Positions 1-64,000 of a stretch of 64,000 nucleotides of DNA are shown one piece after another (position 1 is the first letter of the stretch; each line of letters starts with the position of its first letter). The notes beneath the pieces were generated by a model, which was not told the DNA's origin, did no database searches, and was given only the letters and a program-made list of their open reading frames with translations. Position numbers and translations under genes: made by a program. The stretch is from the human T2T-CHM13v2.0 reference genome, Homo sapiens. The stretch is from the NCBI RefSeq assembly GCF_009914755.1, contig NC_060928.1, one strand, 5' to 3'.

Positions 1-1020
1 CACCATGTTCTAATAGTGTGTGATTGGAATCTCAGAAGGAGACGATAGAGTGAATGATGGAGAACACATGCTATAAGAACTGATAAATGAAAAATTTTCA
101 TATTTGATTTTAAAAATCAACCAAAATTAAGGTGAAACCCAAGCAGAATAAATACATAGTAAAGCACAAGTAGGCATAGAATAACCGTAATACTAAAAAC
201 AAAATGAAGAAGAAAATCTTAAATGTAGTCAGTGAAAAAAAATAAGCTATTATATACAGAAACAATGATACAATGGCTCATTTCTCATCAAAAACAATGA
301 CACACAAAGATCATGAAGTTACATATTTGACGTGTTGAAAGTGAAAAAATGTAAAACCAAAATTTTATATCTAATGAAAATATTCTTCAAAAATAATTCT
401 TCATTTTCAGATAAATGAGAGCTCAAAGAATTGTTTGAAGTCACACCTGAATTACAAGAAATGTCAGATATTATTCTGGCTGAATAATGTCACTTAGAAA
501 CTCAGATCTACAGGAACGAATGAACAGCACCAGAAATGATATATATGTAGATAAATAAAATGATAATTTTTAATATCTTAGTTTCCTTAAAAACACATTT
601 TTGGTAAAAAGAATTTTAACTATATATTGTGGATTTCATAATGTGAATAGATATGTATTTTAATATAGCACAAAAGAAGGGGTTATAGGGAACTTCACTG
701 TCCCAAGATAATTACATTCAAAGTGAAATGGTACAGAATTAATTCTAAATATACTGTGATTAATTAATAATGCATATAAAATTCTAGAACAACCCTTAAA
801 AGTTAAAAGAATTGTCATTAAATATCCAAATAAGAAATTCAAATTTTCAAAAGAAAATTTAAAGAAAAGACAGAATCAAATAAATCCTGAGTAAAGTAAC
901 TGCATACTAGAAAAAGGCCAGCTATATTAAAGAAATAAACTCAGCACCTAATAATGTAAAATTCATAATGTCTGATTTCCAATCTATAATTATCATACAT
1001 GCCAAGAAGCAGGAAAAGAT
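1..1020 (+). mobile_element. Old L1 (L1M-type) fragments, ORF1/5' region, degraded
   Basis: A-rich strand; ORF1-like remnant 'tgattggaatctcagaaggag' near 20-45. 'catgccaagaagcaggaaaagat' resumes as 'aaagatgacccataaccaggagaaa' after the LTR at 2155. Confidence 0.6.
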
Positions 1021-2154
<1,134 letters not shown>

Positions 2155-2199
2155 AAAGATGACCCATAACCAGGAGAAACATAGGCGCTTCTCCAAAGA

Positions 2200-3270
2200 T
2201 ACACCTTTTGAAATAAGAATGTGTAATGATGTTCCACATTACTATTCATTAGGAAAATGCAAATAAAATTACAATGAGATATCACTGTACATTTCACTGG
2301 ATTGGCTATTTTTTTTTAAGAATATACCAGGGGCTGGGCGCAGTGGCTCACACCTGTAATCCCAGCACTTTGGGAGGCCGAGGCGGGCGGATCACGAGGT
2401 CAGGAGATCGAGACCATCCTGGCTAACACGGTGAAACACCGTCTCTACTAAAAATACAAAAATTATCCCGGCGTGGTGGCGGGCGCCTGTAGTCCCAGCT
2501 ACGCCAGACGCTGAGACAGGAGAATGTCGTGAACCCGGGAGGCGGAGCTTGCAGAGAGCCGAGATCGCGCGCCACTGCACTCCAGCCTGGGCGACAGAGT
2601 GAGACTCCGTCTCAAAAAAAAAAAAAAAAAGAAAAAAAAAAAGAATATACCAGTCATTGACATGGTTGTGAAATAACTGGAGCTCTCTTACAGTGCTGCT
2701 GCGAGGTAAAATGATACCAACTTAGAAAACAGTTTGCAGTTTCTTAAAAAGTTTGAACTACACCTATCAACCCTATGATCTGGACATTCCACTTTCAGGT
2801 GTTTTACACCAGAGAAATAAAAGCATATATCATCCCAGACACTCGAATTCAAATGTTTATAGTAGCTATACTTACAATAGCAGAAACCCAGAAACAACCC
2901 AAAAGTCTATCTAGAGGGGAATGAATAAACAAAGGGTGGCATAGCTACACAATATAATACTACTTAGCAGGAAAAAGTAATGAATTAGTGATACATGCCA
3001 CAACATGGGTGAAACTCAAAAAAATTGATCTGGAGTGAAAAATGATGAACAAAACAGTATACATAATGTGTGATTACATTTACGTGTTATTTAAAAAAAT
3101 GAAAACTGATCAGTGTTTGCCTAGAGATTGGGGAGGGGATAGAGGCATAAGCATGTTCCTTTTGTTGAATTTGTTAATGTTACAGTTGCATACATGTGTT
3201 AAAACTAATCAAATTGTAGACTCTATAAAAAGCAGCTCTGTTGATGAATTATATTCCAATAAAGATGCAC
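2200..3270 (+). mobile_element. Old L1M 3' end (ORF2 C-terminus and 3'UTR) split by an AluY
   Basis: 'attaggaaaatgcaaataaaattacaatgagatatcac' and 'gtttgcagtttcttaaaaagtttgaac' L1M motifs; ends with 'attccaataaag'. Confidence 0.8.
2332..2640 (+). mobile_element. AluY, full length
   Basis: AluY diagnostic 'gatcgagaccatcctggctaacacggtgaaac'; CpG-rich; 13-bp TSD AAGAATATACCAG at 2318-2330 and 2641-2653. Confidence 0.97.
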
Positions 3271-4049
3271 ACATAAAATAGCATGTTAAATTAATGAATG
3301 GGAATAGGAAAGAAAGCTGCTTATGTATGTTTTGAACAAACACTTCTAAAATTTTAGGAGAAAAAGAGAATATGACTGCCAAAGAAAAAGAGAAGATTCC
3401 TAAAAGCCCAATTTTTTAAAAATCTCTGAGGCACACTCTTAAAATGCATAAAGCTTTTTGTATAACTGAGAAGTGCTATGACATACCAATTTAAATCAAT
3501 CTACAAGGAAAATAAGGAATTTGACAATCATACTCTTGTCTTAGTCTTTACCATGAGACCAGGTTCTTCTGACAGCGCCCAAGACTTGATCTTTGCTCTG
3601 AGACGCTTTCTTTTTTTTTTTTTTTTTTTTTTATATTTGTCTTTTATTGTAAAAACTCAAATGGGCATACAACAGTGGAAACCATTTAACATAAAAATTA
3701 AAAATCAAATACTGTCTCCTCTATTATACAGTCACACACTTCATTAGACATACCTTTAAGAAAAGACAATGTGATAAAAAAAATTGAATTATGTTTAAAC
3801 ACATGTCAAACTGTTTACTAGTGTAGCCAAGAATTATCATACATTGGAGAGAAAGTTTTAGGATTTTAAGTTTTGTTTGGACAGCCCCTAATTTTATAGT
3901 AACCATTAGACAATTTTACATGATCAGGAATACACCATGCAGCAAAATTAATAGAAAATACAAACTTTAAAGCAACTTACAATGTGATACAGTACGTTTT
4001 GGCTAGTAAACACGCTAAGGGATTAGGCTCTTTCTTTGAGAATACGTTG

Positions 4050-4890
4050 CTGTTATGAAAACACATTCCCAAAGTCATCAATATTTTCTTAAAATTCTAC
4101 TTTAAACCTGACTAGTTAATTTTTTTAGTTTATCTCTCTCCTCTCATAATTTATTGTAAGCAAATAGAAAAAGCCAGTCAGCACCTTTAACACTGAGCCC
4201 TTAGCCTCTTTAGCTATATCATGCAACTCATTAGGTGCATTTTGCATAATCCATATCACTACAAGCAGCAACACTGCCACTACGTGAAATATATCCCTTT
4301 TCCTCTAGCTACAAGTAAGCTTTTCCTGTAAGTCTTCACCCCTGTATTCCTTGAGGCCTATCAGGCTTCTGTTTACTACCTGGTCCCCAAACCAATGCCA
4401 CATATTTTAGGTATGACCATGAAAAGAATCTTCTTCCAGGAACCACATTCTCTCCTGACTAACCATGTCTGAGTAACAAACTGTCCCAAAATTTAGTTCC
4501 TTATCTTCAGAAAGGGGATGGTATGTTCTTTTCATCAAGATACCCTGGGTCTCAGCTGAAATGACTGAAAGTCTAGGAGTGATCAATCTGCTGGAGGCAG
4601 GAGTAATTTGCAGAATTCTTTCCTCTCCTTATGCCTTGTTCCTAGTCTGACATGACTCACAGTCTGGGTTCAGTGGATCTCCACATGGCTTTCCCCTGAA
4701 GATCAGGATATTTACAGCATGGTGCCTGGGTGCTGAGAATGAACATTCTGAGAGGCGGTGTCTGAAGAGCAACACTGCAAGACACCAGAGAAAAACTGCA
4801 CTTTTTATTTTTTTGTACTGAACTGGCAAGTCACATAGCTTCTCGTTGCTGAATAAGAGAAACAGTACAAGGTACTGACAGCCGCTGCTA
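4050..4890. mobile_element. Degraded MaLR (MLT1-like) remnant
   Basis: Motifs 'gtaacaaactgtcccaaaatttagt', 'ctccacatggct', 'acagcatggtg', 'gaactggcaagtcacatagc'. Boundaries approximate. Confidence 0.45.
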
Positions 4891-7319
4891 GTCTCAGGCA
4901 TTGGAAGAGGCTTAGAAAATTTCAAGTAGATGTCCTGGCCATTGGGACCCCACATGAGGCTGAGTTAGAGATGAAAACATCCTGCCTGCATGGCCAATCC
5001 TAGCCACTGAAGGGAGCTTACTTTAAAGATACTCCAAAATCAGGATTCCTTCGGGTTTGGGGCCCAGGGGGAAGGCCTCCCTTAGCTCAGGTCTAAGAGC
5101 AGCATTGCTGGTAGCTCATTGTTACAGCAGTGATAAAGATTTAGAAGTCAGTTCTACACAAGCAAGATAAATGCCAAATAAGACCTAGGTCATAGGTTAA
5201 AATTCTGTTGGTCAGATTTCAGATATTACAAATGTAGGTAAGGGGACTAGAGAAAACTGTTAGTAAAGCCAACAGCGGTAATGTGGTGATCGGTTGGCAA
5301 AGTCCAAAGAATCCAAACCTCAAGAACAAGACACTAGTAGCAAGAAGGAAATTAAATACTATGTATGTTTCAATACTTCTGAAGCAAACATTCACCATTC
5401 ACCAGAGCATTGCAGTGCGGCTGGGGTAGGGTATAATAATTTGAAGACAAGATAAATTTCTGGCACTTACACAATTAAAATATGCCAATCATTTCCCTTA
5501 CAGCCTTGTCTGCAGAGCACTTAGGCATCATAGGAGACTAAGTGGAAAAAGAGGATAGAGAAGATAGAGATCAAAAACCTCCATCAAGTCTTCAGGTAAT
5601 TTTATCTATCTAACACCTTGTATTCCCTGTAAATTTGTAAGTAAACACATATGTCTGTGGCAGTAAAAAATTTGAAAATCAATGACATGAATGTTTAAGC
5701 AAAATGCATCAAATGTGGGGTAATTATCTGAAATAAATGACACTCTAGTCAAGTCTATGTTTGCTGCATAATATTAAGAAAATTTAATTTTAATGTTGAT
5801 GAGTCTGTGTCTTATATGAGTTTTCAAAACATAAATTCCCAAAGAAAAAAGTATCAAAAACAATAATCTCTGGTAATATATAAAATTAAGTATTCAATAA
5901 TAAAATACAATAATTTTCTTTCTCTGTTTCTTTAGTGGTTTAATTTTTAATATTTGAAATTTGAATCTTTATTACCTTATATTAGATTTTTCTTTTTATT
6001 TCAAACTTAAATGAAATCAAAGAACTTCCAAATGCTATGCATTTGTTTTTAATGAACATAAAATATCCCTCACAGTGACAATGCCAATCTTCATGAAATA
6101 ATAAAATGTTAAAATATTTACAACCTGGAAAAATTGCCTATTGTTTTTTATGTGTGCCTTTTATTTTTCACCAGTGTCTTCAAATTATGGTTATCTTTAA
6201 TCCATTAAGAACACATGTGAGAATCTAGTAACTGGAGAGCTCAAAGACAATTTAAGGAGATTAAAAAGAAATAGAAGTTATGGCTCTAAAACTTTAGCAG
6301 CTTACAATCATGGTGTTGACAAAGCAGAAAATATGACTTTTTTACTTTACGAAAATTAGTGGATCTCCATTCCTCAAGTACTAGAAATAAGTTATGCCAA
6401 GGATAGGACCATTTTGTATTCATTTATAAATATTTAGTAAAGACATTCACAGAATTTGGAGACACAGTGATGAACAAGACATAATCATTAAACCAATGAC
6501 ATTTATTTTTTAAAGGGAGAGAATGACACATAAGTTAACCACCGTGGTATATTATGACACTAGTAATATTCACAGTTCATATAAGATAGTATGGAACTAC
6601 AGAGAAGGGAATATAGTTGGTCAATAATAACCTGTGGCATTTTCAAAGGCAAGGTAATTATCTCATTCAATATTTTATTTCAGCAGCCTAGTGCAATACT
6701 TTTGAAAGGAAGTGTTCAAAATGTATTTGCTGAAAACTATTCTTGAGTCAAATAAGTCCTCTTAGAAAAGTTAACACTTGCGTTAACTCTTGAAGGATAT
6801 TGGTAGAGTTCAGGCAATCAAGAGAGAACAATATAATGTGTGCAAATATGAGGAGATATGAATAAAAGAATTATAAATGGTTTTGCATATCAGAGCAAAG
6901 AAATGTTTGAGTATGAAGAATGGAACAAGTGAGATTCACAAGATACAGATTATGAAAGATTCTTTGTGGCATTTCAAAGGCTTTGAATTTTACACACGTG
7001 TCAAAAAAAAAAACTATGAAAGATTTGAAGCAGGAGATTGATATTTAGAGGAAAGCCACGCTGAAGGCAGGAGACTTCATGGGGGTCATCTCAGTAGCCC
7101 CAGTAAAAGCCAATAGTGGTTTGAAGTAAAGTAGTAAGTCTTTATTTAATCAACTGTCTCTCCACAGGATGTAATGACTAGTTGAAAGAAGGAAGAGTAA
7201 GAATAATTTCTAAATTTCTGTTTTGATAAACTGATTTGATGGTATTATTTAACTCCACACATATTTTATCACGCACTATTTAAGACAAAAAGTCTCCAAG
7301 ATTTAAAAGCAGATTGTCA

Positions 7320-10300
7320 TGGCTAACCCTGCCCCAACCTTGTTGTACTCTGCCAACTGCCCTGATAGCTTAACACAAAAGACATAAACTTTTGGGAGCT
7401 TTTGTAGCGCTGCCCATTGCTTATGAAACCAGATTACTTCCCCCTGGGCAATTTGGGGCAAGCTCAAATCCCACTGCTATTACTACAGCTGGTGCTCTCT
7501 TGCAAGCACTGCCTCCTGGCTGGAGACTGTCAGTGTATTATCATGTCTCCAGGTAGAATAACACTGCACCCAGGAAGGAGAAAATAAATACATAACCTCA
7601 GCTATAGCCACTGCATACAACACCCTCACTAACCAGAAGTCCTGAGTACTTCTGACATGAAGTACATGACAAGTTCACTACAGTCATAACCAGCATTTGT
7701 GAAAACCAGGACACTAAGCCTATCTACAACCAAGGAATCTCACAGAGTGTATGTCACTCCCTTGACACCTCCATCAGTGCTTATACTGGTACCCACTCCT
7801 GGAAAGCTTGAAGACAGGTCACATCACCAGACACCTTGAAGATACTCCCCAGCATTAGCTAGGAGTGCCTGGGGTGTGGCAGCCCCATCTGGCTAGACCC
7901 AGAAAAGCAATATCAATCACTGTAGTCTGGCAAGACAATTTGAAGAAATAATCTATCGAAATGAGAAGGAACCAGAAAAGTAATTCTGATAATATGACAA
8001 AACAGTGTTCTATAACACCCCTAAAATATTACACTAGTTCTCCAGCAATGACTCCAAACCAATAAGAAATTGTTGAAATAGCCAATAAAGAATTCAGGAG
8101 GTTGATTATTAAGCTACTTAAGGAGATACCAGAGAAAAGTGAAAATCAACATAAAGAAATTAAGGAAACAATTCAGGATATTAATAAAAAATTTTGCAGA
8201 GAGATAGCATAAAGAAAAAACAGAAAATGAAAACGAAATGAAAAACACAGGGAAATACAAAATGCAGTGGAAAGTTTAAATGATAGATTAGAACAAGCAG
8301 AAGAAAGAATTTCAGGCTGGGCGCGGTGGCTCACGCCTGTAATCCTGGCACTTTGGGAGGCCGAGGCGGGCAGATCACGAGGTCAGGAGATTGAGACCAT
8401 CCTGGCTAACACGGTGAAACCCCATCTCTACTAAAAATACAAAAAAAAAGTTAGCTGGGCGTGGTGGCGGGCGCCTGCAGTCCCAGCTACTCGGGAGGCT
8501 AAGCCAGCTACTCGGGAGGCTGAGGCAGGAGAATGGCGTGAACCCGGGAGGCGGAGCTTGCAGTGAGCCAAGTTCCGGCCACTGCACTCCAGCCTGAGCG
8601 ACAGGGTGAGTCAAAAAAAAAAAAAAAAAAAAAAGATTTTCAGAGCTCAAAGACAAGGCTTTCAAATTAATCCAATTAGACAAAGATAAAGAAAAATAAT
8701 CAAAAGAAGTGGACAAAGTCTCTAAGAAATATGAGATTATGTGAAAAGGCCAAACCTAAGAATGATTGGCATTCCTGAGGGAGAAGACAAGGCTACAAGT
8801 TTGGAAAACTTATTTGAACAAACAATTGAGGAAATCTTCCCTGATCTAATATCAAAACCAGGAAAGGACATAATAAAAAGAAAACTGCAGACCACTATCC
8901 CTGATGAGCATAGATGCAAAAGTCCTCAACAAAATACTAGCTAACTAAATAAAACTGCACATCAAGAAGATAGTATATCACCATCAAGTGGGTTTTATAC
9001 CAGGGATGCAGGGATGGGTTAACATATGCAAGTCAATAAATGTGATACATCACTTAAAAACAAATTAAAACAAAAAACATACGATCATCTCAATAGACAC
9101 AGAAAAAGCAGTTGATAAATTCCAGCATTTCTTTACAACAAAACCCTTCAACAAAATAGGCGTAGAAGGGGCTTACCTCAAAGTAATAAAAGCCATATGT
9201 AACAAGCCCACAGGTAATATTATACTGAGTGGGGAAAAGTTGAAAGCATTCTCCCTGAGAACTGGAACAAGACAAGGATACTCACTTTCAGCACTTTTCT
9301 TTAATATCCACTTTAACCACTTCTATTTAATATAGTACTGAAAGTTCTAGCCAGAGCAATCAGATAAGAGAAAGAAATGAAGGGTATCCAAATTGAAAAA
9401 GAGGAAGTCAAACTTTCACTGTTCACCAATGATAAGATTATATACCTAGAAAACTCTAAAGACTTACCTAAAAAGCTCCTAGATCTGATAAACAATTCAG
9501 TAAGGTCTCAGGATACAAAATCGATGTACACAAATCAGTAGCACTGCTATACATCAAAAATAAGCTGAGAATCAATTCAAGAACTCCATCCCTTTACGAT
9601 GGCTGCAAAAGTATATGTAACCAAGGAGGTGAAACATCTCTGCAAGGAAAATGACAAAATACTGCTGAAAGAAATCATAGATGACACAAACGGAAACATA
9701 TCCCATGCTCAAGGATGGGAAGAATCAATATTGTGAAAATGACCATACTTTCCCAAACAATTTATAGATTTAATGCAATTCCCAGAATAAAGAACTCAAA
9801 GCCAAATAAGCCAACTGATTTTTGACAAAGCATACAGAAACATACATTGGGGAATGGACACCCTATTCAATAAATAATGCTGGGAATACTGGCAAGCCAC
9901 ATGTAGAAGAATGAAACTGGATCCCCATCTCCAACCCTATATAAAAATAAAGTCAAGATGGATCAAAGACTTAAATCTAAGGCCTGAAATTATAATAAGT
10001 CTAGAAGATAACATCGGAAAAACTCTTCTGAACATTGGCTTAGGCAAAGAATTCATTACTAAATCACCAAAAGCAAATGCAACAAAAACAAAAATAAATA
10101 AATGGGACCTAATTGAATGAAAAAGCTTCTATACAGCAAAACAAATAATCATGAGTAAACAGACAACCCAAAGAATAGGAGAAAAAGAACTAGTATATAG
10201 AATCTAAAAGGAACTCAAACAAATCAGCAGGAAAAAAACAAATAACCCCATCATACAGTGGGCAAAGGACATGAATAGACATTTATCAAAAGAAGATATA

Positions 10301-11080
10301 CAAATGGCTAACAAACATGAAAAAATGCTGAATATCGCTAAACATCAGGGAAATGCAAGTCAAAAACACAATAAGATACTACCTTACTCCTGCAATAATG
10401 GCCGTAATTAGGAGTCAAAAAACAATAGATATTGCCATGGATGTGATAAACAGGGAACACTTTTATACTGCTGGTAAATTAGCAAAACCACTATTGAAAA
10501 CATGATGGATATTCCTTAAAGACCTAAAAGTAGATCTACCATTAGATCCAGCAATTCCACCATTGGATATCTACCCAAGGAAAAGAAGTCATTATATAAA
10601 AAAGACATATGCAGATGCATGTGTATAGCAGTACAATTCACAAGTGCAAAACTATGGAATCATGCTAAGTGTCCATCAACCAACGAGTGGCTAAAGAAAG
10701 TGTGGAATATACACACCATGGAATATTACTCAGCCTTTGAAAGAGGGAAATAATGTGTTTTGAAGAAATTTGGATGGAGCCAGAAGCCATTATTCTAAGT
10801 TAAGTAATTCAGGAATGGAAAGTCGAATAATACATGGTCTCATTTCTAAGTGGGAACTAAGCTATAAGGACACCAAAACATACAGTGGGATGTAATGGAC
10901 TTTGGGGATTCGGGAGGGGAAACTGGGGGTGGGGGTGAGGAATAAAGACTACATATTGGGTACAGTGTATACTGCTAGGGTGATGACTGCACTAAAATCT
11001 CAGAATTCAGCACTAAAGAATTCATCCATGTAACCAAAAATCATCTGTACACCAAATACTACTGAAATTTAAAATATAAA
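7320..11080 (+). mobile_element. L1PB-like LINE-1, internally deleted and inactive
   Basis: ORF1 remnant [14 protein letters not shown] (8741+) runs directly into ORF2 RT-region sequence; [21 protein letters not shown] (9911+); L1PB-type 3'UTR 'gactacatattgggtacagtgtatactgct...catccatgtaacc'. Confidence 0.85.
8315..8633 (+). mobile_element. AluY inserted in L1 ORF1, with an internal 21-bp duplication
   Basis: AluY diagnostic 'gaccatcctggctaacacggtgaaac'; near-TSD aaagaatttca / aaagattttca. Confidence 0.95.
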
Positions 11081-11905
11081 GGAAGATGGTCAGAACCGAA
11101 AGACATCCTGTTGCAATGGAGCAAAAGCATGTGAAAAATAAGACCACCATTTATGCAATGAATTTATTTATTTCAAATAATAATTACTCAGGCATAAGGC
11201 CAAATAAACACAGAAAGGATGAACAGCGATAACTAGATGAACTGAAAATATTGGATTAAATATTGATTAATATTTATATGTTGCTATATACTTGCAAACA
11301 AATGTAACAATGATGGTGCTGTTGAAATATGCTAGGAGAAAAAACCTAATATTATTAAAATATTTACACACTTCAAGTAAACAAGGTATATAACTATTAT
11401 TTTATTGCAAGCACACTGTATGTGCTATGGCTGACAAAAGCAGCTCTTTTCCTTATGTAATTTGCTTTTTTTTGTTTTGGTGTTATTTTTACCCAACTAA
11501 CGAGTTCCACAAAAATGTTTCCAAGAGGTTTGCAGCTAGCTGACTCAGTTTCAGACAACCTCCCAGGGTCTCCTTATTTTTCCAAGTCAAGTGAAAATAA
11601 ATTATTTGACTGCTAAAAACCTGAATATTTATTTCAACAACCTCACCAAATTTAGAATATCTATCCTTTTATAATGCAATATAGTAGTATCTAAAATAGA
11701 GCTATATTAGTATATATTGTTAGGAGTGTTTCCTCCAGAGAATTCCAGAATTCCAGAAGAATCACTTATGTATTCACTGTTATAGGTTCATTGGATAAAA
11801 ATAATGGCTGTATTTCAATTATTATCATTTTAAATCACAAAGTGTCAAGCCATATTAAGCAATTTATAATTTCTTTTGAATTGCCAAAAGAGTTTCTGAT
11901 TATTT

Positions 11906-12862
11906 TGATGCAGAATTTTTCTCTGCCCTTTGCCAGGCTTGTGGCAGGAGACACACCATCTACTCGGCCTGCTGGGTCACTTCCGGCTTGCGCTCAGGTG
12001 CAGATCCTGCAGCCACCACGACTGTGCACTCAGTCTTTGGTGGGAGGGGGTGTGTCAGCAAGCAAATGCGGGGTCCAGCTGGTCATTCCAAATGCCGGCA
12101 CAGGGGTGTACTTTGTGTAGGGCTTGTGGCTGGGCCAGGTGTGGCGCCCCAAGGGGAATGCAGGGGCACCCAGGCAGGGGTGCCCATGACCCTGAATCCC
12201 CAGAGAGGGTGTTATACCATGCCAATTAGCTCTTTTAGTCCCACTATCTGCAGCCCTATGGACAGTGGCATGTTAACAGCTCAGTCAGCCTCTTGCCCTG
12301 CTCTGGCCTGTGCTCCAGGGCTGGCTAAACCCTGCTACTGCTTCCTGTTACATGGGGTGCCTGCTTTACACCAGTGGAGGGCAGAGGGCCATGGTGTTAC
12401 AGCCTTCTGAATACCTGCCATTTGGTGGATCCCAAGTTCTTGTCCTGCATCCAAGAAGAATGAGGTCACACTGACAATTGAAGAGTGATGACAACAGAGA
12501 ATTTTATTGAGCAACCAAAAAGCCCTCCAAGGAGAGGGGATAGGAAGGTGGTCTCTCACCTGAAGACAGGTCATCTCTCTCATTGTGGCTGAGTCTGGAT
12601 TTTTATAGGCACAGGATGGGGAGGGGCGGGCCATAGGTAGTATTGGAAAAGGCAACAGTCAAATAGTTATAAAGCATTATTTAGAAAGAACCAATCAGGA
12701 AGGGGCAGACTAACAGAAACAGTTCTCAATCCAAGGTGCAGGTTTCATCTGGAACCAGTAGTCCAGTCTTTCAGCCTTCAGGATGTTTTTGGCTTGAAGG
12801 TGGGGTTTTACCAAGGACCTGCCCCTTTCTGCCTAGACATTTGTCTGCCTCCTGCACTATCA
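11906..12862 (-). mobile_element. Solo ERV1 LTR, MER52/LTR27-like
   Basis: Minus strand begins TGATAGTGCAGGAGGCAGACAAATGTCTAGGCAG; TG...CA ends; 4-bp TSD ATTT (11902-11905, 12863-12866); GC-rich patch in AT-rich DNA. Confidence 0.85.
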
Positions 12863-14699
12863 ATTTGACCACGTATGTCAAGAAACAAGCAAAGATTTTA
12901 TGTACTTAAAACTAATAACAAAAGCAAATGAAAATTTGTGCTCATTAAGCATCTGCAGATTCTAGAAATGTTTCTCAATGCCTGGTATGGTTCACTACAA
13001 AATAGTATTAAGTAGCAAAACAATGTGTTTGAGTCAATAATAATTAGACCTCACTTCTAATGATTGGCTTTCAGAAGTAAATAAGTTCATAATAATTAAG
13101 TCTTTATTTCTAATGTAATATTCTTGGCAGGGGGATAGAGCAGAGAATGCCTTTTCTGATGAATAAGTAAGCATTAGTAGGACTGGACTAAAGAGGGAGC
13201 ATATGATTTATCTGAATGCTTGGTTGGACCTAACTCCCACTCACTTGCTTTCCTCTTATTGAACAAGCAACCAAAAGACCACAGGACAAATGGAAGCATT
13301 AACATTACCACCATCCATCACCAGTCCTTTAAATTTCCAGAAGGATGTGAAGCTGTAAGGTTAGCCAGCGCTGGGACCAAGGGTAGGAGATGAAGAATGA
13401 AAGGTGTCAGTGCCTCATCATGCTACGTCCCTGCACTCAGATTAGTAAGTCTAATTCCTTTTTATGAAAATATTAAGAGTTTCCACTTCAGTTGGGCCAT
13501 GTACATACATTAAGCAGTATTGAAATAACCTGCCTGTAAACCCCCCACTTCCCATCCCTGGATTGATGTTCTCTGTTTAATTCAGGGACCAAATGGAGTA
13601 TGACCATTTGTCATACACAGCAATCATCATGAAAATGCCTTAAGGGGAGTGATATTATCAAAAGTAAAGACTCTCTCCCACTCTATTACAAACTATGAAA
13701 GTTATGAGCCCTAAATCACAGACTAATAGAGGTTTGAAAGTGAAGCATTTGTGAAGTTAAAAACAACATACCAAAATCTAGGTGTATGTTGTCAAAATAT
13801 TAAGATGGGCAAGTGGCACATGTTATAATACAGTATTAAATAGCAAAATTATGACTATTCTGAAAAGAATACATAAGTAACTGTATCTATTGCAATTAAC
13901 TGCCCCAAGGATGGTTGTAAATGAATGAGTTTAATTATTTTTGGTTAATCTTTATCTGTTTTTCTGGAACAACTTCCCATTGAAGATAATATTTTCTGAT
14001 ATAATCAATAAAATGTTATTATTAAATTTGGTTATTTACAGCGGAAAAAATACGTATGCGAAAGTATAAAATGGGAAAACTGCCTTTTTGAGAGCAACAT
14101 GGCTATAGAAAGATTTCTCTACTTAAGATAATAACAGAGCAAATGTGGATCATCACTTTCTAGGGTGTTTTTACATTCATGAGACACATACAAATCTCAT
14201 TCTGCAGTAGCCACTGTACCTCTGGGCATTTCCAATGTTTTATTTATTTGAGCTGCTTTCTTTTTAATGAATTACCAGATTGCCATTAGTCTGTGTAAAA
14301 TTCCTATCAAGTTGGGTTTGCAAGCACTATAGTAATGTGTAGTGGCTCCTGGCAATATGGTTATGAACAGAATATATAAATCCTTACACGTATAAGAGGC
14401 ACACCACACACAGCAATACAATAACACAGAATCATATTTAATCATCTTCCTGAATAAATAGTTTAAACATAACAGTACCCCAAAGACAAGAACTTGGTAT
14501 TGGGCAAACACTTTAAGATCAGTACAGTCTACAGTAAAGTTAATCAAAATATTGACAATATTTATAATTTAGTGTGTCACTTTCTTACAAACACTTGGCT
14601 TTAAGACTCTGTTAGAGACTTACAACAAAATCCCTGTCTAATGGAATTGGATGCTAAATATAATTCTAAAGACTACTCATATTAAATGAGCTATTGGTG

Positions 14700-15262
14700 C
14701 TCTTTCCCAACCCTTCCAAGCCTTCCTCTGTTGTTCAGTGTACTAGCCAGAGTCCTTAAAATGACTTAGGAGGCTGCAAGTTATTATCCCTCTCAACCCA
14801 CTTGTCTCTAGCCATGCAGGCTTCCTTGATGTGCTATGTAAGCACACAGCAGCCTGCTTCTACCCAAGGGTCTTTGTACTTGTTCTTCTCTCTTCTAGGA
14901 GCACCTTTCCCAGGATTATATTCTCTCTTTCTCTTAACCCACACAGCTTCACCATTCTCAGACCATTATTCAAATGTTATCCTCTCAAAGATGTTTCTCT
15001 GCCACTTTTTAAAAAGCTGTATCATCACCTTAACCCTCCCTATACCCTCTTCCAGCTTATTTTATTTATAGCACCTGTTGTATGATATAGAGTTTATTTA
15101 TATGCTTATTAATTCTCTGTTATTCTTTTTCTCCTGACTAGAATTTGATCTCTGTGAGTGTAGAGATTTTGATTGCTTATTCATTTCTCACATGTCTAGA
15201 TCCTACAGGAGTGCTGGGTATGTAATCAGTGCTTAATAAACATTTGTTGGGTGATTGAATAT
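14700..15262 (+). mobile_element. L2 3' fragment
   Basis: L2 terminus 'agtgcttaataaacatttgttgggtgattgaat'; pyrimidine-rich body. Confidence 0.75.
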
Positions 15263-16019
15263 TAACAACTTGAATTAAGCTTACTTTTTTCTTCCATGCT
15301 CTTGAAAAATACACTGTATTTAAAATATATAATATCAAAAAGGTTCTACTTATTAACAACTCAAGAAAATATCAAATGGCAGTGGAATATAATGTGAGAT
15401 TTAATAAATGTAAATAGTGAGAAGATATTGAAAAAATATTGATAGTCAGAAAGGGCCCTACTCAAAGAGCTAATCAGAAACAGAGCACAGATAGAATGAG
15501 AAAGAAATCACTATGTACTTTTGTGTTGAGAAGAGCAAAGAGCAGAATATGCAAATGCTGTAGGATAGAAAGGGGGAATAGCATAGATATGAATTTAGAA
15601 GATAATAAATTTGAATAACAACACAGAAAAGTTAGAGGAAGACCTAATTTCTGTACTCATCAAATAAAAAGTTATGTCTAAGGGCCATAGTGAAGCAGAT
15701 ACGGTCAATGTGGACAAGTATTTATTTTAATTTCCTAAGAAGGAAAGATGTGACAAAACAAAGACCACAGCAGAGGAGATTTCAGGAGACAGAATCCTGA
15801 TAGGATGAGAGATGTTAACAAATGGCTTAAGGAAAGCAGTGGTAAGTATATCTTGAGAATTCTCAATGTTTATTTTCAAGACTAAATGTATGCCTACAAC
15901 TAATACAATAAAGGAAGTTCTTTTTGTTTTGGGGTGTGTATGTTTGAACATGTGTAAGAAGAAGATGCTTAAAATTATGTTTCTTTATATTTCTGGTTAT
16001 GATAAGAAGCTAGTATTGT

Positions 16020-16240
16020 ACGATGATCAGGAACGTGGACCTCGGATTCAGGAAGACTTGGTTAAAATAAACAAATTTTATTTGCTATGTGATCTTGCAT
16101 AGTTAACAAAATAGTTCTGAGTTTTCCTTTCTCCTGTGAAAAACAGGAAAACAGAACATACCTTACGGGGTTGTTGTAAGATTAAATGACATAATATAAA
16201 AAAAAGCCTTTGGCACAGGCCAGAAACATACTTATTAATT
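16020..16240 (+). mobile_element. MIR
   Basis: Core 'tctgagttttcctttctcctgtgaaaa...gttgttgtaagattaaatgacataat'. Confidence 0.7.
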
Positions 16241-17506
16241 TTTCCTAGAATAAGCATCATAAACTCTGTTGAAGAATAGAGACCAATAGAATGACAAATT
16301 ATATTGTGAAAATAAAAATCAAATTAGATGTGTATATGTGAGTGTCTCAAACTTTCCTTTGTCTATTTTAATTGCCTGGTGGTAAAAGCAGCTGATTCTA
16401 GTTCTGTTCGGAACCGCTGTTCCTGGTCTTTAGCTGGTTTCCTATTATTCTGCCCAGCCATTATTTATTAAGTATATTATGTTAGGTACTACTGAAGCAG
16501 CAATCGAGTTACTATTTGAGAGGAAAAAAAGCAAACTTAGAAATAGTTAAGAATTGTCCTATTAAATACAGTTACTACCATTGCAATTATTTTAATTTTG
16601 ACAAGATTTTTTGAAGGCTAGAGACTAAAAATTTCCATGTCATTCCTGAGTGGTAGAACCACATTCACATCTCATCATATTGAATCCTCTTTTTCTCTCT
16701 GTCTTCCTTACTCCATCCATCTCGGTTCCACTGTTTTCAGCAGAGGCAGATCTCTATGCACTACATTACTCCGGCTCCCTTACCCCATGGCTTCCGCTTG
16801 AGTTGAACAGATCAGCGGTCGGAAGGAGAGGGACATTAGAATATTCTTCCACCTGTCTGGACACAATTTGAGGCTGGCTACTCTTTTTAGGGTCACTATA
16901 CCCACAACTAGAGCTGTGGGAGTGGCTATGACTCTTTTTCCTTAAACCTACCCACATCTATCCTTGCAAATGGCCTCACATTAAACTCCATTACCTCTTT
17001 GACTTTGCATTCTATTTTTGGAGGGTGTAAGGAGGTGGGGCTCAGAGTGCTTCTAAGTGTTTCTTTTAAGAGGCATTTCTATTGGGATAGAATTCTAGAG
17101 GTGAATTTTTAGTTATTCGAGGTACCTGGAGAAATGCTGTAGGAGGAGTAGAAAACACAGCGTTAGTTTCTTTTGTTGTTGTTTGGGATTAAAATACTAT
17201 TTTACTAGTTTACTATTGACTGTTGAGGGATGTTAAGGGAGTGGGAAGGGCTGAGGGTTAATTTCATATTGAGATTAATATATTATCTTTTATCATTTAA
17301 TAATACCTACCCTCAAATTCACATCTTCTAATTTGAGCTCTTAACCAGATTATCATCTTAAATTATTCATGCTTATCCTAAAAATGAATAATATTTTGCC
17401 TGAGGCCGTACAATTATCTGTGGTATCTTCTTGTATTCCACTTTTTTCACATTTTCAAAACACTGAAATTCATGGTAGAAAGTTCTATTGGTAAAATGCC
17501 AAAACC

Positions 17507-17812
17507 GGCCCAGCGCAGTGTCTCATGTCTGTAATCTCAGCAGTTTGGGAGGCCAAGGTGGGCTGATCACTTGAGATCAGGAGTTCGAGACCAGCCTGAC
17601 CAACATGGTGAAACCCCATCTCTACTGAAAATACAAAAATTAGCCGGGTGGGTGGTGCATGCCTGTAACCCCAGCTACTCAGGAGGCCGAGGCGGGAGAA
17701 TTGTTTGAACCCAGGAGGTGGAGGTTGCAGTAAGCCAAAATTGTGCCACTGCCCTCCAGCCTAGGCTACAGAGTGAGACTCCGTATCGAAAAAAAAAAAA
17801 AAAAAAAAAAAG
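17507..17812 (+). mobile_element. Alu (AluS-type)
   Basis: Full dimer with 'gagttcgagaccagcctgaccaacatgg' and a poly(A) tail. Confidence 0.95.
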
Positions 17813-20350
17813 GCGGAACCCAATTCTTGTGACTTAGTCTTGACATTAAAGAGAAAATAGGGTTATTAGTGGTAGATGAAACCATTTAAACGGCTGACCA
17901 TAATAACTAGATAAATAAGAAATCAATATGCTTTTTAAAACAAAAATCTGAATACTTCTAGTCTTTTCTTCAACATAGTATTTTTTTTTCTTTTGCTTTT
18001 ATATTTCTTTTCCTTTTTTAATGCTAGAAAATGGACATGGAGCTGATGATTTGGATGGCTGTTTTGTATTGTTTTTCTCATAGTTGTAAGCAACAATTTA
18101 ATATTTGTTTAGGCAAAAAGTGGCATATTCAGCCAAAATTATTTAAACTTGTATATATTTTAAAATAGTCCATCATTGCTGATTGATACTCTTGAACACC
18201 ATTGACTAATCAGGAAAATTTAGTTTTAGCTCTGGACTCCCAGTGAATGTTTTGATGTAGGCAGTACACAAACTCAGAATTGTTCAAATTATGGATATCA
18301 TATTATTGTGCATTCATAATATGGGGCATAATTTTTGATATCTTCCATTTACACTTAACATCAAGATGTTTGCCTAAATAGAAAAGTGACATTTTTTAAC
18401 AAAGTAATGTTTATTTCACATTCAAAGTGCACTAAATAATTTATTTGAGCACACACATTTGGATTATCTACAGCTCGATTATATTGTTTTCTTATACTAA
18501 AATATTTATTCTAATTTTCTTATTTGATTCTTTTGTGACTCACAGTTTTATTTGTATTATGTTACTATTTTGGCTCTAAAACGCCTATTTCTTTCTTTGT
18601 GGAGCAACACAGCACAAATGTTGTAGTTTCAAAACCGTTCTACATGGTTTTCTTCTTCTGTTCATGCAAGACCAAACATTTCTGAGAGTTCTCAAACAGG
18701 TTGGATTTTACTTAAAAGCAATATTTTCTGTGATAAAACTAAGCAAATATTAAAGACGTAAATAAAAATTCACTAAGGGAAAATTAAACTCAGGTTATGA
18801 AAAAAAAACAGAAATCACTGCCAATTCACAAATACACAATATAGAAAGCAATGCAATTACTTATTTGCCTGACTCTTCTTTAAGATCTTCTTGTCTCAAA
18901 AAAAAACCCAGAAATATATGTAGATTTCAAAGATAAATGACAATGAGGAAAAAGGATGATAAGATTTCGTTTCATTGTAATTAAAAGAAGTGAAAGAAGA
19001 TGTAAATGGTTAAAATGCGTGTATTTTAGGAAGAATTCATTTTCCATTATTTTGATATTGGTTAATGATTTTAAAATTTTCTTGAGAAGTGATCCTAACA
19101 TATAGGTAAAAACAAGAATTTTTAAAAAGGCCCTGCAAATTTGAAAAAGGAAAATAACATTCAGATGTATTGTTATTACTTTTTCTCTCTTCCTAAAGTC
19201 TTGTGTGAACACTTTTTAATGTAATATAACTTTAATCAAGGTCTAATTCCTAATGTGGTTACCTATGTTAATTTAATGAGATATTTCTTCTCTTACATGT
19301 AATTTTGAAGATAACTTTATGCTTACCCCGTTGCTTTGAACTATTGTTTCCTTAAGTGAAGAATACTGAAATTAGTCCATATAAATTATAGCTATTGCTG
19401 GAGAAAGAAATATGTTCTGTGTGGTCCTCTCTCCAAAAACTGTACTTATCCTGTTATACACCCTTTCAGTATGATAAACCGTAGCCATGACTATTCTTTT
19501 TAAGAATACAATTATATTCTAAATCCATGATATCTTTCTTCAGCTCAAATAAACACAATAATTGTAGACAGAAAAAAAATCTTCCTTAGAGCAAAAGCAA
19601 AAAATAATATATTCACTTGCTATTGACCCCGAAATATTTAAATAAAAATTCAAATAAAAATGTTAATGAATATACAAATACACATGCATATTTATTCACT
19701 TGCATTTCTGAATTATAATACAATAATTTAAAATATTCAGTCTCTAAAAGTTATCAATGGCAAAATCTCGGTCATTAAGCAAGTGCCTGTAACTGAAAGG
19801 AAACTAAAAATTTCATAAAGTGATTGAGTTATTGGATCGGGACAGTACCATAAATACCTACAAATTTGCTGTGATATTTTTATATTTCTCAAATACTTGT
19901 TTTTTTTTCTAATATATTTTGTCGTAGTTTGTGAGGCTTCTACCCCCATCCTTTGGGAAAAGAAAAGATTAATATGTAAGCCAGAAAAATAAAACAAATT
20001 TATGACATTTTAAAAATCTTGTTATTTTGTGGCATATAAGGTCAATCTGCCCACCAGGAGGTCTTCTTTGCCAACTAAATATTCTGATTTGCAAGGCTGT
20101 CCCAGGCCGCGGGTAGCCCCATCTACTCTGAAGAATATGGGGCAGGAGTCACAAATCACTGCCTACTAGAGGAGCCGCACAAAGGTTTATTTCAGCAGAA
20201 TCCTTTGCAGCATTTAATGCAGACCTCTAGGAGTTATGTTCTCCCCTTATAAAAGCCCAGGTTCCAGAAGGTAAGATCCATATGGGTGACTGTGGAGTTC
20301 ACAATGGCTCAGAAGCCACGTACCATGCATCAGCCAATGTTCTCTTGTAA

Positions 20351-21500
<1,150 letters not shown>

Positions 21501-21964
21501 AACAAGAGACAAGCCTGTCTTTCAGTGTCCCACAAGAAACAAAGCAGTTACAAGAGTGACTGTCCTCAGAGAAACCCAAAACCACTGCTTCCAATCAAGT
21601 ACTAATAATTCATTATTTATTTATCCTCATACAGATGTGCTACACCAATCAGGGATTGCTTGATTTACAAATAACTTCCTTAGAAGCAGTAGATATTCTT
21701 ACCCTTATTAGGTTTTCAGGAGAACAGAGCTAGAAATATTCAAGACTGGAAGATACACAGCAAAGCAAAGGGTATGTTTTCCCTTTCAAACAAATGTCTT
21801 CGCAGAGTTTGCTCTTAATGGACTTTTTTGGTTGTTACTGCTAAAGAGACTCAAGACAAAAATTCACTTGAAGTTCGAACATTTTATATAGAATATGTCA
21901 CAATTTCACTCTTAGCTTATCTAAAAACAATGGGCTGCACTCACCAAATGAATTAATTTAAAAA

Positions 21965-24005
21965 TGTGTTATATTTTAGAAGTTTTGTGGGTACATAGTA
22001 GGTGTGTATATTTATAGGGTATATGAGATATTTTGATACCGGCATGCAATATGAAATAAGCATATCCCGGGAAACGTGGTATTCATTGCCTGAAGCATTT
22101 ATCCTTTGAGTCACAAACTCAAATCCAATTACATTGTTTAAGTTATTTAAAAACATACAGTTAAGTTATTATTGACTATAGTCATCCTATTATGCTATCA
22201 AATAATAAGTCTTATTCATTCTTGCTACTTTTTATCAATTAACCATCCCCACCTCCCTCCCAACTGCCCACTACCCTTCCCAGTCTCTGGTAATCATCCT
22301 TCTTCTTTCTGTGACAATGAGTTTAATTGTTTTGATTTTTAGATCCCACAAATAAGTGGGAACACGCAATGTTTGTCTTTCTGTTCCTGGCTTATTTCAC
22401 TTAACATAATGATTCTCCTGTTCCATCCATGTTGTTGCAAATGACTGGATCTCATTATTTTTTATGGCTGAATAGTATTCCATCATGTATAAATACCACA
22501 TTTGCTTTATCCATTCATCTGTTGATGGATGCTTGGGTTGCTTCCGAACCTTAGCTACAGTAAACATTGCTGCAACAAACATAGGAGTGTAGGTATCTCT
22601 TTGACACATTGAATTCCTTTCTTTTTGGTATAAATGCAGCAGTGGGATTGCTGCATTATAGAGTAGCTCAATTTTTAGTTTTGGAGGGATCTCCAAACTG
22701 TTTTCAATAGCAGTTGTACTAACTTACATTTCCACCAACAGTGTACAAGTGTTCCCTTTTCTCCATATTCTTGCCAGCATTTGTTATTGCCTATCTTTTG
22801 GATTTTAAATGTGGTGAGGTGATACGTTCTTATAGTTTTGATTTGCCTTTCTCTGATGATAAATGATGTTGAGCATCTTTTCATATGCCTGTTTGCCATT
22901 TGTATGTCTTCTTTTGAGGAATGGCTATTTAAATATTTTCCCCATTTTTTAATCAGATTGTTATATTTTTTCCTATAAAGTTGTTTGAGCTCCTTATATA
23001 TTCTGGTGTAAATCCCTTGTCAGATGGGTAGTTTACAAATATTTTCTCCCATTCTACGGGTCGTCTCTTTACTTTGTTGATTGTATCTATTGCTCTGCAG
23101 AAGCTTTTTAACTTGATGTAATCCATTTGTCTGTATTTGCTTCACTTGCCTGTGCTTGTGGGGTATTACTCAAGAAATCTTTGTCCAGACCAGCATTCTG
23201 GAGATTTTCTCCAATGTTTTCTTGTAGTAGTTTTATAGATTGACATACTAGATTTAAGTCTTTAATCCATTTTGATTTGCTTTTTGGTGAGAGACAGGGG
23301 TCTACTTTCATTAATTGGCATGTAGACATCCACCTCTCCCAGCACCATTTATTGAAGAGATTGTCTTTTCCCTCACTGCATGTTGTTGGCATCTTTTGTC
23401 ATAAATGAGTTTACTGTATGTCTGTGGATTTGTTTCTAGATTCTCTATTCTGTGCTATTGGTCTATGTGTCTATTTTTGTGCCAATACCATACTGTTTGG
23501 GTTACTATAGCTCTGTAGTGTAATTTGAAGTCAGGTAATGTGATTCCTCCAGTTTTGTTCTTTTTGCTTAGGGTAGCTTTGCCTCTTCTGGGTCTTTTGA
23601 AGTTCTATGTAAATTTTAGGATTGTTTTTTCTATTTCTGTGAAGAATGTCTTTTGCATTTTGATAGGGATTGCATTGAATCTGCAGATTGCTTTGGGGAT
23701 TATGAACATTTTAACAATATTGATTCTTCCAATTTTGAACATAGAATATTTTTCCATTTTTTTGGTGTCCTCTTAAATTTCCTTCATCAGTGTTTTATAG
23801 TTTTCATTATAGAGATCTTTCCCTTCTTTGGGTAACTCCTAGGTATTTCATTTTATGTGTGGCTATTTTAAATGTAATTACTTCTTAATTTCTTTTTCAC
23901 TTTGTTCATTGTTGGAATATAAAAATGCTACTGATTTTTGTATGTAGATTCAGTATCCTGCAACTTTACTGAATTTGTTTATCAATTCTAATAGTTTTCT
24001 TGTGG
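21965..24005 (-). mobile_element. L1MA-type 3' portion (ORF2 C-terminus and 3'UTR)
   Basis: Minus-strand ORF2 remnants ([31 protein letters not shown]); L1MA-type 3'UTR. Confidence 0.88.
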
Positions 24006-26225
24006 AGTTTCCCCCATACTGTTCTCATGGTAGTGAATAAGACTCATGAGATCTGACAGTTTTATAAATGGGGGTTTCTCTGCACAACTGTCCTGCCTGC
24101 CACCATGTAAGAGGTGACTTTGATCCTCATGCATCTTCTGCCATGATTGTGAGACCTCCTCAACCATGTGGAACCGTGAGTCCATTAACCTCTTTCCTTT
24201 ATTAATTATCCACTCTTAGGCATGTTTTTACTAGCAGTGTGAGAACAGACTAATACAGTAAATCGGTACTGGTAGAGTGAGGTGCTGCTGTAAAGGTGCC
24301 AGAAAATGTGGATGTGACTTTGGAAGTGGCTAACAGACAGAGGTTGGAACCGTTTGGAGGGCTCAGAAGAGGACAGGAAAATGTGGAAAAGTTTGGAACT
24401 TCCTAGAGACTTGTTGAATGGCTTTAACCAAAATGCTGTAGTGATATGGACAATGAAGTCCAGGTTTAGGTGTTTTCAGATGGAGATAAGGAACTTGTTG
24501 GAAACTGAAAAAAATTGACACTTTCTATGTTTTAACAAAGGAAAGGGACTGGCTGGATTTTGCCCCTGCCCTAGAGATTTGTGGAACTTTGAACTTGAGA
24601 GGGATGATTTAGGGCATCTGGGAGAAGAAATCTGTAAGCACCAAAGTGTTCAAGAGGTGATTTGGGTGCTGTTAATAGCATTCAGTTTTATCTATTCACA
24701 AAGTTATTGTTTGGAATTGGAATTTATATTTAAAAGGGAAGCAGACCATAAAAGTTCAGAAAATTTGAAGCCTGATGATATGATAGAAATGAAACACCCA
24801 TTTTCTGAGGAGAAATTTAAGCCAGCTGCAGAAATTTGCATTAGTAATGAGAAGCCAAATGTTAATCACCAAGACAATAGAGAAAATGTCTCCAGGGCAT
24901 GTCAGAGGTCTTCACAGCAGCCTCTCCCATCACAGGCCTAGAGACCTAGGAGGAACAAGTGATTCTGTGGGTCGGAACCATGGTTGCTGCTTTGTGCTGT
25001 CTTAGGACTTAGTGTACTGCATCCCAGTCATGTCTAAAAGGGGCCAATATATAGCTCAGGCTGTTGCTTCAGAGGGTGCAAGCTCCAAGCTTTAGTGGCT
25101 TACATGTGGTGTTGGGCCTGTCAGTGAACAGGGGTCAAGAATTGAGGTTTGGGAACCTCTACCTAGATTTCAGAGGATGTTTGGAAATGCCTGGATATCC
25201 AGGCAGAGGTGTGCTGCAGGGGCAGAGCCCTCATGGAGAACCTCTGCTAGGGTAGTGTGGAAGGAAAACATGGGATGGGAGCACCCACACAGTGTCCCTA
25301 CTGGGGCACTTCCTAGCGGAGCTGTGAGAAAGAGGGCCACTGTCCTCCAGACCCCAGAATGGTAGATCCATTGACAGTTTGCACTGTGCACCTGAAAAAA
25401 CCACAGACACTCAATGCCAGCCATGAAAGCATCTGGGAGGGGGGCTCTACCCCACAAAGCCATAGGATTGGAGATGTTCAAGGCCATGGGGACCCACCTC
25501 CTTCATCAGCATGACCTGGATGTGAGACATGGAGTTCAAGGAGATCATTTTGAAACATTAATATTTGGCTGCCTGGTTGGATTTTAAACTTGCATGGGGC
25601 CTGTAGTCCCTTTGTTTTGGCCAATTTCTCCTATTTGGAATGGGTGTATTTACCCAATGCCTGTACTCCCATTGTCTCAAGAAAGTAACTAACTTGCTTT
25701 TGATTTTACACACTCATAGGCAGAAGGGACTTGCCTTGTCTCAGATGAGAATTTGGACTGTAGACTTTCGAGTTAATGCTGAAATGAGTTAAAACTTTGG
25801 GGGAGTGTTGGAAAGGCATGATTGGTTTTGAAATGTAAGGACATGAGATTTGGGAGGGGTCAGGGGTGGAATGATATGATTTGGCTGTGTCCCTACCCAA
25901 ATATCACCTTGAGTTGTAATAATCCCCATGTGTCAAGGGCGGGGCCAGGTGGAGATAATTGAATCATGGGGTGGTTTTCCCCATACTGTCCTCATGGTAG
26001 TGAATAAGTTTCCTGAGATCTGATGGTTTTATAAATGGAAGTTCCCCTGCACATGCTGTCTTGACTGCCACCATGTAAGAGGTGACTTTGCTTCTCACTC
26101 ACTTCCCACCATGATGTGAGGCCTCCTCAGCCATATGGAACTGTGAATCCATTAAATCTTTTTCCTTTATAAATTAACCAGTCTCAAGTATATCTTTATT
26201 AGCAGCATGAGAACAGACTAATACA
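24006..26225 (+). mobile_element. THE1 (MaLR) element: truncated 5' LTR 24006-24257, internal region 24258-25871, complete 3' LTR 25872-26225
   Basis: The 3' LTR starts TGATATGATTTGGCTGTGTCCC; both LTRs end 'gaacagactaataca'; THE1-int remnant WNFELERDDLGHL. Confidence 0.93.
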
Positions 26226-28760
26226 GAGAGTTTAGTCCATTTTCATTCAATGTTATTATTGATAAGTAAGAACTTACTCTTGTCATTTTGCTATTTGTTT
26301 TCTGGTTGTTTTGTGATTTTTATTCATTATTTCTTTCATTTATGTCTTCCTCTAGTGAAGGTAATTTTCTCTGTTGATGTGCTTTAGTTTCTTGCTTCTT
26401 ATTTTTTGTGTATCCATTGTAAATTATGTGGTTTGAGGTTATCACGAGGCTTGCAAATATTATCTTATAACCCATTATTTTACCTGATCATAATTTAGCA
26501 TTATTTGCACAAACAAACAAGAAAAGAGAAAACTAATGAAAACTTGCCTAACTTCATCCTCTCACTTTTTAACTTTTTGTTTTTTTTCTATGTATATCTT
26601 ATTGTACTATGTCTTGAAAAGTTGTTGCAGTTATTGTTTTCCATGGGCTTATTTTTTAGTCTTTGTACTTAGGATAAGAGTAGTCTATACACCACAGTTA
26701 CAGTGTGATCATATTCTGTGTTTTTCTGTATACTTACTATTACCAGTAAGTTTTGTACCTTCAGGTGATTATTGCTCATTAACGTTCTTTTCTTTCTGTT
26801 TGAAGTACTCCCTTTAGCATTTCTTGTAGGATGGGTATGGTCTTGGTGAAATCCCTCAGGTTTTGCTTGTCTAGAAAAGTCTTTAATTATTCTTTATGTT
26901 TAAAGAATATTTTCGCCAGATATACTATTCTAGGGAAAAATGTTTTTTTCTTCAGAACTTTAAATATGTTATGCCACTCTTTTCTGACCTGTAAGGTTTC
27001 CACTGAAAAGTCTGATGCCAAATGTATTTAAGCTTCAATGTATGTTATTCGTTTATCTCTTATTGCTTTTAGAATTATTTCTTTATCTTGACATTTTGGA
27101 GTTAATTATTTTATTAGTCTGGGTTCTCCAGAGGGACAGAACTAATAGGATATACGTATATGTGAAAGGGAGTTTTTTAGGAAGTATTGGCTCACACAAT
27201 GATAAGGCAAAGTCCAATGATATGCCGTTAGCAAGCTGGGGAAGAGAGAAGCCAGTAGTGGCTCAGTCCAAGTCCAAAAGCCTCAAAAGCAGGGAAGCCA
27301 ACAGTGCAACCTTTAGTCTGTGACTGAAGAACTGGGAGACCCTACACCACTGGCGTAAGTCCAAGAGTCCAAGTGCAGAAGCACCTGGAGTCTGATGTCC
27401 AAGGACAGGAGGAATAGAAGAAAGCATCCAGCATAGGAGAAAGATGAGAGCCAGAAGACTCAGAAAGCCAGTATATCCCACCTTCTTCTGCCTGCTGTTT
27501 ATTAGCCATGCTGGCAGCTTATTGCATGGTGTCCACCCATAATGAAGATGGTCTTGCTCTCCCAGTCCACTGACTCAAATGTCAATCTCCTCTGGCAACA
27601 CCCTCACAGACAAACCCAGAAATAATACTTTACCAGCTATCCAGGCATCCTTAAATCCCATGATATTGGCACCTAATATTAACCATCACAATTATTAAGT
27701 GCTTTGAGGTAGTCTTGTTTGGTTTAAATCTTCTTGGTGTTCTGTAGGATTCTTGTACTTAGATATTTACATCTTCTTATAGGTTTGGGAAGTTCTCTGA
27801 TATCATCCCTTTGAATAAACTTTATACTCCTATCTCTTTCTCCACCTCCTCTTTGAGGCACAGACACTGCTTTACTTGCATAAAAGAGAAGTTTCCAGAC
27901 ACAGTTATGTGCATCTGTGTCTTGGTTCTTGGAGTTAAAGTGGGCCATGCTGTCAGCCACTCTGTGAAGCTCGGAGGAGGCCTGAGGTCTGTCAGGGCAT
28001 CCCTTGGGTCCAGGATGGTCCTAGCCTGGCCAGGTCCCTTAGTGGAACTGATCTGTGACTTGTTGATTTCCCCTGAGAAAATAAGGCTTTGATGCAGTTC
28101 CAGCAAGAGTGGTCTACTGGCCTCCCTCTGAGGCCAGTAGATTTGCCCCTTTGAGGCTATTTTTAAGATCCTGTAGGCATGCTTCATTATTTTTTTTTCT
28201 TTTGTCTCCTCAGACTGTGTATTTTCAAATAGCTTGCATTCAAGCTCACTAATTCTCTCTTCCACTTGACCAATTCTGCTATTAAAGGACTCTAATGCAT
28301 TCCTTAGTATGTTAACTGTACTTTTCAATTCATGAATTTCTACTTGATTTTTAAACATTATTTCAATCTCTTTGTCAAATTTATCTGATAGAATTCTGAA
28401 TTCCTTTCTGTGCTATCTTGAATTTCTTTGAGTTTCCTTAACACGGCTATTTCGAATTCTTTGTCTGAAAGGTCACATATCTCTAGGATTGGACCCTGGT
28501 GCCTTATTTAGATCATTAACAAAGGTCATGTTTTTCTGGATAGTGTTGATGCTAGTAGATGTTCTTTGGTGCCTGGGCATTTAAGGTATTAGATATTTAT
28601 TATAGTCTTTACTGTCTGTGCTTATTTGTAGCCATACTTGGAAAGGATTTCTAGTTATTTGAAAGGGCTTGGGTGTTGTGATTTGAGCTGTTTCTGCTTT
28701 ATGAAGCACCCCAAGCCCAGTAATGTGTGGTTCTTGCAGACTCATAGAGATACCTACTGA
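26226..28760 (-). mobile_element. L1MA-type 5' portion (start of ORF2, inter-ORF region and ORF1), interrupted by MLT2 and an unexplained insert
   Basis: Minus-strand ORF1 coiled-coil remnant NQVEIHELKSTVNILRNALESFNSRIGQVEERISELE (28358 downward). Confidence 0.8.
27110..27690 (-). mobile_element. MLT2 (HERV-L) solo LTR
   Basis: 'tattagtctgggttctccagagggacagaactaatagga' ... 'attaaccatcaca'; 5-bp TSD ATTAT (27105-27109, 27691-27695). Confidence 0.9.
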
Positions 28761-29033
28761 AAGGGCAATATTTAAATAAATGGAAAGTGATTTGCTTTGG
28801 GGTGGGTACAAGGATGATTTCTAGTTTTGTCCTGTACTCCATGAGGATATGCTGTGAATTTACATTATCAGGGTCGGGGGAGGCCAACTGGGGAAATATG
28901 TGGCCCCCTATCTTGAATCTATCTGTTTAGGAACAAAAGAAAAGGCAGTTTTTTGTGTGGCTCAGTTTCCAAGCTTAACTTTCCCCTTTGGCATAGTAAT
29001 GTTGGGTTCCCAAGATCTTATTTTTCTTTCACA
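28760..29033 (-). mobile_element. MER4-group ERV1 LTR, partial
   Basis: Minus strand begins TGTGAAAGAAAAATAAGATCTTGGGAACCCAAC...GCCAAAGGGGAAAGTTAAGCTTGGAAACTGAG. Confidence 0.75.
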
Positions 29034-29951
29034 TAATCAAGTTGTTAAGAAAAAAAAGATAAAATTACAGATACCTAGGAAAGAAGGAGTAGTAAAAGGA
29101 GGGTGAGGTTTTATTTTAAAATAAATAAAATAAAATATGTTTACAATGTAAAGTATATTTATGCCAAACTATTATCACTAATAGAAGGCACAATTACCGA
29201 ATTTCACAAATAATGTATTGATATCATGAAATGTAGCTATGTAGAAATTGAATAATATCAGTAATAAGCTTAATATCAGTAGACATCAAAACATTAAATT
29301 GAATGATAAAAGGACTTATTTTCTAAAAACCATTTAATTATAACCTACTTAGAATAGTCTCTTGTAAGGCTTCTGTAACTTCATTAAACTTTATTTTTAC
29401 CAACTTCATTTATAGCCTCACCTACAAGAGGTGATATACCTGGATCAGTCCTAATGAGGACTCTGATAGATTTTTCTAACAGAAGCTATTCTGGTAGATT
29501 TTTTTAATGTAAAAATTGTTTCTGAATGTTTTAAATTTGTTGTAAATGACATTAATATAAATTAAAATTTCATATAAAAATGTACAAAAAATAAATATGC
29601 ATTTTCTTGTGTTTGCAAAAACTTAATTCCATAAGGCATTATTGATGTTTGGTTATGTGACATTCAGTAGTTAAACCCTAGGAATGAAAGCTTATATGTC
29701 AAAATTCAGGGTGTTGATAGGTTTTCAAGAATCCCATTGGTGGAGAAATTATATAATTTTTCAGTGACTTCATGTTTATTAATCTAAAAACTCAGACCTT
29801 AGTATGCTATACAAACCTGATTTTGATGAAAGCAAGACAATGGAAGATAAATTTTGAAATGAAAGGAAAGATAGCATTGCTATATTATCTTTATTCTATA
29901 TTATTTATTTCTATAATAAGTTTTATTTGGAGGAAATACAGTGAAAATCAG

Positions 29952-30385
29952 TTTGCTAGAGTGGCAAATCTGTACGAGTCTGCAGCAACCCCAATTCTTG
30001 CCTCCTCAAAAGAAAGAATTCAACTCATGAGGCATACGGAAGGAAAGACTGAGGCAAGTTTTAGGGCAGGAGCGAAAGTTTATTAGAAATCTCTAGATCA
30101 GGAAAGAAAGAAAGAACCCTTGGAGGAAGGCCAAGCAAGAGACTTGAGGGATCTAGTGTGTGGGACTTGATCTTTGACTTAGGGTTTTATATGCTGTCAT
30201 GCTTCTGGGGTCTTGTGTCCCTTCTCCCGTGATTCTTCCCTTGAGATGGACTGTCCACATGTGCAGCGGCCTGCTAGCACTTGAGAGTATGAGGAGTGTG
30301 TTTACTGAAGTTGCACACATGCTCACTTGAGGCATTCTTCCCTTACCAGCCAAATGTCCCCAGGAGGTCATATACCAGATAAGCC
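29952..30385 (-). mobile_element. ERV1 (MER4-group) LTR fragment
   Basis: 'gtctgcagcaaccccaattcttgcctcctc...gactgaggcaagttttagggcaggagcgaaagtttatt'. Confidence 0.7.
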
Positions 30386-31519
30386 AACTGCATTATTATT
30401 TTCCTGAATAAATAGAACATTAACTTAATTCTTCCATTCTTCATATAGTTCTGTGAAATTTAGCTGAAAATTGAATATTAAACATAAATATCCAGTGTTT
30501 CTGTTTTGTAAAAATCATGTAGAAAATTAGGTAATATATTTAAAGTGCCTACTAATGCTTGGTACACATAACCAAGATCAGCGATTGTTATCAGGTTTAT
30601 AAATACAAATTAAGATTGTCATTTTTTAATCCATTGGGCTCATGTATTATAAGATTAAGTTTAATAATTCATAAGATAGTCTCCACACTTAGATATATGT
30701 GGTTCTACCTGATTACATCATGATTTGATGGAAACAAAAGATATTTTCTAGTTTATGGGAAATTGTTGACCTAGCACTATGTGTGACAGAAATCTCTGTA
30801 CTCCAAAATCTATTTGTAAGACCTCCATAGAAGCTTCAGTAGATCAAAACTTATACATTTTTTTCACACATCTCATTCTATTGACTCAGACAAATCAAAT
30901 TGACCTACAACAGCCTCTATTGAAAACATGTCAAGGGAATGTCTTTCAACCAACACAGTGTTCAAAATATTGCTATATTCCATCTATTCAATTATTATTG
31001 TCTCTTTTGAAATTTTAATTATTTTCAATATATCCAGAAATAAATCTGAGTTTTTTTAAGGTCCAGCTTATTTACTGAATTTTACTTCATCCAGCACAAA
31101 ATGATATTATTGGTCTAACCAGTTACTTTAGTGTTTGAAAATCTAATTTTTACTTTTAGGATATAAATATCCCCAGTTTCAAGTATTATATAATACAAAC
31201 ATCCAATTTTCTATTATTCTCAGATTTTCCATCAATTTTATAGTGAAGACATTGACATGAGCATTTTTTAAATGCCATGAAGTTTTTAGAATAACATCAT
31301 TATAAAGCATTTATATGTGACGTTGCAATGTGGATATCTAAGCAAGAAACATTTTTAAAAGGTTCAGTATACAATTTCAATTCTTATGTGCATGACATTA
31401 TCACAAATTCTAAGATTCAAAGACATAATAATAATTATGCATTAAGAATGCTAATAAATGGAAAAAACTTGGGATCAATTTTTTTTCTTTTGTACTGTAG
31501 AATATTTTTACGATGCATA

Positions 31520-31775
31520 GAGTCAACTAGTGAAATGTGCTGTATCTGAAGATAGACCTCCTGAGTAATCCTGAATCTCTCCTCTGGTTAACTTTGTGAT
31601 CTTGGGAAAATTCTTTAATCTCTCTGAGATTCACTTTTCTTAGCCATAAAGTGGGGAAAACAATTATTATACTAACTTTACAGAGTTGTCTTTAAGATTA
31701 CAGAAATAAATACATGCACAATGCCTAGAAGAGTACCTGGCCCATAATGGGATTTCCACAGCTATTACCTATAGA
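31520..31775 (+). mobile_element. MIR
   Basis: 'tgtgatcttgggaaaattctttaatctctctgag...cagagttgtctttaagatta'. Confidence 0.7.
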
Positions 31776-31889
31776 GTAATATCTTTAAAATAGCAGCAAA
31801 GTTGCAGTTCCATTTAAATCCTTTTTATATTTACAGTTTTATGTTTTAAAACACGACCAGAAAAATCATGTTGCAGTGCACATAGGTTC

Positions 31890-32100
31890 ATAAGCTTTAT
31901 AACCAGCTAGACATAATTTAATTTACCTTTAAATTCCTCGCTTACTAGCTGTGTGACTGGTTCTAGTTACTGTGCCTCAACTCACATTAAAATGAATGGA
32001 AATTTCCCTTTAAAACCCTAGTCAGTATTAAATAACCTAATTTAGATCGTTACCTAGCACCTAATATATAGGTAGCAGTTAATGATAGTCTGTTATTGTT
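31890..32100 (+). mobile_element. MIR fragment
   Basis: 'cttactagctgtgtgact', 'tgtgcctca', 'cctagcac'. Confidence 0.5.
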
Positions 32101-32656
32101 ATCTAAGTATTCAATTAAATAATAAACAAAAAATTATAGATTCTATTTATTTTTAAATGCCAAGATTTATTTTATCTTTCTTTTAAGCAAGTTGCATATT
32201 AACATTTTAACACAAAGTTATGAATGTGTTTTGTGACCACTATTAATAATATATAAGATAGTAAATTGCCAATTTAAGATCTTGAGGCCATAAGCTCCTT
32301 GTGGCCAGTAACAACCTTTTTGTTTTTCTGCATTGCTAGTTTCCTAGAGCAATCTCAATAAATCTTTAGTGACAAAAATGTAAAAGATAATGAAAGTAAA
32401 TGACTTGCATAGACAGATTTTGTAGTCTTAGTCTTATGTGTAGCAACCAACTAGAGAGGAATGAAACATTTAGTTGGCAATAAACTGTCCACATACATGT
32501 GTAGCAAAGAAAATTAGACATTTTGTATTTACTTTCTTTCATCTTAAATAGCTTAAATAGCTGGTCATTATTAAACCAATTGTACAACTGTCAGAATTGA
32601 ACAATAACAGACTTTTAAACTATTGCCAAAATTTTGGTTCATAAAAATTACTAAAA

Positions 32657-32945
32657 GGTTCGGTGTGATGGCTCACAGCTGTAATTCCAATACTTTGGGA
32701 AGCAGAGGCAGGAGGATTGCTTGAGTTCAGGAGCTCAAGACCAGACTGGGCCAAAGAGAGAAACCCTGTCTCTAAAAAGTTAGGTAGGCATGGGTGGCAC
32801 ATCCCTGGAGCCCTAGCAACTCAGGAGGCTGAGGTGGGAGGATTTCTTGAGCCTTGGAAGTTGAGGCTGCAGTGAGCTGTGATTGCACCACTGCACTCCA
32901 GCCTGGGAAACCCAGTGACACCCTGGTCTCAGAAAGAAAAAAATA
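32657..32945 (+). mobile_element. Alu (AluJ-type, diverged)
   Basis: 'ggaggattgcttgag', 'gaggctgcagtgagctgtgattgcacc'. Confidence 0.9.
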
Positions 32946-33984
32946 CCAAATGAGATAGAGAAGGAAGATATATTATGAGCTAAATCACTTTTTGAGATCC
33001 AGAACATCTATTAATATCAGAAAAAAGAAAGAGACAGAAGAGGATACTTATGACCAAAATAAGGACCAGGGTGGGGCAGGGTACCTGGTAAGTTTGGAGA
33101 GAAACCCAAATCCAGATTGAGCTCTTCAGGCTAGAAAAAGGGTAAAATTCTAAGGCTTATCTGCAATCTAGTTTAGGGATCCATTTTGAAGAAAGCTACA
33201 GAATCTTTAAAGTTCAGTATTTTAAGTGCTTCCTCTATTGTGGGCAGTATTTTGAGATTTTTCTTCTCTCCTACAGGTTATAATGGCAGTAATCAGGCAT
33301 TTTAGTCCAGGGGGGTCCTTAATTCTATTAACATTCTTTTCAATGATATTGTGCTCAGCTTTCAGGTAGAATGAAAAAAATCAGGGTTGCTTTCATGAGT
33401 TCACTTTGTAAATCTGTGACAATGTGAGCAATTTTTGCTTTGCTATTAGGCTAGACTGTTTTGGGGAAAAATTCACGTGCTCCCGCATAGAACACTTAAT
33501 AGTACCTTGCATTTGTGTAACTGCATGGTCTTTCAATCATGGAGAAAAATTTAATATTCACTAAACTAATCTCAGTGTGATTTACAGAGTCTAAAATGAG
33601 CTATTTAAAGTAAAACTTTGTAAAGAAAAAGTATTTAATCCAGTTGCAAAGTAAATTAATATGGTGAGGATTTTTATGTATTTTTATATAAAGAAGTAGG
33701 TTTGGCTGTTATCTGAAAAAAATTGTTCAAACAAATGGAACACTTTTATATTTGTTTCAATAATGATATGATCTTTGTATTTCATGCTCTCAAAAATATT
33801 TTCCTAAATAATTCCAAAAAGGCAGTAATTAAGATGACGTGTAAAAAACAAATGACTAAAGCTCTATGACTATTTGGCTACCATGTTGAGTAAAAGGTTT
33901 GATATTATTACAGGTTTCATAGTATTTTTTCCACTGCCTTTGGAGCTGGATGAATTTTTTGTGGTTACACAAGTGCTAAATAAT

Positions 33985-35266
33985 TTATTTTATTTTTTAT
34001 CATTTTATTTAAAATTCTCTTAGATTATCAAAAAGTTGTGAGATAGTACAAAAAGTTTCCATACACTCTTCAGCTAGCTTCCCTAAAGATTAGCATTTCA
34101 TATAGTTGTTTTATATAGTATAGTTGTCTCAACTAGAAAATTAATATTGGTGTACTGTTAACTAAACTAGAGCCTTTATTTGGATTTTATCAGGGTTCCC
34201 ACTGATTTTTTTAATCTGAGATCAGTTTCAGTTGTTATCATATCTACTTACTCATTGCCAAATCTGGAAGTTTGTCAGTTTTTCCTTGCTTTTCAGGACC
34301 TTAACAATTTTGAAGAGTACTGCTTGAATATTTCACAGAATGTCCCTAAATTTGGGCTTGTTTGATGTTTTCTCACAATTAGGCTTCACTATAGATTCAG
34401 GAGAAGAATAACATGCAGGTGAAGTGCCCTTGTATTCTCATTATATCAAGGATGCATGAGAATATTACGCATCCCTGGTGATGTCAACTTTGATCACTTG
34501 GTGTCTTAGTCCATTTGTGCTGCTATCACAAAATACTTGAGAGTATTGTCTGAGAATGAATAACTTATAAAAAACGGGACTTTATTTTTTCACTAGAAGG
34601 TTCAGTGTCTGGGGAAGGCATATTCCTTATATATGGTGCCCTCTAAATTTCTTTAAAAGGTGGAAGGATGAAAGGGCAAAAAAGAGGATAAATAAAGTCT
34701 GCATGCTCACATGAAAGAAGAGCAAGAGGGGCCTAAACAGAACTCCCCCCAGCCTTTGAATAAGGCACTAATCCCTTCAAGAGTGCAGGGCTCTCATAAC
34801 TTAATCACTTTCCCAAAGGCCCCACTTCTTCATACCATCACAATGGGAATTAAGTTTCAACATGAATTTTGAAGGGGACACACATTCAAATCACAGCACT
34901 TGGCCACCATAGTTTCAAGTTTCTCTGCTTTAAAGTTACTGTGTTATATTTTTCATACTCTAATTATTAGAAGTCACTAAATCCAGCTCACATTCAAGAA
35001 GAAATAAATTAATCTCTAATCCTGGAGTAGTAAGTTTCTGTGTCACGTTTAGAACTCATCTATAAAGAAGATTTGTCTCTTCCCCCATTTATTTAGACCT
35101 TATAAAAAAACTTAGGTTAGAATCCTGTATCATTATTATTTATTTTGTTGCTTAAATTGTTTCAGCTTTGGCTATTGGGACTGTTTCAGATTGACTTATG
35201 TGCCCTTTTGACATGCTCTATCCTCTTATTTTTTCTTAGTTTCTTTCAGCACTTCCTTACTTTTTG

Positions 35267-35298
<32 letters not shown>

Positions 35299-35520
35299 GC
35301 AGGATCATCTTGTCATTTTCTGGCCCCAACCTAGGAATCAGTCATTTCTCCAAGAAACCCAGTTGTCTTTTAGTAGAGAATAATATTTACAAATCAAGAT
35401 GCAAGCTACTGAAGTGTCAGTGGCACTATGCCCTCTCAGCCAACAGAGCAAGGAAATACATGTATATATACAAAACTTAGTGTACACATAGCTCTGTATT
35501 TTTTTTCTATTTATCTCTCA
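33985..35520 (-). mobile_element. L1MC-type 3'UTR, interrupted by an MST LTR; (CA)n at 35266-35295
   Basis: 'aaaagttgtgagatagtacaaaaagtttccatacac', 'tttgatcacttgg', 'aggaatcagtcatttctccaagaaaccc'. Confidence 0.7.
34502..34898 (-). mobile_element. MST (MaLR) solo LTR
   Basis: 'tgtcttagtccatttgtgctgctatcacaaaatac' ... 'attcaaatcacagca'; 5-bp TSD CTTGG (34497-34501, 34899-34903). Confidence 0.88.
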
Positions 35521-35529
35521 GCTATTTAT

Positions 35530-35759
35530 CTGAGTTTTGCTTCCCTCCCCACATCATCTTCTCCCACCTTTGACCTATATTGTAATTACAATTAGGATCC
35601 ACCTGGAGAATCCAGCCTAGTCTTCCTATCTCAAGATCCTTAACTTCATGACATCTGCAAATTCCTTTTTGCCACATAAGGTAACATTCACAGCTCTGCA
35701 GATTAGAACATAGACACTTTGGAGGGAAGGGAGAGAGAACGTTTATTTTGCCTACCACA
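35530..35759 (-). mobile_element. MLT1 LTR fragment
   Basis: 'atctcaagatccttaac...acatctgcaaa...gccacataaggtaacattcacag...ttgcctaccaca'. Confidence 0.75.
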
Positions 35760-35832
35760 TACTTTTCAATTTCCCAATTAAATATCCAGGAATATTTGCA
35801 TTCATAAAAATATGTGAGTAAAGAATTAATTA

Positions 35833-36737
35833 GGAGGAGGAGCCAAGATGGCCGAATAGGAACAGCTCCGGTCTACAGCTCCCAGCGTGAGCGACGCAGA
35901 AGACGGTGATTTCTGCATTTCCATCTGAGGTACCGGGTTCATCTCACTAGGGAGTGCCAGACAGTGGGCGCAGGCCAGTGTGTGTGCGCACCGTGCGCGA
36001 GCCGAAGCAGGGCGAGGCATTGCCTCACCTGGGAAGCGCAAGGGGTCAGGGAGTTCCCTTTCCGAGTCAAAGAAAGGGGTGACGGACGCACCTGGAAAAT
36101 CGGGTCACTCCCAACCGAATACTGCGCTTTTCAGACCGGCTTAAGAAACGGCGCACCACGAGACTATATCCCACACCTGGCTCAGAGGGTCCTACACCCA
36201 CGGAATCTCGCTGATTGCTAGCACAGCAGTCTGAGATCAAACTGCAAGGCGGCAGCGAGGCTGGGGGAGGGGCGCCCGCCATTGCCCAGGCTTGCTTAGG
36301 TAAACAAAGCAGCCGGGAAGCTCCAACTGGGTGGAGCCCACCACAGCTCAAGGAGGCCTGCCTGCCTCTGTAGGCTCCACCTCTGGGGGCAGGGCACAGA
36401 CAAACAAAAAGACAGCAGTAACCTCTGCAGACTGAAGTGTCCCTGTCTGACAGCTTTGAAGAGAGCAGTGGTTCTCCCAGCACGCAGCTGGAGATCTGAG
36501 AACGGGCAGACTGCCTCCTCAAGTGGGTCCCTGACCCCTGACCCCCGAGCAGCCTAACTGGGAGGCACCCCCCAGCAGGGGCACACTGACACCTCACACG
36601 GCAGGGTATTCCAACAGACCTGCAGCTGAGGGTCCTGTCTGTTAGAAGGAAAACTAACAACCAGAAAGGACATCTACAGCGAAAACCCATCTGTACATCA
36701 CCATCATCAAAGACCAAAAGTAGATAAAACCACAAAG
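35833..36737 (+). promoter_or_regulatory. L1 5'UTR internal promoter (YY1 site CAAGATGGCC at 35844-35853), CpG island and antisense promoter
   Basis: Motif and CpG density are seen in the sequence; function is from established L1 biology. Confidence 0.85.
36067..36282 (-). CDS. L1 ORF0 (71 aa, antisense)
   Basis: MAGAPPPASLPPCSLISDCCASNQRDSVGVGPSEPG...RCVRHPFL; ATG at 36282 on the minus strand. Confidence 0.8.
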   Translation of the reverse strand: MAGAPPPASLPPCSLISDCCASNQRDSVGVGPSEPGVGYSLVVRRFLSRSEKRSIRLGVTRFSRCVRHPFL

Positions 36738-37754
36738 ATGGGGAAAAAACAGAACAGAAAAACTGGAAACTCTAAAACGCAGAGCGCCTCTCCTCCTCCA
36801 AAGGAACGCAGTTCCTCACCAGCAACAGAACAAAGCTGGATGGAGAATGATTTTGACGAGTTGAGAGAAGAAGGCTTCAGACGATCAAATTACTCTGAGC
36901 TACGGGAGGACATTCAAACCAAAGGCAAAGAAGTTGAAAACTTTGAAAAAAATTTAGAAGAATGTATAACTAGAATAACCAATACAGAGAAGTGCTTAAA
37001 GGAGCTGATGGAGCTGAAAACCAAGGCTCGAGAACTACGTGAAGAATGCAGAAGCCTCAGGAGCCGATGCGATCAACTGGAAGAAAGGGTATCAGCAATG
37101 GAAGATGAAATGAATGAAATGAAGCAAGAAGGGAAGTTTAGAGAAAAAAGAATAAAAAGAAATGAGCAAAGCCTCCAAGAAATATGGGACTATGTGAAAA
37201 GACCAAATCTACGTCTGATTGGTGTACCTGAAAGTGATGTGGAGAATGGAACCAAGTTGGAAAACACTCTGCAGGATATTATCCAGGAGAACTTCCCCAA
37301 TCTAGCAAGGCAGGCCAACGTTCAGATTCAGGAAATACAGAGAACGCCACAAAGATACTCCTCGAGAAGAGCAACTCCAAGACACATAATTGTCAGATTC
37401 ACCAAAGTTGAAATGAAGGAAAAAATGTTAAGGGCAGCCAGAGAGAAAGGTCGGGTTACCCTCAAAGGAAAGCCCATCAGACTAACAGCGGATCTCTCGG
37501 CAGAAACCCTACAAGCCAGAAGAGAGTGGGGGCCAATATTCAACATTCTTAAAGAAAAGAATTTTCAACCCAGAATTTCATATCCAGCCAAACTAAGCTT
37601 CATAAGTGAAGGAGAAATAAAATACTTTATAGACAAGCAAATGCTGAGAGATTTTGTCACCACCAGGCCTGCCCTAAAAGAGCTCCTGAAGGAAGCGCTA
37701 AACATGGAAAGGAACAACCGGTACCAGCCGCTGCAAAATCATGCCAAAATGTAA
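36738..37754 (+). CDS. LINE-1 ORF1p (338 aa, intact RNA-binding chaperone)
   Basis: MGKKQNRK...REKG...ARR...YPAKLS...QNHAKM, canonical length. Confidence 0.96.
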   Translation: MGKKQNRKTGNSKTQSASPPPKERSSSPATEQSWMENDFDELREEGFRRSNYSELREDIQTKGKEVENFEKNLEECITRITNTEKCLKELMELKTKARELREECRSLRSRCDQLEERVSAMEDEMNEMKQEGKFREKRIKRNEQSLQEIWDYVKRPNLRLIGVPESDVENGTKLENTLQDIIQENFPNLARQANVQIQEIQRTPQRYSSRRATPRHIIVRFTKVEMKEKMLRAAREKGRVTLKGKPIRLTADLSAETLQARREWGPIFNILKEKNFQPRISYPAKLSFISEGEIKYFIDKQMLRDFVTTRPALKELLKEALNMERNNRYQPLQNHAKM

Positions 37755-37793
37755 AGACCATCGAGACTAGGAAGAAACTGCATCAACTAATGA

Positions 37794-41645
<3,852 letters not shown>

Positions 41646-43529
41646 ACAATGAGATCACATGGACACAGGAAGGGGAATATCACACTCTGGGGACTGTGGT
41701 GGGGTTGGGGGAGGGGGGAGGGATAGCATTGGGAGATATACCTAATGCTAGATGACACATTAGTGGGTGCAGCGCACCAGCATGGCACATGTATACATAT
41801 GTAACTAACCTGCACAATGTGCACATGTACCCTAAAACTTAGAGTATAATTAAAAAAAAAAAAAAAAGAATTAATTAAAGTGTTACATATTAGGCAATAA
41901 TTGAAATCAACTGAAACATTGATTAATGAAAGACTGTATATTATATTAAATGTATAATTGGAATAGTACATTTTAAAACTATGGTAGATTCCTATTTACT
42001 CTGTACTGAGTATGTTATTAAATAAAACAAAATTAAATTAATAAAGGCTCTTTATTCTAAAATAATTTTTCTGGAATAAATATATATATGTGTGTATGTA
42101 TATATGTGTATTATGCATCAATAGAAAAATATGAAGAAATATACATGCTAACCACTAAGAGCTATTACGACTACAGGACTCAATTTGAAGTGCAGACAGT
42201 GGGAGGTATTTTGAGCATAGGAATTTTTGTATTTGATTCTATACTCCTGATTTGCTTGACTTTAAATAAGTATACATGTCTACTGTATAATTAGATAATA
42301 TTATCAGTTTTCTATTGAAATTACTCACATAGAATAACAACCAGTGCCTATAAAAATTGTCTTATCTAATATGGAGGGGAATGGCCCTTACATTTCTTTC
42401 AATTATCATTATAATAGAACAAAACCAAACAAGCAAATTATTTCAATCTTTTTTTTTCCTTAATGGCTTAAAAGCTCTGCTCAATTTCCTGAAATGCTCC
42501 ATAGTCATTAGTACCTGATATTCTGTGACATTGTTAAAAAAATTGAGCATTTGTATGTATACACATTTCCTTTTTATTTTTTTGTAAAGAATAGAAAATG
42601 AAAGCACAGGGAATCCTGTGCTGTGCAGGCAGTGCACCACCTCAGAGCTATCAATGGTGTTGAAGTCGTTGGTACATAACAAGAAACGGCAACTCAGTAA
42701 CAGCCTCAGGCGCAATCTCTACCTTTGTCATATGTTTTCGTTTTCCATAACAAAGTATTTATCAAAGCATTGGACAGGCATCACTAATCAAATTACAATG
42801 ATATGTTTTGGGTTTTGATGGGCAATCTTTCAGAATGCCCTCAAGTCCATTCACCAATTTTTCTGGACATCCCTTCCTCTGGGCTGAAGTGCTCTGCTGC
42901 GAAGCACACAGCCTTGGAAAATAGGATGCATTTCAGATCCCCTCACCTCTTCCGTGAGACATTTGGGCCCAATTTGGTGGGAACATCCAGCACAACCACA
43001 TATGGTAACTGAACAACACCCTACAGACATGTGTCATGAAAGGAACTGAGACAGAGGAGATTAATGAGCTAATGACTGAGCACCATTGCCAGCTGCTAAT
43101 GATTTGAGATGAGGGGATTGATGGATACAAAGTTATAATTTATAGCTACAACTGTGAGACCTAATATTGTTTAAAAATCTGGCTTGTATAATTGATTATT
43201 TAGATCCTCATTATTAAATTATTATACAGAGAGGGCCAAATATGTGTGTGTGTTGTGTGTGTGTGCATGTTTTGACATGAGAAATAGGTTCATGTTTTAC
43301 ATGAAAACATGAGATGTTGGCTAGGATTATTTCCAATCCCTTTTTCCTTACATAACAATGCACTGGAATGCATAGTGACTTTTACTTGCCACTTCACCTC
43401 TAAAATACATTTGACTACATGGTCATTTATCTAAATCAGAAAAAATGTAAACTTCGCTGAACATAATTTGAGAATAGTTTCAACCCAGAGTCATCTTTCC
43501 AAGAAAATAAGACCAGAAATAAATGGCTA

Positions 43530-43995
43530 CAATTTCATACCATTCACTGCATCTGCACCATTGGGTAATATGAGTTTACAGCAGTTTCCATCAAGAACTG
43601 GTGTCTATTTCCTTACTTGTTGGATCTGACTGGCCTGGGCCTGGTGACTTGCTTTGGTTAACAGAATGTGGCAGAAGCAGTGGCGTGCCAATTCTCAGCC
43701 TATCCTTCAGGGGGCCAGGCAAATTCATGCTCCCTGTCTGGAACCCATGTCATGCCATGCCAACAACCCATGCTAAGTTGCTGGGGGATGAGAGACCATT
43801 TTGGGGACAGCTTAGGTGCTTCAGGCAGCTTCCAGCCAACCACCATAACAGAGTCACCTAACTGACCCGTAAGTCATCATAGACACATGAGGAACCAGAA
43901 GAATCATTTAGCTGAGATTAGACGAATGAGGAGCTAAATAAGTGGTTATTGTTTAAATAACTAAATCTTGAGGTATTTTGCTATACAGTGATACC
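43530..43995 (+). mobile_element. MLT1-type LTR
   Basis: 'ccatcaagaactggtgtctatttcc', 'tgacttgctttggttaacagaatgtggcagaag', 'aagtggttattgtttaa'. Confidence 0.7.
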
Positions 43996-44358
43996 TTAAC
44001 AATGGTGGACCACATAACGCCAAAATAATGTGGAAATATGAGGATAAGGGAATGTTAGAATTACCTTTTGTACCATTTAATCATCAGCTATTTCTGTATT
44101 TTTAAGTTACGCTTCTGATTTTTTTAAACAAATTTATACCTAAAGTCTGCCATATTGTCTATTTCAAAAGAAGTATGATAGACCATCAATGTTTCTTGGA
44201 AAATAGGAAAATTTATATGTTTGATATGGTTTTTATAAAACCAAAAGTTATATTTGAATTTTAACTGTATTCAGCATATATACTTAACATTGTATCAAAA
44301 GTGTATAATTTAGTGGTAGCATACACATAATGATAGCATACACACAATGATTGACTAA

Positions 44359-44378
44359 TAGATAGATAGATGATAGAT

Positions 44379-44428
<50 letters not shown>
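44359..44428 (+). repeat. (GATA)n tetranucleotide microsatellite, interrupted
   Basis: Direct reading. Confidence 0.95.
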
Positions 44429-44429
<1 letters not shown>

Positions 44430-44720
44430 GTGGTAGGTAGACTTCTAAGATGCCAATAATTCCTACTTCCCAGTATTCATGCCTGTGTATAATCCTCTCC
44501 TCCGGAGGGTGGGCTAAATTTAGTGATTTGTTTCTAACCAATAGAATTTGGAAAAACAGTGGGATGTCACTTCTGTGATCAGTTTACAAAAGTTTATCCC
44601 TTCTGTGATTAGGTTATGAAAATGAATTGTTGGTAGCAGAATCTTTTTACTGCTTTCTCGACTTACATGTGTTGATGAAGCAGGCTGCCATGTTGGAGAG
44701 GCTCTTTCCTATAATGTGCT
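44429..44720 (+). mobile_element. MLT1-type LTR fragment
   Basis: 'tgtggtaggtagacttctaagatg', 'tgtataatcctctcc', 'gggatgtcacttctgtgat', 'gctgccatgttggagagg'. Confidence 0.7.
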
Positions 44721-45500
44721 GTAGCCAAACAGCCCCTAGGCACATACTCTGAACTGTTCTACCAGTCAGAACTGCTGTGCTCCTTCTCTCACCAGAAGAT
44801 GCCCAACCTGAGTACCTTGTTTGACTATTGCTAATACAACCAGTACTGGCATCCATAGACAACTCAGTTGGTTTCTAATATATCTGAGATCTCATTTTCT
44901 CAATTCCTTCATTGGATCACCTGGTATATCACTTTATACAACTCTTTATATTATAATTTCTTTCTCCTTTATCTATTCATTGAGACTGTCGGTTCAAACG
45001 TGCAGAAGCATATTTATGTGTTTTCTAGATAAACCAGAGCAGAAGAGTGTTAGGAAGTCACACAGCAAGGCAGATTGGTCCCAATAAAAATCAACTAGCC
45101 CACAGTATAACGAGGTTAACTCACTCTCCTATCCTCTGCAATGACTACTTTTACATTTCTCCAATAATACTCAAAACTTTAATATTTCATCCACCATTTT
45201 TAGTAAATGCATTTATATCATACTTCCCAGAGAAGCTGAGACACTACATTCCTTTCAGAAAAATTGATTAGCATTGACTACCAATATAAAAACCTACCTA
45301 CAACTGTCATCATTCTCACATCCTTTGATTTTATATTTGAAGAGTTGTTAATTTGCTTCTGAGAATAATCCCTGTGGCTGTCTCCCCGGAAAAAGACTGA
45401 TTTTTAATCTCTTCTGTTGAGTCAGCACCTGTAAACTAAATCTTTTTTCTGAATACTTAAACATGTTCAGAGCTCAAACTTGAGTCCATATTTATTTCAG

Positions 45501-45504
<4 letters not shown>

Positions 45505-45534
<30 letters not shown>
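45505..45534 (+). repeat. (TA)15 microsatellite
   Basis: Direct reading; lies 38 bp upstream of the left inverted-repeat arm. Confidence 0.95.
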
Positions 45535-45538
<4 letters not shown>

Positions 45539-45572
45539 AAATAGTTATATAGTATATATTTACATACTGTAT

Positions 45573-45863
45573 AATCTGTTTGGATGGCACTTTAATGATT
45601 CAAAAAATTGTTAGCTTTGACTAACATGGGTCAGCAGAAATAGAAAGGAATGAAGATAATTTAAAAATAAACACAGAGAGAAGGGAGAGACTGTGTCAAA
45701 GATGAATGTTGGGTTTCTGGCATACAAAGCGGAATCAATGCTCTTATCATTAAGCAAGATCAGAAGGGCTGAAAGTGAAATAATTATAAAGCAGAGACTA
45801 TGAATTTAGTTTTTTGCATGTGTATTTTGAAGTACTTTTGTAGCCTCCAAGTGTGTCTGTATA
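45573..45863 (+). repeat. Left arm of the ~290-bp inverted repeat
   Basis: Reverse complement of 57555-57847; manual alignment gives 6 substitutions and one 2-bp indel. Confidence 0.97.
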
Positions 45864-48800
45864 TTGTATATGTATACAGTATACACTTGTATATATGTAT
45901 ATATATGTGTATTTTGAAGTACTTTTGTAGCCTCCAAGTGTGTCTGTATATTGTATATGTATACAGTATACACTTGTATATATGTATATATATGTGTATT
46001 TTGAAGTACTTTTGTAGCCTCCAAGTGTGTCTGTATATTGTATATGTATACAGCATACACTTGTATATATGTATATATATGTGTATTTTGAAGTACTTTT
46101 GTAGCCTCCAAGTGTGTCTGTATATTGTATATGTATACAGCATACACTTGTATATATGTATATATATGTGTATTTTGAAGTACTTTTGTAGCCTCCAAGT
46201 GTGTCTGTATATTGTATATGTATACAGTATACACTTGTATATATGTATATATATGTGTATTTTGAAGTACTTTTGTAGCCTCCAAGTGTGTCTGTATATT
46301 GTATATGTATACAGTATACACTTGTATATATGTATATATATGTGTATTTTGAAGTACTTTTGTAGCCTCCAAGTGTGTCTGTATATTGTATATGTATACA
46401 GCATACACTTGTATATATGTATATATATGTGTATTTTGAAGTACTTTTGTAGCCTCCAAGTGTGTCTGTATATTGTATATGTATACAGCATACACTTGTA
46501 TATATGTATATATATGTGTATTTTGAAGTACTTTTGTAGCCTCCAAGTGTGTCTGTATATTGTATATGTATACAGTATACACTTGTATATATGTATATAT
46601 ATGTGTATTTTGAAGTACTTTTGTAGCCTCCAAGTGTGTCTGTATATTGTATATGTATACAGCATACACTTGTATATATGTATATATATGTGTATTTTGA
46701 AGTACTTTTGTAGCCTCCAAGTGTGTCTGTATATTGTATATGTATACAGTATACACTTGTATATATGTATATATATGTGTATTTTGAAGTACTTTTGTAG
46801 CCTCCAAGTGTGTCTGTATATTGTATATGTATACAGTATACACTTGTATATATGTATATATATGTGTATTTTGAAGTACTTTTGTAGCCTCCAAGTGTGT
46901 CTGTATATTGTATATGTATACAGTATACACTTGTATATATGTATATATATGTGTATTTTGAAGTACTTTTGTAGCCTCCAAGTGTGTCTGTATATTGTAT
47001 ATGTATACAGTATACACTTGTATATATGTATATATATGTGTATTTTGAAGTACTTTTGTAGCCTCCAAGTGTGTCTGTATATTGTATATGTATACAGCAT
47101 ACACTTGTATATATGTATATATATGTGTATTTTGAAGTACTTTTGTAGCCTCCAAGTGTGTCTGTATATTGTATATGTATACAGCATACACTTGTATATA
47201 TGTATATATATGTGTATTTTGAAGTACTTTTGTAGCCTCCAAGTGTGTCTGTATATTGTATATGTATACAGTATACACTTGTATATATGTATATATATGT
47301 GTATTTTGAAGTACTTTTGTAGCCTCCAAGTGTGTCTGTATATTGTATATGTATACAGTATACACTTGTATATATGTATATATATGTGTATTTTGAAGTA
47401 CTTTTGTAGCCTCCAAGTGTGTCTGTATATTGTATATGTATACAGCATACACTTGTATATATGTATATATATGTGTATTTTGAAGTACTTTTGTAGCCTC
47501 CAAGTGTGTCTGTATATTGTATATGTATACAGCATACACTTGTATATATGTATATATATGTGTATTTTGAAGTACTTTTGTAGCCTCCAAGTGTGTCTGT
47601 ATATTGTATATGTATACAGTATACACTTGTATATATGTATATATATGTGTATTTTGAAGTACTTTTGTAGCCTCCAAGTGTGTCTGTATATTGTATATGT
47701 ATACAGCATACACTTGTATATATGTATATATATGTGTATTTTGAAGTACTTTTGTAGCCTCCAAGTGTGTCTGTATATTGTATATGTATACAGTATACAC
47801 TTGTATATTTGTATATATATGTGTATTTTGAAGTACTTTTGTAGCCTCCAAGTGTGTCTGTATATTGTATATGTATACAGTATACACTTGTATATATGTA
47901 TATATATGTGTATTTTGAAGTACTTTTGTAGCCTCCAAGTGTGTCTGTATATTGTATATGTATACAGTATACACTTGTATATATGTATATATATGTGTAT
48001 TTTGAAGTACTTTTGTAGCCTCCAAGTGTGTCTGTAATTGTATATGTATACAGTATACACTTGTATATATGTATATATATGTGTATTTTGAAGTACTTTT
48101 GTAGCCTCCAAGTGTGTCTGTATATTGTATATGTATACAGTATACACTTGTATATATGTATATATATGTGTATTTTGAAGTACTTTTGTAGCCTCCAAGT
48201 GTGTCTGTATATTGTATATGTATACAGCATACACTTGTATATATGTATATATATGTGTATTTTGAAGTACTTTTGTAGCCTCCAAGTGTGTCTGTATATT
48301 GTATATGTATACAGTATACACTTGTATATATGTATATATATGTGTATTTTGAAGTACTTTTGTAGCCTCCAAGTGTGTCTGTATATTGTATATGTATACA
48401 GTATACACTTGTATATATGTATATATATGTGTATTTTGAAGTACTTTTGTAGCCTCCAAGTGTGTCTGTATATTGTATATGTATACAGTATACACTTGTA
48501 TATATGTATATATATGTGTATTTTGAAGTACTTTTGTAGCCTCCAAGTGTGTCTGTATATTGTATATGTATACAGTATACACTTGTATATATGTATATAT
48601 ATGTGTATTTTGAAGTACTTTTGTAGCCTCCAAGTGTGTCTGTATATTGTATATGTATACAGCATACACTTGTATATATGTATATATATGTGTATTTTGA
48701 AGTACTTTTGTAGCCTCCAAGTGTGTCTGTATATTGTATATGTATACAGTATACACTTGTATATATGTATATATATGTGTATTTTGAAGTACTTTTGTAG

Positions 48801-51800
48801 CCTCCAAGTGTGTCTGTATATTGTATATGTATACAGTATACACTTGTATATATGTATATATATGTGTATTTTGAAGTACTTTTGTAGCCTCCAAGTGTGT
48901 CTGTATATTGTATATGTATACAGCATACACTTGTATATATGTATATATATGTGTATTTTGAAGTACTTTTGTAGCCTCCAAGTGTGTCTGTATATTGTAT
49001 ATGTATACAGCATACACTTGTATATATGTATATATATGTGTATTTTGAAGTACTTTTGTAGCCTCCAAGTGTGTCTGTATATTGTATATGTATACAGTAT
49101 ACACTTGTATATATGTATATATATGTGTATTTTGAAGTACTTTTGTAGCCTCCAAGTGTGTCTGTATATTGTATATGTATACAGCATACACTTGTATATA
49201 TGTATATATATGTGTATTTTGAAGTACTTTTGTAGCCTCCAAGTGTGTCTGTATATTGTATATGGATACAGTATACACTTGTATATATGTATATATATGT
49301 GTATTTGAAGTACTTTTGTAGCCTCCAAGTGTGTCTGTATATTGTATATGTATACAGTATACACTTGTATATATGTATATATATGTGTATTTTGAAGTAC
49401 TTTTGTAGCCTCCAAGTGTGTCTGTATATTGTATATGTATACAGCATACACTTGTATATATGTATATATATGTGTATTTTGAAGTACTTTTGTAGCCTCC
49501 AAGTGTGTCTGTATATTGTATATGTATACAGCATACACTTGTATATATGTATATATATGTGTATTTTGAAGTACTTTTGTAGCCTCCAAGTGTGTCTGTA
49601 TATTGTATATGTATACAGTATACACTTGTATATATGTATATATATGTGTATTTTGAAGTACTTTTGTAGCCTCCAAGTGTGTCTGTATATTGTATATGTA
49701 TACAGCATACACTTGTATATATGTATATATATGTGTATTTTGAAGTACTTTTGTAGCCTCCAAGTGTGTCTGTATATTGTATATGTATACAGTATACACT
49801 TGTATATATGTATATATATGTGTATTTTGAAGTACTTTTGTAGCCTCCAAGTGTGTCTGTATATTGTATATGTATACAGTATACACTTGTATATATGTAT
49901 ATATATGTGTATTTTGAAGTACTTTTGTAGCCTCCAAGTGTGTCTGTATATTGTATATGTATACAGCATACACTTGTATATATGTATATATATGTGTATT
50001 TTGAAGTACTTTTGTAGCCTCCAAGTGTGTCTGTATATTGTATATGTATACAGTATACACTTGTATATATGTATATATATGTGTATTTTGAAGTACTTTT
50101 GTAGCCTCCAAGTGTGTCTGTATATTGTATATGTATACAGTATACACTTGTATATATGTATATATATGTGTATTTTGAAGTACTTTTGTAGCCTCCAAGT
50201 GTGTCTGTATATTGTATATGTATACAGTATACACTTGTATATATGTATATATATGTGTATTTTGAAGTACTTTTGTAGCCTCCAAGTGTGTCTGTATATT
50301 GTATATGTATACAGTATACACTTGTATATATGTATATATATGTGTATTTTGAAGTACTTTTGTAGCCTCCAAGTGTGTCTGTATATTGTATATGTATACA
50401 GCATACACTTGTATATATGTATATATATGTGTATTTTGAAGTACTTTTGTAGCCTCCAAGTGTGTCTGTATATTGTATATGTATACAGTATACACTTGTA
50501 TATATGTATATATATGTGTATTTTGAAGTACTTATGTAGCCTCCAAGTGTGTCTGTATATTGTATATGTATACAGTATACACTTGTATATATGTATATAT
50601 ATGTGTATTTTGAAGTACTTTTGTAGCCTCCAAGTGTGTCTGTATATTGTATATGTATACAGCATACACTTGTATATATGTATATATATGTGTATTTTGA
50701 AGTACTTTTGTAGCCTCCAAGTGTGTCTGTATATTGTATATGTATACAGCATACACTTGTATATATGTATATATATGTGTATTTTGAAGTACTTTTGTAG
50801 CCTCCAAGTGTGTCTGTATATTGTATATGTATACAGTATACACTTGTATATATGTATATATATGTGTATTTTGAAGTACTTTTGTAGCCTCCAAGTGTGT
50901 CTGTATATTGTATATGTATACAGCATACACTTGTATATATGTATATATATGTGTATTTTGAAGTACTTTTGTAGCCTCCAAGTGTGTCTGTATATTGTAT
51001 ATGTATACAGTATACACTTGTATATATGTATATATATGTGTATTTTGAAGTACTTTTGTAGCCTCCAAGTGTGTCTGTATATTGTATATGTATACAGCAT
51101 ACACTTGTATATATGTATATATATGTGTATTTTGAAGTACTTTTGTAGCCTCCAAGTGTGTCTGTATATTGTATATGTATACAGTATACACTTGTATATA
51201 TGTATATATATGTGTATTTTGAAGTACTTTTGTAGCCTCCAAGTGTGTCTGTATATTGTATATGTATACAGTATACACTTGTATATATGTATATATATGT
51301 GTATTTTGAAGTACTTTTGTAGCCTCCAAGTGTGTCTGTATATTGTATATGTATACAGTATACACTTGTATATATGTATATATATGTGTATTTTGAAGTA
51401 CTTTTGTAGCCTCCAAGTGTGTCTGTATATTGTATATGTATACAGCATACACTTGTATATATGTATATATATGTGTATTTTGAAGTACTTTTGTAGCCTC
51501 CAAGTGTGTCTGTATATTGTATATGTATACAGCATACACTTGTATATATGTATATATATGTGTATTTTGAAGTACTTTTGTAGCCTCCAAGTGTGTCTGT
51601 ATATTGTATATGTATACAGTATACACTTGTATATATGTATATATATGTGTATTTTGAAGTACTTTTGTAGCCTCCAAGTGTGTCTGTATATTGTATATGT
51701 ATACAGCATACACTTGTATATATGTATATATATGTGTATTTTGAAGTACTTTTGTAGCCTCCAAGTGTGTCTGTATATTGTATATGTATACAGTATACAC

Positions 51801-54800
51801 TTGTATATATGTATATATATGTGTATTTTGAAGTACTTTTGTAGCCTCCAAGTGTGTCTGTATATTGTATATGTATACAGTATACACTTGTATATATGTA
51901 TATATATGTGTATTTTGAAGTACTTTTGTAGCCTCCAAGTGTGTCTGTATATTGTATATGTATACAGTATACACTTGTATATATGTATATATATGTGTAT
52001 TTTGAAGTACTTTTGTAGCCTCCAAGTGTGTCTGTATATTGTATATGTATACAGCATACACTTGTATATATGTATATATATGTGTATTTTGAAGTACTTT
52101 TGTAGCCTCCAAGTGTGTCTGTATATTGTATATGTATACAGCATACACTTGTATATATGTATATATATGTGTATTTTGAAGTACTTTTGTAGCCTCCAAG
52201 TGTGTCTGTATATTGTATATGTATACAGCATACACTTGTATATATGTATATATATGTGTATTTTGAAGTACTTTTGTAGCCTCCAAGTGTGTCTGTATAT
52301 TGTATATGTATACAGTATACACTTGTATATATGTATATATATGTGTATTTTGAAGTACTTTTGTAGCCTCCAAGTGTGTCTGTATATTGTATATGTATAC
52401 AGTATACACTTGTATATATGTATATATATGTGTATTTTGAAGTACTTTTGTAGCCTCCAAGTGTGTCTGTATATTGTATATGTATACAGCATACACTTGT
52501 ATATATGTATATATATGTGTATTTTGAAGTACTTTTGTAGCCTCCAAGTGTGTCTGTATATTGTATATGTATACAGTATACACTTGTATATATGTATATA
52601 TATGTGTATTTTGAAGTACTTATGTAGCCTCCAAGTGTGTCTGTATATTGTATATGTATACAGTATACACTTGTATATATGTATATATATGTGTATTTTG
52701 AAGTACTTTTGTAGCCTCCAAGTGTGTCTGTATATTGTATATGTATACAGCATACACTTGTATATATGTATATATATGTGTATTTTGAAGTACTTTTGTA
52801 GCCTCCAAGTGTGTCTGTATATTGTATATGTATACAGCATACACTTGTATATATGTATATATATGTGTATTTTGAAGTACTTTTGTAGCCTCCAAGTGTG
52901 TCTGTATATTGTATATGTATACAGTATACACTTGTATATATGTATATATATGTGTATTTTGAAGTACTTTTGTAGCCTCCAAGTGTGTCTGTATATTGTA
53001 TATGTATACAGCATACACTTGTATATATGTATATATATGTGTATTTTGAAGTACTTTTGTAGCCTCCAAGTGTGTCTGTATATTGTATATGTATACAGCA
53101 TACACTTGTATATATGTATATATATGTGTATTTTGAAGTACTTTTGTAGCCTCCAAGTGTGTCTGTATATTGTATATGTATACAGTATACACTTGTATAT
53201 ATGTATATATATGTGTATTTTGAAGTACTTTTGTAGCCTCCAAGTGTGTCTGTATATTGTATATGTATACAGTATACACTTGTATATATGTATATATATG
53301 TGTATTTTGAAGTACTTTTGTAGCCTCCAAGTGTGTCTGTATATTGTATATGTATACAGTATACACTTGTATATATGTATATATATGTGTATTTTGAAGT
53401 ACTTTTGTAGCCTCCAAGTGTGTCTGTATATTGTATATGTATACAGCATACACTTGTATATATGTATATATATGTGTATTTTGAAGTACTTTTGTAGCCT
53501 CCAAGTGTGTCTGTATATTGTATATGTATACAGCATACACTTGTATATATGTATATATATGTGTATTTTGAAGTACTTTTGTAGCCTCCAAGTGTGTCTG
53601 TATATTGTATATGTATACAGTATACACTTGTATATATGTATATATATGTGTATTTTGAAGTACTTTTGTAGCCTCCAAGTGTGTCTGTATATTGTATATG
53701 TATACAGCATACACTTGTATATATGTATATATATGTGTATTTTGAAGTACTTTTGTAGCCTCCAAGTGTGTCTGTATATTGTATATGTATACAGTATACA
53801 CTTGTATATATGTATATATATGTGTATTTTGAAGTACTTTTGTAGCCTCCAAGTGTGTCTGTATATTGTATATGTATACAGTATACACTTGTATATATGT
53901 ATATATATGTGTATTTTGAAGTACTTTTGTAGCCTCCAAGTGTGTCTGTATATTGTATATGTATACAGTATACACTTGTATATATGTATATATATGTGTA
54001 TTTTGAAGTACTTTTGTAGCCTCCAAGTGTGTCTGTATATTGTATATGTATACAGTATACACTTGTATATATGTATATATATGTGTATTTTGAAGTACTT
54101 TTGTAGCCTCCAAGTGTGTCTGTATATTGTATATGTATACAGCATACACTTGTATATATGTATATATATGTGTATTTTGAAGTACTTTTGTAGCCTCCAA
54201 GTGTGTCTGTATATTGTATATGTATACAGTATACACTTGTATATATGTATATATATGTGTATTTTGAAGTACTTTTGTAGCCTCCAAGTGTGTCTGTATA
54301 TTGTATATGTATACAGTATACACTTGTATATATGTATATATATGTGTATTTTGAAGTACTTTTGTAGCCTCCAAGTGTGTCCGTATATTGTATATGTATA
54401 CAGTATACACTTGTATATATGTATATATATGTGTATTTTGAAGTACTTTTGTAGCCTCCAAGTGTGTCTGTATATTGTATATGTATACAGTATACACTTG
54501 TATATATGTATATATATGTGTATTTTGAAGTACTTTTGTAGCCTCCAAGTGTGTCTGTATATTGTATATGTATACAGTATACACTTGTATATATGTATAT
54601 ATATGTGTATTTTGAAGTACTTTTGTAGCCTCCAAGTGTGTCTGTATATTGTATATGTATACAGCATACACTTGTATATATGTATATATATGTGTATTTT
54701 GAAGTACTTTTGTAGCCTCCAAGTGTGTCTGTATATTGTATATGTATACAGTATACACTTGTATATATGTATATATATGTGTATTTTGAAGTACTTTTGT

Positions 54801-57558
54801 AGCCTCCAAGTGTGTCTGTATATTGTATATGTATACAGTATACACTTGTATATATGTATATATATGTGTATTTTGAAGTACTTTTGTAGCCTCCAAGTGT
54901 GTCTGTATATTGTATATGTATACAGCATACACTTGTATATATGTATATATATGTGTATTTTGAAGTACTTTTGTAGCCTCCAAGTGTGTCTGTATATTGT
55001 ATATGTATACAGTATACACTTGTATATATGTATATATATGTGTATTTTGAAGTACTTTTGTAGCCTCCAAGTGTGTCTGTATATTGTATATGTATACAGT
55101 ATACACTTGTATATATGTATATATATGTGTATTTTGAAGTACTTTTGTAGCCTCCAAGTGTGTCTGTATATTGTATATGTATACAGCATACACTTGTATA
55201 TATGTATATATATGTGTATTTTGAAGTACTTTTGTAGCCTCCAAGTGTGTCTGTATATTGTATATGTATACAGTATACACTTGTATATATGTATATATAT
55301 GTGTATTTTGAAGTACTTTTGTAGCCTCCAAGTGTGTCTGTATATTGTATATGTATACAGTATACACTTGTATATATGTATATATATGTGTATTTTGAAG
55401 TACTTTTGTAGCCTCCAAGTGTGTCTGTATATTGTATATGTATACAGCATACACTTGTATATATGTATATATATGTGTATTTTGAAGTACTTTTGTAGCC
55501 TCCAAGTGTGTCTGTATATTGTATATGTATACAGCATACACTTGTATATATGTATATTATATGTGTATTTTGAAGTACTTTTGTAGCCTCCAAGTGTGTC
55601 TGTATATTGTATATGTATACAGTATACACTTGTATATATGTATATATATGTGTATTTTGAAGTACTTTTGTAGCCTCCAAGTGTGTCTGTATATTGTATA
55701 TGTATACAGCATACACTTGTATATATGTATATATATGTGTATTTTGAAGTACTTTTGTAGCCTCCAAGTGTGTCTGTATATTGTATATGTATACAGTATA
55801 CACTTGTATATATGTATATATATGTGTATTTTGAAGTACTTTTGTAGCCTCCAAGTGTGTCTGTATATTGTATATGTATACAGTATACACTTGTATATAT
55901 GTATATATATGTGTATTTTGAAGTACTTTTGTAGCCTCCAAGTGTGTCTGTATATTGTATATGTATACAGCATACACTTGTATATATGTATATATATGTG
56001 TATTTTGAAGTACTTTTGTAGCCTCCAAGTGTGTCTGTATATTGTATATGTATACAGTATACACTTGTATATATGTATATATATGTGTATTTTGAAGTAC
56101 TTTTGTAGCCTCCAAGTGTGTCTGTATATTGTATATGTATACAGTATACACTTGTATATATGTATATATATGTGTATTTTGAAGTACTTTTGTAGCCTCC
56201 AAGTGTGTCCGTATATTGTATATGTATACAGTATACACTTGTATATATGTATATATATGTGTATTTTGAAGTACTTTTGTAGCCTCCAAGTGTGTCTGTA
56301 TATTGTATATGTATACAGTATACACTTGTATATATGTATATATATGTGTATTTTGAAGTACTTTTGTAGCCTCCAAGTGTGTCTGTATATTGTATATGTA
56401 TACAGTATACACTTGTATATATGTATATATATGTGTATTTTGAAGTACTTTTGTAGCCTCCAAGTGTGTCTGTATATTGTATATGTATACAGCATACACT
56501 TGTATATATGTATATATATGTGTATTTTGAAGTACTTTTGTAGCCTCCAAGTGTGTCTGTATATTGTATATGTATACAGTATACACTTGTATATATGTAT
56601 ATATATGTGTATTTTGAAGTACTTATGTAGTCTCCAAGTGTGTCTGTATATTGTATATGTATACAGTATACACTTGTATATATGTATATATATGTGTATT
56701 TTGAAGTACTTTTGTAGCCTCCAAGTGTGTCTGTATATTGTATATGTATACAGCATACACTTGTATATATGTATATATATGTGTATTTTGAAGTACTTTT
56801 GTAGCCTCCAAGTGTGTCTGTATATTGTATATGTATACAGCATACACTTGTATATATGTATATATATGTGTATTTTGAAGTACTTTTGTAGCCTCCAAGT
56901 GTGTCTGTATATTGTATATGTATACAGTATACACTTGTATATATGTATATATATGTGTATTTTGAAGTACTTTTGTAGCCTCCAAGTGTGTCTGTATATT
57001 GTATATGTATACAGCATACACTTGTATATATGTATATATATGTGTATTTTGAAGTACTTTTGTAGCCTCCAAGTGTGTCTGTATATTGTATATGTATACA
57101 GTATACACTTGTATATATGTATATATATGTGTATTTTGAAGTACTTTTGTAGCCTCCAAGTGTGTCTGTATATTGTATATGTATACAGCATACACTTGTA
57201 TATATGTATATATATGTGTATTTTGAAGTACTTTTGTAGCCTCCAAGTGTGTCTGTATATTGTATATGTATACAGCATACACTTGTATATATGTATATAT
57301 ATGTGTATTTTGAAGTACTTTTGTAGCCTCCAAGTGTGTCTGTATATTGTATATGTATACAGTATACACTTGTATATATGTATATATATGTGTATTTTGA
57401 AGTACTTTTGTAGCCTCCAAGTGTGTCTGTATATTGTATATGTATACAGTATACACTTGTATATATGTATATATATGTGTATTTTGAAGTACTTTTGTAG
57501 CCTCCAAGTGTGTCTGTATATTGTATATGTATACAGTATACACTTGTATATATGTATA
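45818..57558 (+). repeat. 87-bp minisatellite/VNTR array, 135 copies (~28% GC)
   Basis: Unit ATGTGTATTTTGAAGTACTTTTGTAGCCTCCAAGTGTGTCTGTATATTGTATATGTATACAG(T/C)ATACACTTGTATATATGTATATAT. The last unit starts at 57475 = 134x87 minus 1 net indel. Confidence 0.99.
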
Positions 57559-57847
57559 CAGATACCCTTGGAGGCTACCAAAGTACTTCAAAATACACAC
57601 GCAAAAAACTAAATTCATAGTCTCTGCTTTATAATTATTTCACTTTCAGCACTTCTGATCTTGCTTAATGATAAGAGCATTGATTCCGCTTTGTATGCCG
57701 GAAACCCAACATTCATCTTTGACACAGTCTCTCCCTTCTCTCTGTGTTTATTTTTAAATTATCTTCATTCCTTTCTATTTCTGCTGACCCATGTTAGTCA
57801 AAGCTAACAATTTGTTTTGAATCATTAAAGTGCCATCCAAACAGATT
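57555..57847 (+). repeat. Right arm of the ~290-bp inverted repeat; L2-like sequence
   Basis: Reverse complement of 45573-45863. 'cttggaggctaccaaagtacttcaaaatacacacgcaaaaaactaaattcat' and 'gccggaaacccaacattcatctttgacacagtctctccct' resemble the L2 3' region. Confidence 0.95.
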
Positions 57848-58004
57848 CTCCATGTGTACTCTGGGCCTTCATCAATCTTTATAATGTAACCAATATTATC
57901 TTTTCAATAGAAACTGGTAAAGATTTAATTAACCCCAACCATTCTTTTCATCACTCTATTCTTTATTACCCCCCTTTTACTTCAGGAAAAGTTTGCACTT
58001 TTAA

Positions 58005-58330
58005 ATCTAAATTAAATATAAATAACATAATAATTATTATATTATATATTGTTTATATATAATATAACTTATATTTATTAAATATAAACAGCTTATTTGT
58101 ATTTAATTGTTTATATTTTTAATTAAATATTATTTGATGAATAATAAATATAAATAACTTATAATAATATATTATATATTATGTATATAACTTATGTTAA
58201 TTAAATATAAACATTATTTGTATTTGTTTATATTTTTAAATTAAATATATTATTTAATAATAAATTAAGTATAAACAATTAATATATGGTAATAGGTACA
58301 TATGTTATCTATTTGTTTATTTATTTTTAA
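58005..58330. repeat. Very AT-rich low-complexity tract with an imperfect internal duplication
   Basis: 'taaatataaaca..ttatttgtattt..gtttatattttta' occurs at ~58079 and ~58202. Confidence 0.7.
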
Positions 58331-58938
58331 TAGGAGAAAAAGGCATACAAAATTTATTTAATGTACATAAGCAAGGGTAATCACAGGAAAATGATTACCT
58401 GATAACCCAATGAGGTCCAGATGCTTACATACCCTTCTTTATAGAGCAAGGGGTAAATAACAAAGTTCCTTTGAGCTCTGAGGGAGATGGTGAGAAAGCA
58501 AGTGGCAGAGCGTCACTGTGAACAAAGGTAGTCTTTTTATCCAGATAAAGCTTCCCAGGTAATCTCTTTGAGCTGCCCTCAGAAGCATAGAAGAGAGGTC
58601 TGTCTAGGTGTGGTGATGATTCTCAGTCTCTTTTCTTCTCTGGTGGTTAATCTTTTCTGGTTATTTGATGTGATTCTTAGGAAGGGTTTTGTTTTTTTTT
58701 TTTTTAAACAATTGCATTTCTTTTGGAAAGCAGCTTTCTTAGTCAGAAAAGGAAATTCTAGAGAGAGCCCTTTTTTTCTTCATGAAGAAAAAAGATCAGA
58801 GAGACAGGGAGGAGGGGAAAGGTCAGAGAAAGACCTTGGTTCTGAGGCTTGTTTCTAAAGATCCTTCAATTTTCTTTAATTCCAAGCACTCACATGCCAA
58901 GGTGTCATATTTTGGGGTATTGCTTTCTGTACCCAACA
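58330..58938 (-). mobile_element. ERV1 (MER4-group, MER31/MER67-like) LTR
   Basis: Minus strand begins TGTTGGGTACAGAAAGCAATACCCCAAAATATGACACCTTGGCATG. Confidence 0.7.
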
Positions 58939-59344
58939 GGCCTCACAACTACATTTTCAAGATCTATTCTTTTGTTTTAAACTTAGGTTTTCTGTCCTTT
59001 AAAGGTACTCTGTGGTCTATATAAATGTAAGTAACTTAATACCTATTGTGGGTAATGTCAACTATTTTGTAATAAGATAGAAAAAGATTATAAAGCATCA
59101 CCTAAGTTCTTAAAAGGAAGTCTGAATGGAAAGGACTACTTCTTCATCTATAAAGAGGGTAAGTTTTGAAGAGTCTCTCTGTCACTCAGAAATAAGATCC
59201 AAAGGGAGAAAGAAGTTCAGTAAGGTTTCCAGTAACTTCCAGCTATTAACACAAAATGGAGGGAGTCAGGAAGTTAGATAAGGCAACTGCTTTTAAGGTT
59301 TTATTTTGTTAGATTGCGACATTAGTAGTTTTCCCAAGCTCATT

Positions 59345-59825
59345 ATTTATGGTATCTTTTTTTTCCATAGGTTTTTGGGGGAACAGGTGGTGTTTGGTTA
59401 CATGAATGAGTTCTTTTTTTCTTTCTTTGTTTTTTTTTTTTTTTTTTTTTAAGATGGAGTTTTGTTCTTGTTACCCAGACTGGAGTGCAATGACATGGTC
59501 TTGGCTCACTGCAACCTCCACCTCCCGGAGTCAAGCAATTCTCTTGCCTCAGCCTCCTGAGTAGCTGGGATTACAGGCACCCACCACCACACCTGGCTAA
59601 CGTTTTTGTATTTTTAGTAGAGATGGGGTTTCACCATGTTGGCCAGGCTGGCCTCGAACTCCTGACCTCAGGTCATCCTCCACCTCGACCTCCCAAAGTG
59701 CTGAGATTACAGGCATGAGCCACCGCGCCCGGCTGAATAAGTTATAGTGGTGATTTCTGAGATTTTGGTGTTCTCATCACCCGAGCAGTAGATACTGTAT
59801 GAAATTTGTAGTCTTTTATCCCTTA
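59345..59825 (-). mobile_element. Short L1PB-type 3' end split by an Alu
   Basis: 'ataggtttttgggggaacaggtggtgtttggttacatgaat' ... 'tagtggtgatttctgagattttggtg'. Confidence 0.8.
59413..59733 (-). mobile_element. Alu (AluS-type)
   Basis: Poly(T) followed by reverse Alu ending 'ccaccgcgcccggc'; near-TSD tgaatgagtt / tgaataagtt. Confidence 0.95.
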
Positions 59826-61489
59826 CCTTTTCAGAAAAAAAAGTGTTCCCATTAGCATATATTTGTATTTATACTTAATTCTTATCTCCATGAGCTAGAA
59901 ATTTGTATGACCCTATAAAAATAATTTCTTAATAATTATCAAAGTGAATGAATGAGTCAATGATGTGATCACATTCCTAAATAGTTTCTTCATACTTCTG
60001 GTAAACACCAGACTTCTGTCTATGACCTTTGAGGACCTACAGTGTCCCTGCCCACCTCTGCAGCCTCAGTGAGCGTGATGATCTGTTCAGCTTCAGCTAC
60101 ATTCAACTTAATTTGGTTCTTGGAATTTCCATACTTTTTCACATATTTACTACTTTTACTGTGTTGCATGCTCCTCCTAATATCTGTGAGCTTAGAGCAG
60201 GAGTAGGCTCATGGAGAAAACTACCTTGTATTTAAAATGTTAATTATATAATTATAAAAGCTAATAAATCTAATAAACTATAAAATAAAATGTCTTAATA
60301 AAAATGAAACTTAGAAATGTATATAAAGTTCAGATTTTTATCTGACTGAAATTATGACAAAATTGTCCAAGACAACTAAATTTATTATTGTACAAGTTTC
60401 AGGGTTTTGTTGAAGGGAGATTGATATTTATGCACCTAATAATTAAAAGTAGTGATTTTGTTAAAATGAAGGTAATGAAGGTTAACAAAATATATATGAC
60501 GTTTTAACAAAATTTCCATCCCTGTTCTTTCAACAAAACACCTAGGCTTATTCAAGGATAATTAAATTTCTTCAAAACTATTATTAAATGTAAAAGGCAA
60601 ATTATAAATAATGAAAAATAAAAAATACAAATCAAAGTTACTTAAGTTAAACTGAATCTAAACACTGAAAATGTAGCAAAACATTATATATCTTTATAAA
60701 AATGAATGCTATATTTAACTTCAATTTTGTTGCCAAAATAAATAACCGATGCAACACTTCACTAATATTTCATCTAACATTATAAATTTAAGAATGATAT
60801 GAATTTTTAATACTGTAAAGTGCTCTTCAACCACTATTTGCCATCACTGTGAATGCAGTGTTAATTCATGAGTACTTTAGTTCCACACAATGGAATGTGA
60901 AAAGAAACAAGAAAATAGGCTGTCAGCACTACTAGGAAAGAAGAATTCTTTATGTAAGAATTGATTAAGTTCTTACTATCTGAGAAGAAGAATTTGACAG
61001 TTAATAAATGTGTCTTTTTACTTACCTAACAGCTCCCACTGATCAAATCTTCACTGAGCTATAAACCTATGTCTAATTTTGACATTGGCAATGGGAAAAT
61101 CTATAAACCCTCACAGCATTCAGACATAGTCACCTTGTGTTTCAAGCATATGGGGAACGAATTGTGGAGTTTTCCTGGGCCACCAATGACAGTGGTGAGG
61201 ATGATTACTTGAGGTTATGGGCTGTACTGTATCTGTGCAAATCTCTATCCTGAGTGCTACTTCTGAGCCTGCACACTCTTTATTAAATTTATTTTGCTTG
61301 CATTTGTAATATTCAGAGTGTCTATTGCACAGTACCAAGGATCATAAAGTCTTTATATGTCATACATTTTCCCTCTCCATAGAAATATCCTGCATTGTAA
61401 ATGCCTACATATCTTTCAGAGCTCATTCAAATATTAATTTCCCAGAAAGCTTTTCTGAAGCCATGGACTAGGTCAGTGTGTTCAGTGTA

Positions 61490-63355
61490 CCAGTCAGTAT
61501 ATTTTAAACTGCCTGCTATAATAAGAACACTCCAATATCTCCATGACTTTACACAAAGAAAATTCATTTCTCAATCACCCAAACTGTGATGCAAGATAGA
61601 CATCCTTCATCCACCTTGAACCAACCTCATGTGGATTACATGGCTCCATGGCTACTGAAGAGGAGGAAGGGAGAGATGGAGGCAACATGCTGACGACTGT
61701 TTGTTCTGACCCCGAACTGACTATCATTTACCTTCAATCCATTGATCAAAACTAGCACCATTCCTAACTCTAAGGTATGCTGCAAAATACGAAAGGACTC
61801 ATAGATAACCACTAAGAAATAATTCAGGCAATCTTTCTGTTTACCAAGTATCCCTTTGTTTTGTTCTTTCCATCAAAAGAACAGTTCCTGACTTCTCTGA
61901 GAGAATCCACACAAAGTCCCCTCTTATTAATGTATCCACGTAAACATCTAAGATTGCTAAATGATGCAGTAACCTCTTCGTCACCTGTGGAATTTTCTTT
62001 CTTCAGTCAAAAGAGATACATAAATGAAAATTACTTCCACCTTCACACACCACATGCTCAAAATAAAGTGGTGAAATATGAAGTGGAAAACTGCAATAAT
62101 CACTTTATTAAGAAAGAGAAAAGATGAGAAGATGTAGCGATCACTGATCCTTAGCAATTCTAAAGTCCCATTGGTCAGGCATTAGTAAAGCCTGCTATCT
62201 TTAGGGTGTAGGGGAATTCTTTAAGGAGGATTTGAATCCTTTCTCCAGAGAAGCCCCTTTGTCTTTATCTACTTTTTTGTGTGTGTATAAAGAGGGTTTG
62301 AAAGACTACATCCTTGAGTGCTGTTCAGCTTTCACAGCCTTTTCCTTGTGAAAAGTATAAATGCCTAAATAATGTTTTAAGGCTGATAAAGTTAAAAATT
62401 TTGTAAAATTTGGATTTGTGATTTCTTTGGCAATCGAATTATTCAAGACTATTGTAAGCTTTTGTCTATGGTTTCCAGTCTCTTCCATCTTCCATTAAAT
62501 GCAGTCAAGTTCCTTCCTGGTGACAGGCTCAAGTGTGATTCCTTTGCTTCCTTGCCCCGTGGGCATCTGCCTTACTCTAATGCTGGCTTCCTTGAAGCCA
62601 TTAGATTTGCTTGGGGAAGGTCAACCACTTCATCAGACTTTTGCTCTGAGTCACTTGATCCAACTGAGAGTTCGGTATCTGCCACACCTTAAATCTCATT
62701 TTTCTTTGAATGCAATTGAGCCATTTTTATTGACCATTTTTAATTTTTCTGTTAACCTTTGCATTTAACATTTTAAAAAGTCAACACCAAAACAAAACAC
62801 AATCTTAATTTCTTCCTGAATTATCTTCTTTCTTGTAATCACATACCAAACATAGACAAGAGGTGTTAAATTGCATTACTAATCTTATATTTTTCAAGTT
62901 ATTCCTCATATCAACTTTTATACATATTTTGGCTGATAATTTTCTTAAAGTATTTACTGTTTCATTTTCTATTCTCCAACTTGTTTTTTTTTTTTTTAAC
63001 TACCTACTTCCCCTAAAACTCTGCCACACATTTGAATTTCTTAAAGCAGCAACCCATTTCAAGGTAGCAAAATTTCTACCTTAGTAAGGCTAGGCAACGT
63101 CCAACTTGGTTTGCATGGCCATTTTCTGTCATGGATCTGTGCCATCTGAAACATACAGCCTCCAAAGTCACTATGAAAGAGACATGTAAAGCAGACAAAC
63201 CATCTCAGCTCATAGGAGACACATATTGTTATCTGCATATTATTCGTTGACTGAACTCATTGCATGTTTCCAAAATGTTTGTAATGGGTACTGGGAAATA
63301 AAAAGGAGCTTATTGGACACCAGTGCACATCAACTGTCTATGCCAGTGTCTATCT
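61490..63355. mobile_element. Ancient MLT1-type MaLR remnant, possibly LTR-internal-LTR
   Basis: LTR-like motifs at 61490-61790 ('ctgctataataagaacactccaatatctccatgactttacacaaag') and 63080-63350. Highly degraded. Confidence 0.4.
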
Positions 63356-64000
63356 TAAGATTTCAAAACCCAGTATTATTTTGGTAGGATTTGCTTTTAT
63401 TTTTATTCACTCAGATCTGACCTCATAGTTAGCATACCTGTCCCTTTTCCCCAAGCTTCCAGCAAATCATATCCAGAAGCCAGATGTCAATTTCCTGCTC
63501 CATCCAAAATACAGCCCTGAAGCCAAGCTCACAAAACAAACAAGCAAACAAAAAAACTTACCTAGAGAGAGCAAGCTCCCAAATAGCCTTCTTTACCTGT
63601 TAGTTCAGGGGTGGGATGGGGGCAGACGTAGATCCAAAATGCTTTCTTAATATATGTTTTCTTTGACTTTTTCTCAATTTGGGAAATATTTTAATCTATT
63701 TGTATAAATATTGGGCACACATACATTCACATATATAAATTTTCATAAATATGCAAATTTTTAATTTTCTGCTGTTTTTTATGCCTTACTTCTCTTTTCT
63801 CTTTATTCTTCATCTCCATACGCAACAGTTTCTGTTACCATAACCAGAAACCCATACAAAAACCCTATATATTTTTATCAATCCTCCTATAACTATATAG
63901 ATACATATTTGTGTATATGCATGTATTAAACACATATAAAAGCTTATTTTGGCAATTATTTTAGAGACTTATATGTATCTTACTACTTCATATATATAAA

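What the first reader, a model, noticed from the sequence alone, without database searches (positions are those of the whole stretch)
45848..45889. Every 87-bp unit carries a 16-bp hairpin, and the one common polymorphic base is its bulge
Seen: in each unit CAAGTGTGTCTGTATA pairs with TATACAG(Y)ATACACTTG across a 9-nt loop (TTGTATATG), giving 15 Watson-Crick pairs, one G-T pair and one unpaired base, which is the T/C variable site (unit position 63). The short 3' arm resembles the start of the large right arm (TATACAGATACCCTTG); it matches the right arm at one discriminating site and the left arm at the other, so it may preserve the ancestral state. With T, TGTATAC-A-GTATACA forms a second palindrome that C breaks. 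Inference: the unit is left-arm end + loop + abortive copy of the right arm + TA spacer, as expected from repeated template switching, and the array is a chain of 135 potential hairpins or cruciforms.
Basis: partly seen in the sequence, partly recalled or inferred. Interest (0 to 1): 0.7.

Follow-up and report, generated by a model that had tools for sequence, protein, structure and literature searches.

The report
Minisatellite copied from a palindrome's centre
An AT-rich 87-base human repeat, 135 copies long, sits inside an inverted duplication whose centre it likely copied, so nearly every copy carries a predicted DNA hairpin; its one common variant lies on an unpaired base, likely with no special meaning, as in other known hairpin minisatellites.

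Summary
The 16-pair hairpin (15 Watson-Crick, 1 G-T, 9-nt loop) is intact in 131 of 135 units. It folds better than shuffles (z about -3), and the T/C site (83 T, 52 C) is the + strand bulge. The array (45818-57558) is single-locus and sits between ~290-bp inverted arms. The unit is a direct copy of that palindrome's centre, which already held a 25-bp tandem duplication, so the hairpin is likely inherited. The bulge coincidence carries little weight: T and C fold alike (-8.5 kcal/mol), 54 of 87 positions are neutral to the hairpin, and rare variants hit the stem at the chance rate (3 of 8). The T/C pattern and recurrent rare variants point to copying of 9-13-unit blocks, not repeated inverted template switching. 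Cruciforms look unlikely (about +30 kcal/mol); hairpins would form only in single-stranded DNA. Precedents are MSY1 and the WDR7 VNTR, whose stronger stem also keeps its common variants outside it. The nesting inside a long inverted duplication is the one unusual trait. Verdict: a new member of a known kind, modest interest.

The parts
45573..45863 (+). Left arm of a single-copy inverted duplication (~290 bp); its last 46 bp are also the start of unit 1
   Evidence: pairs with 57555-57847; 7 difference events; outer 245 bp 98% identical, with no other match in the assembly
57555..57847 (-). Right arm of the inverted duplication
45818..57558 (+). 87-bp minisatellite, 135 units, 28% GC, no CpG in the T unit, single locus
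45848..45863 (+). 5' arm of the unit hairpin (unit positions 31-46) = inner end of the left arm
45864..45872 (+). 9-nt loop (unit positions 47-55)
45873..45889 (+). Short 3' arm (unit positions 56-72), a copy of the right-arm start with one inserted base
45880..45880 (+). Inserted and bulged base, unit position 63: T in 83 units, C in 52; T in the first two and last three units
45890..45909 (+). TA-rich spacer and unit junction: a 10-nt TA-rich word repeated (9 of 10 identical), with three junction-specific bases
57521..57570 (+). Imperfect 25-bp direct tandem duplication (loop + right-arm start) with 3-nt microhomology at its ends; likely source of the short 3' arm
   Evidence: (period 25, 57524-57570)
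57476..57599 (+). Terminal 45-bp inverted repeat (last unit's left-arm copy with the right arm), the strongest local hairpin
   Evidence: (I3)

Best explanation
This is an AT-rich, single-locus 87-bp minisatellite lying between ~290-bp inverted arms; its unit is a direct copy of that palindrome's centre, so the predicted hairpin is likely inherited, the array likely grew by copying multi-unit blocks, and the bulged T/C site is likely a neutral marker. Inferred order: (1) a local inverted duplication made ~290-bp arms with a short spacer; (2) slippage at a 3-nt microhomology duplicated ~25 bp (loop + right-arm start), giving a short arm that pairs with the left-arm end, and a T was inserted, likely templated by the 7-nt word just upstream, which it makes a perfect direct repeat; (3) slippage between TA-rich microhomologies duplicated 84 bp plus 3 junction bases, founding the 87-bp unit; (4) one T>C transition arose early and was spread, with rarer variants, by out-of-register copying of blocks of several units (SDSA, gene conversion or unequal sister exchange). 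Hairpins in transiently single-stranded DNA may promote stalling and slippage, as proposed for MSY1, but that role is not shown here. Shown: anatomy, folding energies, allele counts, block structure, single locus. Inferred: order of events, repair pathway, T as the ancestral allele.
For: Inverted arms 45573-45863 / 57555-57847, single copy in the assembly. 25-bp direct duplication at the right end. All unit segments lie in direct orientation to the one-unit centre. T and C units have the same MFE, -8.5. 54 of 87 positions are hairpin-neutral, and 3 of 8 rare variant sites fall in the 32-nt stem (2.9 expected). No compensatory pair among 6 units chosen to show variants. T/C string: 52 distinct 7-mers against 74.5 in shuffles (0 of 1000), LZ complexity 18 against 21.3 (p=0.0075). 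Recurrent rare variants share contexts of 9, 13, 9 and 12 units against a mean of 3.2 for random pairs. Löytynoja and Goldman did not observe template-switch events whose return point precedes the exit point (PMC5453318 passages), which a fold-back origin of the short arm would need (my mapping). In the WDR7 VNTR the common variants also lie outside the stem.
Against: No ape or second human allele was available, so order and age are untested. The hairpin is stronger than in 11 of 11 control VNTR rows (z -4.0 against none at or below -3), so structure may have helped select this unit for expansion; those controls are GC-rich and few. The longest repeated T/C block alone (15 units) is not significant (p=0.17). 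The amplified 46 bp differ from the right arm more than the outer arm does (4/46 against 3/245, p=0.013), which is unexplained.
Confidence: 0.72

Rival explanations
1. One reading: the short arm was made by fold-back (hairpin-primed) copying of the left arm, and repeated template switching built the array.
For: The short arm matches the left arm's reverse complement at one of two discriminating sites. A strong terminal hairpin exists. Template switching was reported for the WDR7 VNTR (PMC8327921 passage).
Against: It needs 4 changes against 3 for an ancestral-copy model. A direct 25-bp slip gives the same sequence. It needs a return point upstream of the exit point, a class not observed in PMC5453318. 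No inverted unit occurs: 131 forward and 0 reverse motif matches. Block structure points to multi-unit copying. It could still hold for the single founding event.
Confidence: 0.15
2. The hairpin is needed for expansion, so units with an intact stem are preferentially amplified and only an unpaired site such as the bulge can carry a common variant, or the bulge is itself a mutation hot spot.
For: z -4.0 for the unit, none of 11 control rows at or below -3. The only common variant is unpaired, and the same holds for the common WDR7 variants. MSY1's fixed unit length is cited as support for hairpin involvement (PMC2599865 passages).
Against: There is only one common site, and the prior chance that it is hairpin-neutral is 54/87. 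Stem-breaking T41C was itself copied to two units. Rare variants are not depleted in the stem. Only two alleles occur at position 63, consistent with one mutation.
Confidence: 0.11
3. The array length or its variant pattern is an assembly or cell-line artefact.
For: Units are 99% identical; only one assembly was seen; three single-unit indels could be consensus errors.
Against: The non-periodic T/C string and the rare variants recurring in shared contexts are not what a collapsed or looped assembly gives. The flanks are unique and join cleanly.
Confidence: 0.02

Closest known systems
MSY1 (Y-chromosome minisatellite)
   Same: 75% A+T, base-substitution unit variants, unit predicted to form a hairpin. 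The authors favour hairpins in transient ssDNA plus SDSA over cruciform repair (PMC2599865 passages).
   Different: 25-bp unit, variants in homogeneous blocks, haploid. Here the unit is 87 bp, T/C are interspersed, and the locus is autosomal and nested in long inverted arms.
WDR7 69-bp human-specific VNTR
   Same: Single-locus VNTR whose unit has a 16-17-bp stem and 8-nt loop. Its common variants (positions 14, 17, 41, 61) are outside that stem; one rare variant is inside. Reported to expand by duplication and template switching.
   Different: Perfect, stronger stem (-15.8 kcal/mol), intronic and transcribed, with no flanking inverted repeat (flank score 15 against 475). The chr4 array is intergenic with an imperfect stem.
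FRA10B / FRA16B AT-rich minisatellite fragile sites
   Same: Multi-kb AT-rich minisatellite with secondary-structure potential. FRA10B is fragile above 5 kb, and this array is 11.7 kb (PMC9714581, PMC2875025 passages).
   Different: FRA10B is 91% AT against 72% here; units are 42 and 33 bp. No fragility is shown here, and the term 4q32 does not occur in that review.
Short-range template-switch inverted repeats (four-point model)
   Same: A known process that creates local inverted repeats with short spacers in human DNA (PMC5453318); a candidate origin for the 290-bp arms.
   Different: The model concerns short events and single rounds; it does not describe tandem amplification of the centre.

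Membership tests
Minisatellite / VNTR | Head-to-tail units of 7 bp or more at one locus | tested here: met
   135 x 87 bp; all 131 motif matches counted for the assembly equal the intact units of this array
Minisatellite / VNTR | Interspersed variant units with block duplication | tested here: met
Minisatellite / VNTR | Copy number varies between people | not testable with these tools
   only one human assembly is held
Hairpin-unit minisatellite (MSY1/WDR7 type) | Unit predicted to fold into a stem-loop beyond composition | tested here: met
   z -2.5 to -3.4 for single units and the hairpin segment; -4.0 with best rotation
Hairpin-unit minisatellite (MSY1/WDR7 type) | Structure shown to form or to affect mutation | not testable with these tools
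   needs probing or pedigree data
Human-specific VNTR expansion | Monomer or short array in apes | not testable with these tools
   no ape genome is held; not found among the 467 VNTRs of PMC8327921
AT-rich rare fragile site (FRA10B/FRA16B) | AT-rich minisatellite over 5 kb | tested here: inconclusive
   11.7 kb but 72% AT, against 91% for FRA10B
AT-rich rare fragile site (FRA10B/FRA16B) | Cytogenetic gap induced by distamycin A or BrdU | not testable with these tools
   bench test
Cruciform-extruding inverted repeat | Near-perfect arms, short loop, low extrusion cost | tested here: not met
   9-nt loop, bulge and mismatch; net cost +29.5 (T) and +31.4 (C) kcal/mol against +9.4 for the nearby (TA)15 (junction and supercoiling terms not modelled)
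Transposon terminal inverted repeat / MITE | Dispersed copies in the genome | tested here: not met
   the outer arm matches only itself and the right arm; one search found only three weak TA-rich matches elsewhere
miRNA-like structured RNA array | Rfam match at gathering score; covariation | tested here: not met
   best 27.7 bits against a gathering score of 90 over 45300-46300; no compensatory pair; no gene annotated in the window

The most novel reading that the evidence does not exclude
A snapshot of a palindrome defusing itself: the hairpin tip of a 290-bp inverted duplication seeded a minisatellite whose growth pushed the outer arms 11.7 kb apart. The unit hairpin and the terminal 45-bp stem still drive expansion, leaving an unrecognised AT-rich fragile or invertible cassette at 4q. 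If general, palindrome centres would be a distinct birthplace for large minisatellites.
Probability: 0.12. Interest if true: 0.55.

Novelty: new member of a known kind. Interest (0 to 1): 0.24.

Why it matters
The locus keeps both its single-copy progenitor (the palindrome centre) and a 135-unit binary T/C barcode, so it is a clean case for tracing minisatellite birth and turnover in pangenome data. The hairpin-with-variable-bulge itself has precedents, no predicted energetic effect, and no gene nearby. It would matter more only if the array proved fragile or invertible, or if palindrome-centred arrays proved to be a class.

Tried and rejected
Stem protection from variants: not seen (3 of 8 rare sites, p=1.0). 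Energy difference between T and C alleles: none in MFE. T-allele second palindrome as a competing fold: under 4%. Cruciform chain: cost about +30 kcal/mol. Dispersed family or MITE: no other copy; the hits L001-L003 are TA-rich simple sequence. Structured RNA: only weak matches to TG/TA-rich miRNA models far below gathering score. Gradient of C along the array: none (10, 10, 13, 9, 10 per 27 units). Flanking inverted repeat as a general VNTR trait: absent at WDR7 and in 7 of 7 control rows with both flanks. Listed polymorphic inversion: five coordinate prefixes not found in the supplements of PMC10150506. Prior description: none found in searches or supplement searches; the hit PMC10871260 concerned an L1 in SPOCK3. 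Course 2020 and Sulovari 2019 could not be read.

Full report
Observation. The stated pairing is in the sequence and is the DNA minimum-energy fold of 45848-45889: 16 pairs, a 9-nt loop and one bulge at unit position 63. The array runs 45818-57558 with 135 units. Position 63 is T in 83 and C in 52 units. Eight other variant sites occur in 9 units: positions 8, 21 (x3), 27, 41 (x2), 45, 56, 78, 84. 131 of 135 units keep the whole stem. The hairpin is not a composition effect: -8.5 kcal/mol against -3.5 +/- 1.5 in shuffles, with 3 of 500 as low. It is reached by 37 of 7360 background 42-nt windows and by 1 of 3541 GC-matched ones.

Does the bulge coincidence mean anything? T and C hairpins have the same MFE on the + strand and differ by 0.2 kcal/mol on the - strand, where the site sits in a 3x2 internal loop, not a single bulge. 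A transition leaves the hairpin energy unchanged at 9 of the 42 hairpin positions, and 45 positions lie outside it. One common variant therefore has a 54/87 chance of being hairpin-neutral. Hitting this exact base is 1/87 but was noticed after the fact. Rare variants fall in the 32 paired positions 3 times of 8 (2.9 expected), and one stem-breaking variant was copied to two units. Six units chosen to show variants gave no compensatory change. The base is a bulge because it is an insertion relative to both long arms. With T it completes a 7-nt direct repeat as well as the small palindrome, so T is likely the templated original and C a later transition; T occupies both ends of the array (inference). 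The small T palindrome is worth -1.6 kcal/mol and is not populated.

Context. The array lies between inverted arms 45573-45863 and 57555-57847, with 7 difference events. The outer 245 bp are 98% identical and match nothing else in the assembly. The hairpin motif has 131 forward and 0 reverse matches genome-wide, equal to the intact units here; the 100 listed places are all in this array. The right end preserves the one-unit centre: left-arm end, loop, short arm, TA spacer, right arm. Loop plus short arm and spacer plus right-arm start form an imperfect 25-bp direct duplication with a 3-nt microhomology. The unit is 84 bp of this centre plus three junction bases within a repeated TA-rich 10-mer. 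No inverted copying is needed to build the unit from the centre. At two sites the short arm carries the majority base of the three sequences. Taking it as ancestral costs 3 changes against 4, a weak preference that needs an outgroup. A fold-back origin would need the polymerase to return upstream of where it left. By my mapping that is the class not observed in human-chimp data (PMC5453318, passages).

Amplification. The T/C string is interspersed but not random. It has 52 distinct 7-mers against 74.5 (0 of 1000 shuffles), 10 repeated blocks of 11 or more units against 2.9 (p=0.006), and LZ complexity 18 against 21.3 (p=0.0075). The longest block alone is not significant (p=0.17), nor is the runs test (p=0.08). 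Units sharing T21A (55, 79, 125) share contexts of 9, 13 and 9 units, and those sharing T41C (99, 120) share 12. Random T-unit pairs average 3.2, and 6.4% reach 9. Blocks near 1 kb were therefore likely copied to non-adjacent places, which fits out-of-register repair between sisters or alleles; the pathway is inferred.

Structure in cells. Converting duplex to two hairpins costs about +30 kcal/mol per unit, against +9.4 for the (TA)15 at 45505-45534, with junction and supercoiling terms not modelled. Cruciforms in internal units are thus unlikely. In single-stranded DNA the hairpins are predicted to be well populated at 37 C. The strongest local structure is the terminal 45-bp stem, -42.8 kcal/mol, which replaces the last unit's hairpin. 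A genome-wide ssDNA study found cruciform motifs depleted of signal and could not say whether they fail to form or escape detection (PMC12637528, passages).

Comparison. MSY1 is a 75% AT minisatellite with a predicted unit hairpin, for which ssDNA hairpins and SDSA are favoured (PMC2599865, passages). For the WDR7 VNTR (motif from the PMC8327921 supplement; located), 16 units examined show a perfect stem at -15.8 kcal/mol. Its common variants lie at 4 sites outside that stem and one rare variant lies inside. Hairpin units with variation in unpaired sites are thus already known. In a small control (200 kb of chr7 subtelomere; 11 TRF rows, two of them one array cut at a border; all 60-78% GC) none reached z -3 and one reached -2. 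None of the 7 with both flanks had inverted flanks (scores 17-27 against 475 here; WDR7 15). How common such units are among AT-rich VNTRs stays open. FRA10B and FRA16B are the fragile-site analogues (PMC9714581, PMC2875025, passages), but they are richer in AT.

Prior description. I found none in searches. In PMC8327921 (abstract, passages, supplements 2-3) a motif search was negative, and among the first 30 of 75 chr4 places, sorted as text, no row lies between 147 Mb and the entry at 17.4 Mb. The supplements of PMC11168930 (one file unreadable) and PMC10150506 were also negative. Hoyt et al. (bioRxiv 10.1101/2021.07.12.451456; section 5 and passages) curated 13 interstitial satellite arrays whose table is an image and whose supplements I could not see, so this array may be among them. 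The main supplements of PMC12058530 were too large to read. Course 2020 and Sulovari 2019 were not readable; WDR7 claims come. The 4q32 band, the neighbours TLL1 and SPOCK3, and the satellite names used are recalled.

Verdict. The hairpin is real. It is likely an inherited by-product in a minisatellite born from a palindrome centre, and the variable bulge is likely neutral. New member of a known kind; interest 0.24.

Noticed in passing
window 35833-41868 (+): Full-length-looking young LINE-1: GC-rich 5' UTR under the RefSeq enhancer rows, a 338-aa first ORF, the second ORF split into 850-aa and 368-aa pieces, a poly(A) tail and a ~13-bp target-site duplication. A human-specific subfamily is my recollection, not tested. 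It ends about 3.7 kb from the left arm.
   Followed up: partly
window 45818-45863 vs 57555-57600: The amplified inner 46 bp differ from the right arm at 4 sites, the outer 245 bp by 3 events (Fisher p=0.013): faster change at the hairpin tip or homogenisation of the outer arms. Unexplained.
   Followed up: partly
window 45505-45534 and 57999-58271: A (TA)15 tract lies ~40 bp outside the left arm and a very AT-rich low-complexity stretch ~150 bp outside the right arm; these are candidate stall or switch points for the inverted duplication.
   Followed up: no
window 45573-57847: 290-bp inverted arms around an 11.7-kb array could allow the whole array to invert; not found by coordinate prefix in the PMC10150506 supplements.
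   Followed up: partly
window 45818-57558: The T/C string has positive autocorrelation at lags 3, 6, 9, 12, 15 (about 0.15-0.17), suggesting an early three-unit higher-order repeat. The array is absent from the longest masked stretches listed in the annotation note.
   Followed up: no
window 45829-45923: In tandem context the self-complementary 8-mer at unit positions 13-20 pairs with its copy in the next unit and encloses the main hairpin in a multibranch fold.
   Followed up: no

What the first reader, a model, noticed from the sequence alone, without database searches (positions are those of the whole stretch)
45573..57847. 11.7-kb minisatellite enclosed by ~290-bp inverted repeats: a fold-back structure whose loop is a tandem array of its own apex
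Seen: 45573-45863 is the reverse complement of 57555-57847 (6 substitutions and a 2-bp indel, ~97%). The first 46 bp of the 87-bp unit are the inner end of the left arm, so the array grew out of the inverted repeat itself. All units carry left-arm alleles at the arm-discriminating sites (TTTTGTAGC, AAGTGTGTC versus right-arm TTTGGTAGC, AAGGGTATC). Inference: a short-loop palindrome formed first, and its unstable centre then amplified into 135 copies, pushing the arms apart. The arms are ~2-3% diverged while the units are nearly identical, so expansion or homogenisation postdates the inversion. This looks like a minisatellite caught at birth with its parent structure preserved.
Basis: partly seen in the sequence, partly recalled or inferred. 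Interest (0 to 1): 0.85.

Follow-up and report, generated by a model that had tools for sequence, protein, structure and literature searches.

The report
Minisatellite grown from a palindrome's centre
A 135-copy, 87-base tandem repeat in a gene desert on human chromosome 4 sits at the centre of a 0.6-kb inverted duplication and is built from that centre, so it is a tidy and probably harmless example of an unstable DNA palindrome turning into a minisatellite.

Summary
An 87-bp x 135.0 array lies at 45818-57558, 99% matching. The arms 45573-45863 and 57555-57847 are inverted copies with 6 substitutions and one 2-bp indel. They are the only two copies of that sequence in CHM13. All 135 whole-genome matches to the unit's unique part equal the unit count of this array.

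- The unit spans the symmetry axis. It holds 46 nt of left arm, a 9-nt loop and a diverged copy of the right arm's first ~17 nt.
- With the array collapsed, the locus is a 618-nt hairpin of -335 kcal/mol.
- Growth looks nested: a 25-bp duplication, then the 87-bp unit, then blocks at offsets of 21-24 units.

Palindrome first, then amplification of its apex, is the most economical history. That order, its age and "caught at birth" remain untested, because no ape or second human haplotype was available. The array already has two mixed major variants, so it is young but not newborn. It is not a transposon, a PATRR or a known RNA family. I found no paper on this locus. Interest is moderate.

The parts
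45573..45863 (+). Left arm of the inverted repeat. The outer 245 nt (45573-45817) are unique sequence; the inner 46 nt (45818-45863) are also the start of array unit 1.
   Evidence: alignment to the right arm; only two copies in the genome; 34% G+C.
45818..57558 (+). Tandem array: 87-bp unit, 135 copies, all in one orientation, 27.6% G+C. There are two major variants, T (82 units) and C (53 units) at unit position 63. Rare variants are T21A in units 55, 79 and 125, and T41C in units 99 and 120. Six unit types occur once (the truncated last unit not counted).
57555..57847 (-). Right arm of the inverted repeat. It keeps two CpGs that the left arm lacks (opposite 45718 and 45818).
57524..57570 (+). 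25-bp quasi-duplication (1.9 copies, 91% match) across the boundary between array and right arm. Its first copy is present in every unit (unit positions about 50-72) and is a diverged copy of the right arm's inner end.
   Evidence: Tandem Repeats Finder row; three-way alignment; this 20-mer is present in 132 of 134 anchored units as the T or C form.
57476..57599 (+). Residual short-spacer palindrome in the present allele: the last unit's 45 nt pair with the right arm's inner 45 nt (93%), 34 nt apart.
   Evidence: pair I6; -42.8 kcal/mol, z -12.9, 0 of 200 shuffles fold as well.
45848..45889 (+). Hairpin within the unit, shown for unit 1 (unit positions 31-72): a 16-bp imperfect stem with a 9-nt loop. 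The loop is the inferred original spacer of the palindrome.
   Evidence: -9.2 kcal/mol, z -2.86, 1 of 200 shuffles as good; same for the C variant.
45505..45534 (.). (TA)15 microsatellite 39 nt outside the left arm. It is part of the slippage-prone TA-rich setting and not part of the repeat itself.

Best explanation
This is a neutral structural feature with no function I can see. It is a minisatellite (VNTR) that grew from the apex of a roughly 0.62-kb near-spacerless palindrome.

Shown:
- Two unique-sequence arms are inverted copies and meet at a TA/TG-rich centre.
- The 87-bp unit is a contiguous piece across that centre: 46 nt of left arm, a 9-nt loop, about 17 nt homologous to the right arm's inner end, and about 15 nt of TA-rich junction.
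- All 135 units point the same way.

Inferred history:
(1) About 300 bp of unique sequence next to a TA/TG-rich tract was duplicated in inverted orientation, probably by a template switch or fold-back at a short native palindrome. This gave arms separated by 9 nt or less.
(2) The apex then duplicated in steps of growing size. First came a 25-bp duplication of the loop plus the right arm's inner end. Next came an 87-bp duplication spanning the axis. Then came expansion to 135 copies by slippage or unequal sister-chromatid exchange, including block duplications at offsets of 21-24 units.
(3) The arms now lie 11.7 kb apart. By published spacer effects this should abolish hairpin and cruciform formation by the full arms, so the array in effect stabilised the palindrome. 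Only a 45-bp-stem, 34-nt-loop hairpin remains at the right edge of the array.

The causal step, that the hairpin provoked the duplications, is the least secure. The excess of arm differences next to the centre is compatible with error-prone repair synthesis at that step.
For: Structure.
Arms are unique in CHM13: 2 of 2 matches are the arms themselves. The same tool found old repeats at 67-84% identity in both flanks, so it is sensitive enough to have found a repeat family.
The unit is private to the locus: 135 forward and 0 reverse matches in the whole genome, equal to the unit count.
The collapsed one-apex form folds into a 618-nt near-perfect hairpin, -335.1 kcal/mol, with a 4-nt apex loop.
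The unit hairpin and the 9-nt loop.
The copy of the right arm's inner end inside each unit, and the 25-bp quasi-duplication. That internal copy agrees with the right arm at the site of 45855 and with the left arm at the site of 45852, so each arm carries one derived change.
Block duplication: both pairs of units sharing a rare unit type sit in identical contexts of 8 and 9 units at offsets of 24 and 21 units. Only 43 of 2628 pairs of the commonest type reach 8.
Literature, passages read:
- Palindromes with no or short spacers are unstable, and secondary rearrangements lengthen the spacer (PMC10766186).
- 320-bp inverted Alu repeats stall replication with a 0- or 12-bp spacer but not with 52 bp (as cited in PMC3300023, and PMC7999016).
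Against: No outgroup or second haplotype was available, so the order and timing of events are untested.

The axis-spanning position of the unit is only weak evidence for a hairpin-driven cause. An 87-bp segment placed at random within 618 nt would include the axis about 16% of the time (my arithmetic), and the TA/TG-rich centre is slippage-prone anyway.

The junction between units has no clean microhomology; about 10 nt or 3 nt are unexplained, depending on the parse.

The pattern of the two major variants shows no significant higher-order structure: the longest repeated block is 16 units, reached by 124 of 2000 shuffles and 187 of 2000 Markov simulations.

The T-to-C variant does not change the predicted unit hairpin energy (-9.2 kcal/mol in both), so selection on hairpin strength is not visible.

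Dating is very loose. Two outer substitutions give roughly 1-29 million years for the arms, and six singleton unit types give roughly 0.4-2.2 million years for the units. Both use a mutation rate recalled from memory.
Confidence: 0.6

Rival explanations
1. Common cause, not causation. The TA/TG-rich slippery tract independently produced both the inverted duplication and the tandem array. The palindrome played no part in starting or driving the array.
For: The centre is ordinary TA/TG-rich low-complexity sequence of a kind found elsewhere: weak matches of 43-51 bp at 87-91% on three other chromosomes, all in TA-rich tracts. (TA)15 and another AT-rich self-complementary stretch flank the locus. 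The chance that a random unit spans the axis is about 16% (my arithmetic).
Against: The unit runs 46 nt into non-repetitive arm sequence and includes the axis. Three nested duplications all sit at the apex. Published work shows that short-spacer palindromes of this arm length stall forks and break.
Confidence: 0.25
2. Array seed first. Two or a few 87-bp units already existed when the left flank plus one unit-equivalent was copied in inverted orientation to the far side.
For: Nothing in the sequence excludes a template switch from the last to the first of a few units. The right arm's inner 46 nt differ from the unit consensus at 4 sites, as expected if the array went on evolving after the copy was made.
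Against: The right arm joins unique outer-arm sequence directly to a single unit-equivalent. The switch would therefore have had to land on the first unit specifically. No inverted units exist: 0 reverse matches.
Confidence: 0.12
3. A foldback-type or MITE-type DNA transposon whose internal region expanded, as in Tetris of Drosophila virilis.
For: Terminal inverted repeats enclosing tandem repeats is the architecture of such elements (PMC4079207; search listing and start of abstract only). The 6 nt abutting the arm ends match at 4 of 6 positions, read by eye.
Against: The arms occur nowhere else in the genome, although the tool detects old repeats at about 70% identity. NCBI's repeat-masking file lists no masked stretch in this interval (hub note). 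4 of 6 matches is near chance. Arm identity of 97-98% is too high for human DNA transposons, which are ancient (recalled, no call).
Confidence: 0.04
4. Assembly artefact: the array length or the second arm was created by mis-assembly.
For: It could not be tested here, since no reads were available.
Against: The array carries 11 unit types with point changes and 1-bp indels at fixed places, and it has unique flanks on both sides. At 11.7 kb it is within the length of single long reads (general knowledge). The arms differ at 7 places, so they are not a trivial duplication of one read.
Confidence: 0.03
5. A functional array of hairpin RNAs, such as a microRNA-like cluster of TA/TG-rich hairpins, or a regulatory element.
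For: Each unit folds better than shuffles (z -2.86). There are sub-threshold Rfam matches to the TA/TG-rich families mir-297, mir-4536, mir-466, mir-1277 and mir-568.
Against: The best score is 27.7 bits against a gathering score of 90, which is typical of matches by composition alone. No gene lies within 100 kb (hub note). There is no evidence of transcription.
Confidence: 0.03

Closest known systems
Minisatellite birth by slipped-strand mispairing at non-contiguous repeats, and hairpin-associated tandem-repeat birth in vertebrate mitochondrial control regions (pause-melting misalignment, PMC3599147, abstract read; the nuclear slippage models of Haber & Louis and of Taylor & Breden are recalled, no call)
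   Same: A first duplication of a segment able to form secondary structure, followed by gain of copies. The unit contains a hairpin.
   Different: Here the parent structure is a 0.6-kb nuclear palindrome still preserved on both sides, and the unit spans its axis. The junction shows no clean direct-repeat microhomology.
Palindromic AT-rich repeats (PATRR11, PATRR22, PATRR17, PATRR8)
   Same: In collapsed form: several hundred bp, near-perfect palindrome, almost no spacer, AT-rich centre. PATRRs vary in size through changes at the centre (PMC4940405).
   Different: PATRRs are more than 90% AT and change by central deletion. These arms are 66% AT, and the centre was amplified rather than deleted. 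No translocation is known here.
Stabilising secondary rearrangement of palindromes (centre-break revision; spacer lengthening, PMC10766186; Cunningham et al. 2003 seen only in reference lists)
   Same: The outcome is the same: a dangerous short-spacer palindrome becomes a long-spacer inverted repeat.
   Different: The known routes are asymmetric deletions or new junctions. I found no described route by tandem amplification of the apex.
Foldback or MITE elements with internal tandem repeats that seed satellites (Tetris, PMC4079207)
   Same: Inverted terminal repeats enclose a tandem array related to them.
   Different: Single-copy locus, no sign of mobility, and a human genome rather than an insect one.
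AT-rich minisatellite expansions at the rare fragile sites FRA10B and FRA16B (PMC9714581)
   Same: A kilobase-scale uninterrupted array of hairpin-capable AT-rich units. FRA10B is fragile above about 5 kb, and this array is 11.7 kb.
   Different: Their units are 33-42 bp and about 91% AT. This unit is 87 bp and 72% AT. I know of no rare fragile site mapped to this region.

Membership tests
Minisatellite / VNTR | Head-to-tail tandem copies of a unit of about 10-100 bp | tested here: met
   87 bp x 135.0 copies, 99% match; 135 forward and 0 reverse copies.
Minisatellite / VNTR | Copy number varies among individuals | not testable with these tools
   Only one human haplotype (CHM13) is held. Scans of other collections found no copy.
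Palindromic AT-rich repeat (PATRR) | Several hundred bp in length | tested here: met
   The collapsed form is 618 nt. Definition from PMC4940405.
Palindromic AT-rich repeat (PATRR) | More than 90% AT | tested here: not met
   Arms are 34.0% G+C and the unit is 27.6% G+C.
Palindromic AT-rich repeat (PATRR) | Nearly perfect palindrome without spacer | tested here: not met
   The present spacer is 11.7 kb. A spacer of 9 nt or less is only inferred for the ancestor.
Foldback / MITE-type DNA transposon with internal repeats | Multiple dispersed copies sharing the terminal inverted repeats | tested here: not met
   The arm sequence has 2 matches in the genome, both at this locus. The sensitivity of the tool is shown.
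Foldback / MITE-type DNA transposon with internal repeats | Target-site duplication abutting the inverted repeats | tested here: inconclusive
   The 6 nt outside the arms match at 4 of 6 positions, read by eye. This is near chance and fits no known superfamily length or motif (recalled).
AT-rich minisatellite rare fragile site (FRA10B / FRA16B type) | Uninterrupted array of several kb | tested here: met
   11,741 bp. The threshold of more than 5 kb for FRA10B is from PMC9714581.
AT-rich minisatellite rare fragile site (FRA10B / FRA16B type) | About 91% AT, unit of 33-42 bp | tested here: not met
   72.4% AT, unit of 87 bp.
AT-rich minisatellite rare fragile site (FRA10B / FRA16B type) | Cytogenetic fragility induced by distamycin A or BrdU | not testable with these tools
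   This needs cytogenetics.
Rfam microRNA families mir-297 / mir-466 / mir-4536 | Score at or above the family's gathering threshold | tested here: not met
   The best score is 27.7 bits against 90; the other matches are 19.6-27.4 bits against 60-100.

The most novel reading that the evidence does not exclude
Tandem amplification of the apex may be a general and so far undescribed way in which genomes defuse spacerless palindromes. The hairpin tip is duplicated repeatedly until the arms are too far apart to pair, and a new VNTR is born as a by-product. On this reading the chr4 locus is the first preserved example, and a share of human VNTRs should carry relic inverted arms that overlap their unit.
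Probability: 0.2. Interest if true: 0.65.

Novelty: new variant of a known kind. Interest (0 to 1): 0.45.

Why it matters
Where minisatellites come from and what becomes of long palindromes are usually studied apart. For most VNTRs the parent sequence has been lost. Here both arms of the parent palindrome survive, the unit can be read as a contiguous piece across the axis, and successive duplication sizes (25 bp, 87 bp, about 2 kb) are still legible.

If ape and human haplotypes show the predicted series (one arm, then a short-loop palindrome, then a variable array), the locus would be a clean natural record of the birth of a VNTR. It would also record a stabilising route for palindromes other than central deletion.

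It also predicts two testable polymorphisms: copy number, and inversion of the array between the 291-bp arms. I expect no effect on any gene, since the nearest lies more than 100 kb away.

Tried and rejected
1. Higher-order repeat structure in the map of the two major variants: not significant. The longest repeated block is 16 units, reached by 124 of 2000 shuffles and 187 of 2000 first-order Markov simulations. One of the 135 units was missed by the anchor in that script. I make no higher-order-repeat claim. Only the rare-variant contexts support block duplication.
2. The idea that the C variant at unit position 63 weakens the unit hairpin: rejected, since both variants fold at -9.2 kcal/mol.
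3. Known RNA family: only sub-threshold matches driven by composition.
4. Repeat-family origin of the arms: no further copy found.
5. Other copies of the unit: one search returned only TA-rich partial matches and did not even list the array itself, because common words are skipped. I therefore repeated the test as a pattern count.
6. The three loci with TA-rich partial matches (L003-L005) are generic TA/TG-rich tracts and do not share this architecture.
7. Independent copies in other collections, as possible human contamination: 0 matches in genome contigs and 0 in viral contigs.
8. Literature on this locus or this class. Searches found no paper describing a VNTR at this place or a minisatellite derived from a palindrome apex.
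9. Searches for CHM13 coordinates in supplements: PMC13308034 (2 files, 0 occurrences); PMC12058530 (the only file held is unreadable).
10. The main text of the T2T repeat preprint does not mention the locus, and its supplements were not seen.
11. Papers that would bear on comparison with primates or on palindrome revision were not held.
13. A genome-wide or sampled survey for the same architecture was not attempted. At most about 2 Mb could be fetched, too little to be informative.


Full report
**What is there**

Tandem Repeats Finder reports one large array at 45818-57558: period 87, 135.0 copies, 99% matches, score 23039. The only other tandem repeat in the window scoring 100 or more is an (ATAG)18 microsatellite.

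Cutting the array at a fixed anchor gives 135 units:
- 73 of the commonest type;
- 51 that differ only by T-to-C at unit position 63;
- 2 with T21A and 2 with T41C;
- six types that occur once (two with a 1-bp deletion, one with a 1-bp insertion, three with point changes);
- a truncated last unit of 84 bp.

45573-45863 aligns with the reverse complement of 57555-57847 with six substitutions and one 2-bp indel. A self-BLAST of the window with the array collapsed extends the inverted pair to 45573-45885 / 57528-57847 (E 2e-140). It is the only high-identity inverted pair; the other five are at 75-83%.

**Is it unique sequence?**

The outer 245 nt of the arm match only the two arms in the whole CHM13 assembly. 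The same tool, run on the flanks, picked up dozens of old interspersed repeats at 67-84% identity. A repeat-family origin of the arms would therefore probably have been seen.

A DNA search with the unit returned only weak TA-rich partial matches and skipped the array itself. I therefore counted a 31-mer from the unit's non-repetitive part. It has 135 forward matches, 0 reverse and 0 for the backwards control. The 100 places listed are all inside this array, and the total equals the number of units. The right arm is not counted because it differs from this 31-mer at three sites. No copy was found in the prokaryotic or viral contig collections.

**Anatomy of the unit**

The rest is also derived from the palindrome.

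Folded alone, the unit pairs positions 31-46 with 56-72 around a 9-nt loop: -9.2 kcal/mol, z -2.86, 1 of 200 shuffles as good. Positions 56-72 are a diverged copy of the first 16-17 nt of the right arm. The two copies form the 25-bp, 1.9-copy quasi-repeat that Tandem Repeats Finder lists at 57524-57570 (alignments).

The unit is therefore a contiguous slice across the symmetry axis:
- 46 nt of left arm;
- the original loop of 9 nt or less;
- one copy of the right arm's inner end;
- the first 12 nt of the next 25-bp copy;
- three further bases.

When the array is collapsed to one apex in a script, the 618 nt fold into a near-perfect hairpin of -335.1 kcal/mol with a 4-nt apex loop. In the present allele only the last unit can pair locally with the right arm: a 45-nt stem at 93% with 34 nt between the arms, folding at -42.8 kcal/mol, z -12.9.

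**What the differences between the arms say**

The seven events are unevenly placed. Three lie in the outer 245 bp and four in the inner 46 bp (Fisher p = 0.013). The partition follows the natural boundary of the array, but I chose it after seeing the data.

At 45718 and 45818 the right arm keeps a CpG where the left has TpG or CpA. The left allele is therefore probably the derived one at both sites, by the usual decay of CpG (established knowledge).

The copy of the right arm's inner end inside every unit serves as a rough internal outgroup. It agrees with the right arm at the site of 45855 and with the left arm at the site of 45852, so each arm appears to have changed once there. This reading is tentative, because the sequence is low in complexity.

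The cluster of changes beside the axis is what error-prone repair synthesis near a rearrangement junction would leave. That idea is recalled from the literature on replicative rearrangements and was not tested here.

'All units carry left-arm alleles' is true. It follows automatically from the array being continuous with the left arm.

**How the array grew**

The two major variants are spread evenly (9-13 C units per 27 units) in short runs. The longest repeated block of states, 16 units, is not unusual: 124 of 2000 shuffles and 187 of 2000 Markov simulations reach it. One unit was missed by the anchor in that script. I therefore claim no higher-order repeat.

The rare variants do carry a signal. 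The two T21A-type units (55 and 79) share 8 identical neighbouring unit types. The two T41C units (99 and 120) share 9. Only 43 of 2628 pairs of the commonest type share 8 or more. T21A appears again in unit 125. This points to block duplications at offsets of about 21-24 units (about 2 kb).

The sequence of events I infer is a 25-bp duplication, then the 87-bp unit, then blocks. Each step creates longer direct repeats for the next.

**Order and age**

The right arm joins unique outer-arm sequence directly to one unit-equivalent, and no unit is inverted. The inverted copy was therefore made when there was one apex, or at most a few units.

For dating I used a recalled mutation rate of about 0.5e-9 per bp per year.
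- The two outer substitutions (one at a CpG) suggest about 8 million years, with Poisson limits of roughly 1-29.
- The six singleton unit types in 11.7 kb suggest that units last shared ancestry about 1 million years ago (0.4-2.2).

This weakly supports expansion or homogenisation after the inversion. Gene conversion between the arms would make the palindrome older than it looks. None of this replaces outgroups, which I could not reach.

**Likely consequence**

Passages read in three papers agree on the following (PMC3300023; PMC7999016; PMC10766186).
- Palindromes with no or short spacers are unstable.
- 320-bp inverted Alu repeats stall forks in primate cells with a 12-bp spacer but not with a 52-bp one.
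- Secondary rearrangements tend to lengthen the spacer.

A 2 x 300-bp palindrome with a spacer of 9 nt or less falls in the unstable class, and the present 11.7-kb spacing does not. The array thus acts as a stabilising spacer. Whether the hairpin caused the duplications is inference. An 87-bp segment placed at random in 618 nt would span the axis about 16% of the time, and the TA/TG-rich centre is slippery in itself. I therefore give the 'common cause' rival about one chance in four.

**Comparison with known kinds**

- It is a minisatellite by structure; variation in copy number is untested.
- It is not a PATRR. PATRRs are more than 90% AT and spacerless (PMC4940405), whereas this locus is 66-72% AT.
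- It is not a FRA10B/FRA16B-type array. Those have units of 33-42 bp at about 91% AT (PMC9714581). Its length does exceed the 5-kb threshold given for FRA10B.
- It is not a foldback transposon like Tetris (PMC4079207, listing and start of abstract only), because it is single-copy.
- Rfam gives only sub-threshold matches to TA/TG-rich microRNA families (27.7 bits against 90).
- The nearest mechanistic relatives are hairpin-associated birth of tandem repeats in mitochondrial control regions (PMC3599147, abstract) and stabilising revision of palindromes.

My ten searches and the supplement look-ups found no paper on this locus, and none on apex amplification as a fate of palindromes. Supplements of the T2T repeat and VNTR catalogue papers that I could not open may list the array.

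**Verdict**

The structural interpretation is supported and refined. The historical narrative is plausible but untested, and 'caught at birth' is overstated. No function is indicated.

It is a new variant of known kinds (VNTR; quasi-palindrome) and a good candidate for a short comparative study. Its interest is moderate unless it proves to be one of a class.

Noticed in passing
window 58016-58282: An AT-rich stretch about 170 nt beyond the right arm matches its own reverse complement at 70-71% identity over about 175 nt. It contains a 25-bp, 2.5-copy tandem repeat at 58045-58106 and lies in the stretch NCBI masks (57999-58271). It is a second self-complementary AT-rich tract next to the locus.
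   Followed up: partly
window 44358-44429 and 45505-45534: (ATAG)18 and (TA)15 microsatellites lie just left of the left arm, so the whole neighbourhood is rich in slippage-prone simple sequence.
   Followed up: no
window 20357-21487 and 40734-41867: A direct repeat of 1.13 kb at 96.7% identity. The second copy is the end of the 6-kb masked block at 35830-41880, so this is presumably two young LINE-1 3' ends (my reading, not tested).
   Followed up: no
window 45853-46172 (every unit): Sub-threshold Rfam matches of the unit hairpin to the TA/TG-rich microRNA families mir-297, mir-4536, mir-466, mir-1277 and mir-568 (19.7-27.7 bits against gathering scores of 75-90). These are most likely driven by composition.
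   Followed up: partly
L004 1033-2380 (G000 C2, about 109.011-109.013 Mb): An AT-rich region of about 1.3 kb is self-complementary over 1 kb (78.5%). It has several overlapping tandem periods (36, 39, 68, 77 bp) and lies between (CA)19 and (GT)20 tracts. It is a PATRR-like low-complexity region, picked up only through similarity to the TA-rich half of the unit.
   Followed up: partly
window 45718 and 45818 versus the right arm: Both CpG sites that distinguish the arms are intact in the right arm and decayed in the left. At 45818 the decayed base is also the first base of every array unit.
   Followed up: partly
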